A DNA stretch of 64,000 bases. Origin: Podarcis liolepis. Lineage: Eukaryota. The notes beneath the pieces are model-generated. The model had not been told where the DNA came from and ran no database searches. It worked only from the letters and a program-made list of their open reading frames with translations. The translations under genes were made by a program, and so were the position numbers. The DNA lies in NCBI GenBank assembly GCA_965112155.1, contig OZ218102.1. One strand, 5' to 3'. How positions within the stretch are numbered: the first letter of the stretch is position 1; the number at the start of each line of letters is the position of its first letter. Positions 1-64,000 of the stretch are shown one piece after another.

Positions 1-177
1 CAATTGGCTCCACCTTGCTTAAATGAAAGTCCACACCGGGCTAAGATGTACAATGTCAACACTCTCTGCCTCCATCAGAAGACCAGTGTCTTTGGTTAAA
101 ATAAGTGAGCGATTCCATTTGCTCACTTTCATCCTAAGTTCTGTTTGTGCTGCATGACATCATGGCAGCAGGATGTA

Positions 178-565
178 CCGTATTTTTCACCCTATGGGAC
201 GCACTATGGGAAATGTGTGTGCGTCCTATGGGGCGAATGCAGGCTTTCGCTGAAGCCTGGAGAGCGAGAGGGGTCGGTGCGCACCCACGGCTTGCGGAGA
301 GTTGCCTGCATGCTGAAGCCTGGGCACGCTGAGCTCAGTGCGCCCAGGCTTCGCGCAGCTCTCCGCAAGGCGCAGGAACCCGGCGCCAGGCTCCCACGGC
401 TTGCGGAGAGTTGCCTGTTCTGGGGGCTGGGGTCGGGGGAAGCTCGGGCTTCCCCCGCCCCAGCCCCGCGCCAGGGGGAAAATAATTCCCCCCCCCCTTT
501 ATTTCCCCCCCAAAAAACTAGGTGCGCCTTATGGGACGGTGCGTCCTATAGGGCGAAAAATACAG
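178..565. mobile_element. Non-autonomous Tc1/mariner-pogo type MITE
   Basis: ~27-bp TIRs CCGTATTTTTCACCCTATGGGACGCAC / GTGCGTCCTATAGGGCGAAAAATACAG, TA on both sides; internal 25-bp direct repeat. Confidence 0.85.
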
Positions 566-878
566 TATTATGGCCTCAGTCAAGATTCTCTGCTGCATCC
601 TGCACGCCTCCTCAAGGCCAAAGAGTCCCTTCTCTCCTTGCACAGTGGAGCAGAAAGGCTTGCTTCAACTTGATTTGTATACTAAATCAGTAACACCATA
701 AAACCCTGAGACTGCAGGTGAGAGCTCACATGCCTGAAAGCTCGTCCAAAGAAGAGATTCCTTGTATGTAAAGCAAAACCAGGTACTTCAGAGACAGGTG
801 TTCTGATTTAGCCAGTTTTCTATGTGTGTGGGATGGGGAGTATGGAGGAGAACTGAGATTCCAGTTGGGACTCATGTA

Positions 879-1215
879 CAGTGGTGCCCCGCAAGACGAA
901 TGCCTCGCAAGACCGAAAACTCGCTAGGCAAAAGAGTTTTCCGTTTTGGAGGTACTTCGCAAAACGAATCTCCTATGGGCTTGCTTCGCAAGACGACAAT
1001 GCCTTGCGAGTTCCTGCGGGGTTTTTTTCCTCCCCCCCCCCTTTTTCTAAGCTGCTAAGCCGCTTATCAGCTGATCCGAAAAGCCGACAAGCCGCTAAAA
1101 GCCGCTAATAGCGCGAATCCGCGAATCCGTCAATGGGCTTGCTTCGCAAGACGAAAAAACCGCTAGATGAAGAGAATCACAGAACGGATTCTTTTCGTCT
1201 TGCGAGGCACCTCTG
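879..1215. mobile_element. Tigger/pogo-like MITE, family A copy 1
   Basis: TA|CAGTGGTGCCCCGCAAGACGAA ... TTCGTCTTGCGAGGCACCTCTG|TA; near-identical copy at 52253. Confidence 0.88.
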
Positions 1216-4200
1216 TAACTAGAAGTGATTCAGGTACAGCTTTACTACCTCATCTGAGAATTTGAGTCAAAAGTATTTCTATCCAAGATGCCCTAACAAC
1301 TGGTGCTGAGACTAAGTCTCTCACTCATACAGAACATGCATTATATACCCACAAGAGAAAAAAGACAATACACACACACACATACCCTACAGGTGAACGT
1401 TGTTATTTAGATCAGGAATCCCAAACTGAAGAGGGAGCTGAAGAGAAAGAAAGTTGTAACTGAAGGCTTCCAAAAATGTGAGCTTACAAGAACAACTCCG
1501 GATGTTAAACTAATGTGGGATTAACATCATTGGGTTAAGATCACACTTTAATCTAGTCCCATGATAGATTATATTATTGAAGCTCTTGCAGAAAATAGAG
1601 GTTAAATTAATGTGCCTTCAAAACTATAGTTTGCAAGAACAAACCACTAAAGAATTACTGAAGACATGGCCTACCTCTAAGGCTGCAAAATTAAAGAGGG
1701 AGGAGACAGCATGGCTGAAACTTCTAAGAACACTTTTTTACAAAATGAGTCTCTTTCTAGCAGTTCCCCATGCTTTTATTTGCCTCTGCCATAACTTGAA
1801 AAGACTTCATAATAAAATACTTCTATGGACACATCACTAGATCTCCAACTAGGCTCCATGGGTGTTACAAAACTGACTCCTTAATCATTTCTTTGGTTAG
1901 TAATTATGAAAGGTCAGCATAAAATATAATCATTAAGCATATTCATGATTATACATTTTTCATTGTTAATGCTACCATACACCTATTTCTTCGTTTTAAA
2001 TCTCAACAATCATAATTGTCTTACTAGTGCTATACTGTCACTGACAGTAGCATCCCACTAAAATAAAAAAAGCCAAGTAGAAAGGATTAGTCTTGGTTTG
2101 TTTGGCTCACTGGCTTCTCTCAGTTAGAACCATCTATTTTTCTTACATTTATACCTCACCATTCTTATCTTAGACCAGACCCGACCCAAGCCTTCTTAGC
2201 TTCAGCTTCAGACCATCACACACAATCAAGGCTCAATCAGATTTTCAAAATTGTTTGCTGATTTAAGATACCTGTTGTCTAAAAAACTTTAACAGATATA
2301 CTGCAGAACAGCAACGGAATTTTCTTAATCAACCAAGTTACATAATTTTTTGACAATACCCTGCTCCCACTTTACCTGGTGCAGTCACTTGAAGTTTGAA
2401 AGCAGTGACTGTCTTTTCATTCAAGTAAAAATGCCTTAAACAATCTTACATCATGCATTAATATATGAAAATTATGATAATAAGGCTGCAAAATTGTAGT
2501 AGAGATCAAATGAGCTCATTATGACATTCCCATCAAATGGTCTCCATAAGGACAGGGTAATTGTTCACCCACTTCGAAAACTCCTGCAGGATTCAGAAAC
2601 CTCTTTCAATTTATTTAGAGTTGTCAGACCCACTTTTTTGTTGACTACACATGGCTGCCCTGTCTATTGCACTGCATTTCTTCAAAGGGATCACAAAGAC
2701 ACTAGAGACCACATAAAATGTGGCTTCAAAGTTCTGAACAGGGTGTCCTACTTTGGTGTGAAATAATGCTGATTACAATGCTTAAAATGCAGCCCGCCAT
2801 ATGCCAAAACCTTTGCTTTTCGAAATCTCTTTTCCAAATCCACTTTGTCCAACCATCTATTACTAAATTGATTACAGCTTTAGCTACTGCTGCCCTTCCT
2901 CCTCACCCTTTAACCATCTGTGCAGATTCTGCCCAATTTAAAAAACGTCTACTGAGGAACAGGCTAAACACATCTTCAGTGCTCTAGCTCTTAAAGATAT
3001 GAAAGCACCACCACCTCTCTAAAAAGACAACACCAAATGATATCTTAAAAGTCATGCATGTGACTTCAGACAAAAAGCACCCTTTCACAAGCAGGAAAAA
3101 AGAGAACCTATTTTCAGTATTTTATTACTTGGAAATCCCACAACCTACCAGTGAGCAAACATGAAAATACTGATACCCAGCTATTCTTTTAAAACATTAA
3201 AAGAAGTCAAGGGTCATCTAGCCTGTAACACAACCTGAAACATTTTACTACCATTTTGACCATTCAAAAATGAAGTAAAGAACTATTTGAAGTAATCATC
3301 ACAGCCCTCTGCTTTTTATTCTGGGACAATTAATGAACAAGAATTCACAAAGAGTCAATCAACTCCTTGCAGAGATTTATCACGGATTACAAACCGATTT
3401 GATTAGTTAAGCCTAGCTCTTTCAGAAAATGGGCTGAGCAGCCAAGTAAATATTTGCCAACATGTATAGTAGCTGCCTTTGCTACTAGTTCTGTTTATTT
3501 CTGTTTGCCTCTTGCTATCACAACTCAGGTGATTAAAATTTGATCTCACTAAAAACATTGTGTAAAAATAACTGCTCAGTCATAAACAAGTTGGCAAGTT
3601 CTTCAATCTTCCAAGCCATGACTTGGAGAATTGGGAGTAAGTCCTGTGCTCTTGCACTTGGGGTTAACAGAATATTTCCTGGTTTGATGAAGACACAATT
3701 TGCCGCCAAATTAACAAATTGTAGTTTGAGTGAGTCCTCTAAACTAGGATCAAACTGAGGTTTGCAGACCATAGTTTGCCAATTTGGAATTAAACAGCAA
3801 AGTGTGATTTAATCAAAGCAGAAAATATTACATTAAGCCTAGAAATGCAGATCATGGCTATTTCCCCATGTCTCACTGTAAACGCTTTAAAAGCAGCAGT
3901 TGGAACACAATATATTTTTCTATTACCTTAGCCTTTTTACTTTAAAATAAAAATATCCTAGCGTGTTTTAAATTCTCTTTTACTGTAAGCTCCCTTGGAG
4001 ACTGTTAAGAAGAATATAAATATTTTAAATAAGCCAAACTTTTCCTGCCTCCAATATGTTGTTCAATTCTTGAACAATTAGAATGGATGGGAACTGGGTG
4101 ACAGCTAGTATTCCCACAAACTACTGTAAAAGTACAATGAGCCTCAATGAAGACAATAGAGAACAAATGGACTATTGTTTATCATTCTAACCAGCTAATC

Positions 4201-4639
4201 ATTCATTGCAATTAGGATTTTATACAGATGCTTTCTATCATGTGCCTATGAGAAGTGTTCTTTCAGAATTGCTTCTTGTTGCTATACTGTTTTAAATGCC
4301 TGTTAAAAACTTTATACCCAGAAATGTAATTTAGTTGCACAAGCTTGATTTAAAATTCTGGCTGACTTTACTGGTGTATGTTTTACCATCGTTTTATATT
4401 ATTTTATGTGTTATCACTTAAGAGCTCTTGCAAAGCATGGTATAGGTGATTGTAAAAATAAAATAAAGGCTAGAAACATTTCCCAAAGAGAGTAGCCTTG
4501 TTTGATATGAAGATCAATTTCAGAGCCGGTATGAAGGGTAAAGGAGTTGGATGTGGAACAAATACCTGCCAAGTTATCAACCTGCGATGTATGAAAACAG
4601 GGACATTTCTAGTAAATCATGATGGAAGACACAGATCCA

Positions 4640-4970
4640 CCAGAACCGCCTCTTTCCATATGAGCCTAACTGGAACCTTATTTTATCTTCTGAGGTCCAG
4701 AGGATGGCAACACAAGAACAGGCCTTCTCTGCAGTGACTTTCCATTTGTGGAATGCTCTCCCCAGGGAAGTTTGCCTGGGACCTTCATTATACACCTTTA
4801 GGTGCCAAGCAAAAACGTTCCCTTTTTTTAAACCAGGCCTTTGGTTGAGCCGATTTACATCCTATGCCTTTTTAAAATGTGTGTTGTTGTTTTTGGCGGG
4901 GGAGGGGGGGCTATTGGGTTGTTCTTTTTATTTTTATTAGGTATTTTGTCGTTTTACATCTTGATTTTAT
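4640..4970 (+). mobile_element. Degenerate L2 3' fragment
   Basis: QAFSAVTFHLWNALPREV...TFRCQAKTF matches the L2 ORF2 C-terminal pattern. Confidence 0.65.
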
Positions 4971-5699
4971 TCTAATAATAACCTTAGTCTTCTTATTTTC
5001 AACTACATGGTTAGGATAAAAAAGGTTAAGCTATCTGTGACACAGCAGCTGAGACAAAAAGGGATATCCTCAAGTTAATTGTTAAGTATTTAACCTGACA
5101 GGGCTATGTTATGACATATTTTGAAAACAATCAAGCTTACTACTGGTAACCAAGTGGTAAAAGGAGTGTAACCTCAGTTTAATTTAACTTATGGTAAGGC
5201 AGCACAGGGTCTTGACTCCCTGAACCAGCAATACACAGGTTAACAGCACTGTGTGGCTGTCTAGCCACAACCTTGTTTTGAGTCCACTCATCCATGGGTC
5301 AGTGAAGGCTATATTTGCCTTGGAAATACAGAGAACAACACTGAACACATGGTTCTGATGAACTAAGATCTTTTAACTTTTAAAACATTACTAAGATTAT
5401 TTATTTTCTATATTTATCATCCAACTTTCTCCAACAAGCTCAAGGCAGCATCCGTAGCTCTTCCCACTTCATTTCATCCTCCCAATAACCCTGTAAAATA
5501 GGTTAGGCTGAAAGGACAGTGACTGGAGGGTGGAGGAAAAATGAAGTCAAATAACCTGATATGAGAAATCAGCAAAGAGCCTACAAGGTGGAAGAGACAT
5601 TGGAGGTCACCTAGTTCAACCTTCCCGCACAAAGTACAACGTAACTGATAGATGCCATCCAGCCTCTGCTTTAATATCTCTGGAGAAGGTAAAGAGGAA

Positions 5700-5978
5700 T
5701 GGTAAAGGACCCCTGGGCAGCTAATTCGACTATGGGGTGAGGCGCTCATCTCCGCTTAGTTTCAGGCCAAAGGGAGATGGCGTTTGTCTGCAGACAGCTT
5801 TTCTGGGACATGTGGCCAGAATGACTAAACCACTTCTGGCACAAAGGGACACCGTGAAGAGTGCCAGAGTGCACGGAAATGCCATTTACCTTCCCTTCAC
5901 AGTGGTACCTATTTATCTACTCGTGCTGGTATGCTTTTGAATTGCTACGTTGGCAGGAGCTGGGACAGAGCAATGGGA
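5700..5978 (-). mobile_element. Older 5'-truncated Sauria SINE
   Basis: GGTAAAGGACCCCTG...GTGGTACCTATTTATCTAC...GGCAGGAGCTGGGACAGAGCAA matches the family body. Confidence 0.8.
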
Positions 5979-6249
5979 GGACAGCCCACCAGCTCTGCAG
6001 GAAGTCTGCTCCTTTACTGAGCTGCTCTTGCCGTTAGGATGTTTCTCCTAATGTTGAGCCAAAATCTGCTTCCCTGCAAATACCATCTTATCACAACCAG
6101 ATGATCATAAACAATGATTAAAAGCTTAGAAAATAAAGCTGTGCATACAGCTGCTTTCTTTCAGTCAGGAAAACTGTAGAACAGGGTCATCCCAGGACCT
6201 TGGTACTATCCACTTTTACAATCTTACAGTGGCAGCAGCAATAAACAGC

Positions 6250-6499
6250 CATCGTGAAGCTGAGGCTCCAATACTTTGGCCACCTCATGAGAAGAGAAGA
6301 CTCCCTGGAAAAGACCCTGATGTTAGGAAAGATTGAGGGCACAAGGAGAAGGGGGTGACAGAGGATGAGATGGTTGGACAGTGTTCTCGAAGCTACCAGC
6401 AGGAGTCTGACCAAACTGCGGGAGGCAGTAGAAGACAGGAGCGCCTGGCGTGCTCTGGTCCAGGGGGTCACGAAGAGTCGCACACGACTAAACAACAAT
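6250..6499 (+). mobile_element. BovB (RTE LINE) 3' fragment
   Basis: KLRLQYFGHLMRREDSLEKTLMLGKIEG...RWLD...GGGGTCACGAAGAGTCG..ACGACT plus (CAA)n tail. Confidence 0.9.
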
Positions 6500-6819
6500 A
6501 GATTCCATGAAAGGTCCATGTATGCCACATACTTTGTTCCCCATTTGTTAACTCGCAATGCAGATGAATAGCTTCACACTGTAACAGCCCTACTGGGCTT
6601 GATCTATGTACTATCCAGCAATAACCTTGCAAACAAGTCCACTAGAATAACATGCCTAGATTTCATTAGAGCACACATACCTATTTGTTAGACATTTGTG
6701 GCCTAGAAAAAGCCAAAGTGGGAAGCACACTGGGGCTAGAAATCCTAATTTCACATATGGGGTCTGAACCAGCTGTGACTGACCAGGAAAACCACCTTGG
6801 TCACCTCTCTTCAAAAATG

Positions 6820-7370
6820 ACATTGCAGAGCTGGAAAAGGTTCAGAAAACAGAGTAACTCTCCTATGAGAAAATGTTACAACATTTGGAGTGTATTAGTT
6901 TAAAAAGAAAGGGCAAGTAAGGCAGGGGGCATGACTGAGATGTACAAGATTATGCATAACGTAGAGGAAGTGGACAGGGAAAAATTTCTGTCCCTCTCTC
7001 ATAAAACTAAAACTCAGGGACATCCAATGAAGCTAAATGTTGGGAGACTCAGGATAGACAAAAAGAGGGACCTCTTCACACAGGGCTTAGCTAAAACTAT
7101 GGGATTCACTCCCACAAGAGGCAGTAAAGGCCCCCAATATGGGTGGCTTTAAAGGGGGATTAGATAATTCATGGAGCACAAGGCTATCAATGGCTACTAG
7201 ACTGGCCACAATGGCTGTATTCTACCTCCATTGCCAGATGCAGTATGACATGGAGCACCAGTTGTTGGGAACAATGGTGGGGAGACTGCTGTTGCACTCA
7301 GGTCCTAGAATAAAATGCTGGACAAGATGGGACTTGGACCTGATCCAGCAAGGCTCTTCTTATGTTCTTA
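6820..7370 (+). mobile_element. CR1 LINE 3' fragment
   Basis: Degenerate ORF2 C-terminus (GMTEMYKIMHNVEEVDREKFLSLSHKTKTQGHPMKL) and 3' UTR; related pieces at 40300-40570 and 43430-44010. Confidence 0.75.
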
Positions 7371-8006
7371 GCGCTTCTCTGCCTGAAGGTAATTCTTCCT
7401 TCACATAAGTGGCCACATGAACAACCATTTTACAAAGACGATCTATAGCGCAGTCTAACTGCTTTGAGCTGCCTAAAGGGTTTCAAAGCAGATACATGTT
7501 TTAAGTAAGGCCTGCATTCTGGCTTCATCCAATGGAGGCAACTATGCAACACTTCATTCACTACAATATGTTGAATCCTGCATTTCTGCTACTGCATGGG
7601 GTGTACTATACAGAACCAACAAGGTTTCAATCTACATTGGGAACTTTCTTTTTAAAGATTGAGGCTAGGGATTGACAAGGAAGTAGTAAAAATGAGGGTA
7701 AGAGGCTTAAATGTAAACTGACAGGGAATAGAATTAAGAGACGTTTTTGCACGGAAATGCATTAGATTAACAGTTGTTTTAGGTAAGTGTCTGATGACAT
7801 TCAGACCATCTATTTATTCATTTAAATCTTACTAAACATCTCTCAACTCTATCTCCAAATAAACTTTTTAAAAGGAGCAGATGCTACAGCTAACTATTGT
7901 TCCTTATATTTTACTGCATCTTAAGGGCTTGTTTACATTTTATATTTCTGCCCAGGAAAGTTTCATTTCATTAAATGTGCCCCCTTAGTTTTATCCCACT
8001 GTCAGC

Positions 8007-8008
8007 AT

Positions 8009-8039
<31 letters not shown>

Positions 8040-8040
8040 T
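8007..8040. repeat. (ATTT)n microsatellite
   Basis: About 8 ATTT units. Confidence 0.9.
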
Positions 8041-10419
8041 GTATTGCAGTCTCCAATATTGCAAAACCCTCATAAATAGAAAGGTTGGAACAAGATCTTG
8101 TAAGCAAACAATTCCTACTCCAGCAGCTAATTTTCTTCATGCAGAATAATATTCTGCTTTATACTTCAGATCTATACAGTATAAGCACCTGACATACAAT
8201 GTTATCAGCCCTGTGCATCACTTTATGTGGCACCTCACAGCTCTGGTTTTCTAACAGAAGAGTGTAAGGGGCAAAAGCTGGTGAAAGGACTAGATGCCAC
8301 CGATCTTCTCAAAGGTGCTAAATAAAAGCTGTTTCCAGCCTTACTTCACAATTGGCAGCACTAATGACAGCTGACATTTTAAATATGGAGAAGGGATTGG
8401 GGTGAGTACGCAACATTATTGCCTGTCCCAAACAGCATGGAGAATGGAAAAACGTAAGCAATTATTGATTATGAATGAGAACAGACAGGAATGGATTTTA
8501 AACTGTACTGCATTGTGCTGTGAACCACAAGTGCTAAACCACAGCCGAGCATCTTAAGAAAGCAGAATAAGTCAGACAATCTACATCTCCAGCCTAAATA
8601 CAGAAAGTTTACTTTTAAGCAAGTATGCCCAGGGCTTAGAGCTGTGGGCTCACTTAATTTGTTTCTAAGCTTCCGAGGCCATGTGCCATATTCCCATTTT
8701 GAAACTGCGGTAGTCATTAAGAGCATGAGCTATGAACCGGAAAGTCCCCAGATCAAATCACAGCTCAGCCAGCTCAACTCACTAGGTGGCCTTAGGCAAG
8801 CCTCTCTCTCTCAGCTTCACCCCTCATCAGTAATAGGGGAATAAGACTTCTAGCCCAACTTACAGGGTTGATGGCATTACTGAGAATGTATCCGAGCACT
8901 TGGAGGAAAGCAGGACTGTTGGCTTTTATCCAAAGAAATATGATTTGTAGTACTTTAAAAACAGTATTACATTTCTCAAATATTATTTTTAGCCAGGTTT
9001 TTTAAAATCCCTTAAAAATCAAGTATACCACAACAAATATATGATTGGTTCTACTATCTTCACAATGTCTGCAGTATTCTTAACATGGAAATATGTCGTA
9101 CAGCATTCCAGCTGAGGAAATCTGGTCTGTACACCCTATTATTCACAGCTTACACCCTACTATTCACAACTTAATGCTGACCCATCCCAAGATCACTCTG
9201 CAGGTCCACAGGCAGACTTTTGAACCCAGGCCCCACAGATTTCACATCCAGAAATCTTTCAGCTTAATCTTTTTCTGCTAGCAAACCTGTTTCAAACCAC
9301 ACAAATTTTGCAAAAAGTTGTATCAGAATCAAGTTTGCAGCCACAGATGGTAACATCTGAATTCATCTAACAATGGAGATTAAGACGTTTCACAATGATG
9401 ACTCATAGTATTTGTATTTATAATAAACACTTCTAGACATAGTCACATGTCAAATGATGCAAAATAAACACTGTACTTCCATTCACTAAATTCCCCCCCC
9501 CTTTCTTGGCTATTTGACTATTCATCTGGGTTCATCTGCATTCTGTTTATCCCACATAGTCCAGTTTGACAGCTTGTTCTCATTTAGACAGACCTGTAAA
9601 TACTTAATCTACTTTGAATTATTCTACCCATCCTAAATACAGGCTGCCACAATTGGGCTCCATTTGCTTGTGTAAGCGTACTATGAAATTGGCAGTTACC
9701 AGGCCGTCAAGCCCATATTTAGAGTGGAATTTTCAACCGTACAACGAACAAATACACATTCATGCGACAGCATTTTTTGCAGAGTGAAAGAGGTCCTACC
9801 CAGTCCCCAGGCTCCAAGTCTTCACTACCCCACAATAAAAAAGTGCCCTGCTTTTTCAATTCCTCACAGATCCCTGGGTCTACCTCTACCGGTGCCCACC
9901 CTAGATGCCACCCTCGAAATGCTGCCATCTATTCTCCAGCAGGTTCTCCCAGCCTACAGGGGCCCATGAAATACCCTCTTAAGTCGGGTTAGGGGGAGAA
10001 GAGGGAAGCGTTCCAGATGGTGGACTATTCCACTGTGGGGGTTTTCCTATTCCTCAGGGACTCCCTAATTCTCCAGGGATCAAGACCATTATTCACCACC
10101 ACCCATTATGCTTTCAAAATTATTTTGAATCATTTCGATTTGTGGAGGAGGGAGTGGCAGTTGCACACCATATTTCACACTCATACGGTAGAAAAGAAGG
10201 AAACTTTACAGTCCTCAGCTGAATCAAAGCCTTCGTGTGTGCAACTGCTCATATTAATCATTTGTCAGCTAAAGCTCTCCTTCTCCCCTCAATCAAGTTT
10301 AGATTGTAAGGCTCCTTGGGGCAGGGACCTGCCTTTTGCACCTCTCTCTCTGTACGTATAACCAAACTGATGGTGCTATGTTGCCATCTTGGGGGTCCCT
10401 TTGAACAGAAAGGCAGGTT

Positions 10420-10737
10420 AGAACCTCTGTCACATGGAAGAAGGAACAAGCTTGTTTTTTCCTGCCCTGCTGGACGGTAGGATTCGAAACAAATTACTTC
10501 AGGTTACCAGAAAGGAGATTCTGATCCAACATCAGGAAATTTTTTCCAACAGTAAAAGCTATTTGACAGTGGAACGGTCTCCTTCAGGAGGTTGTGGACT
10601 CTCCTTCCTTGGAGGTTGTTAAGCAGAGGTTGGATGGCCACATGTCATATATGATCTAGCTAAGATTCCTGCCTTGCAGGGGGTTGTACTAGATGACCCT
10701 TGGGGTTCCTTCCAACTCTACAATTCTATGATTCTAA
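10420..10737 (+). mobile_element. CR1 LINE 3' fragment
   Basis: ...CCTTCCTTGGAGGT..TTAAGCAGAGGTTGGATGGCCA...CCTTCCAACTCTACAATTCTATGATTCT. Confidence 0.8.
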
Positions 10738-11584
10738 GTGTTTTTAATAAATCTAATATCTAAGCTAAACAAACATTTTTCCCCATTCTACTTTTGCAGG
10801 ACCATTTTCTCATTTTCTGTGATCCCAGATGTATAATATTTCATAAATAACACCACATAATACATTCAACTCACTTTGGCATCCAGTGCAGGTGGTTTGT
10901 AATATACAAATGCTTGTATTACAGATACAAAATCCACACATAAGCGGCCCACAACGTACGCATATTTACTCAGAGATCAGTCTATTGACTTCACATGAGG
11001 CTTACTCCCCAGTAAGTGTTTTGAAGACTGCAATCATAACAACACCTATCTGAAATTAACCTCGATACTGGTAACTGCATTTATTTGCAAACATCCCAAT
11101 TCATGCAAACTGGCATGAAACAATTCACTAATCCACACCATTTTTGTGGAATAGCAGGGCAATGTTTACTTAGAAGTAAGTCCCAGGGAGATCAATTGGA
11201 CATACTCCCCAGTAAATAGGGTTCTAGCAGCCTTACCAGGGTGGTCTACAGTTATGGCTGTGCATTTTGACCAGCACTGGGAAGCATCCTTGGCTCTTGG
11301 GGCTCACCAGCACAGACACACACACAACCCAACTAGGAAGGAAGGAAGGAAGGCAGCCTTCGCCTTGCTCCCACACTCTGGTTAGAGTTACAAAGCAGCC
11401 TTTCTGGCATCATGGTTAAGGGTGTCGGATGAAGACCTGGGAGTACAAATCCCTACTCAGGGATGAAGCTCAATGAGTGACCTTAGGTGCCAGTCACTCT
11501 CAGTCCGACCCCCCTCACAGGATTGTTGTGAGGATAAAATGGGGAAGGGGAGAACTCTACACACCACACTGAGCTCCTAGGAGG

Positions 11585-12105
11585 AATCACAGAATTGTAG
11601 GATTGGAAAGGACCTCAAGGGGCATCTAGTCCAACCCAATGCAATACCGCTAAATAATCCCTGGCAAATGATCATCCAACCTCTGCTTAAAAACCTCCAG
11701 GGAAAGAGAGAGAGAGTCCATTCTACTGCCGAACAGCTCTTACCATCAGAAAGTCCTTCCTAATGTTTTTGCTCCATGTTCCATGTGACCCCTTCAGATA
11801 CTTGAAGATGGCTATCATATGTCCTCTCTGTCTACTCTCCCTCAGGCTAACACATACTCAACTCCCTTAACTGTTCTTACAAGGCTTGGTTTCCAGACCC
11901 TTGATCATCTGGGTCACCTTCCTTTGCACATGTTGCAGCTTGTCAACAACCTTCTTAAATTGTGGTGGCCAGAACTGGACACGTTACTCCAGGTGGGGTC
12001 TGAGGTTGAATAGAGAAGGACTACAACTGGCCTTGATCTGGACACTGTAACTTCTGTTGATGCAGCCTAGAATCGCATTAGCTTTTTTAGCTGCTGCATC
12101 ACACT
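11585..12105 (-). mobile_element. CR1 LINE 3' fragment
   Basis: Reverse-strand CR1 tail and ORF2 end (CCAGAACTGGACAC..TACTCCAGGTG). Confidence 0.75.
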
Positions 12106-12859
12106 GGAAAGAAAGGATAGAAAAACTGAGAGAGCCAGTGTGTTGCAGTAGTTAAGGAGTGTCAGACTAGGACCTGGGAGAGAGCAGGGTTCGAATCCCC
12201 ACTCGGCCATGAAGTTCACTGGGTGGCCTTGGATGCCAGCCAGCCACTGCCTCCCTCTGCCCAACCCACCCCCACTGGGTTGTGGTGGGGGTTAACTGAA
12301 GAGGCAGGGAGGGGGGAAAACAATACACACTGCCCTTGAGTCATAGAATCATAGACTTCTAAAGTTGGAAGGGGTCCCGAGGATCATCTAGTCCAACCCC
12401 CCCTGCAACGCAGGAATCTTTTGCCCAACGTGGGGCTCAAACCAATGACCCTGACCCCCGACTGACCTATCATGAAACCCACAGAGGAAAAATATGGGAT
12501 ATATTTGTAATGGCGGATCCTAATCTGTGGTCCAGAGAACAGGTGGAGCCAAATCCAGAATAGCCAGAGACGCATGGGGCGAAGACCTGGGTTCGAGTCC
12601 CGTCCTCCCACTCAGCCATGAAGCTCACTGAGTGTCACGGGGGGGGGGGGAGGCAACCACTGCCTCTCTCAGCCTAGCCCACCTCACAGGGGCGTTGTGG
12701 AGATGGAAGGAGGAGGGCGGGGAGAGGAAACCATGTATGCCCAACGTCGGATTAAAAGGCGGGCTATGAACGCGACCAATGAAGCAGTCCGACCAATAAA
12801 ATAAATAGGTGGAGGGGCGCAAAGGGGGCCGTTTGGGCCAGCGCCCCTGGAGGAGACCC

Positions 12860-14192
12860 TCTTGCCCCCCCTAAACACTGAGGGGAGTGGGGAGCAGCCC
12901 TTGCCCCCCCCAAACACTGAGGGGTGCGGGGAGCACCCCTTGCCCCCCCAAACACTGAGGGGTGTGGGGAGCACCCCTTGCCCCCCCAAACACTGAGGGG
13001 TGTGGGGAGCACCCCTTGCCCCCAAACACTGAGGAATGGGGGGAGCACCCCTTGTCCCGCAAACACTGAGGGGTGGGGGGGAGCACCCTTCCCCCCCAAA
13101 CACTGAGGGGTGTGGGAGTACCCCTTGCCCCCCCAAACACTGAGGGGTGGAGGGAACACCCCTTGCCCCCCCAAACACTGAGGGGTGGAGGGAGCACCCC
13201 TTGTCCCCCCAAACACTGAGGGGTGGAGGGAGCACCCCTTGTCCCACAAACACTGAGGGGTGGGGGAGCACCCTTCTCCCCCCAAACACGGGTGGAGGAA
13301 ACACCCCTTGCCCCCCCAAACACTGAGGAATGGGGGGAGCACCCCTTCCCCCCAAACACTATGGGGTGGGGGAGCACCCCTTGCCCCCAAACACTGAGGG
13401 GTGGGGGGAGCACCCCTTGCCCCCAAACACTGAGAGGTGGGGGAGCACTCTTTGCCCCCCCAAACACTGAGGGGTGGAGGGCGCACCCCTTGCCCCCCAA
13501 ACACTGAGGGGTGGGGGGAGCACCCCTTGCCCCCAAACACTGAGGGGTGGGGGGAGCACCCCTTGCCCCCAAACACTGAGGGGTGGGGGAGCACTCTTTG
13601 CCCCCCCAAACACTGAGGGGTGGAGGGCGCACCCCTTGCCCCCCCAAACACTGAGGAATGGGGGGAGCACCCCTTCCCCCCAAACACTATGGGGTGGGGG
13701 AGCACCCCTTGCCCCCAAACACTGAGGGGTGGGGGGAGCACCCCTTGCCCCCAAACACTGAGGGGTGGGGGAGCACTCTTTGCCCCCCCAAACACTGAGG
13801 GGTGGAGGGCGCACCCCTTGCCCCCCAAACACTGAGGGGTGGGGGGAGCACCCCTTGCCCCCAAACACTGAGGGGTGGGGGGAGCACCCCTTGCCCCCAA
13901 ACACTGAGGGGTGGGGGAGCACTCTTTGCCCCCCCAAACACTGAGGGGTGGAGGGCGCACCCCTTGCCCCCCAAACACTGAGGGGTGGGGTAGCACCCTT
14001 TGCCCCCCCCAAACACAGAGGGGTGGAGGGAACACCCCTTGCCCCCCAAACACTGAGGGTGGGGGGAGCACCCCTTGCGCCCCAAACACTGAGGGGTGGA
14101 GGAGCATCCTTTGCCCCCCCAAAACACTGAGGGGTGGGGGGCGCACCCCTTGTCCCGCAAACACTGAGGGGTGTGGGGCGCACCCCTTGCCC
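12860..14192. repeat. GC-rich minisatellite, ~36-37 bp unit, about 36 copies
   Basis: Unit AAACACTGAGGGGTGGGGGGAGCACCCCTTGCCCCC(C) tandemly repeated with variant units. Confidence 0.97.
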
Positions 14193-14287
14193 CCTCCCGC
14201 CCCCAGAGGCTCTTGGGGGCTCCTCCTCCCATATATTCGGGGGCGCAGCCCTCCCTCCCTGTCCCCCCCCGGTCCCCCTCTCCTCAC

Positions 14288-14594
14288 CGGCCTGCGTGGT
14301 GTCGCTGAGGTCGTGGCTGGCGGCGCTGCCCCGCGGGTAGTCCCTCAGCTTCCTGCCGCTCAGGCTGAGGGCGCCGCTGGCCGCCGCCTCCTCCAGCGCC
14401 CGCTCCAAGGAGCGCGTCCACGACGACGGGCCCGCCGAAGAGGCAGCAGCGCCTCCGCCGCCCCCCGAACCCAGGCCCGCTCCTCCTCCCCCCGGCATGA
14501 GCGCCCCGGAGACCCCGCCGGAGCAGCCGCTGCTTCCTCCGCCCGCGCCGCCGCCGCCGCCCTCCGACGCCGCCGCCAGCACCGCGGCCGCCAT
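14288..14594 (-). CDS. LRCH3: LRCH3 (leucine-rich repeat and calponin homology domain protein 3), coding exon 1; rest of gene lies left of the window
   Basis: MAAAVLAAAS...SWTRSLERALEEAAASGALSLSGRKLRDYPRGSAASHDLSDTTQA matches the LRCH N-terminus. Phase-1 donor G|GTGAG at 14287. Position next to FYTTD1/RUBCN identifies the paralog as LRCH3. Confidence 0.92.
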
Positions 14595-14890
14595 TTCCCC
14601 CACCCCCCGCGCTCTCCTCCCTCAGGAGCCCCGCCAAGCTGCGCATGCTCCGCGGAAGCAGCCGGCCGGGGAAAGGGAGGGGAGGAGGGCCGGGCGGAAG
14701 CGCGCGCTGAGGGCGACACGGAAGGGGAACGCGCCTGCGCGGAGGAAGGACCCGGGCGGCTGCAGGGAAAGGGGCGGGGCGAGGACAAGGGCGTCTTCCC
14801 AGTTAGACCCGAACTGGAGGCTTTTTCTCTTTCTGCTGAACTACAACTCCCGTCATGCCGCGCTGGGGCTGATGGGAGTTGGAGTCCCAC
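14290..14890 (-). promoter_or_regulatory. LRCH3 CpG island/promoter
   Basis: CpG-dense. YY1-like AAATGGCGGC over the ATG, NRF1-like TGCGCATGC at ~14640, several CGGAAG (ETS), GC box GGGGCGGGGC at 14771, ZNF143-like GAACTACAACTCCC at 14838. Confidence 0.8.
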
Positions 14891-15638
14891 AAGCTCATTT
14901 TTCTGGCTTTTAAGTTATTTTTTAAAGCAGTTTTTGTACTGAGTTTCCATGCTGTAAACCTACCCAGTGATGGGCGGGAAGCAAATAAATAAATAAAAAA
15001 TATTTTTTTTAAAAAAATTAAATAAATAGCCAAAGGCCATGGCAATTCCATGCAATCATAAAGTAAGTTAAATAAATAAAAAGATCTACAGGTTGCCAAC
15101 TTCTGACGCACCTTTTCGCCCCCATGAGTGAAGTGGTGTATTATTTTGAACAGTGCAAATAGTTGTGTCATTTGGGGTTTTTGTGTGTTTGCGTCTATCG
15201 TTCATTTATTGCAATGCATAAAATATTGTTTATTTTTGTAAACCATCTTTCCACCCTTTGGAGCACACATAGTCATAACAACCAATAATTAAAATAACCA
15301 CCAATAATTAAAATGCCGAAAACAAAAAAACCGAATGCAGCAGACAATAATATTGGAACTTTAAAGAATTCCTTATTTCCAGTTATGTCCCACGGCAAAC
15401 AAGTGCATCTTCGATCAACGACGGAACCTGGTCAATGAGGGAGTCCAACCAAACTTCCCCAGTGGGGCACCACCACCAAGAAAGCCCTACTTTGCATGAA
15501 CTACGCCCATCAGTGGCACTACAAAGAGGACCTCCCCACTGATCTCAAAGCATGAGCCGGCAGTTGAGGGGAATATATCAAAAAGCCGCAGCTATTCCAA
15601 CCCTGACACCCTTATCCAGAAAACTGTATCTACAGTTA

Positions 15639-16000
15639 AAGGTAAAGGTACCCCTGCCCATACGGGCCAGTCGTGTCCGACTTTAGGGTTGTACGCCCAT
15701 CTCACTTAAGAGGCCGGGGGCCAGCGCTGTCCGGAGACACTTCCGGGTCACGTGGCTAGCGTGACGAAGCTGCTCTGGCAAGCCAGCACCAGCGCAGCAC
15801 ACGGAAACGCTGTTTACCTTCCCGCTATAGAGCGGTACCTATTTATCTACTTGCACTTAGGGGTGCTTTCGAACTGCTAGGTGAGTAGGAGCTGGGACCG
15901 AAAGATGGGAGCTCTCCCCGCCGTGGGGATTTGAACCGCCGACCATACGATCGGCAAGTCCTAGGCACTGAGGTTTTACCCACAGCGCCACCCGCGTCCC
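15639..16000 (-). mobile_element. Sauria SINE, full length
   Basis: tRNA-like head GGGACGCGGGTGGCGCTGTGG, (ACCTTT)n tail, 14-bp TSD TGTATCTACAGTTA. Confidence 0.92.
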
Positions 16001-16408
16001 TGTATCTACAGTTATTGTGAATAAAAAGCCCTGTAATCATAAGGCTTATACCACTTAACCTGAGTGGTGTAAAATGTGACAAGAATGGCACAGCTGCATC
16101 CCTTTGCATTACTAGGTCAACAGAATTTAATTGAATAAGGGGGCAAACCAATGGCAAGATCTGCCAAGATGAGCAGCTTAGGATGCGGATCTCTGGCTCA
16201 GGCTGCATTAAGCCCCTAACCTTCACTCTGCTGAAAATACTTCTGCATACTGTAACCTGCTCAGCTGACTGGGACGAGGTCCGAGTGGTCAGACCAGAGA
16301 GAATCCCTAAACCCATTCATCTTCGTCAAGTGACTTGTGGACATCAGTATTTTCAAGGCTTGCTTTCCCTCTGCCAAGGTCAGGCAGCAGCAGCAATCCT
16401 ACCTTATT

Positions 16409-16660
16409 GAAGAAGAGGAGGAGGAGTTTGGATTTGATACCCCGCCTTTCACTCCCCTTCAGGAGTCTCAAAGCGGCTAACAATCTCCTTTCCCTTCCTC
16501 CCCCACAACAAACACTCTGTGAGGTGAGTGGGGCTGAGAGACTTCAAAGAAGTGTGACTGGCCCAAGGTCACCCAGCAGCTGCAGGTGGAGGAGCAGGGA
16601 AGCGAACCCGGTTCCCCAGATTACATGACTACTGCTCTTAACCACTACACCACACTGGCT
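16409..16660 (-). mobile_element. tRNA-derived SINE (Squam3-like)
   Basis: Head AGCCAGTGTGGTGTAGTGGTTAAGAGC...GGTTCG; (TCC/TTC)n tail; closely similar to the 59335 copy. Confidence 0.85.
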
Positions 16661-17014
16661 CACAATTGCATCTGAATGTCACCCTCCAACTGGGATTCAA
16701 CTCTGCATTAGTTTTGATAAAGCAATAACTGTAGGATTCCCCCCCCAAAGGCCTAAACCTGTAGGCTAACCCCTGCACAACCTTGCCCCTTAGCCTTTTC
16801 TCATGAGGATCCTCCTTGGTTAGCTGTTCATTTTGGGAATTTACACGGGGTTAAAACATCAAAAGGCTTTTCACACTGGCCAGGCTTAAAACATGCTGCC
16901 TTCTCAATTGCTTTGGGTAGAGATGCTGGTATTCCTCTCTCCATGAAAGTTTGTCTTTGCAATAATCAGGAGGTGGGAACATGCTATTTTGCAGATTATT
17001 ACCCCTTTAAAAAA

Positions 17015-17363
17015 GGGACATGGGTGGCGCTGTGGGTTAAACCACAGAGCCTAGGACTTGCCAATCAGGTCGGCAGTTCGAATCCCCGCAACGGGGTGAG
17101 CTCCCGTTGCTCGGTCCCTGCTCCTGCCAAACCTAGCAGTTCGAAAGCACGTCATGTGCAAGTAGATAAATAGGTACCACTCTGGCGGGAAGGTAAAGGG
17201 CGTTTCCGTGCGCTGCTCTGGTTCGCCAGAAGCGGCTTAGTCATGCTGGCCACATGCCATGGAAGCTGCACGCCAGCTCCCTCGGCCAGTAAAGCGAGAT
17301 GAGCGCTGCAATCCCAGAGTCGGTCATGACTGGACCTAATGGTCAGGGGTACCTTTACCTTTA
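17015..17363 (+). mobile_element. Sauria SINE, full length
   Basis: A/B boxes (TGGCGCTGTGG, GTTCGAATCC) and ACCTTT tail. Confidence 0.92.
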
Positions 17364-17584
17364 TGAGAATAAGGGGACAGTTGAAAGCAGTAATGCTTAT
17401 GGTATACCAGTCATTAGAACAACATTATTTGCATTTTTCTGGCACAGATCACGAGTTAAGATCATTGTGAAGAGTGGAGCGTTAAACATGTATTCCTGAT
17501 TTAAGTACTAAGTTGGCCTTTGTTGAAGAATATGGAGCTGCAAAATTCATATCAAAGTACACACAAATGCAAACTTGTAACACT

Positions 17585-17590
17585 TTTATT
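17585..17590 (-). terminator. Candidate polyadenylation signal (AATAAA) for FYTTD1
   Basis: TTTATT on the plus strand at the end of a ~1.6-kb AT-rich, repeat-poor stretch downstream of the stop codon. Not confirmed by transcript data. Confidence 0.4.
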
Positions 17591-19175
17591 TTTAAAAAGT
17601 CCAACAGCTTTAGAATAGATCCAAATGTATTAACTTCTCCAAAAAAAAAAAATACCCAAAGGTAGAGTTTAAAGCATATTCTCCTTAAATACAAACTAGC
17701 TCTCTTGAGATGCATTGCATCAATGTTTTGCATCCATGTTGATGCAAAAGGGTTTTTTTTTTTAAGTACATCCTGGTAGAAACCAAACACAGGATGATCA
17801 TAAGCATATTTATCTACTTCATTTCTAATGGACTTCAACAGAATCCCTACTAACCGAGTAAAAAACAACAACACAAAAGGAGCTTTAATATTCCATTTTT
17901 TCCCATTGCAAAGGTATAGAAGGTATTTCAAATAATTAAAAACAAAAGATGATGAACATTAAATTGTCATGGAGGCATGACTACATAAAAACTGCTCTAA
18001 AGGCAGCCTTGCTACTGCCAAATATTTGTTTTGATCTCCACAATAAACTATTTTTTAAAAGAAATGTCAAAGAAAAACAAAGATCAAGTTACATATATCA
18101 GGTTTCTGAGACTGAGCAAACCTGGCCTCCTTTTACCTAGGTGTGCCTCCCAACACACCCACTATGGACATTTTAAATCCAGGAAGTAGGAGCTGTCCTC
18201 ACAGGCAATTATGTTGAAACCAAAATCCAGCGCACATGAAGTTTGTTTGTGTGTGTGTGTGGCGACACCACCACTTTTGATCCCTTGAAGCAACAGGAAG
18301 GTGCCTTGAACTTCACAATGCTCACCTGGTGGGTCTGCCACTAGGTATACGAGTCACAAAAGTGCCACATTTGTACAACACAACAGAGCGACAACCAAAA
18401 TAACTGATCCGGTAACAATGAATGGTCATCAAAGCATCGTTTCAGCCGATGAATATCTGAAGCAAACTCACAGCTTTAAAAAAAAGAGAGGGGGGGAAAT
18501 AGCTTGTATGCACCCTGTATGGTCCTTTCTCGGGGATGTGGACTAGGTTCTTGCTGTGGCCTCATGTGAGGCCCTTGTTCTATCACTTAAGGGGACGAGA
18601 ATGACCGCTATGCCTTTTCATCGCCAAGAAAAGCTGGATTCTTACTTGCTGCCTCGGATGCCAAACAATTTAGCTTCTAGTGCCAGGTGAACTGCAGAGC
18701 TTGAGTGAAAGAAAGATCTCTGAGCCGAAGTAACGGAAAGGCGAGCAGCGGCAGCACTCAAGTGCTGTCCGCTGCAAACGTTTTAAGCAAATTTCGGCAG
18801 CCAGGGGCACAAAATGAAAAGACACAGCTTTGCAAGAGCAGGTGGAGCAAAGACTGACCCCTGCATTAATCACCACCTCTGTCGGCTGCTTAAGAAACCA
18901 AAATAAGAACAACTGGCTTTGTCCCCCCCCTCGTCCAGGAGCTTATGTGGACCCTTGCAGTCTAAACAACAGGACGCTGTTGTCCAAGCAACACTGAATT
19001 TTCTCTTTTTATGGTCCACTATCATGTGAGGGTGTTCTCTTTTTAACTATTCAGAGTAGAAGCCGTCTAAAAACAAAATTCAGTTTATCAGTATCTTGAC
19101 ACAAAGTCCAACTTATTCTTCGGCCCACTGCTAGTTCAGTTCCTTAGAAAGATAGGGTTCCCCTGAACAGGCCCT

Positions 19176-19271
19176 CTAGCCCACAGTCACGAAACGGCTG
19201 CCTTTGTTCTGGGAGAGAGCCGTTCTCTGCTCCTTCAGGATCCCAAAGCGCTCGTTGAGGGTCATGTTTGT
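19176..19271 (-). CDS. FYTTD1: FYTTD1 terminal coding exon 9
   Basis: [31 protein letters not shown] matches the UIF C-terminus; stop TAG at 19178-19176. Confidence 0.94.
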
Positions 19272-20340
19272 CTGTGAACAAAAGAGGACGTAAATCAGTA
19301 CAGCAGCCACCCATCAAGCAGGCCAAAATTATGGTGCCTGGTTAATATTTCAACCAGTTCCCCTAGTACATTTAGCACACGTGCTAAGCTTCAACTACAG
19401 TGGGGGACCTTGGAGAAGATACGGGTTGGTGGGTTAGGTGAGAAAACAGAAATTAAAGAGTAGTGTTCTAATTGTGTGGAGAGTCTGAAGGTGTTCGGAG
19501 CACTCGCAAGCAGGGTTCGAAATTAGCAGGGCGCCAGGCGCATTTTGCACCTAAAGATTCTCCATTTGCGAGCACCTCCATAAGTCTGGGTGCCGTTTTT
19601 TGCGCCTGGCTGACACCCAAGGATTATTGAAATGTATGTGCTTTGAAACCTCGAAATTTATGCTAAGGATAGACAATATGTTAAGGAGTTTAACATTAAA
19701 GAGTAGAGTGTTTTGAAAACTGAAGTATGGTACCAATATTTTTATAGTGAACACTAAACTAAACATGTATTAACCGTTTCTGCTAAAAATGTGATATTAA
19801 CAATGTGTCACTTATGTGAACTGCATATGTATTAGTTCATGCTTATCAAAATAATAAAAAGTGTTGCCAACGCCCCCAACCCCCAGTAGCGACTAGATGT
19901 TCTGCTTTCGCGCCCACAACCCAGGTCCTAGAAGCCATTTGGCCCCTAGCTCTTCCATGCCAGTTTCTAACACTGCTTGCAAGAAAGCGCAAAGAAGAAC
20001 CCAGCAAGCAGCAGAGGAGACACTGCATTCCTATGCTTTGGGTCACTATCTGGAAGAACCAAACAGGCCCAATGGTCTCCTCCTCTTGACCCTGCAGGGC
20101 CTGACTGGCAGTTTGTTCAGCCTCTCTCCAACCAGGGGCTCCCAAGTGAGGGAACAGGGTTTTTTACTCCAATCCAGCTCCATGGATGGTGCTTCCCACC
20201 AGTCCTCTGCACCCAGCCAGTCCAAGACAGGAACTCGGCTGCTCCGCAATTCCGCGGCAAGATCCAAAGTCCAATAAAGAACCCATGGAGCCCGTTTTAC
20301 TGTCAACAATGCACAACCATTTTATCTGGAAGCAACCAAC

Positions 20341-20467
20341 CTGCTTTCCGACACTGTTGATATCAAACTGCAGCGGGACCCCTTTGGGAATCTTCTTCTC
20401 TTCCGACTGGTCCTTCTTCAAGAGGAAGGGAGGCACGGGAGTGCTGGTCAGCCTTGGCTTCAAAGAA
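20341..20467 (-). CDS. FYTTD1: FYTTD1 coding exon 8
   Basis: [42 protein letters not shown]; 127 nt; AG/GT boundaries. Confidence 0.93.
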
Positions 20468-20709
20468 CTGTGGGAAAAACACATGGCACACTGAACAGGG
20501 TCAACGGAAATGTCGATTTTCACCAAACTGTAAAAGCAGAGGAGACAAACACCACCTATTGCTTCCAAGCTAATAACAACACAGCAAGCACGGGGGTGGA
20601 CCTGGGTGATGAACACAGTTTCTCACCAGCCATGTACTTTTCCTTAGCTCCCACCACTATTCCCATCAACCAGGAGATTCCAGCGCAAGATGAAGCTAAT
20701 TTTACTCAC

Positions 20710-20784
20710 ATGGGGGATGGGACTGCGCCAGGATTGTCAATGGATACAGTCAAAATCCCTCCATTTGTAGTGGATGTCCGCCAT
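20710..20784 (-). CDS. FYTTD1: FYTTD1 coding exon 7
   Basis: WRTSTTNGGILTVSIDNPGAVPSP; ACAG acceptor, GTGAGT donor; 75 nt. Confidence 0.93.
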
Positions 20785-21157
20785 CTGTTTGGGAAAGCAC
20801 AAGACCCAGTTGACCCAGTAAATCCTCTGCTAATATTACATAGTTTTTCTATCCTGCCTTTCATTCAACACAGGAACACAGTGTGTCTCATAACATAAAC
20901 TACACGAAATTGAATATACACATACTATAAGCACAAATCGGAGCCATAAAATAATAATCTCCAGAATCAGCATCAATTTTAAAGACCCAAAGGCTTGGAG
21001 GAACAACCAGTTTTAAACTTGTACCTGGATAGTCCTAATGTGGAAGATGGTCAAAAATCATTCAAAACAGTTTCCATAAGCTATATAAGCACTCATTTCT
21101 CACTAGCTGATGTTTTAACTATGGGTCATAACGTAAACTTTATGATCCCAGGTAAAG

Positions 21158-21289
21158 CAGGATGAGGAAATCTGTGGCCCTCCAATGTTGCTGGACTCCC
21201 ATCAGCCCCAACCAGCATGGCCAATGAGCAGGGCATGATGGGAGTTGTAGTTCAGCAACACCTGGAGGGCCAAAGGTTCCCAAGGACTG
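21158..21289. mobile_element. Short palindromic hAT-like MITE
   Basis: Inverted arms TGGCCCTCCA..TGTTGCTGGACT / AGTTCAGCAACACCTGGAGGGCCA. Confidence 0.65.
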
Positions 21290-21702
21290 AGCTAAAGGGT
21301 GTTCTGAAAAGATCAGCTGTACAGGCAGTTTGCTTCAAATTCCCACTTTAGATAAATTTATTGATAGTGCAAAAGGTCAGACTTAGACAAGCAACAGCCT
21401 TTTTTTATAGGCTACTTGCATTCCTGGCTGCCTTAACCAATCCACCCTGGGCTCAGATGCGGGCACCCTTTTCAGGAGCTCAGCAGTTTGCTTGAAGCTG
21501 TACCAGCAAAGGCCTGAGCAATTTTCCCTTTGCTCGAGGCTGCTCCTCGAGACAACATTTGACAACAGCTGGCCTAGCATGTAAGGCTTTCCTTACCCAA
21601 CAGCCAGACCACCAATGCTAGGACACCAGTTTCTAAAAGCAGAGTGATTTTCAAAAGAATGGGTTTTAAAAAGGATTAGACAAATTCAATGAGTTAAGGC
21701 TG

Positions 21703-22490
21703 CATAGCTGTCAACCGTCCCTTATTTGGCAAGAAACTCCCTTATCCCAGCGCCGTGTCCCACTGCTGTCCCTTATTGATGATGTCCCTTAAATTTCCCG
21801 GATTTCAAAGGAAGCAGCTCCTCTCCCTCCCTGCCGGCCAGGGAGGAGGGAGGCTCCAACTGTGTTGCTTGGCTGCCCGGCCTGCCCCCCTCCAGCCTCC
21901 TCTCACCAGCCTTGGCCCCGGGAGCCCCTCCCCACCGGGACTGAGGAGCCTTGAGAGGAGAGCGAGGGCAACCATAGAGAAAGCAGTCTAGACAGAGGAC
22001 GAGGAGGCGGAGGCGCAGGCAGGTGTTCCAAGGGCTAACCATAGAGGGGGAAAGCGGAGGAAGGACCGCAAGCGCTTCTCCCATAGATTTGTAGTGGTAG
22101 ACTAGCATAGATGGTCTGATCTGCAGGCTTACTTTGGGCGCTATTCCCCCCCCTCTTCCTCCCACCCCACCTGATGGAACTGAGAGCTGCAGATGAAGCA
22201 CGAGAGAAAAGATACAGAACTGCAGCAGCATCTTCATAGCTTAGACTTCGTTTTGCATGAAAAGTGGTTGCTGCTTGTAGTTATTTAATTGCAGTGTTTC
22301 ATCAGCTGGTGTCTGGAGCAGCAACCTCTGGAAACGAAGGGCTAAAAACCGGCGCTGCTCTCCAAAATTATCTGGTCCCTTTTAACTTCGCATTTCAGCT
22401 GGTTAACTAAAATCCCTTATTTTGGCTGCTGATCCCTTATTTTCAAGGCTGCTGGTCCCTTATTTTCAAATCTAGAAGTTGACAGCTATG
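21703..22490. mobile_element. Unclassified non-autonomous DNA transposon (788 bp)
   Basis: Perfect 13-bp TIR CATAGCTGTCAAC, 6-bp TSD AGGCTG, subterminal TCCCTTATT repeats; interrupts a CR1-type 3' fragment. Confidence 0.85.
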
Positions 22491-23736
22491 AGGCTGATGA
22501 TGGCGACTAGCCATGATGACTATGTTCTCCCTTCTCTGTTGGAGGCCCCCTGCGTCTGAATGCCAGCGGCTGTGAATCACAAGCCTCAGATCCTACTTGC
22601 ATGCTTCCCATTGGGGCATCTGCTTGGCCACTGCGAGAACAGGATGCTGGCCTAGAGGGGCCACTGGCCTGGTCCTGTGAGCTCTTACACTTCTTTCAAA
22701 AAGGTTGCAATTCTGCACAGTCTGTTCCTGTGTGGGAGGCCGCTGTCCCTAAACACACGCATGTGCACATCCTTCAGAGCACTTGGGCACTCTCCTTTTC
22801 TGGAAGAAGCTGCTGTTTCCTCTTAGCAAACAAGTCCAAGAAGGAAGGTAGCTTTATCCAGAATGCAGAAGTAGCCACAGCAAAAAGTCCCCTGTTTTAT
22901 AAGAAAACAAATTAGACTGCAATTTTAAGCTACCAACCATTTGAGTGAAAGAGGCAGGTTGGTAGTCAAGATCAGCAGGAGTTCAGGAACCTTCAGGCTG
23001 AGTTTGGTGGCACTGCTCAGCTTATGGTAAGGCTTTCAACAGTGGAATGGGGTAGGAAGCAATTTTTTTTCTGATTTCCCCCTAACTCCTGCAGCTTCCA
23101 CCCCCCCATAAATCTGCTCTACGGGTTTGGGGGATCTTCCAGAGCAGATGGTGCATCACTCAAATTACTTCCCTCCCTTTTCTTCTTCTGCCATCAGAAG
23201 AAACACTGTTTGATACAACCCCTTCCACATTCTCTACCTACTGACAACTGCCTCCTGCTTCCTTCCCCTTCTTCTTCTGTTGCCTGTCCTGTGGCAAGTG
23301 ATAGATTGTAAGCTCCTAGGGGCAGGGACCTGCTCACTTGTACACCACAAAGCACAATGAAACTACTGATTTCAAAATGGCATTGATTTTTTTATTTCTT
23401 AACATTACTCCACAAGGGTGGGTATGAGGCATCTAGTTAACAGATACATACCAGTTACTGAGCAAAAAACTGCCCATTAAACACTGGACTGCTGATATTC
23501 TTATTCTTATTCCCCACCCATCTAGCTGGTTCTCTCCAGCTGCTCTGGGCTGCTTACAGCACATATTCTACAGATCCGAGAGCAGTCAGAGAAGAAAACA
23601 GGGCATTAAAGACCTCTGCTTTCTACAATGCCCAACCAACCAAGTTTCCTCCTTACAAACGCTCTGTTTCTCACTGCCAGCAGCCCAGTCCCAACCTTCA
23701 TTCAACATTTGGGGATGAGTAGCATACTGTCTGGGC

Positions 23737-24100
23737 GGGACACGGGTGGCGCTGTGGTGTAAACCAGAGCCTAGGGCTTGCCGATCAGAAGGTCGGTGGT
23801 TCAAATCCCCGCGACAGAATGAGCTCCTGTTGCTCGGTCCCTGCTCCTGCCAACCTAGCAGTTCGAAAGCACGTCAAAGTGCAAGTAGATAAATAGGTAT
23901 CGCTCCGGCGGGAAGGTAAACGGTGTTTCCGTGCGCTGCTCTGGTTTTGCCAGAAGCAGCTTAGTCATGCTGGCCACATGACCCAGAAAAACTGTCTGCA
24001 GACAAACGTCGGCTCCCTCGGCCAGTAAAGCGAGATGAGCGCCGCAACCCTAGAGTCGTTCGCGACTGGACTTGACTGTCAGGGGTCCTTTACCTTTTTT
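23737..24100 (+). mobile_element. Sauria SINE, full length
   Basis: Same family; 14-bp TSD TAGCATACTGTCTG (23720-23733 / 24101-24114). Confidence 0.92.
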
Positions 24101-24532
24101 TAGCATACTGTCTGATCTTATGCATGCTTCAGAAATTCAATGGGGCTGCTCCCAAGTAAAAGTGTACGGAGGACATCTACAAAACCTTCCCCACTTGGAA
24201 AGCAAGTGGCAGGCATACAACAGTTTCATTTTCAGAACTGGTGACATACCGTATTATGACAGCGTGTTCAGAATATGAGACCATCCCTGATTTACACTGG
24301 AAGCCCACCCTTTCTGAAGCTCCCTGCCACCACTGCAGCAGGCCACTGCTCCTGCCTCCCAGCTCAGCAACACCCCAAGGCCACCTCCCAAATCAGACAG
24401 ACATCCAGTGCCCTCAATACGCCCCATGAATATTTGGTTGCAGGGGCCAACGGTGGTCTAAAAAGCCACAGTCTCAACACACATGCACTACTGCCTCCAC
24501 AACTGCTCTGCCAAATAAACTGGAACACTTAC

Positions 24533-24594
24533 GGGCGAGTTCTGTTTGTGACCTGGGCGCTTAGGTCATCTTCTGGATGGACTTGGGCCTGCAC
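24533..24594 (-). CDS. FYTTD1: FYTTD1 coding exon 6
   Basis: VQAQVHPEDDLSAQVTNRTR(P); GCAG acceptor, GTAAGT donor; 62 nt. Confidence 0.9.
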
Positions 24595-25782
24595 CTGCCA
24601 GAGGAGGAAAGAAAATACCGGTAGAGAAAATGAGAAAGCTGAAGATGTTTTTTGGTGGGGAGGGAAGACTTATTCAGGAGACAACTATAGACTTAGTCTA
24701 GGTCACTGGAATCTGACCAACACATTCCAACAGGGTTGGGGTTTCTGGGTGTGTTTCTACAGAGATTCATAAAGGGATTTGCATGACAAACAGGCATTTA
24801 CGAAGCTTGTTGGCACTGTGACATGACGGGTTACGTCTCTTTTTTGTGATTTTGAATTTTATTGTTATTCACATTTTTATACTGTATTTTATGCTACTTT
24901 TATAAATGTTTTAAATTTGTTGTTAGCCGCCCTGAGCTTGGTTTTTGAACTGGGAAGAGCGGGGTATAAATAAAAATTTATATTTTTATTATTTATTTAT
25001 TTATTATTATTATTGGGATTTAACCAATTTGTTAGCCATTTTGAATACAAATAGCAAAAAATGCAATATAAAGATTTCAAAATAAAACAACATGCAAAAC
25101 ATACAGATACAGAACGAACACTCAAAGAGGCTTAGTGGACTCCAAAAGTCAGTCGACTGGTGGGAGATTCCCCTCCCTCCACTCCATCCCATTCTGAAAT
25201 GCTGCTTCTTCAAGTGTCATCTACACTCTGCCCCCAAACCTGGCTTGTAGGGCATGTCATTTTAGGGGGTGAAACTTAATTTTTGCTAATTTCTTCGGTG
25301 AGAAATCTTAAAAATACGTTTTTGTTTGTGAGGAATTCAAATTTGCTATTATTTTGTGATTGGACAACATTCAGCTTGGTAAATCTATGTTTGATTAAAA
25401 AGTACAAGAAGCTGCTCTTGGAAAAAACAAATAAATTTAAATTTACCTTCTGAAAATATCAGATAACGCTTAAATACTACTACTACTGCATAAAATAACT
25501 GCAAGTACCGTACTTGGCAATCATTTTTATTTATTTCTATGCAATTTCACACACATTTTACTTACCACACAAGACTATATACTGATTTAACCAAAATATT
25601 TTTTAAATTTCCAAGTCACGTTACAACTTTTTAGCACCCCTCAGTTTTGGAATTTGAAAGCTGGAAAAAATCAACATGCCCAACTGGCCAGCATCAGCCA
25701 CTGTGGGTCCCACCTTCTGCAAGCCAGCAGGACTGGCTTCATCCCTGCCTCTTGCTCTTTCCAGCCATGTATATGTAGCATG

Positions 25783-26133
25783 GGGACATGGGTGGCGCTG
25801 TGAGCTAAACCACAGAGCCTAGGACTTGCCGATCAGAAGGTCGGCGGTTCAAATCCCCGCGACGGGGTGAGCTCCCGTTGCTCGGTCCCTGCTCCTGCCA
25901 ACCTAGCAGTTCGAAAGCACGTCAAAGTGCAAGTAGATAAATAGGTACCGCTCCGGCGGGAAGGTAAACGGCGTTTCCGTGCGCTGCTCTGGTTCGCCAG
26001 AAGCGGCTTAGTCATGCTGGCCACATGACCCGGAAGCTGTACGCCGGCTCCCTCAGCCAGTAAAGCGAGATGAGCGCGCAACCCCAGAGTCGGCCACGAC
26101 TGGACCTAATGGTCAGGGGTCCCTTTACCTTTA
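25783..26133 (+). mobile_element. Sauria SINE, full length
   Basis: Same family; TSD TATATGTAGC. Confidence 0.92.
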
Positions 26134-27129
26134 TCTATATGTAGCTAAGCGGTGTGCCTGGTAACTCACTGCCTAAGATGCTCTCCCGCCCCAAAACTGT
26201 TCTGAGCCTCCCCACCTTCGTTCTCCCTGCCTGAACTGCCTCTTCAAACCACTCACGTTCCCCTGCATGTGACCCCCTGCCTCACTTTACAATTCTCCAG
26301 CTTTGTTCCAAGCGGGCAGGCTGAGAACCACTTGTGCTCCCTTCAACAGCCCACTCCTGTTGCAAACTTATCTGGCGTTCCAGAGAACTCCGAGTCTTTT
26401 GCTGACTGCAGAAACGAGACGTACTCCAACTTGTACTCCTTTTTTTGGCTCAGAACTTTTGTTAAACTGCGAGCCGTGTCTATGCACGCCCTGCACTCTC
26501 CAAGTTTGCATCCACAAAGAGTGTGAAAGTTTGGTCCTGGTACTGTATCTCTGGCATTCCATCATGCCTTTAGGCTGAAGAAGGCTCTGGGATGGATTTC
26601 TTCAATAAACACACCTCTGTGATGTTGGGAGACAGCTTTACTCGGTCAGAACAACAGCGGCTGCTGTGGAACCTACAAAAGTGGAGTCTGCAGGTCTACA
26701 AATTACACAGGCTTCTATAGAGGCATTTCCCACCCTTGGCTTTACACAAGCATAGAAATCAAGTCACGATCTCAGGGGCGAAGTATTTCTGCATTATCAG
26801 AGCTGGATGCCTGATTCAGTGAGAACAGGGCTTCTGCTCTCTATCAAACTAGCTCATGGCTGAGTTTTTCCTGCACCAATGTTTTTAATACAGCAGTCAG
26901 AAGGCTCCATCATGACAAATAGCACACAGGCACATACGCAACTCTTTTAGTGCCAATGACTGAAACCTTAAGATATAATGAAAAGTAGCATCTGAAGGAG
27001 AACATAGCTATATATAAAACACACAACTTTAGCCAAGTTTTCTTCAAACTCTATCCAGATGGTCAGATTATGTCGAAGAGAGAGGTGCAGGGGAAGAGAA
27101 CAGCACTCTCGCTCTGCCTCCTACAGTAC

Positions 27130-27226
27130 CTTCAGGCCCCTCTTAAAAAGGAAAGTGGCTTGGCGTGCGTCTTTCTGCTGGTAGAGCTTATTCCCAATCC
27201 TGGCAGAAGGAGACTGTACGTTGGTT
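27130..27226 (-). CDS. FYTTD1: FYTTD1 coding exon 5
   Basis: TNVQSPSARIGNKLYQQKDARQATFLFKRGLK; ACAG acceptor, GTACTG donor; 97 nt. Confidence 0.9.
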
Positions 27227-27568
27227 CTGTAAAACATCCACAAAGAATCGTCAGCACAATTGATATTACAGGGTGACGCAACCAGGACAGGCTAGTGCCG
27301 TGCCCCGAGGAGATCACAATCTAAAGCAGGGATGGGACGCATTATGTTCCAGGAAACTTTCCAAGGGCCCTATGCCAGCGGTGGGAGGATCAGGAACAAA
27401 AGCAGATGGAGAGCAATCAATGCTCATTTCCCCACATGCCACTCCCCATCCTCCATTTTTCTAGGCAAGGAAGCAGCACAGTCAGAGTTCGAGCCAAAGG
27501 CAGGCAAAGCACTCAAGGCACATGCAGAGCAGACCACAAGACCTCTGCAAATGGCATATGGCTCTCAC

Positions 27569-27681
27569 CTTCTGTTTAACAAAGTAGGCCTCCTGAGAAT
27601 GGCTCCTTGCTTTCTCTGCAACTCAGATTGTCTTTGGACGGTGGTCTTCCTTTTCAAAACCAAGTAGTCCCGCTGTATGTT
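27569..27681 (-). CDS. FYTTD1: FYTTD1 coding exon 4
   Basis: NIQRDYLVLKRKTTVQRQSELQRKQGAILRRPTLLNR; AAG acceptor, GTGAG donor; 113 nt. Confidence 0.88.
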
Positions 27682-29278
27682 CTTCAGGAAGAGAGATGTT
27701 AAAAAATTAGGTCCACACATTTCCAGCAGTGTTAGTCTGTTGCAGCAAAAAACCCAAGAAGCTGCTTAACTAATAGCACAATCCTAACCATGTCCACTCA
27801 GAAGCAAGCACTGTAGAAATTAATGGTGCTTCCTCCCAGGTGTGCAAAATTAGGACTGCAGCCTCTGTGTGATATTCAACTAGGGTAGAGCCATTACGTT
27901 CACTGACTGCAACAGGTCTACTCAGAGTATGGACAAATGCTAACTCTCATCCAAAAACTGTCTCTGCCACCTGATGCACTACAGATTGTTTCAAACTCTA
28001 TCTGCCACGCTGGCTGGGGCTGATGGGAGCTGTGATCCAACATCTGAAAGGTACCAGGTTCTCTGTTTCGTTAATATATTTATACCCTACCTTTCTTTGA
28101 GATGGCTCACAACGCAAACACAATTAAATTTAAAAACCCTGCAATATCCAAACAGAGCAGCAGAACAAGGGGTAACTTAAAACAGGAGCAATAAAGTTAG
28201 CGAAAAATGCCACCTTCTCCCCTGCCAGCCTACCCCTGCCCCAATATCTGAGAGGGCCCTTCTCTGTGTCCCAAGTATGGTGGATGTTAAGCAGATCGGG
28301 GCCAGAGAAAGAGCCTTCTCTGTGGTGGCGCCTGAACTGCTTATGCCCCACACATACCTATGGCCCTTCATGCGTATATACACATTTCATAAGGCCTGCT
28401 AGAAGTTTTCTCCAGTTGCATTTAGGACATCTCGGCTCCCCATCTGGGCCACTGAAACCTCATTATTTTGAGCAAGGCACCTTTCATAGATAACAAATGG
28501 GCATCTGGATATAGGACTTCTCAGAAAGTCTCTTCTGTTTTGGATGGGGTGAAGTGCAGTCGATGCAACTTTGTGCCTTTATGTTTGGCCACTCAATGTG
28601 CTGTTTCTCTATACTGGGGTGAAGTACGGAAGTTTGTTTCATCTGCCTTTCGAAAATCTGCTTCTGGCCAGCAGAGCTGCTTTAGCATCTCAATCTGCAG
28701 ATCATCTGCTACTAATCTGCTGCCAGGCATGTTGGTTTGGCTGCGACTTTTTACTATTTGTAAACTTCATAAGCTTCCTTGACAAGTGCGGGACGGCATG
28801 GTCAAAGTCCAAAAATAAAAGTGTCGCGTGACACATACTATGTGAACAATTCTCCAAGAGCTTACAAAAGCTGAGGAAAGTGAAAGTCATGCTTAAGTCA
28901 GCCTTGTTAGTCCGAAAGAACTGCTAGGGCACAATATTGCTTTTTCTAGCCCATCTATTCACGCTTGCCATATTACTCATTGGTTGCCTACAACTTAGAG
29001 AACACAGAAATGTCCTGCCTCCCCAACTCCACCTGCCAGGGCAAGGGTCAGAAAAACTCTAGCCCACCAGAGGTGAAATTAGTGGGGACACAACACAGGG
29101 CCTTTCTGACCACACAACAGCCTGGGTTGTTTTATTTTTTTTTGGGGGGGGGTCCTGCTTTTGCTTTGCATTTTTCATTTCTTCCTTCTTTCTATTGGAT
29201 TTTTAATGTTATTTGTTTTGCTGTTTGGCATATGATTGTTTTAAGCCACCTCAAGGGTCCCCTACAGTGCCACGTGTG

Positions 29279-29868
29279 CCAGAAGCAGCTTAGTCGTGCT
29301 GGCCACATGACCCGGAAAAACTGTCTGCGGACAAACGTCGGCTCCCTCGGCCAGTAAAGCGAGATGAGCACCGCAACCCTAGAGTCGTTCGCGACTGGAC
29401 TTGACTGTCAGGGGTCCTTTACCTTCTTTTAGCATACTGTCTGATCTTATGCATGCTTCAGAAATTCAATGGGGCTGCTCCCAAGTAAAAGTGTATGGAG
29501 GACATCTACAAAACCTTCCCCACTTGGAAAGCAAGTGGCAGGCATACAACAGTTTCATTTTCAGAACTGGTGACATACCATATTATGACAGCGTGTTCAG
29601 AATATGAGACCATCCCTGATTTACACTGGAAGCCCACCCTTTCTGAAGCTCCCTGCCACCACTGCAGCAGGCCACTATTCCTGCCTCCCAGCTCAGCAAC
29701 ACCCCAAGGCCACCTCCCAAATCAGACAGACATCCAGTGCCCTCGATACACCCCATGAATATTTGGTTGCAGGGGCCAACGGTGGTCTAAAAAGCCACAG
29801 TCTCAACACACATGCATTACTGCCACCACAACTGCTCTGCCAAATAAACTGGAATAACTGCCAAACAA
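29279..29868. repeat. Inserted duplicate of 23950-24525 (partial Sauria SINE plus unique intron-6 sequence)
   Basis: Constant offset of 5329, no indels, about 13 substitutions in 576 bp by eye; flanked by the 15-bp direct repeat ACAGTGCCACGTGTG. Confidence 0.93.
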
Positions 29869-30376
29869 ACAGTGCCACGTGTGGCTGGGAACCCCTCTGG
29901 TTTCCTGCAGTCTAATCAGGAAGTGAATCTGGGGAGAAGTTGTCCCACTCGGACGGCCCCTTCCCAACTGCAATTTACTGCCAGCAGAGCAAGTGGACCA
30001 CCCAATGCAAAGATCCCCTCCCCCCCCTCCAGGAAAGGAAACTGGCTCTCACCTTTGCCCCTCTGGATTTCCTTTGGCTCAGAAAAAAACCTCCATCATA
30101 GTTTGGTGCAAACCACACACTTTCAGTTGGAAAGAGTAGTCACTTGCCTCAGAGTGTTACTGGAGGTGAGAGCACCTCTGCCCATAGAAAGAGAGCGGAA
30201 TACATGGAAGGGGACCCAATGCAGCTGCTCCATTCATGGATGAAGCCTTGCGCTCTCGGAAAAGGCGGTGCTGAGAGTGAAGGAACTCCACCAGATCCCA
30301 CCTCAAGGCAGAGGCATTCTTACACTGCTGCCCAGAAAAAATGGGTATGTTTTCGCCCCAAAGCCCCCACACATAC

Positions 30377-30522
30377 CTTTTCACTGAGAGGCGATCTGTT
30401 GAGGGGGCTGATGCCTTTGTGAGAGCCCAAGGCTTTCCTTGCCGCTAGCCCGGTTTTGACTCCATAGGGAGGCCTCTTTCCAGCCACCCGTTTTCTGCGT
30501 CCTAAACGGTTCTTTCCAAAAC
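30377..30522 (-). CDS. FYTTD1: FYTTD1 coding exon 3
   Basis: GFGKNRLGRRKRVAGKRPPYGVKTGLAARKALGSHKGISPLNRSPLSEK; TTTCAG acceptor, GTATGT donor; 146 nt. Confidence 0.93.
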
Positions 30523-31554
30523 CTGAAATAGCATAAATAGGAGACAAAAAGTGGGCCACTGGCACGGAAGCAAGTAAGCATGCCTCGGTCAAGACTAGCG
30601 AAGGAGCACCGGCAGAGCTTTTAAAAATATATTTGGGGGAGGGATTCCCCTTCCATATTTATTTTAGAAAAAATCTGGGAGGAAATTAATAAAAACCCTT
30701 GTTTTCTTAGCAGATCTAAACTTGTATGCATATCCAGGAGCAAGTCAGCATATGGAAATCGTTGCCACAGAGGTCTGTGGCTCCCTAGCAAAGATACTTG
30801 AAGAGGATAAATTGACACACAGGGGAACAGCTCCATCCACATCTCATAGCAACAACACCAAAAAACACGGCTTTCATTATCAAAGGGATTCCATTCCCCA
30901 ATACCAGATGCTGGGGCTTAACACCAAAGGAGGATTATGTCTCAAGTCTTGCCGGTAAACCTTTGTAAAACATCTGGCTGGCTGCTGCAAGTATCAAAAA
31001 TATTGAAAAAAATAACTTGGGTTGACAGTGCATCACAATTCTTGTACAGGGATGGGAGGCAGAGCCATTTCCTAAGTTCAGCAACAAGACAAACTCCATC
31101 GGGGTCCTCCTGATCCCACACTGTTTCTAATCCAGTTCATTATTTTAATAACTTCTATTTAACTTGAAAAACTGGTGCGTGGGTCTGTTTTTTTCCTCCT
31201 CCCTAACCATCCCTTTTTTGTTTTGTGTTGTGTCGGGCAGATTGTAAGCCCGCAGGCAAGAGACTGTCTTGTTTTAACTGATGGTGCGTAAGTCACTCTG
31301 GAAGACCCTGGCTGAAAGACAGGGTAAAAATGTTCCAAAAAATACTTTACTCTTTTAAAAGGGCAAAATGCATTATGTATTACTTAGCACATAAACCTGT
31401 ACAGGCTGTTCTACTTTTGAGTATATATTAAGGAAAATATTATTTATCACCTGCCTTTAAAAAAAGGCAGGTCTCAAACAACCTTGACATTTTACTGTCC
31501 CGATACAAAATATGTCCCCGGTGTTTCAGAAAAAAAGCAAGCAAAACTACCTAC

Positions 31555-31686
31555 CTGTGTACTCCTGGATTCCCCATTTGGTTCTCCTCATCCGGAATTG
31601 CCGCTTGCCAGCCTGTTGAAGCCCCCTCTTCATTCTGGGAGAATACTGCTTCCTCTCTTCTTTCTTATTCAGTTTAATTATATCAT
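31555..31686 (-). CDS. FYTTD1: FYTTD1 coding exon 2
   Basis: (D)DIIKLNKKEERKQYSPRMKRGLQQAGKRQFRMRRTKWGIQEYT; CAG acceptor, GTAGGT donor; 132 nt, phase 1-1. Confidence 0.93.
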
Positions 31687-32016
31687 CTGCAAAACACATA
31701 GCAAGAATTTAAGTACTGAACACTTCTCACTGTGGGGGACCAAAACAGGAACCCATGCATGATTTGTTATTTTTAAAAAGCCTCAGGTTTTCACTTAAGT
31801 AAACTCTTAAGTTTGTTAAGTAAACTCCCGGAATAGATCTGTAAACCTTTAGAAACTTTTCTGGAATTGAGAACCTTTCTGGAATTGTGTAATGGGATTA
31901 ATTGAGTCCTTGTCTTCAGCAAGCCTCCCTCCCTTGTTTCAATAGGGGCCTGGGTCTGCCACACGTCTCTGTAGAGAGCCATGTGCATAGATGGTGCTAT
32001 ATACATACATTAACCC

Positions 32017-32167
32017 TGCCAAATAGCCCAGTCGGTAGAGCATGAGACTCTTGCTCTCAGGGTTATAGGTTCAAGCCCCATGTTGGGCAAAATATTTCGG
32101 CATTGCAGGGGGTTGAGCTAGATGACCCTCGTGGCCCCTTCCAACTCTACTATTCTATGATTCTATA
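32017..32167 (+). mobile_element. SINE with tRNA-Lys-like head and CR1-derived tail (Squam2-like)
   Basis: TAGCCCAGTCGGTAGAGCATGAGACTCTT...GGTTCAAGCCCC followed by the CR1 3' end CCCTTCCAACTCTAC..ATTCTATGATTCTAT. Confidence 0.8.
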
Positions 32168-35100
32168 CATACAAAATCAGGCTTAGCTGCAATGCAGCGT
32201 CCACTGCCATGTATGATGCTTGTGGGAAAGCCCAATCTCTCCATCTGAGGAGTGGCCACAGACAGCACACGCTCCTTGCATGCAGAAATTCCCAGGTTCA
32301 ACCTCTGGCATCTCACAGGTAGAGGAAGATGCTCTTCTGAGGACCTGAGAGCTGTTGCCAGTCAAGTGTGGTCCAGACGGTCAGCAACCTGACAATGAAA
32401 GGCTGCTTCATATGTCTTGTAATCCCTGCTCTTCACACCTGCTCTTTTTAAAATGGGGTTAGGTGAGTTTAGCCCAGTGTATCGCCCAGAGTGCTACACA
32501 GCCAGATAGTACTCTGAAAATTGCATTTATCACATATTTGTGATAAACTGAACTCCTTTTAGAAGGCTGCTTCAATCCCATGAGATTTACACACAACGTA
32601 CACTGCAGAATCTATAGGGTGACACAATAGAATCTTATATTTCTTCCATTTGAGGCCGTTCTGAATCCTCATTTGCCTTGAAAGTGCTGAAGGCTGCAGG
32701 TCAGCAATCTAACAGCAAATAAATAAAAATCTTTGCAAAAGCATGGCCATTAAAATTTAAACCAAGAGCCCTTCCACATCTCTGAACATATATTGCACCT
32801 ACAAGCACTAAGATAATGAATTGTGTCAGTAATTCAGAATGCCCCAGTTTTCTTTTCGCAAGAGTTGCTATAATTCATTCAGCACCATTACTTCACCCCT
32901 AAACACATTGTTAGCCTGCATTTGATTCAACTTCAAAATGAGAAACTGACTCCCAAAGTTCAGGAGTCGTCGCCATCATTGCAATCACTTCTACAGTGAA
33001 ACTGCTGTGTAACAGCATCATTCTTACAACAATCCTGCAAAGAGGAACAGAGTCTAGCGAACGTGTCCGAGGGGATTCAGCAAATTCGCATCTAAGTCAA
33101 ATTTGAAGCCAGCAAGCACACATAACCTGACTGCTCCCAAAACCAATACTTTCCTTGCCCCATAAATACCCACCCCCCACAAAAAAAATAAAATATTCAG
33201 GGAGACTAGCTCCACCCTCAGCCCCCAAGACAAATACACATCTCCCAAGAGAACTCATTGGCTCTCTCACTAAGGTCATTTTGCACTACCGCACATGCTC
33301 TCTAAACTGTAGACCAGCTGAACATATCACACCGCAGGAGGAAGCCTCTGACTGGTATACTATCAGCACAAAGTTTGTTTCAGAAGGTACGGAGGATTCC
33401 AGCGGATGTTGCTACACACAGCAACCCAAGGCACAAGGGCAGAATTTCAGATTAACTCGTCTTGAGGAGTAAGGAATCAAACACAGCAATGACACTTCTT
33501 ACGATGTGTTTGCTGCTAGCCTGCAGTTTGTGTTTGGTGGTCAACCAAAGATGGGTGTGACTAAAGTGAAGGACCATTGGAAATGACCTTTCTGCCTCGG
33601 CCTTCTCTAACAAAATGATTTACTGTATCTATGCAAATCCTTCTTGCCAGCGAGATCATGAGGATCCAGAAAGTTCAGAGTGACGAACCAAGAAGTCTGG
33701 ATGCAATAATGGGAATAAAGTAAAATGATAGGTAAATGAGAAGGCCAGAAGGCTGGCTTTTTGCACATAAAAGCCTCTACATGTAGCTCAGGGGAAAGCT
33801 TCCTCCATCAACCAGAAATTCTATAGAAATGTAAAGGTAAAAAAGGTAAAGGACCCCTGGTGATGGACACAAGACATCCGCAGGTAAGACAGAATGACGC
33901 ATCAGGAATCTGTTGCCATAGTCATTGTCCTTGGTAGGTAAATCTATTCAGGAGGACAATCCACAAAGGAAACCTTCCAGATGGGTCATCCTTGTTTACA
34001 TGCCCAAATCCACCTTTTAGCAGAACCTTCCCTATTACATCACTGAGGTCTTCTTCTCCGGAAACTCCTCCCCTATGACCAAGCACACCTACCTGAATTT
34101 TACCCTATCCACTCTCATTCCCTCATTTTGACCCCTTCTCATTGGTCATTATGCCAACTCACCTAAAATACACTTATTAAAGTTCAGGCTCCTTGACCAC
34201 CTTCTACAATGCTGTCTGAAGTTTCCCCTCTGTTCTCTCTTCCTCTGAGCAACCATTCTGCACACACCAGGAACATCTTTAAACTTCAGAACTAAGGCTT
34301 GGTGAAGGGTCTAACTCTCTATTTCTTTAACTGAGAAGTGTGGTTGTGTTAGAACTATAAATGTATGCTGCTGCACTTTATTACAAAAATCACATTTAAT
34401 GCTTTATAAGAAATTCTTTTGAGTAATTTTTGTGAAGGCACTCAGAAACTTCAGAGGGTTTGGATACACATGTAAGGCAGCGCTTGGTTCTACGTCAGCT
34501 AAAAGTCCCCACTGGTGCAAGTTTCACATTCCCAAGTCCACGTGTCTTTCAGCATCCCCACTCCCACCCTGCACCTCCTGTTAACACACTTTACAGCATG
34601 AAACACATCCTGAAAAACCAGGATATGGACATTAGCAAAGTAATCCTATGAAGTGAGAGGGACACTGGTCTGACCCTGCACAGCTTCTTGCTGCAGGACA
34701 GGAGATTGTGCCGTGATGGAATATAATCACACATCAGCAACTTGTTGAACAGGACACTACAGCCAGCGATGATGCCGTATTTTAAAGGCATCTTCCGCTT
34801 TTAGTTCTAGGTCAACAGAGGTGGAACATCAACTCAATGCACTTATGCAACTCCCCTAATATATAATAATAAAATCACAGCAACAAATCTGCAGATTTGC
34901 ATGCATTTACAGTTAGGATGGTCAATGGAGATATCTCATTATATACAAAAATATACAGTTGTATCATACATACATACATAGTATATCACAGATCGCCTTC
35001 CCTGGTGCCCACAGGGTTTCCTGTGCCCGCTGGAATTACGCTTGTAAGAAGCATTCTACTGCAGCCAAAGGAGAAGGTTGTGGGTTCTGTGTGCTTGGTT

Positions 35101-36666
35101 ACAATGTGTATGTGTGTTTGTGTCCATGTGGTACCCGTGACAGTTTCTCCAGTTTGCCAATATGCTCTCAGGAAAAGCTTGATAATCCCTTCCTTATGTA
35201 TTAGTTACAGTAAGAGAGTCTATGTAGGTGAAGAAGTCATGAATTTGGAGGTACTTGGTCAGGAGACTTGCAACCCAAGGTCAGGCATCATGTTGTTGAT
35301 ACTGTTCCTTGAAGAAGCAGATCTACAGTGTTGGATATCCAGGTGGTTTATAGCAAGGACTGCTTTTAATCAGACTTGGCTGATGTCCCAGCAGCAGCCT
35401 TACCTGGAGAACTCAAACCTGACCTGTTATCCAGGCCCAGGCTGGACTGCTATAATGTTCTTTATGTGGGTCTGCCTTTAAAGACAATCCAGGAAGTTCA
35501 ATTGCTTGCTGATTACTATCAGCAATTTAAGAGACTCCCATCGTTTTCATTGGCTGCTTCTTTCTATCCAGGCCCAATTTTGATTTTAAAGTGCAGGCTA
35601 CAAGCTTCAAGCAGGTGTTTCCAGGAAGCCTATAAATCTATAATTATTAATCATACAAATGGGGCATTTAAGGTGCCAGCCTTCACCCAGTTCCTCCCTC
35701 CAGCAAATGTCACTCAGATTTTATTATTCTTATTTATTATGTTTAAAGGGCTGCCCATCAATAAGTAATTACTGGGCAAGAAACAAACAAATCTATATTA
35801 AAAAAATACAATATATGTGCCACGAAGCCTTTGGCACACACCCTTAAGCACACAGCTACAAAATAAGCACATTCTCTTCTTACACGCAACACCATCTCCT
35901 CCTCCTCTTGTCTGTGTTGGTTTACAGATTTTAAGTGCCTGATGATAGAGATCTGTCTTCTTATACTTTCAACAGCGGCACATACGTAGAAAGCCAGTGT
36001 GGAGCTTGTTGGCCTAGGACCTGGGAGACCAAGATTCAAATGCTTGCTTGGCCATCAAGCTCAGTGGGTGACTTCTCAGCCCAACCTACCTCTCATGGCG
36101 GTTGTTGTGGGGATTAGGAGAGGCGGGGGAGAGCCATGTACACCACTTTGAGCTTCTTGGAGGAAAAGGTAGGATATACATGCAATTAAAAGTACTAATG
36201 ATAGCAATAGATGGCACTTTCTAATCTACCTCCTCCTCATAGCAGCAGCAGCAGCAGAAACCTATTCGAAAGCATATTACAGTCTTCTAAATATTAGATT
36301 TCTGCATTACAAAAGGGTTGGACTACATGACCCTTGGGGGTCATCAATTCTATGGAAGTGCATTTCCTCATACGAAAGTCCCCAGGCTCTGAGATCTTTG
36401 GGGGAGGTCGTTCTCTCCATCCTGCCACCCCCACAGGCACTCTTGGTGGGGACTTGGGAGAGGGGTGGCTGCTCCCAAACAACTTTGGAACTCCCTGCCT
36501 AGAGAAGCTAGACTGGCTCCCTCCCAGCAGGTGAAGACCTTCTGCTTTCAACAGGCTTTGGGGAACCGACTGCTTTTCATGGAAGTGCTGGTGCTGTGCT
36601 GTTTTTATTGTAACCATCCATTGTGTTTATAATAGATCTCATTTATTACACAGAGGTACATACATA

Positions 36667-36907
36667 CAGTGGTACCTCTGGATGCGAACAAGATCCGTTC
36701 CGGAGCCCCGTTTGCATCCTGAAGCGAATGCAACCCGCATCTGCGCAGGTTGCGATTCGCCACGTCTGTGCATGCGCTTGATGTCATACTGAGTGTCTGC
36801 GCATGTGCAAGCGGCAAAACCCGGAAGTAATGCATTCTGTTACTTCCAGGTCGCTGCTCAACCCAAAAACGCTCAACCCAAAGCTACTTTAACCAGATAT
36901 ATGAGTG
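36667..36907. mobile_element. Tigger/pogo-like MITE, family C
   Basis: TA|CAGTGGTACCTCTGGATGCG left end, degenerate right end, body differs from family B. Confidence 0.65.
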
Positions 36908-36913
36908 TATATT

Positions 36914-37470
36914 GTTTGGACTACTGCAATGCGCTCTATGTGGGGCTACCTTTGAAGGTGAACCGGAAACTACAATTAATCCAGAATATGGCAGCTAGAC
37001 TGCTGACTGGGAGTGGCTGTCGAGACCATATAACACCAGTCTGAAAGACCTACATTGGCTCCCAGTATGTTTCTGAGCACAATTCGAAGTGTTTGTGCTG
37101 ACCTATAAAGCCCTAAACGGCCTCGGTCCAGTATACCGAAGGAGCGTCTCCACCCCCATCGTTCAGCCCGGACACTGAGGTCCAGCTCCGAGGGCCTTCT
37201 GGCAGTTCCCTCATTGCGAGAAGTGAGGTTACAGGGAACCAGGCAGAGGGCCTTCTCGGTAGTGGAGCCCTCCCTGTGGAACACCCTCCCACCAGATGTT
37301 AAAGAGAAAAATAACTACCAAACTTTTAGAAGACATCTAAAGGCAGCCCTGTTTAGGGAAGCTTTTAACATTTAATAGGTTATTGTACTTTAGTGTTTTG
37401 TTGGAAGCCGCCCAGAGTGGCTGGGGGGACCCAGCCAGATGGGCGGGGTATAAATAAGAAATTATTATTA
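36914..37470 (+). mobile_element. L2-clade LINE 3' fragment
   Basis: LDYCNALYVGLPLKVNRKLQLIQNMAARLLTG...DHITPV..LHWLP, 3' UTR and (TTA)n tail; related tails at 43515-43680 and 59990-60110. Confidence 0.88.
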
Positions 37471-37591
37471 TTTAATTACGGTAACGTTCAATCGTTTTTC
37501 TCAACTCGCTTTCCTGGTTTTTAAGCTGCTTTTATTTTTACCGGAGTCCCTGCCAGGAGGAAAAGGCAGGGTACCAATAAATACCAATGCT

Positions 37592-37805
37592 TGCCAATCA
37601 CCCATTCCCACCACCCTTCTGAGTAATACCCCTCCCCACCTTCTCACTATATGGAAGGATCTGGCAACTTCTGTTTCAGTGTATCTGAAGAAGTGTGCAT
37701 GCACACGAAAGCTCATACCAAGAACTAACTTAGTTGGTCTTTAAGGTGCTACTGGAAGGAATTTTTTTATTTTGACTATGGCAGACCAACACGGCTACCT
37801 ATCTG
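37592..37805 (+). mobile_element. Penelope-like element terminal-repeat fragment
   Basis: CTGAAGAAG...CGAAAGCTCAT...TTAGTTGGTCTTTAAGGTGCTACTGGA; flanked by the 10-bp direct repeat TACCAATGCT (37582-37591 / 37806-37815). Confidence 0.75.
37681..37718 (+). ncRNA. Minimal type I hammerhead ribozyme motif (Penelope-associated)
   Basis: GTAT-CTGAAGA-A-GTGTGCATGCACAC-GAAA-GC-TC-ATAC: stem I, CUGANGA, stem II, GAAA, palindromic AGCU stem III, UH site. Confidence 0.65.
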
Positions 37806-37829
37806 TACCAATGCTACCGGTTCTGCTCC

Positions 37830-38520
37830 TGCAGCAGGAGGTTCCCCCGATCTTCCCCGGCGCTGCCTCTCAGCCCCGCCCACGTCCCCTGCCGCGGCCC
37901 CCAAGGTTCGCTCCCTAACTCCTTAGGCTCTCCCAACTGCCTCCCCCCCTCGTTGCTCCCTTTGGTTCGGCCCCCTCTTCTTCTCCTCCTCCCCCCTCCC
38001 AAGAGAGCACACATGGTTCGGTCCGAGCATCCCTCGCTCGGCTCCCCGCTCCCAAGCCCCGCCCCTATTTTGTCCCCCCCCCCGTCCCGCCGCCGCCGCC
38101 GCCCACTTGACCGGCCTCCCTCACCCAGCGACATGTCGATTTTCTCCAGCGTCTCGCTGCTGACGCTCCTCAGCGGGGCTCCGCCAGCGCCGAAGCCGCT
38201 CATGGCCGCCGCTCCCAAAACACAAGACCGAGAGCGAGGAAAGCAGCACCACAGAAGCTCCGCGCTCTCTCCCCCTTCTGGGCATGCGCCGGGCGCGCAA
38301 GACGCATGCGCCACGCTCGCGCTCTCCTCCCGCGTGACGGAACCCAACGCCTCCTCCGGTCGCGAGAGCCGATTATGGGGCGGGGTCCGTCTTCGCCCGT
38401 TGCTGCGCTTGCGCGAGCCGAGCGGCTTCGGCGACGCTCCGGGGAGTACCGTAGATCGCCGAGCTGAGCGCATAGGAGGAGGTACCGTAATGCGCTCTGC
38501 GGCGCTTCGCAATATAAAAC
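37830..38520 (-). promoter_or_regulatory. FYTTD1 CpG island/promoter
   Basis: CpG-dense. Two NRF1-like GCATGCGC (~38282, ~38304), TCGCGAGA at ~38360, GC box at ~38377. Confidence 0.8.
38125..38203 (-). CDS. FYTTD1: FYTTD1 (UAP56-interacting factor, UIF) coding exon 1
   Basis: MSGFGAGGAPLRSVSSETLEKIDMSL; start context GCGGCCATGA; donor G|GTGAG. KIDMSL+DDIIK forms the UAP56-binding motif across the junction. Confidence 0.93.
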
Positions 38521-38908
38521 CTAGCAAGCAACGAAAGCCTAAAGAGATAAGAACAAGTTAAAAGCAAAAGATCAAAACACAAAATAAAATAAAATATAAA
38601 TGAAGCTGATTAGGAAAAATCCTGGGGTGCGGATTTACTCTGCTGTCCAGCTTGTCGAGGTGCCACTCCCCGCGGGTCTCTCTGGTCAGCAAAAAGAGGA
38701 GTCTCCAGCCACGTTAAAGAAGCAAACAGCGGTCAGTAGACCTGGTCTTTATTTGTTGCAACAAGGTTCAAATGCACAAAGAGTGGCAACCCCAAGCATG
38801 GGATTGTGTGACCTTTTAAGACCTCTCCCCATTTCCCATAATACATTTTTCAACAGCATCATTGATACATCACAAATATGTCACAGTGTAGGAGTGTTTG
38901 GCATGTAG

Positions 38909-39254
38909 AAGGTAAAGGGACCCCTGACCATTAGGTCCAGTCATGGCAGACTCTGGGGTTGCGGTGCTCATCTCGCTTTATTGGCCAAGGGAGCCGGCAT
39001 ACAGCTTCCGGATATGTGGCCAGCATGACTAAGCCACTTCTGGCGAACCAGGGCAGCGCACAGAAACGCTGTTTACCTTCCCGCCAGAGTGGTACCTATT
39101 TATCTACTTGCACTGACGTGTTTTCGAACTGCTAGGTTGGCAGGAGCAGGGACTAAGAAACGGGAGCTCACCCTGTCACGGGGATTCGAACTGCCAACCT
39201 TCTGATCGGCAAGTCCTAGGCTCTGTGGTTTAACCCACAGTGCCACCCACGTCC
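38909..39254 (-). mobile_element. Sauria SINE, full length
   Basis: Reverse-complement copy of the same family. Confidence 0.92.
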
Positions 39255-39882
39255 AAAAAAATGTATAGGTAGCTAGATACCAATTCATCGTGGCTCATCT
39301 TATTTGGAAGCGGCAACCTATGTGTGAATAACAAATAAAATTCTGGTGCCTCATGTAATGCGATGGTTTTTAAAACCTGATTCCTACATTTATATGAGAA
39401 AATGATGATGTTTGGAGCCCCGGTTTATATTGTCAGCATACTGACACTGTAAAGGTTAAAATGCTTTTGCTTAATCCCTCAACCAATTTAACAAAATGAA
39501 AGATGGCAGATGCTCTGTGTCCAGACAGCAGGTGCAAAGCAGACCAAACACAGACAGATGGTGGTGGAGGAGGAGACAGCAGCAACTTTTATTATCCAAG
39601 CCAAGAAAGCAGCTGCCTGCAACTGGACATCTGCAAAGGAAAATGGAACAAATACCAGCATCTAAAAACTATTTAAGCATCACCCTTTTGGTGTCCCCCA
39701 TATGGCAAAAGTCACTTGAGGGTCAATGATGAAATAAAGCAACAATCAGCATAACCTTTCCCCCCAGCTGACGCATTTGCAAAAAAGAGAAAACTGATAG
39801 AAAGGCTGCTGTTGTGATAATAATACAGATTGCAGTGTGCTAATATTGGAACAGTTTAATAGGTTCACTAACATGTTAGTAA

Positions 39883-40233
39883 GGGACATGGGTGGCGCTG
39901 TGGGTTAAACCACAGAGCCTAGGACTTGCCGATCAGAAGGTCGGCAGTTCGAATCCCCACGACGGGGTGAGCTCCCATTGCTCGGTCCCTGCTCCTGCCC
40001 ACCTAGCAGTTCAAAAGCATGTCAAAGTGCAAGTAGATAAATAGGTACCGCTCCGGCGGGAAGGTAAACGGCATTTCCGTGCGCTGCTCTGGTTCGCCAG
40101 AAGCGGCTTAAGTCGTGCTGGCCACATGACCCGGAAGCTCTACGCCAGCTCCCTCAGCCAATAAAGCGAGATGAGCGCTGCAACCCCAGAGTTGGTCACG
40201 ACTGGACCTAATGGTCAGGGGTCCCTTTACCTT
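39883..40233 (+). mobile_element. Sauria SINE, full length
   Basis: Same family; 12-bp TSD TAACATGTTAGT. Confidence 0.92.
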
Positions 40234-40820
40234 TAACATGTTAGTGTTTTGTATACAGATCCCCCCATCCTACAGAAGTTGACACATGCAAGCCACATAA
40301 GAAGAGCCTGTTAGATTGCCCATTTAGTCCAGCATCCTGTTCTCACAGTGGCCAACCAGATGTCCTTCAGGAACCAGCAAGCAGAATTAAAGCACAACAG
40401 CACTCTCCCTCCCTGTGGTTTCCAGCAACTGGTATTTGGAAACATTGCTTCCTCCAGCTTTGGAGGGCACAGCATAGCCATTCTGGCTAGAAGCATTGAT
40501 AGCCTCCATGGCCCTCTTTTAAAGCCATCAAGGTTGGTGGCCATCACTGCCTCATGAGGGAGTTCCATACATGAAGACGTACTCTATGATACCTATCTGC
40601 AACCTGTTGTAGCACAGTTCAGGAAAGGCTTTCCCTCTCGATTCTGCTCATTGTGCAAACTGGCTAATCACAAATAGGTCTCCTCATGGCCCTGTAGAAT
40701 TGAACTGGGTTCACCTGCAGGTAAGTGAGATCAGGGTTGCAGCTTTGTTTCTTGAGTAAACCTGATCAGCATCACGCTTGCTCATTAATTTAAATATAAC
40801 ATATCAACAGAGTTTTTCTC

Positions 40821-41253
40821 TTTTTTAAAATATAATTTTATTAATTTTTACGTAAAGTTTCCAAAAAACATACAACATATTTTCTTATACAATGTTTTGG
40901 ACTTCCATCAACCACGTCTGAAGATTTTTCAGTCTTTATCACTTAATCTTCATTTAATTGATTTCACTATTACTTTTAATAGTCCACTAATAATTCTCTT
41001 CATCCTTTTCTCTGCAATATTTCACATAGTCCTCCTTACAAAACGTCTTGTAGTCCTACTAGCGTAATCTGTTGATTACAATTGCTTTTCAAATAATTCA
41101 CATATTTACTCCAGTCGTCTGAGAATCTCTGAGCCCGCTGGTTTCGAATCCTTCCTGTTGTTTTCTCTAATTCTGCATAGTCCATTAATTTCCTCTGCCA
41201 TTTTTCTTTCATCGGCAGTTCTTCTGGTTTCCATTTCTGTGCCAATACAGTAG
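40821..41253 (-). mobile_element. L1-clade LINE 3' fragment
   Basis: VLAQKWK..LP.KEKWQRKLMDYAELEK.T.RIR...F.DDW.KY..YL (ORF2 C-terminus), then AT-rich 3' UTR and A-rich tail. Confidence 0.75.
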
Positions 41254-41670
41254 TACACTTGCTGCCCTTATAGATCGGCAGAGTTTTTATAATCACCGGA
41301 GCCATTAAGTGCACACACGCCCAATTGCCGTGCAGATAATTCCAACATTATCAAGGCATATTATTGCCCGCCCTCCTTAGCCCCGTTTCCCCCCGAAAAA
41401 AAAGTCTAAATTCCAAATCGCCCTCATCCAAGCAGAGGCAGAACAGGCTTGGGAGCAGCTGTTCAGCGCGGGGCACGCTGGGAGTCGTAGTTCCCGAAGG
41501 ATTCCGGGGGTGGGTGGGTGGGCGGGGCTTCCGGAGGCGTGCTTGCCTATGCGGCGGGGCAGGGAACGTAGCGCGCCGGAAGTTGCGTTATCGAGGCGCG
41601 CGCGAGGGCCGCTGGGACTCGTAGTTCCCCGCCTCTGAGGGCGAGAGAAGGCGGCGCTGTCCCGGGCGAG

Positions 41671-41745
41671 ATGGCCGGAGGAGACGGGGCTGCGCTCAGA
41701 GTGGGCGTCGCCGTCCAGGCTTGGAGTGAGGCCGCCGAGCTCTGA
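41671..41745 (+). other. Candidate upstream ORF (24 aa) in the RUBCN 5' leader
   Basis: GAGATGG start, MAGGDGAALRVGVAVQAWSEAAEL*, stops 22 nt before the main ATG. TSS position is inferred. Confidence 0.5.
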
Positions 41746-41767
41746 CCGCCGCCTCGCCCTCCGAGGG

Positions 41768-41796
41768 ATGGAGGTTGCGGGGCAGGAGGAGAGCAG
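41768..41796 (+). CDS. RUBCN: RUBCN (Rubicon) coding exon 1
   Basis: GGGATGG start, MEVAGQEES-R; donor AG|GTCAGA is phase 2, matching exon 2. The EESR-(K)EHW junction resembles mammalian EESRREHW. Confidence 0.8.
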
Positions 41797-42110
41797 GTCA
41801 GAAGGCGAAGGGGGGCAGCAGGGCCGGGAAGGGGGGCCCGAGGTAACCGGGGGTGGGGCTGGTTGGGGGGCGGGAGAGAGGCGAGGCAATGGGGGGGAGC
41901 TAATTAACGGAAAAGGGGTGTGAGCGCTGAGGGAAATGAAATGACATGCAGTGGGGGGGGGAATCAGTTGGGGGTCAGAGCTGAGGGGAGATATTTGGGG
42001 GGAGGGGAGTTAATAGGGGCGCTGTGGGTGGAGTGGGGTGTGGGTAGTTATAGGGGGAGCTGAGGCGATGGGGTGGCGGGAGGGGAGTTTGCTGAGGCAT
42101 TGCGGGCGGG

Positions 42111-42249
42111 GAGTGGCGTAGCGTGGGTTGTCAGCACCCGGGGCAAGGCAAGTAATTTGCGCCCCCTAACCCGTGGATTTGCGCCCCCTAAACCCTAACC
42201 CCCAGATGTTGCGGCCGGCCCCCCCTGCACCCCCCACGCTACGCCACTG
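42111..42249. mobile_element. Short hAT-like MITE
   Basis: TIR AGTGGCGTAGCGTGGG / CCCACGCTACGCCACT; flanks CGGGCGGG / CGGGTGGG look like an 8-bp TSD with one mismatch. Confidence 0.7.
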
Positions 42250-42691
42250 CGGGTGGGGAGTGAGTTGTGGGGCCGGGAAAGAGCCCATGATGGTGGTGGT
42301 GGTGGTGGGGCTATTTGTGGGGAGAGGGGAGTTTGCTGAGGCAATGCGGGTGGGGGGGGGGAGTTACAGGCTGGGAAGTAGCCCGTTTTGGGATGGGACC
42401 TTGGGTGGCAGTGGGGCATGAGTTGTAAGCCTCAAGTGATTAGGAGATGAAAACGCCTAACTCCTCTATGGACGTCTTGAAGAGGTTGTGTATAGTCTAG
42501 GATCTCCCTACCAGATATAAGAATTACCTCAAGAGTAAGGGTGGAGATGGTGTGATCCAAGAGTCACAGCATCAATGGTATAAAGATAAACTAAGCTAAA
42601 AATGATAATTTGTCCTTCCAAATTCAAAATGTAAACAGCTGACCATGGCTACAAGCCGTATATCTTTATCATGCTAATCTCCGAACACTTA

Positions 42692-42933
42692 CAGTGATAC
42701 CTCGGGTTACATACACTTCAGGTTACATACGCTTCAGGTTACAGACTCCGCTAACCCAGAAATATTACCTCAGGTTAAGAACTTTGCTTCAGGATGAGAA
42801 CAGAAATCGTGCTCTGGCGGCGCGGTGGCAGCAGGAGGCCCCATTAGCTAAAGTGGTACTTCAGGTTAAGAACAGTTTCAGGTTAAGAACGGACCTCCAG
42901 AACGAATTAAGTACTTAACTTGAGGTACCATTG
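42692..42933 (+). mobile_element. Tigger/pogo-like MITE, family B
   Basis: TA|CAGTGATACCTCGGGTTA ... TTAACTTGAGGTACCATTG|TA; five copies in the window. Confidence 0.85.
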
Positions 42934-43008
42934 TATTTGGAAAAGGGCAAAGAATTTGATTACTCGTCTTGATGTTACATTGTATCGAAGCAATACTGTG
43001 TTACAGTA

Positions 43009-43222
43009 CGGTGGTACCTCGGGTTACATAAGCTTCAGGTTACAGACTCCGCTAACCCAGAAATAGTACCTTGGGTTAAGAACTTTGCTTCAGGATGAGA
43101 ACAGAAATTGCGCGGTGGCAGCGGGAGGCCCCATTAGCTAAAGTGGTGCTTCAGGTTAAGAACAGTTTCAGGTTAAGAACGGACCTCCAGAACGAATTAA
43201 GTTCTTAACCTGAGATACCACT
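43009..43222 (+). mobile_element. Tigger/pogo-like MITE, family B
   Basis: Second copy 75 bp after the first; right TIR slightly clipped. Confidence 0.82.
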
Positions 43223-45018
43223 CAGGGGCGGTGTGGGAGGAGGAGGATGGAGAAGGGAGTTCAGTTGTGTCACTAGGAGGTGTGTGCCGGAGTCTCTTCA
43301 GCAGGGCTTTTTATGTTTGAACAGCGGAAAGGTTGTGTAGGACTGACCCAGATTCACTTACTGAGGCGAGAATTTCCTTGCAAGCTCACAAGTTTAAAGA
43401 AAAGGAAAATGAAAGAGGGCGTGCGAGCATTGCAGAGAGGTATAAAATTATGCATGGTGTGAAGGAAGTGCGAAGAGAGGTTTTTCTCCTCTCGTAATAC
43501 TAGAACACTAGTATGTCAAGTAGATAAAGAACTATGCAACTTTTAGAAGACATCTGAAGGCAGCCCTGTATCAGGAAGCTTTTAATGTTTGATGCTTTAT
43601 ATATTCTGTAAGTTGCCCAGAGTGGCTGGGGAAACCCAGCCAAATGGGCGGGGTATAAATAATAAAATAATAATAATTACTAGAAGCTGAATGTTGGAAG
43701 ATTCAGGGCAGATAAAAGAAAGTACTTGTTCACACGGCGCCTTGTTAAAACTATGGAACTCACTGCCACAGGAGGCAATGATGGCCAGCAACTTGGATGG
43801 CTTCAAAAGAGGATTAGACAAATTAATGGAGGATAAGGTCATCAGTGACTGCTAACCCTGATGACTATGTTCTATTTGCTAGGAATTTTAGTTGGGGAAT
43901 GTGCTGTCATGCTCCCATTCTGCTTCCAGGCTATCCTTGGATATCTCATTGGCTGCTTATGAGGACAGTCCTGGGCTAGATGGGCCATTGACCTAATTGA
44001 GTAGGGCTTCTTACACAGAACTATTTGTCAGACTGCATGTTTTAATTTTTTGTAAAGGAGGGGGGAAACACTTTGTTGGGGCCAAACAAGATTCATGCCA
44101 GTAAGTAAAGGACCATGCTTTATTTCACATTAAAAAATAAAGCAAAGCTGATTGTTGGAATCTAGCTTGAAGAAGAGTTCTGTAGAACTTAAAAACTCCC
44201 ACATGATGTGAAGTTCACTGGGTATGTAGATGACAGAGCAGCCACTGAGGCCCATTGCAAAAGGACATCAGTCACATAAATATTTAGTTTATTTACATCT
44301 CTTTTTGGGGGCAGAAATGATGTTGCTTATTTACTGTTGTACATTTTAACATCTATATAACGTCCAATATGTGTTTGGTGCTTGCTGTGCAGTATGCAGA
44401 AACTCCATTATTTTCCTGTGGAAATCTCATGCCGTTAACAATAAATTGTGCAAACCAGAATATTTTGCTTCTGGTAGCTGAGTTGTCAAAGAACTTAACT
44501 TTCATGGGGAGGGGTGAAGTCACTAAAGGAGTGTACAGAAGATACTTTGAACATATATTTCTGCCCTACATAGAGTCAGATACTGTAATAGATTCATTGG
44601 TCCAGCATTGTCTGTTCAGATTGGCATCAGGTTTCCCAGATCTCAAGCTGGGGTTATTTCAAGCCCTGCAGGCTGAGATTGTTTAACTGGAGATAATAGC
44701 AATTGCAAAGCACATGCCTAACCCCTGAATTGTGGGGTCTTGCAATTTGGATCAGTGGGATTTAGGACCAGGCAATAATAGATATAAGAGGAACTAGCAA
44801 AGGGTTTGTGTGTATGTGGGTGGGAAGTAATATCAAAAGGTATTCTTTTGCTGCTCAGTGGAAATTCAGTCTCATCATCTGACTTTTACTAGATAATTTT
44901 CTTTTCATGCTTTTCTGCATGCTTAAGGACTAGAAACTTGCTATCTTAGTCATGCAATGGAACACAAGAAGACACAGGTGGGTAGAAATTTGGTGGCTGT
45001 TAGTTTCAAATAGTTGTA

Positions 45019-45244
45019 CAGTGGTACCTCTGGTTACGTACTTAATTCGTTCCGGAGGTCCATTCTTAACCTGAAACTGTTCTTAACCTGAAGCACCACT
45101 TTAGCTAATGGGGCCTCCCGCTGCTGCCACACCGCTGCTGTGCAATTTCTGTTCTCATCCTGAAGCAAAGTTCTTAACCTGAGGTACTATTTCTGGGTTA
45201 GCGGAGTCTGTAACCTGAAACGTATGTAACCCGAGGTACCACTG
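45019..45244 (-). mobile_element. Tigger/pogo-like MITE, family B
   Basis: TA|CAGTGGTACCTC ... GAGGTACCACTG|TA, inverted relative to the 42.7-kb copies. Confidence 0.88.
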
Positions 45245-46369
45245 TACTCTGACTTGGGCAACTTGTTGGAAAGGCACCATTAAAAATAGCCTTTATGGAC
45301 AACCTCAGGGTAGTCTCTATTAGGATCTCCTGCATTAAACAAGGTTGGTGATCAGTAGAATATGTGTGTGGAATATTTCTGAGAGATAGAAGATTGATTT
45401 GGGAAGGAGCAGACTTATGTTGCCAGGTATGAATATAGCTTTTAGTGAAAACTGTCTTCTCAGAATTTAAGAGGGAAAAAGCAGGCCAATAGGGTGTCAG
45501 CTTTTGAGTAATACAGAACACTATGAAGCACTTTCAATGGCTGTGATTGTTTCTCTCCCCGCCCTGACACCTGCGTGTCAAAGGTATACACTAAAATGTG
45601 AAGCGCTCCTAAATCTTGATAAAAGAGATAAGGGCTTGGTCATTTCCAAGTTGCCTAATTAAAACTGTGCTCTAGAGTTATGTGTAACTCAAAATTTTGC
45701 ACAGGGCTACAGGCCAACAGAAGGCAGGCCCATCAAAGGCTGCTGTTGTGTTACCTAGTTTGGGTGGTCATTTGTGCATTTCAGGGACAAGGGGGAGGGG
45801 GAGAGCTGGACCTAGCTTGGACCTGCCTATTAAGAGACTGTTTGCAGTGCTTCCTCCCTTGAAACCCACCTGCTTTGCATTGCTAAGCTTGATGACTTTT
45901 ATATCTACCCATGACACCAATGCTGTCAAGCTCTGGCATAATCTGTGCAGGTGAAGACAGACGTCAGAACTTGTTTGTACAGAGACCTTTTGCATCTCTG
46001 TTAGCTCAATTTAGAAAATTTACAATGCAATATTCATTGTTTACATAGAATTATCCCCTATTGAGTTCAGTGATGCTTACTCCTGGATCAGTTAAGTGTG
46101 AAAAGAATTGCGGCTTTAGTGACTAGTTTGGATTTTTTCCTAGGTGTATAATATCTCTAAATCATAAACCTAGTCAGTTTATAGATAAACCTAATGCATG
46201 CCTCTTGCGTACTTCGGGTGTGTGAAATATTTTAATTGTTTTAAGATAATTTGTATCCTTCCTTACCATTTTTTTTAAATGGGGGAACCATGGCATGCTC
46301 TCCTCCCTGAACTGCAGCTGGCACCGACATCATTCAGTACTAGCTAAATACCTATCTCTTCATCTGGGC

Positions 46370-46697
46370 CAGGGGTCTGCAACCTTTAAGACAAAAAGAG
46401 CCACTTGGACCCGTTTCCGAAGAAAGCACAACAACTGGGAGCCGCAAAACCATTGCAACATTTAAAACATCTCTGGAGCCGCGATCTGACAGCGGGCGGG
46501 AAGGTGACGTCGGGGCGGTGCGTGACTAACGCACACACCGCCCCCATGCGACGTCACAGCCAGTACAGTGCCCGCCACAGTAGGGAGTGTCAGGGCGCAC
46601 AATGCGCCTCCTCCCCTCACTAGTATCCGCCCCGGAGCCGCGGCAAAGGTGTAAAAGAGCCACATGCGGCTCCGGAGCCGCAGGTTGCAGACCCCTG
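46370..46697. mobile_element. Non-autonomous hAT element
   Basis: TIR CAGGGGTCTGCAACCT / AGGTTGCAGACCCCTG; perfect 8-bp TSD ATCTGGGC. Confidence 0.92.
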
Positions 46698-48948
46698 ATC
46701 TGGGCCAATTAGTGGCAATAGGAGTGAGATATTGAGGCCAGCAGGATATAAAATATATTTTAAAAACAAAGGAGGTGTTGAATAACTCTTTCATTAAAAC
46801 AAGTAAAAAAAACCTCCCAAAACACGTGAAAGTAAAAAAGGTGTAAAAGGCAGCATGTCAGACTAAAAACCAGTCAGCATAATAGCTAGCATATAGGTGA
46901 GTGGAAAACTTACTTAAATAGGCTAAACTAGGCAGCACAAAGTACAAAAGAAGGTGGTCAGACAAACCACCTGTAGAAAGGAATTCCATTTGTGCATACT
47001 TTTTGCATGGAATCCACTCCCACAAGACATAATGATGGTCACCAACTTGAATGGCTTTAAAAGACTAACTTAGTTGGTCTTTAAGGTGCTACTGGAAGGA
47101 ATTTTTTTGTTTTGGCTTTAAAAGAGTAGCTGTCAATGGCTACCAGTCAGAATGGTTTATGTTCTTCTGCCTCCAGGGTTGGAGTCATTATTCCTCTGAA
47201 TACTGATTGCTGGGAATCACAAGGGGGGAAGAGTGCTGCTGCTGCTGCTGCTGCACTCACGTCCTGCTTTGCAGGCTTCCCTTAAATTGTCCACTGCTTG
47301 CTGGGCTAGAAGGCACAGCAACCAGACTCTGATGGTTTTCTTAAGTGTGGCATGGCCACAGAAAAGGCCCTGTTGAACATCCCCAGGAATTTTACCTTGG
47401 CCTGTGTTGGAACACAGAGAAGAGCCTCTCCTTTGGAGCGTAGGAAAGATGTTACGGAAGGTGGCCGTCTTTCATAAAACAGGGGTGACAATTCCCTACA
47501 TTTCATAGACTCGTAGAGTTGGAAAGGACCACGAGGGTCATCTAGTCCAACCCCCTACAATGCAGTAAGCATCGCCCAGCATAGGGCATGATTCTGGACC
47601 TTTCCCAGTTCTTCATCATGAGGATGATGCTTTCGATGACTGATATGTGAACTTTTGCCCTGCATCTTTTCGTGCCCATGACTGAGAGAAGCCCTAGGGG
47701 AATGTGAAAACTGTCCTACTCTAGTAATGTTCTTCCAAACCAACATTTTTGAAATAGTGGCATGACAATGGCTGCTATTAATGATGGCAAAATGCATCCT
47801 CCGGGTTCAGAAGTTGCATACCTTCAAATTCCAGCTGCTGGACAGCAAGAGATAGCTGTGGCCAGTGTGTCCCTGCTCAAGGGCTTCCTATAGGCATCTG
47901 GTTGGCCAATGTGGGAAATGGGATGCTGGACTAGATAACTAGGTCTGATAAGTTGCCCATCTCATAAGGAAAGGACCCTGTTCACCCACTCCCTCCTTGC
48001 TTCAGCTCCTGCCCTGTTCCAAAGACCGTGCTAGTTAATAACTTCAGGATTTTATTAAGGTGAAAGTTGCCCTAATGTGTGTCTGTGGCCACAGCCATTG
48101 TGCATGCTGGTTTATGGTCTGTTTTCTCTCTGTCTGTCAGCTCTCTCTTTCCCCAGCCAACTTGGTTGGAAGGAAAGTGAGCTGATTGTGAGTCATCTGT
48201 CAACTTAGATCATTGCCTTAAGATTTAGCTTCCATTTCCCAGGAGAACCAGCTTTATGGGAGGAATAGGCTTGATGGCATAAGCCAATTTGCTGCTCGTT
48301 GTCTTGGAAACCAAACTCTTGCATTCAAAAAGGTTTGTGTTTAAGTCTCCGCTTTTCAGGCAACCTTTTCAAGTAGGGAGACAAGCAGGAATGGCCCTTT
48401 CAGAGTTCCTGGTGGGTGTCCCTCAATAGCAACTTTTGGATGAGAGTACTATTCAGAAACAATTAAGTGAACCAAAAAGGATAATGTTATTTTTCACTGC
48501 AAAAATAGCTGTAGGCCTTGGGAAGTTCTGGATGTGGACTTGGTCTGTATGTCCTGACTTTGTGTATCCCACACATTGCAGGCATTAAGAACATATGATT
48601 CCTGCTGGATCAGACCAAAGGACCATCTTTCCAGCATCCAGTTCTCACAGTTGCCAGCCAGATGGCTGTGGGCTCCCTGCAAGCGGAACCCTAGACCAAC
48701 AGGGCTGTCCCCTCTGGCCATTTCCAGGCTCTTCTTATCCCTCTTGCTCTGAAATGCAGCTTATAGGGGCACATGATTGTGTTTTCTCATCTGCAGCCAG
48801 AGGTTGGCACAGTGAATTCCAAGGACTTCGGTGCTCTTCATACATGAACACATTTGGACAGCAAGTGACAACTGTTTTGCTTGAACACACATTTTGTATG
48901 CCACCCTGCCATTTCTGTGTGTATTGTTGTTTTGCTGCTGAGGCTGCT

Positions 48949-48994
<46 letters not shown>
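48949..48994. repeat. (TTG)n microsatellite
   Basis: About 15 perfect TTG units. Confidence 0.95.
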
Positions 48995-48995
<1 letters not shown>

Positions 48996-51546
48996 ATGCT
49001 TTTCCTGGTTTGTAAGTCATTCTGGGAACTCAATTTGGGAGGAAGATGCAGGGTAGAAATGGTTTATAGGGTAGAAATGGAATACAGAGAACATTAAATA
49101 CAATTTTGGCTCAGTGAGCCATTGGATGCCTTCTTGAAAAAGCAAAAAATAAATTAAAAAAATGGCATTCCAGTGTAGTAGAGTGACTCATTTGTAGGAA
49201 TGTGACAGATCTGTTGCTGTTCTTTAAGCCAGCTTTGCAAGGACTTGCTGAGGAAGCGATTCTCTTCCCCACCCCCTGCCGCTCTTCTTCCTTCTCTTGC
49301 TACACTGCCCTGATTCGTCACCATTTGTCCTGGGCTCTCGGGCTGATAATTGCCAGCTCAGTATTTGAACACATATTGGTAGCAGTAATTGGAACACAGC
49401 AGCTCTCTTGTAAGGAAGTTCAGGTGTTCTGGGGTGGAGTTGCGGGATCCAAGGGAGAGTGGCTGAGATCATTCTGCGTAAAGCTTGTGTATGGCAGAAA
49501 TGTGCACATCTAGCCCAGAACTGTGGTTGTGAGCATTTGGACCCCAAGCTTACCTCCTGTTCCTACAGTTTCTCCCTGTTGTGGCCATGTGTGTGGTTTT
49601 TTTTCGGGGGGGGGGGGAGAGAGAAAGAGAACACTGTTAAGGCAGTCATAAGAGTGTGGCATTTGTAGATAAGAGACTGATTCAAAAGCAATTCCTATCC
49701 GCCATAAGAAAGTAGCAAATTACCAGAGTGCTTCATTCATGTCATTCAGGATTGTGGTAGAGTCTGCATAAGCTTTTACTAAACATGCTTCTGCAATTTT
49801 TAAATTGCTCTGCAGGGAAGACATGATATCTTCCCTGTGGTTGAGTTTTTACTCTGATTTTCATGAGCTTGAGACTTGACAATCCTTGGACTTTATGACA
49901 ATAATACACATAGAAGGTTAATAGTAATATGATATGTTATTGCCATCAGGAACTATGCTTTGCAATTTTCTGATATGACAATTAAATTACAGTTTTATTA
50001 CACATAATGTTATGTTACTTTACAGTCTTTTACATGTGTGCAGTGGTGTTATGAGCATTCATAAAAGCAATGAACAAATGCAGCTCCTGTCCTAGGGCAG
50101 CCTTCTGGGGTTTTGGGGGGCTTCGGTTGGTTTTTTTGTGTCTGTCCAGGGGTGTCCAGTTCTATTCTTAATGTGCAAGGCAGGTTGTCTGGTGCAGACA
50201 AAAACAGGAGGGGGCTTCTAAATATAATCCTAGCTCAGAGCCTGACAGTCCTCTTTTCTGTTCTCTGGCTTACAAAGCCCTCGACCCTAAACTCCACCAC
50301 CCTCAATTGCCTCAAAGCTCCCTGCTTTGTTTAAACACCTTTGGCCCCCTGTCTGGGGCACCCTCCCAGAACACCATACATGGCATGACCTCTCACTCTT
50401 GCAATCCCCCCCCCCCCCAGTTTCCATTACTGAATTTGCTCGACTCCTCGCCCCAATTTAATGTAACGGTGTTCATGTATTTGAAATGCTGGCCTTCTAC
50501 CCAACAGCGGTATCTACTCACATAAGACTAAAAAACAATTAAAACACAAAGAGCGCAGTGCAAACCAAGCAGTGGAAGAAGAAAACACACGTTCGTTTCA
50601 TGTTACTTTTGCAGCTACCCCTCCCCTTTCTGCTCTGCTGTCTTAGAATATAAGCTGCTTGGAGAAGGGATTCACCACCACTCTTGCTTATCTTCCGTTG
50701 TAAGATAGCTGTGACCGTTTTTGGACCAAAATAATATTTATTTATTTATTTAAGGGTGTTTATTAACTGCTTTTTAGGCGCACTTAAGTGGCTTATGTAA
50801 TATTCTTATCACAATCAGCAGATTTTTGTAAAAAGTTATGATAAGAGGAAAAGGCAATTACCGGTAGTTCGTTTTAGAAGCTGCTCCTGCTTCTCACCCT
50901 GCCCCCCACCTAAGGCAAACATGGTCCTTGAGATGCTCCTGTTGTGGGAAGCCACGAGGAGAGGTGGATGGTGGTACATCCCCAAGCTTTCCCCCACTCC
51001 CCATAGCTTGGCCACTGTGGTCCTGGCACTGGTTTGAGCCCCACATTGGGTGAAAGATTCCTGCATTGCAGGCAATTCGACTAGATGATCCACGTGGCCC
51101 CTTCGACCTCTATGGATCTGTGTGAGAGACGTTGATGATTCTAATTTTTTTTTTTAATGATGATTCTATCCTGCCCTACCTCCCAAAGGAATTTCTGTGT
51201 CTGCCTTTCTCCAGACCATGATAAGTTTATAACTTATAATTTACCCTTTTAAGCGTTCTTTCTTTAAAAAAGAAGAAGAAATGCTGTTAAAGTGTGGCTG
51301 TCACAAGGGAAAATGCTTGGGAGGAAGCTCTCCAACCAGGACTGCAGCAGAGGAGCTGTCGCGCCATCTGTACTGGCATAAGTAATTGCGTTGGAACAGC
51401 ATGGATGGGGTTTCTGTTGAACTTGAACTGGTGACACCACATCCTGCTTATGTTACTGTTTTTCCACAATGATGACATTGTAAAGGGTCACAAAGCAGCG
51501 AGGAAATTTTGCCTGCGCAACAGAACTGATGGTCTGCATTTTTCAG

Positions 51547-51700
51547 GAAGGAGCACTGGAAGTTGCTGGGCAACCTGAAGACAACAGTGGAAGGTTTGGT
51601 GTCTATAAACAATCCCAATGTCTGGTCTAAGTATGGTGGCTTGGAGCGACTCTGCAGGGACATGCACAGCATTCTGTATCATGGGCTCATTCCAGACAAG
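51547..51700 (+). CDS. RUBCN: RUBCN coding exon 2 (start of RUN domain)
   Basis: [51 protein letters not shown]; TTTCAG acceptor, GTAGG donor; 154 nt. Confidence 0.95.
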
Positions 51701-52252
51701 GTAGGCTTTTTCTCGGCTTTCTCTGGAGTTTATACTCTTACTGCTGCTTTAGCAGATGGTTATCATGACCGGTGTTTACCTGGGACAGCCATAAAATGGA
51801 TCCCTTAATCATCTTTTCTAAAATCTGACCTAGATGTCAGGTCTTGGACGAGAATAGATAGGAACGTTAGTAGTTGGGTTGCATCCACAGAACAAGATGC
51901 TAAGGAAGAAGTGAGGCAAGACAGACCTGGGCCAACTAGTGTTTGTTTTCGTAAAAAAGAAAAAAAAGGGGGGGGGAGAGCAGGTATAGTAGAGCTGTGA
52001 TCCAAGAGTTAGTTAGATCATATTTCCTTTCCTAGGTGACCTTAGGCAAGCCCTTTTGTCTCCCTATCTGCAGTCATTTTCAGCGTTCAGTCCTTCCTGT
52101 CTCCAGGGTGATAGCTCCTGCTTTTCCTGAAGAGGATCACCTGGGAAATAGGTTCTCTCTGAACTTGAAGGTTTTGTTCTTTTCACACAGTTCATGATTT
52201 TATGAAGCTCCATCATGCCTCCCCTGCACATTCATACACATTTTTTAGAGTA

Positions 52253-52579
52253 CAGTGGTGCCCCGCAAGACGAATGCCTCGCAAGACGGAAAACTCGCTA
52301 GACGAAAGAGTTTTCCGTTTTGGAGGTGCTTCGCAAAACGAATTTCCTATGGGCTTGCTTCGCAAGACGACAATGTCTTGCGAGTTCCTGCTGTTTTTTT
52401 CCCCTTCCCCCCTTTTTGCTAAGCCGCTTATCAGCTGATCCGATCAGCAGATAAGCCGCTAAAAGCCGCTAATAGCTCTAATCTGCTAATCCGTCAAAGG
52501 GCTTGCTTCGCAAGACGAAAAAACCGCTAGACGAAGAGAATCACAGAACGGATTCTTTTCGTCTTGCGAGGCACCACTG
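52253..52579. mobile_element. Tigger/pogo-like MITE, family A copy 2
   Basis: Same TIRs and body as 879-1215; TA target duplication. Confidence 0.88.
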
Positions 52580-53769
52580 TAGTGGTACTTCTGAGCATGC
52601 ACATAAGAGCACCAGGCCAATGGCCCACCTAGTCCAGCATCCTGTTCTCACAGTGGCTGACCAGATGCCTGTGGGAAGCCTGCAAGCAGGACATGAGCAC
52701 AATGGCACTCTGCCCACCTGTGATTCCCAGCAGCTGCTATTCAAGGCATGTTGCCTCTCGTGGAGGTGGAATATAGCCATTGTGGCATTGATAGCCTTGT
52801 CCTCTGTGAATTGGTCCAGTCCTCTAGTCTAGACATCCAGTTCCCTAGCTGTGCTGCCGTTAGATGTCGAACAGCATTAATACCTTCACTCCCACAACAA
52901 CCAACAGTTTCTTCTGCCACTGTAGTTGCAAGAATAAATCATTAACTTGCCTTTATCATCTTGTGGAATGGAATATTGTCCTTTTGAGATCATAATTAGT
53001 AATAATCTGTTCTGTAGGGCTTTTGCAGTCCTCCAGAGATAAAATCAGGCTGTTGGTTGCAATACAGGCAACTACTCCCGTTTTGTGTGGGGTTTGCATT
53101 CCTGACCCTTGCACGCATTGGTGGAGCTTGTGTAAGTGCTCTCCTCCCTGTTACGCCCCTGCCCTGTTATGCCCCCGACCCACACCTTTTTCTGGGCACT
53201 TCTAGGTTGTGACGATGCATATGTGCACAGTTGCACATATTTTGAACATGCACAAAACAATCATTGCTTGTAGTGGATAAGCTATAACCAAAGTTACTAG
53301 TGATCAGTGCATTGTCTCCATAGAGAAAAGAAATCAGCATCTTGGGAATTTTGGCACAGTTAAATAAGAGCATGAATGCACACACCTTAAGGTTCCTACA
53401 TCCATGCAAAATCTGGTATCTTGAAAGCCTTGGTATTGTCGCTTCAAAAATACACTGATTCTTATTTGCTTCAGTGTTATATTAATGTTGGCTGCTCTAG
53501 AAAATGTGTTCTTGTTTATAAAACTGTAGCTGTCAGGATGTATAGTGTGGTGTTTGCTTTGGCCTTCCTGTCTAACCTAATTTAGTTCCATTTGTATTTG
53601 CACCATTCATTGTCTACTCCATCCATACAGCTGCTCTTAATGTATATTAGCCCCCTTGATAATTTTAATCAGAAAGACAGGATATAACTGTTCCCGCTAT
53701 AAAAATATATAATTTGTTGCCTGGGAAAGGTTGAGCCATAACAATGTAATTAAGATGTTATATTCTTGG

Positions 53770-54205
53770 GCAAGGTTCTTAAGCAGGTAGTCACAGACCA
53801 GATCCAGACGCTGTTGGAGGAAGTGGGTATTTTCAGATCCATTTCAATTGGGTTTTAGGCCCGGTTTGGGCACAGAAACTGCTTTGGTTACCCTGTATGA
53901 CTTCTGTTAAGAGGAAGACAGGGGAAATGTGTACCCATTAATTCGCCTCAACCTCATCGGCTTTCCAGCATGGTATCCTTCTGGAGTGACTGTCCAAGTT
54001 AGGGGTAGGTGGCACCACTTTTCAGTATTTCCGGTCCTATTTGGATGGCTATTTCCAGAGGGTGATAATTGGGGAGTGCTCTTCAGCCTCATGGAGCTTT
54101 CAGTGTGGGGTTCCTCAGGATTCAGTTTTATCCCATATTCTGAGTGAGGTCATCCAGAGTTTTTGAGTACATTGTCAGCAATATGCTGATGGCACAACAA
54201 TTACT
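53770..54205 (+). mobile_element. Degenerate L2-clade LINE RT fragment
   Basis: DPFQLGFRPGLGTETALVTLYD...GVPQ...QYAD motifs with stops and frameshifts. Confidence 0.75.
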
Positions 54206-54777
54206 CTTGCCTCAAGCCTTTGTAGTTTTGTGAGTGTTGGTGTGTGTGTTTTCAAACAAACCATGGGTAAGGAAAACTATTGAATTTACACATAATGTTA
54301 AGCCATGTTTAAAACAAGCCAAGTTTCATAAGCCATCAAAAACCCATGACTTCAAATCATCGGTTTTTGGCAATAAATAATAGGTAAGCTGCTGGGCAGG
54401 GTACACACATAACACTAAAGCATAGTTTGATAAACTATGATTTAGCATTATGTACCAACCAGGTGATTGATTTGCTTAACCTGAATGCAGCATGTTCCAG
54501 ACATCAGGAAGGCATTGAATTCTTGACTCTGTTCTTGTCTGAGTTTTTGCAACTGCTTGAGAGAAGGAAGATGCAAATTAAGCTGTAACAGAGGTTATTT
54601 CAGAAGTAGCACTTCAGACAACCTGACATGTTTTGGTCCGTAGTTCATAATTGACAGCGGTAAAGGAGTTAATTTCCTTCCCCTTTCTAAGCCTGCCTCT
54701 TAATGAATCTGGTCTCTGATCACGTATTGAGCTGGCACTGCCAGGGGAATTTTTAACTCTCTGTATTTCCTGGGCAG

Positions 54778-54861
54778 GTGTGTTGCAGGCAGAGGGATTA
54801 TTGGCAGTTTGTGAAGGACCTCCGTTGGCTGAGCCCACATGCTGCCCATCACATTGAAAAG
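54778..54861 (+). CDS. RUBCN: RUBCN coding exon 3
   Basis: [28 protein letters not shown]; 84 nt; AG acceptor, GTGAG donor. Confidence 0.95.
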
Positions 54862-55690
54862 GTGAGCTCATGTTTTGGGGAAAGAAGATCTTGGTTTTGC
54901 CAGGGGGTGGGGGACAAGTTTGTCAAGGTGAGCAGAAGTCACTTGCCTCTTTGTTGTTTTTAACCTTTACGAAAGGTCTGAAAGGCAAATCTTGCTGGGA
55001 TTGTTTGCAGGAAGCCGGTAACTCAAATAAAAAGTGCTGACGGCAGGTGGGAGGGAGCTGATGGGAAACTCTTACCTGCAGCCCAAGATTGGTGAGGAAA
55101 TGCAAGCAGCTTCAGACCTGAGGAAAGTTTAATAATAATAATAATAATAATAAATAACAATAACAACTGATTTATAACTGAACTATAACTGAATTTCCAT
55201 CAAGCTCCCTTTGCCTGCTGCAGCTCAAGTTCTGACACTGGACCAATGGCGAGAGTTGTGATATAAAACGCGGAAATTGGTGTGATTGTCGTGGAAAGCA
55301 TATGTAGGTGTGTTGTATTGAGGCTGAGGCTACAGTCTCCATTTAGAGAACAATCAGGCAAGAAAATGGGGTCTGCTAAGGGCAGACAGCTTCCTCCTTC
55401 TCCAAGGGTTATAACACATCTCAGGCTTGCAAAGTGAGGCCATTATTTTCCCTGTTGTGCGAATGGGGAACTGATGCTGATACAGAGTGGCTTTCCGGCA
55501 GCCTAGGCTATGCTGCCTCTCATTTGTCTGCTGGTGCCTCAAGCAGCAGTCCTTCATACACTTCCAGGGACAGTGGCAAATTGAGAGAGATTCTAAGAGG
55601 AGTATGTAATCAGGGATCTTCTGGGACGCTGCTGTCCATTACCTGCTAGTCTATGCCAGCTTTTCAGAGGAAGAACCATCTGTCTTCCAG

Positions 55691-55850
55691 TTTATCAACC
55701 TGTACGAGAACGGACAGCGGAACACCGACGGCGTCAGTGATCGAGCCATTGCAGAGGCGTGGCTCCAGCACAGCCTGCAGTTCCATTGCCTGTCAGCTCA
55801 GCTGAAGCCTCTGCTTGGGAACAAACAGTACACCAGGAAGTTCTATGCAG
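55691..55850 (+). CDS. RUBCN: RUBCN coding exon 4
   Basis: [53 protein letters not shown]; 160 nt; CCAG acceptor, GTAAG donor. Confidence 0.95.
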
Positions 55851-56149
55851 GTAAGATGAAACCCGGCCTCTTCCTCTTCTTTCTTGTGCTATTCGTCTTC
55901 ATTCTTGCACCCTGTGGCCTGCACTTGGCAGCCTGCAAACAAGAGGCAGCTTTCAGGCAGACACAGGTGGCTTCTCTCGTCCTCCCCCTTCCCCAAAACT
56001 GAGGTTAAAGTCCCAGGCTGGCCATGTTGGCAAATGTTGTTTAAGGGATGTGGAAGAGTCATGGCTCAGTGGTAGCTTGTCTGCTTTGCATGTGGAAGAT
56101 CGCAATTTCAATCCCCAGCATTTCCACATAGGCCAGAAACCCTGTAGAG

Positions 56150-56469
56150 CATGGGTAGGCAAACTAAGGCCCGGGGGCCAGATCCAGCCCAATCGCATTC
56201 TAAATCCAGCCCGTGGATGGTCTGGGAATCAGCATGTTTTTTCATGAGTAGAATGTGTCCTTTTATTTAAAATGCATCTCTGGGTTATTTGTGGGGCCTG
56301 CCTGGTATTTTTACATGAGTAGAATGTGTGCTTTTATTTAAAATGCATCTCTGGGTTATTTGTGGGGCATAGGAATTCGTTCATCCCCCCCCCAAAAAAT
56401 TGTCCATCCCCCCAGAAGGTCTGAGGGACAGTGGACCGGCCCCCTGCTGAAAAAGTTTGCTGACCTCTG
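56150..56469. mobile_element. Non-autonomous hAT element nested in a tRNA-derived SINE
   Basis: Imperfect TIRs CATGGGTAGGCAAACT / AGTTTGCTGACCTCTG; 8-bp TSD CTGTAG(A/G)G; internal ~70-bp tandem duplication. Confidence 0.8.
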
Positions 56470-58200
56470 CTGTAGGGCCACTGCTGGGCATTGTAGACAA
56501 TACTACAATACCGCCCCAGGATCTTTGGATAAAAGGGCAAAGGAAAAAGTCACGTCTGTTGCTGCTCAGAGTTTTGCATGTGCTCCCCTGGAGGTTTCCC
56601 AGGTGGGAATGTGCCTCTTAGGCTGAAAAAGGTTTCTCATCCCTGGGGGGGACGGGGGACGAAGCAATGAGCTGTGCTGCCTCGTCTATTGTTTCACATC
56701 ATGTCTTTTGTAGCTGTTCTGTTGTATTGCTTTCACTTTATTAAAGCTGCTTCCTTATTTATCTGGCAGTTCATCAATTTTCACATCCTCTTTTTGTGTT
56801 TCATATTCATGTTCTTTTAAACATGGATGACCTGGCTAAATTTGTTTTACTGAAGTGCAAATCCTCCGCCTAATATTTTTGTTTGATGTCTCGTTTTGCT
56901 CTGTACATTATATATGTGCACATACAAATGCAAACTAATAAATATGACTGGAAAAGTAAGCAATAAAAAATGGGAAAATGCCAAAATACTATAACTGGCC
57001 TAATATATATATATATTAAGAGCTTAACCAGTGACTCAAAAGGGAGTAAAAGAGGATTAGGCAATTCATGGGTGGCAAGGCTGTGTTCTATCTCCCTTCT
57101 CATAATCAATATGTTCTTAAAACCAGTTACTAGGATTCCCCCGGGGGAAAGAGTGCTGTTGTGCTCATATCCTTTCTTGCAGTCTTCCCAAGAAGTATCA
57201 GGTTGGCCACTGTGAGAACAGAATGTTGGACTCGATGTGTTGCTAGCCCGATCTTGCTGACTCTTCTTAGCTTCTCTGGCAGCCCATGGTATATCTGAAT
57301 GACATGTATGAACACACTGCGTGAACAATCCTGTAGTGACCTCTCATGATAGACACTTACGTGTCATTCACCACTCTTGGGTACTTTGGTTGGTCTGATC
57401 CTGTGGCCTGCAGGGAGGTTGAAACAGATTCTCTTTCCTCACTGTCTGGGGTGTGCTGAGGTTCCTGGGGCGAGAGGAAAGGCAAGCAGTTTCCCAAGCT
57501 GTGGGGACAGTGCATTGTCTTATTCTTTCAGCTGTTGAGCATGATAGCAGTCAAGGTGCAGCACAGCACATTGCCTAAAAAGAGCCAGTGTACAGAGCAC
57601 GTAATATGGATAACACTGAAAGTCAAGTACAGGATAGACATGGAAACCTCAAACTCCTGCACTAAACATTTAGGTAACTAAATTTCTTTAGATAAAGGCC
57701 TGCATCTCGGTCAAGAAGGAAGTCTTCTCTGTTGGCCTTCTCTTGGGAGACCCAGGCTTAATTCTTGCTGAGCTGTAACTATTTGATACCAAAAAACGAA
57801 CAAAAATCTGCATAGAATACTACAGCGTCAAAGACAAGGGTTCTAGTCTAGCCCTCTCCTGACATGCTGGTTTTCAGTGTGCAAGGGATATTTCCATTGC
57901 ATGAGCCCTTACCTGCAGTCTGAAGTGGAGCAGGCTTACCACTTAAGTGAGAACTAGGCCTCTGAGGCTCTGCTTTTATGGCAAAGAGTAGAAAGAATAA
58001 ATGCCCAGGAACAAAGGAAGCTGCCCTTATACCACATCAGACTATTACTCCAGCTAGGCTAGAGTTAGCTGCTCTGACTGGGAGCGGCTCTTGCAAGGCC
58101 ATCTGGAAAAGTCTTTCCCACCCCTACTATCTAAAATCCTTTTAACTGGGACTGAGCCTGGGACCTTCAGCATTCAAAGCATGTGATCTACTACTAAGTA

Positions 58201-58426
58201 CAGTGGTACCTCGGGTTAAGTACTTAATTTGTTCCGGAGGTCCATTCTTAACCTGAAACTGTTCTTAACCTGAAGCACCACTTTAGCTAATGGGGCCTCC
58301 TGCTGCTGCCGCGTCGCTGGAGCACAATTTCTGTTCTCATCCTCAAGCAAAGTTCTTAACCCAAGGTACTATTTCTGGATTAGTGGAGTCTGTAACCTGA
58401 AGTGTCTGTAACCCGAGGTACCACTG
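58201..58426 (-). mobile_element. Tigger/pogo-like MITE, family B
   Basis: Matching CAGTGGTACCTCGGGTTA TIRs, TA TSD. Confidence 0.88.
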
Positions 58427-59334
58427 TAATGGGCTCTTTCCTTTGGGCCTACTTCCTTAACTCCCAAACCCTTGCTTGTGCTTTTTTGTATCCTCAGCCC
58501 CCGCATGCTTATGATCACAGCCTGTTGATACAAAGCCTTAAGTGTGTAGAGCTTGTACCATGAAGGCTGGGGAGGAGGGGGGTCTCTTGTCCTAATTGGC
58601 ATGCCATGAAGGGAGACATTCAAGAGGCCTTTGTTGTTGTAGCACAGCTGCAGAGTCCGTTTCTGCAATTCTTCTGTTGAGATGGAGTGTCCATGGGTGA
58701 TGCAACTGTCGAGGAACATACTAGGGGACTGTTCCTGCAAAGGTAGCTTCTTCCATGGCTGTCTCTAATTGTAGGAACTCTCTGGTGAGAGATGCGGCAC
58801 GAGAATCATTTACACAGGAACCCATCCCTGCTGCACTGCAGTGCAAACTGCTAAGTTGTGGAGTAGGCAAGCCTAGAATTCTCCTGCTTGACACGATAGG
58901 TTTCCAGTGTGCAGGGAAGCTGCATCAGCAGGGTTTGGACTCTGTGACACCTGACCTGGCCAACTCCCTGATTGTATGTCAACTGGGAAGTGCTAAGTGA
59001 GTGAAAAGCAGAGGATACTTGTCCCAACACCTTCATTTAGGTGGCTGTCTGATTTATATAACTTGTAAGAGGTTTCTGAAGACTGCTGCGCAACCATAGA
59101 AATCTTTTCCCTGTGAATTCATTGGGCATTGAATGCTTTCTGAGAAGGACTGTAAGACAGTCAAGTTTGAGTTTTAGTAGTTCAGGGCTACTTTTTTTTT
59201 TTTAAAAATAAAAGTCTTCAGTATTTTTGCTGGGGATCCTTTTATTTTTGGTTTTTATTTGACTTTTTAAAAAAAAATTACTCAGCACCCTTGGGGAAGA
59301 ATAGAAAGCTAAGTAACACATAGCTTGTAGGAAG

Positions 59335-59645
59335 TCAGTGTGGTGTAGTGGTTAAGAGCGGTGGACTCGTAATCTGGTGAACCGGGTTCGCGTCTCCGCT
59401 CCTCCACATGCAGCTGCTGGGTGACCTTGGGCCAGTCACACTTCTTTGAAGTCTCTCAGCCCCACTCACCTCACAGAGTGTTTGTTGTGGGGAAGGAAGG
59501 GAAAGGAGAATGTTAGCCGCTTTGAGACTCCTGAAGGGGAGTGAAAGACGGGATATCAAATCCAAACTCCTCCTCCTCCTCCTCCCTCCTCCTCCTCTTC
59601 TTCTTCTTCTTCTTCTTCTTCTTCTTCTTCTTCTTCTTCTTCTTC
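59335..59645 (+). mobile_element. tRNA-derived SINE (Squam3-like) with expanded (TCC)n(TTC)n tail
   Basis: Same family as 16409-16660. Confidence 0.85.
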
Positions 59646-59678
59646 CCTCCTTCCTTCTGAAAGTCCCTTGGGTACTTA

Positions 59679-59892
59679 GAATCATAGAATAGAATCATAG
59701 AATCATAGAGTTGGAATAGACCACAAGGGCCATCAAGTCCAACCCCCTGCCAAGCAGGAAACACCATCAGAGCACTCCTGACATATGGTTGTCAAGCCTC
59801 TGCTTAAAGACCTCCAAAGAAGGAGACTCCACCACACTCCTTGGCAGCAAATTCCACTGTCGAACAGCTCTTACTGTCAGGAAGTTCTTCCT
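59679..59892 (-). mobile_element. CR1 LINE 3' fragment
   Basis: (TAGAATCA)n tail; RKNFLTVRAVRQWNLLPRSVVESPSLEVFKQRLDNHMSG on the minus strand. Confidence 0.88.
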
Positions 59893-60064
59893 CTCCCCTC
59901 TCTTCTGTAGCATGAAGCCCAGAGGACTGGACATTAGGAATGCAAATACTGTATGCTTCACCATGTAAAGGAACAATAAGCCAATACTATTGTATTTTAA
60001 TTTTCTGTTGGAAGCTGCCCAGAATGGCTGGGGAAACCCAGCCAGATTGGCGTGGTATAATTAA

Positions 60065-60106
<42 letters not shown>

Positions 60107-60114
60107 TATTATTA

Positions 60115-60355
60115 CAGTGGTACCTCGGGTTACATACGCTTCAGGTTACATACGCTTCAGGTTACAGACTTCGCTAACCCAGAAATAGTGCTTCAGGTTA
60201 AGAACTTTGCTTCAGGATGAGAACAGAAATCATCCTCCGGTGACGCGGCACAGCAGGAGGCCCCATTAGCTAAAGTGGTGCTTCAGGTTAAGAACAGTTT
60301 CAGGTTAAGTACGGACCTCCAGGACGAATTAAGTATTTAACATGAGGTACCACTG
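60115..60355 (+). mobile_element. Tigger/pogo-like MITE, family B, inserted in a (TTA)n tract
   Basis: TIRs and TA TSD; (TTA)n on both sides. Confidence 0.88.
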
Positions 60356-60358
60356 TAG

Positions 60359-60399
<41 letters not shown>

Positions 60400-60448
60400 C
60401 AGCCTGACTTTTCCTTTTCTTCCCCCCCCTTTTTTTTTCTTTTTGCAG

Positions 60449-60555
60449 ACTCAGCGTTCCTGCTCAGTGATGCTCATGTGACAGCCATGTTACAGTGCTT
60501 GGAGGCTGTCGAACAGAACAACCCCCGGCTGCTAGCTCAGATAGATGCATCTATG
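60449..60555 (+). CDS. RUBCN: RUBCN coding exon 5
   Basis: (D)[35 protein letters not shown]; long polypyrimidine tract; 107 nt. Confidence 0.95.
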
Positions 60556-61343
60556 GTGAGAAGGATCCTCACTGCTTCTTGTTTGTGTCCCCTCCCCTTT
60601 TGCTCATTGCTTCCCTCCTCCCAGATGCTGCTCTGCTGTTGTCCTGCACACAATATCTCATCCAGGAGCAAGCAGGGGACTCTTGAAGAAGTGCCTTGAC
60701 TGCTTGACCCCAGAGGTTAAATGCCCCAGAGCATTTGCTGTAGCTCTCCAAATGGCTGGTCAGGAGGAAATTGCTCAGCCAGCTATATCTTTGAGAAGGC
60801 AGATTGCAGTGCTGGTTCAGAAGCATCTGTCAGGTAGACTGGACCCTGGGGGATTTTCTCCTTTGCTTCAGGGTTTGTTATTAGTTGCTCCACTTAGCTT
60901 CCAGGCCTGCTTTCAGAAAGAGCCACAGTGGATAAGACATGAGGAAATTATTGGGCTACTTCTAAAGACTAGCTGTTAGTGAAATAGCTTCTGGGGAAGT
61001 TGAGGGTGACTCTTCTTTCTTGGAGGTTTGAAAAGAAGCTTGGCCAGGGATCAGTGAATGTGCTTTAGCTATGTCACCTTGGAGCAGATGTTGGATTTAA
61101 TGAGTGGCTTTCCATGGTGCCAGAAGTCAAGTGGGAGTTCCTCAATAAGATGATCAGCAACGGTTCACAAACTTCTCTGAAACGCTGCTTGCCCACCTTT
61201 CCCTGCAACACAGAGTTTTCTTAGGGCAACACTTAACATGGGACAACAGTGTTGATGAGGCACAGCTGACGTTAGTGTCCCTAGAATGTGCCCTCTGCAA
61301 CACCCAGGGATTCCACGGCGGCTGATCTGGGGATCACAGGCTA

Positions 61344-61382
<39 letters not shown>
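61344..61382. repeat. (AATC)n microsatellite
   Basis: About 9 AATC units. Confidence 0.95.
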
Positions 61383-61383
<1 letters not shown>

Positions 61384-61502
61384 TGGACCCTGTTCCTTGA
61401 ATATGGATTGATTCAGATAATCCACTGGATTCCTTCCATTTCTGGTTCTATAGCTCTACTTCCTTGTGTATTCCTTGTGCATTAACTAGGTCCTTCTTTC
61501 AG

Positions 61503-61656
61503 TTTGCCAGGAAGAGCGAGTCCTCTGTGCCTGTGACCAAGAGCCAAAGTCTCACAGCGCTTCCTGGATCCATATGTACCCCTCCAGCTGAATGCACGAC
61601 CCACCGGTATTTTGGCTCCTTCTCAGGTCTTTACTCCGCCTCTGCCAGCATTCAAG
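61503..61656 (+). CDS. RUBCN: RUBCN coding exon 6
   Basis: FARKSESSVPVTKSQSLTALPGSICTPPAECTTHRYFGSFSGLYSASASIQ; 154 nt; donor AG|GTGAAA. Confidence 0.88.
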
Positions 61657-61771
61657 GTGAAAGCTCCAGCACCTCAAAGTGCAGTAGTTTAGGTTGTGCT
61701 TTTCTGTTGCTATTTCTGTTTCTTAAAATACTCAAGTCCCTGCTTCCCCTTCTTTCCCCACCTCTTTCCAG

Positions 61772-62320
61772 ACAGGAGACCATCAAACACTTGGGTTTGC
61801 AGCGGCACCAGCCAGCCTCAGGAAAACTCCCAGTGTGCCTCATCTCATTGGCAGCCGGAGGGCAGGTCCCCCCAGTGGCAAGCCGCTCCTCTCCCTCACC
61901 TCACCGTCTCTCCCCCGAAAGATGCCTCCCTTCCTGGTGAGATGAGCGCCAGCACCTCGGCCAACGATGACTCGTGGGCAGCCAGCCAGGATGACACAGA
62001 CGGGCCAGAATACCTGGCGATTGGGAACCTGGGCCGGCAGAGTCGGGCTTGCGGTAGCCCAGCCCAGTCTGGCACATCCACTAGCAACAGTGCTGAGAGC
62101 AGCACCTCCAACCTGTTTTCGTCCAGCAGCTCCCAAAAGCAGTCCGTTTCCTCCTTGGGAGATCAGGGAGCAAGTGGTGGTAGCAGCAGCAGCCGAGGGA
62201 TGAGCCTCTTTCGTAGGTCCAGCTTCTCAGAGGGTCAGACGGCAGCTTCCTATGGGGCGCTCAAGAGGAGCCATGTACGCTCCCATTCAGACACCAATGT
62301 GGCCTCTGGGAAAACTCACG
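61772..62320 (+). CDS. RUBCN: RUBCN coding exon 7 (serine-rich region); gene continues beyond the window
   Basis: ...GPEYLAIGNL...SNSAESSTSNLFSSSSSQK...RRSSFSEGQT...KRSHVRSHSDT...; 549 nt, phase 1-1; donor G|GTAAG. Confidence 0.92.
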
Positions 62321-63755
62321 GTAAGGTGTGGGCGAAAGAGTTGGATATTTTACGACTGCTGCTGTTGAGCACAGACTCAGCTGCCTCTGGAAAAGCTTTC
62401 AACTTCTGTAATGGTCCCTGCCCACTTAACAGAAAAGACAGGATTTGCATGAAAGGTGTTACAATGAATGAATAGCAGAAATGATGTACAAGGCAACCAA
62501 GCCCTACCCTCCCACCCATACTTGCTATAGCTCAGGCTTTTGCAGCGGTGGGGGGGATCTTTTTGGTTGGTTCCATGGGCCAGGTCCTTATCAGAATTGG
62601 CTTTGTGGGCCAAATTTGACGGGTGTTCAGAACCACCCACCTGTCAAAATCCCTAGCAGGAGCGATGTCAAAATGGAGGTGAGGGCAGGTGTTTCACAAA
62701 GCGTTTTTGTAAACCACTCTGAAGTGCCTCATACCCACCTTTCAACCTTGCTCCAGCTCCGAAGAGCAAAAGGCTAAGCTGATCAGCGGAGATTAAATCC
62801 TGCTTCCTTGGCTGCAGGATCCTGTTCCCTGCTTGGAACAGGGTGTGCAGCCGAGGTAGCATGAAACCCTGTTCTCCTGCCCATCAGCTGACATCAGCAG
62901 GGGGCGTGGCTTGAGAGAAAATGGTTTTGTGAGCCAAACTGATTGCTCTATGTTGTGGGTGGAACATAGGAAGCCCTTTTCATGGGAACAGAGGAAGTTG
63001 CCTTACACTGACTCAGGCTATTGGTCCATCCAGCTCAGTAATGTCTACATACTGACTGACAGCTCTCCAGGGTTTCTTATGGGGGGTTTCTCCAAGCCCT
63101 ACATCTGCATGCAAAGCAGAGGTTGTACCACTGAACTGGTGCCCTTCCTATGGTGTTGTATTAAAGACTAATTCTGAGCTGAGTTTTGAAAGGCTTTGTT
63201 AAAGAAGCAGGTCTTGAGGGGGGAGCTAGAAATTTGGTGAACAGAAAGTTGCAGCTGTGTGGCACTTCTCAATACCTTTTTAAATCCCCCCCTCCTTGTC
63301 CCACTTTGCCCCCGTCAGTCAACCTGGTTCACCTTTCCCTTTGATTTGTGACATACTTCATAGATGGTCTTAGGGGAGCAGGTAGAAGGAGATCAAGCTG
63401 GGAAGATGAGCTGTTATAATTATCAGAGAAAAGCAGACAGGGAGCTCCCAAAGCAAGTGGTCAAAATTCATGGCCGAATAATCCATATTTCATGAACCCA
63501 CTGTTGCCCATGTCTGCCAGTCACCCTCATCTCCTGTGATGCCCCTTCTCAAATGCTTTCCTTGGCTGCCTTCCCATCCCTTCATTTCCAGCAGAAATTC
63601 CTTGGCTCTCCTGCCTCTAAAGCTGGCCACAGCCTTGCTATTCCTGTGGTTTCCTTTACAGAGCTGTCTGTGACTTTGGTCTTCTAACCACAGCTGTGTG
63701 ATGATCTTCCACCACAACTTGCCTGTTCTCCTTTCCCACCCTTCAGTTAGAATAA

Positions 63756-63907
63756 TAGAATCATAGAATTGTAGAGCTGGAATGGACCCTGAGGGTCATC
63801 TAGTCTGACCCCCTGCAATGCAGGAATATGCAGCTGTCCCTTATGGGGATCGAACCTGCAACCTTGGCATTATCAGCACCATGCTCTAACCAACTGAGCT
63901 ATCCAGT
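63756..63907 (-). mobile_element. SINE with tRNA-Ile-like head and CR1-derived tail (Squam2-like)
   Basis: Minus strand reads TAGCTCAGTTGGTTAGAGCATGGTGCTGATAATGCCAAGGTTGCAGGTTCGATCCC plus CR1 tail. Confidence 0.8.
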
Positions 63908-64000
63908 TGTGGAAGTCCCTCTCTGGACAAGTACAAGAGGCCATCTCCCTTCTTTCACATCCCCCCTCAAACCCTTCCTTTCCCCCCTGTGCAACATTTC

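Follow-up and report, generated by a model that had tools for sequence, protein, structure and literature searches.

How did a piece of one FYTTD1 intron come to lie in another intron of the same gene? When the window (the whole 64,000-nucleotide stretch of Podarcis liolepis DNA analysed here) was compared with itself, 23948–24525 aligned with 29277–29854 at 97.75% identity without a gap. The two copies share one orientation, are offset by 5329 nt from start to start and leave 4752 nt between them. The copy in intron 3, flanked by a target-site duplication (TSD), is a one-off local duplication, and the locus raises the question of which template was copied and what opened the site.

The copied segment and its alleles

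Mapping of homologous proteins onto the window placed nine FYTTD1 exons on the minus strand. With the exon translation as query, 43 of 59 candidate proteins were UAP56-interacting factors, the top one being that of Podarcis muralis (100%). The insertion site is FYTTD1 intron 3 (30376–27682) and the donor is FYTTD1 intron 6, with the following features:

30377–30522, minus strand: FYTTD1 exon 3, upstream of the insertion (protein mapping)
27567–27681, minus strand: FYTTD1 exon 4, downstream of the insertion (protein mapping)
24533–24594, minus strand: FYTTD1 exon 6, 62 nt, outside the copied segment (protein mapping)
24527–24532, minus strand: splice donor GTAAGT of intron 6, outside the copied segment (exon mapping, motif scan)
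23950–24525, plus strand: donor segment, intron 6 positions +8 to +583
23737–24097, plus strand: complete Sauria SINE of the donor locus, bounded by its TSDs at 23720 and 24101; T7 run at 24095
24514–24519, plus strand: AATAAA, antisense to FYTTD1, with 6 nt between it and the last copied base
29264–29278, plus strand: left TSD copy, 15 bp, preceded by T and beginning with A (T/A step); present once where runs X3, X7 and X8 lack the insert
29277–29278, plus strand: TG microhomology, 2 nt, between the TSD end and donor 23948–23949
29279–29854, plus strand: inserted copy of 23950–24525 in FYTTD1 intron 3, 576 nt, gap-free, 13 substitutions
29279–29425, plus strand: 3′ part of the SINE inside the copy, entering the donor's Sauria SINE at about position 214 of 353
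29430–29442, plus strand: 3′ TSD of the donor SINE inside the copy, marking the direction of copying
29855–29868, plus strand: filler, 14 nt, between the copy and the right TSD
29869–29883, plus strand: right TSD copy, 15 bp (window self-comparison, runs)

The next gene downstream, probably LRCH3, has an exon at 14594–14286. One database protein fuses this exon to FYTTD1 exon 3 (14594–14286 plus 30522–30377), an order impossible in the window; the other genome is probably mis-assembled or holds a rearranged copy. A minisatellite of ∼1.35 kb with a unit of 36–38 bp (12848–14194) adjoins a GC-rich first exon.

A sequence-only reading of this DNA had described the copy as gap-free, in the same orientation at an offset of 5329, with about 13 substitutions, and the count is indeed 13 in the 576-nt core: 12 transitions and one transversion. 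Eight of the 13 lie at CpG and a strand pattern is absent, so RNA editing was rejected as their source. The divergence of 2.3% (0.9% excluding CpG sites) suggests an age of a few million years, at the rate implied by Table 2 of PMC13295347. The GT of intron 6 begins at 24532, which places the end of the copy at intron position +8, and exon mapping bore out the earlier statement that the copy stops at 24525, before this GT, without taking in exon sequence. The uncopied continuation beyond the donor end is present in 4/4 runs. On the gene's strand the copy has neither GTRAG nor a poly(A) signal and ends short of the donor motif; nothing points to a function. A hairpin as the cause of the stop was rejected, the predicted folding at the donor end being weaker than that of shuffled sequences (z = +1.79).

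The TSD 15-mer occurs in the window only at 29264 and 29869, and a flush 15-mer would arise by chance at ∼2e-7. Each junction has 2 nt of microhomology (TG left, AC right). The left one lies within SINE sequence and the insert end carries no poly(A) in the window, both as first described. The suggestion that the filler re-copies neighbouring sequence also stood: 29858–29870 matches donor 24508–24520 at 12/13 positions (13/13 with the T allele at 29866 of X3 and X5) and, apart from the copy itself, nothing else in the window at one mismatch, and the nucleotides preceding 29858 correspond to donor 24514–24522 with one A skipped. The filler may thus record two brief re-priming events within the final 18 nt of the donor, ended by the AC microhomology with the TSD start. 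Its order is compatible with synthesis from either end and does not give the direction of synthesis. The 411-nt non-SINE part of the copied segment has two matches in the 1.57-Gb genome among the best candidates scored, both within the window.

Eight of 24 runs, from seven organisms, were compared, all as contigs. The empty site with a single 15-mer, which the sequence-only reading had proposed to seek in related animals, was clean in three of them: in X3 and X7, 29263 is joined to 29869 with the 15 letters fitting both sides, and in X8 both contigs pass from the left flank into 29869. The perfect direct repeat at 29264 and 29869 is thereby a true TSD from staggered cuts, as had been claimed, and filled against empty alleles show a TSD at the target and no deletion. 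The filled allele was found in six of the eight runs, one weakly. Contigs of X1 (29787–29898, zero differences), X5, X6 and X14 bridge its right junction, which is also covered in X3 by a contig other than the empty-site one; X3 thus appears heterozygous. X1 is possibly the assembly's own sample and not independent; the weaker support comes from X4, where the left junction is crossed by only 24 nt and depth is doubled on the insert. An assembly artefact, or what deletions have left of an earlier tandem duplication, would fit the fact that no contig in the eight runs spans the whole insert. Such an origin is extremely improbable given the 13 substitutions between the copies, the right junctions in five runs and the exact empty site in three; it was rejected on the occurrence of empty and filled alleles in independent runs. 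Because three runs show a clean empty site and six the filled allele, the insert is an old presence/absence polymorphism and no artefact.

The donor SINE retains both of its TSDs (23720 and 24101) and the copy has only the 3′ one (29430). This, together with the empty site in other animals, shows that intron 6 was the source and intron 3 the target. At 29866, X3 and X5 have T, and the window, X1, X6 and X14 have C. X5 (T) and X6 (C) share at least five flank variants lacking in the empty-site run X8, and because these variants group the two, C would be at least as parsimonious as T as the ancestral base. The C-allele filler ends in AAACAA, the start of a Bov-B tail, and the same 6 nt match the donor at 5/6; at six bases this likeness is weak evidence.

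Two further observations concern the alleles. In X14, a second allele across 29250–29887 has neither the insert nor the 15-mer, its left flank passing to 29887 through a few other bases; either the insert was removed, or this site underwent a deletion or repair of its own. At 29677–29678, 29750 and 29798, the alleles of donor and copy do not separate cleanly between runs (29798, for instance, is G/C in both), which may reflect gene conversion between the copies or the collapse of similar contigs.

The target site and possible RNA templates

Insertions of the Bov-B LINE and of Sauria SINEs carry a Tn-TA signature, according to the portions of PMC13295347 and PMC6007223 available. We scored the target site against elements in a genome sample of 2.05 Mb (199 stretches plus the window) out of 1574 Mb. 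That Sauria SINEs carry TSDs was correct in the sequence-only reading, whose range of 10–14 bp proved too narrow: TSDs of 7–17 bp flank 106 of 185 SINE 3′ ends, and 12 of those 106 are 15 bp long. Among SINE TSDs of at least 10 bp, the T-A step stands at the primer side in 48/74 and at the far side in 12/74, with 4.8% per position overall; T is found at −13 to −11 in 45–52 of 73 sites, which reproduces the published signature. Bov-B has TSDs at 29/98 3′ ends, a few of these calls being false, with T/A in 22/29 and a length of 11–15 bp (search floor, 11).

The insert's 15-bp TSD is within both length ranges and the T/A step is present at the right junction, not at the left. The T-stretch at −13 to −11 upstream of the right-junction nick is absent, and the upstream score is lower in only 1/73 SINE and 1/29 Bov-B sites. 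Priming at the right junction scores 0.4 bits against the SINE profile (7/73 sites lower) and 0.0 bits against the Bov-B profile (1/29 lower), an equivocal result. Priming at the left junction scores −9.9 bits (0/73 lower) and −5.8 bits (1/29 lower), respectively. Each profile was scored on the very sites from which it was built, so that those sites look somewhat better than they should. Neither TSD end resembles TT/AAAA. A CR1-like family and two TTA-tailed families gave no consistent flush long TSDs, a weak negative in which the calls were mostly distant chance matches. Set against the published Bov-B and Sauria SINE insertions, as far as those sources describe them, the insert is alike in its 15-bp TSD beginning with A after T and in the AAACAA filler end of the C allele; it differs in lacking a T-stretch ∼10 nt upstream, in ending in unique flank, 428 nt beyond the donor SINE and apparently outside a SINE or LINE tail, and in its source only 5 kb away. 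That the nicks came from the Bov-B endonuclease stands at about even odds, the T/A step and the 15 bp fitting and the upstream T-stretch missing.

One way to read this target site is that the Bov-B machinery nicked at T/A and primed the right junction on a plus-strand RNA, arising either from read-through of the SINE or from antisense transcription that ended near the AATAAA. Synthesis would have re-initiated twice and stopped inside the SINE, giving a 5′-truncated 3′ transduction in cis. We consider this unlikely. The T/A step at the TSD start and the TSD length are those of the two families, the SINE is in sense and 5′-truncated with microhomology, the AATAAA lies at 24514, and abortive priming would be natural at initiation. 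Pol III should terminate at the T7 and T4 runs of the copied flank, however, and the end lies only 6 nt beyond the AATAAA with no poly(A) and with the T-stretch at −13 to −11 absent. Of 175 SINE 3′ ends, three had far partners (the FYTTD1 event, an 11-bp match 8 nt off and a Bov-B repeat), so that the other 174 show no convincing transduction. Among the best candidates scored, the genome shows no dispersed copies. Distant transduction is unlikely, in line with the weight that had been placed on the T7 run against 3′ transduction by the SINE. Landing 5 kb from the source would need tethering, and a tethered plus-strand RNA has a very low prior. In a 1.57-Gb genome, random retroposition within 10 kb of the source would have odds of ∼1e-5, a point in favour of repair from nearby DNA.

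The sequence-only reading had favoured the excised FYTTD1 intron or its lariat as template. Here the left break end would have primed on nascent or excised intron-6 RNA; reverse transcriptase would have run 576 nt toward the intron 5′ end and halted at +8, either because U1/U6 occupy the splice site there or because the 2′-5′ link is near; it would then have slipped twice and joined the other end. The insert would then be a germline fossil of cis RNA-templated repair, with synthesis halted at a snRNP-covered 5′ splice site, which we regard as doubtful. U1 pairs over about −3 to +8, the orientation and cis position are consistent, and repeated slipping would suit a blocked template end. RNA-derived patches at breaks are reported in the available part of PMC5110952.

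The target site and the filler speak against an intron template. In classical target-primed reverse transcription the first nick would be that of the left junction, which matches as badly as possible the target profile of the one retroposon system seen here to yield TSDs of this kind. Because that nick is poor and TT/AAAA is absent, the model would require priming at the second nick or reverse transcription by a repair polymerase. Priming would also have been internal, ∼3.2 kb from the intron's 3′ end and on 2 nt. A cDNA derived from a lariat would stop at intron +1 or continue across the branch point into the sequence upstream of it. Here the end is at +8, and the filler resembles the final 18 nt of the donor, with no match to the branch region at up to three mismatches. 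A 7-nt stretch shared by the junction and the 3′ end of the intron might have suggested a crossing of the lariat, but was rejected as chance, its orientation being wrong for cDNA. On the left nick, the filler, the internal priming and the splice-motif count given below, the claim of an excised intron or lariat as template was not supported. Our literature search found no report of a local insertion templated by an intron lariat, which does not imply absence from print; the accessible part of PMC13174262 contains nothing on local intron capture.

The end at +8 and local copies elsewhere in the sample

The copy ends 7 nt from a real splice donor, and positions within 8 nt inside a FYTTD1 donor make up 0.3–0.4% of those within 5–10 kb of the target. 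The +8 end is locally unlikely and a genuine point for an RNA template, and for this reason we keep intron RNA as a slim possibility, one that gains no support beyond that end.

Self-BLAST of the 2.05 Mb gave 46 proximal low-copy pairs and recovered the FYTTD1 event as a control; dropping four LTR pairs left 42 for testing. In 5/42 pairs a GTRAG pointed inward no more than 15 nt from one of the ends, against 3.7 expected from 84 random segments (4/41 without the FYTTD1 event). Donor motifs at copy ends are thus at chance level in a weak, underpowered test, in which many of the 42 pairs belong to duplications that are larger or older, and the four other GTRAG motifs are only donor-like. The enrichment of copy ends at splice sites, which the sequence-only reading had proposed to test, was not apparent in this 2.05-Mb sample at the low power of that count.

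The sample contains no clean TSD-flanked copy besides the FYTTD1 event, and one unascertained case per 2 Mb suggests several hundred per genome. With ∼200,000 splice donors per genome, ∼0.1% of copies would end so close to a donor; several hundred copies would, on this rough estimate, yield roughly one such coincidence per genome by chance. The end beside the splice site is probably chance. Several hundred per genome is in line with the rate of 0.08–0.65 per Mb of transposable element given in the available part of Pace et al. (PMC2671141). A second coincidence, the AATAAA 6 nt before the end (chance, ∼1.6% per 20 nt) together with the sense, 5′-truncated SINE, points toward plus-strand RNA.

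Among the other local copies, L113:3299–3411 derives from L113:2671–2783 (113 bp, 100% identical, 516 bp away) and interrupts a MITE. It is a young repair-mediated duplication, a clean capture without a true TSD, and shows that such copying works in this genome; its apparent 4-bp TSD was rejected on the finding that sibling MITEs already have both GATC copies. L074:7734–7818, from L075:220–305 (85 bp, 97.7%), lies between two tandem SINE fragments only 90.5% alike, and was rejected as a clean TSD case because its 8-bp repeat sits in that fragment pair. L193 was likewise set aside as part of an older, longer duplication.

The sample held further repeats of other kinds. A 120-bp direct repeat (99%; L047:6947–7066 and 9273–9392) flanks 2.2 kb that end in poly(T) and encode a 642-aa ORF; an L1-like element whose TSD is unusually long probably inserted there. 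Two-copy local repeats of 245–380 bp (L067:9078–9457/L068:1615–1994, L153:4576–4869/9209–9507 and L076:1264–1508/L077:6831–7075) have no short TSDs, and some border transposon or CR1-like ends. The four LTR pairs (L145-146, L148, L052-053 and L056-057; 98–100% identity, outer TSDs of 4–5 bp) are recent LTR-element insertions.

Relation to known duplications and a repair model

In the available part of their paper, Pace, Sen, Batzer and Feschotte (2009; PMC2671141) describe 824 human proximal repair-mediated duplications (mean 162, maximum 619 bp) with the donor near the acceptor, no poly(A), microhomology of 2–9 nt and filler of 1–68 nt. A TSD was present at 6/39 examined proximal breakpoints, and microhomology, TSD and filler together at 2/39; the authors tie the rate to LINE endonuclease activity, their proposed source of breaks. 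By the features that this source uses, the FYTTD1 insert exceeds 50 bp and matches only one other genomic place (the two matches of the 411-nt part), its donor lies non-tandem within ∼5 kb, borderline on an ad hoc cut-off, and comparison with the empty site shows no poly(A/T) together with microhomology, TSD and filler. Like the human cases, it is polymorphic and intron-to-intron, with a single donor ∼5 kb off and a length below 620 bp. It differs in coming from a lizard, outside the species of that study as far as the available text goes, in an acceptor not shown to interrupt a transposable element, in its place near the top of the size and distance range, and in still segregating across several related organisms. 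The copy is most likely a member of the proximal repair-mediated class, to judge from its structure; that assignment leaves the type of template aside, as an intronic copy would read identically from DNA or RNA.

Two other kinds of templated insertion fit less well. Class 1 TSIPs need poly(A) and a TTTT/A site, according to the part of PMC5110952 available; here both the TTTT/A site and a poly(A) 10–30 nt after AATAAA, as in class 1 TSIPs and L1-type events, are missing. The insert resembles TSIPs as a templated, single-copy, polymorphic insertion, with a TSD as in class 1 and microhomology plus filler as in class 2. Unlike them it has a local, not a distant, donor, and neither class, as described there, fits fully. 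The L1 'templated insertions' of a preprint seen in part (bioRxiv 10.1101/2024.08.27.596794) are <250 bp, come from within 15 bp of the site and are joined to L1 sequence. They share the copying of local genomic sequence, there by an SDSA-like switch during retrotransposition, whereas the FYTTD1 copy is 576 bp long, comes from 5 kb away and has at most 6 nt of possible LINE tail.

We favour repair synthesis on nearby DNA at a staggered break as the probable means by which intron 3 received 576 bases of intron 6. Nicks at two positions 15 nt from each other would leave 3′ overhangs, one of which would prime on 2 nt in donor DNA 5 kb off; the primed end may have slipped twice before copying 576 nt, and the copied strand would have annealed to the other end on 2 nt, by SDSA or a polymerase-theta-like route. 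Fill-in at the staggered ends would make the TSD. The trigger could plausibly have been a Bov-B nick at which the element's own start was aborted, at about an even chance. Counting against a DNA template are the unexplained end at +8, the AATAAA 6 nt before that end and the start within a sense SINE; the length of 576 nt and the gap of 4752 nt also lie at the upper edge of the published class, most of whose members, in the part of the source available, have no TSD.

On repair from nearby DNA, the FYTTD1 copy is a neutral repair scar, usable as a presence/absence marker common to related wall lizards. With it, the repair-mediated duplication class reaches into squamates, and there is an equivocal hint that nicks made by Bov-B can set such duplications off. 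If intron RNA were the template after all, part of the vertebrate 'DNA-capture' duplications would be RNA-templated, and a genome-wide clustering of copy ends at splice donors would be natural germline evidence that intron RNA serves as a cis repair template.
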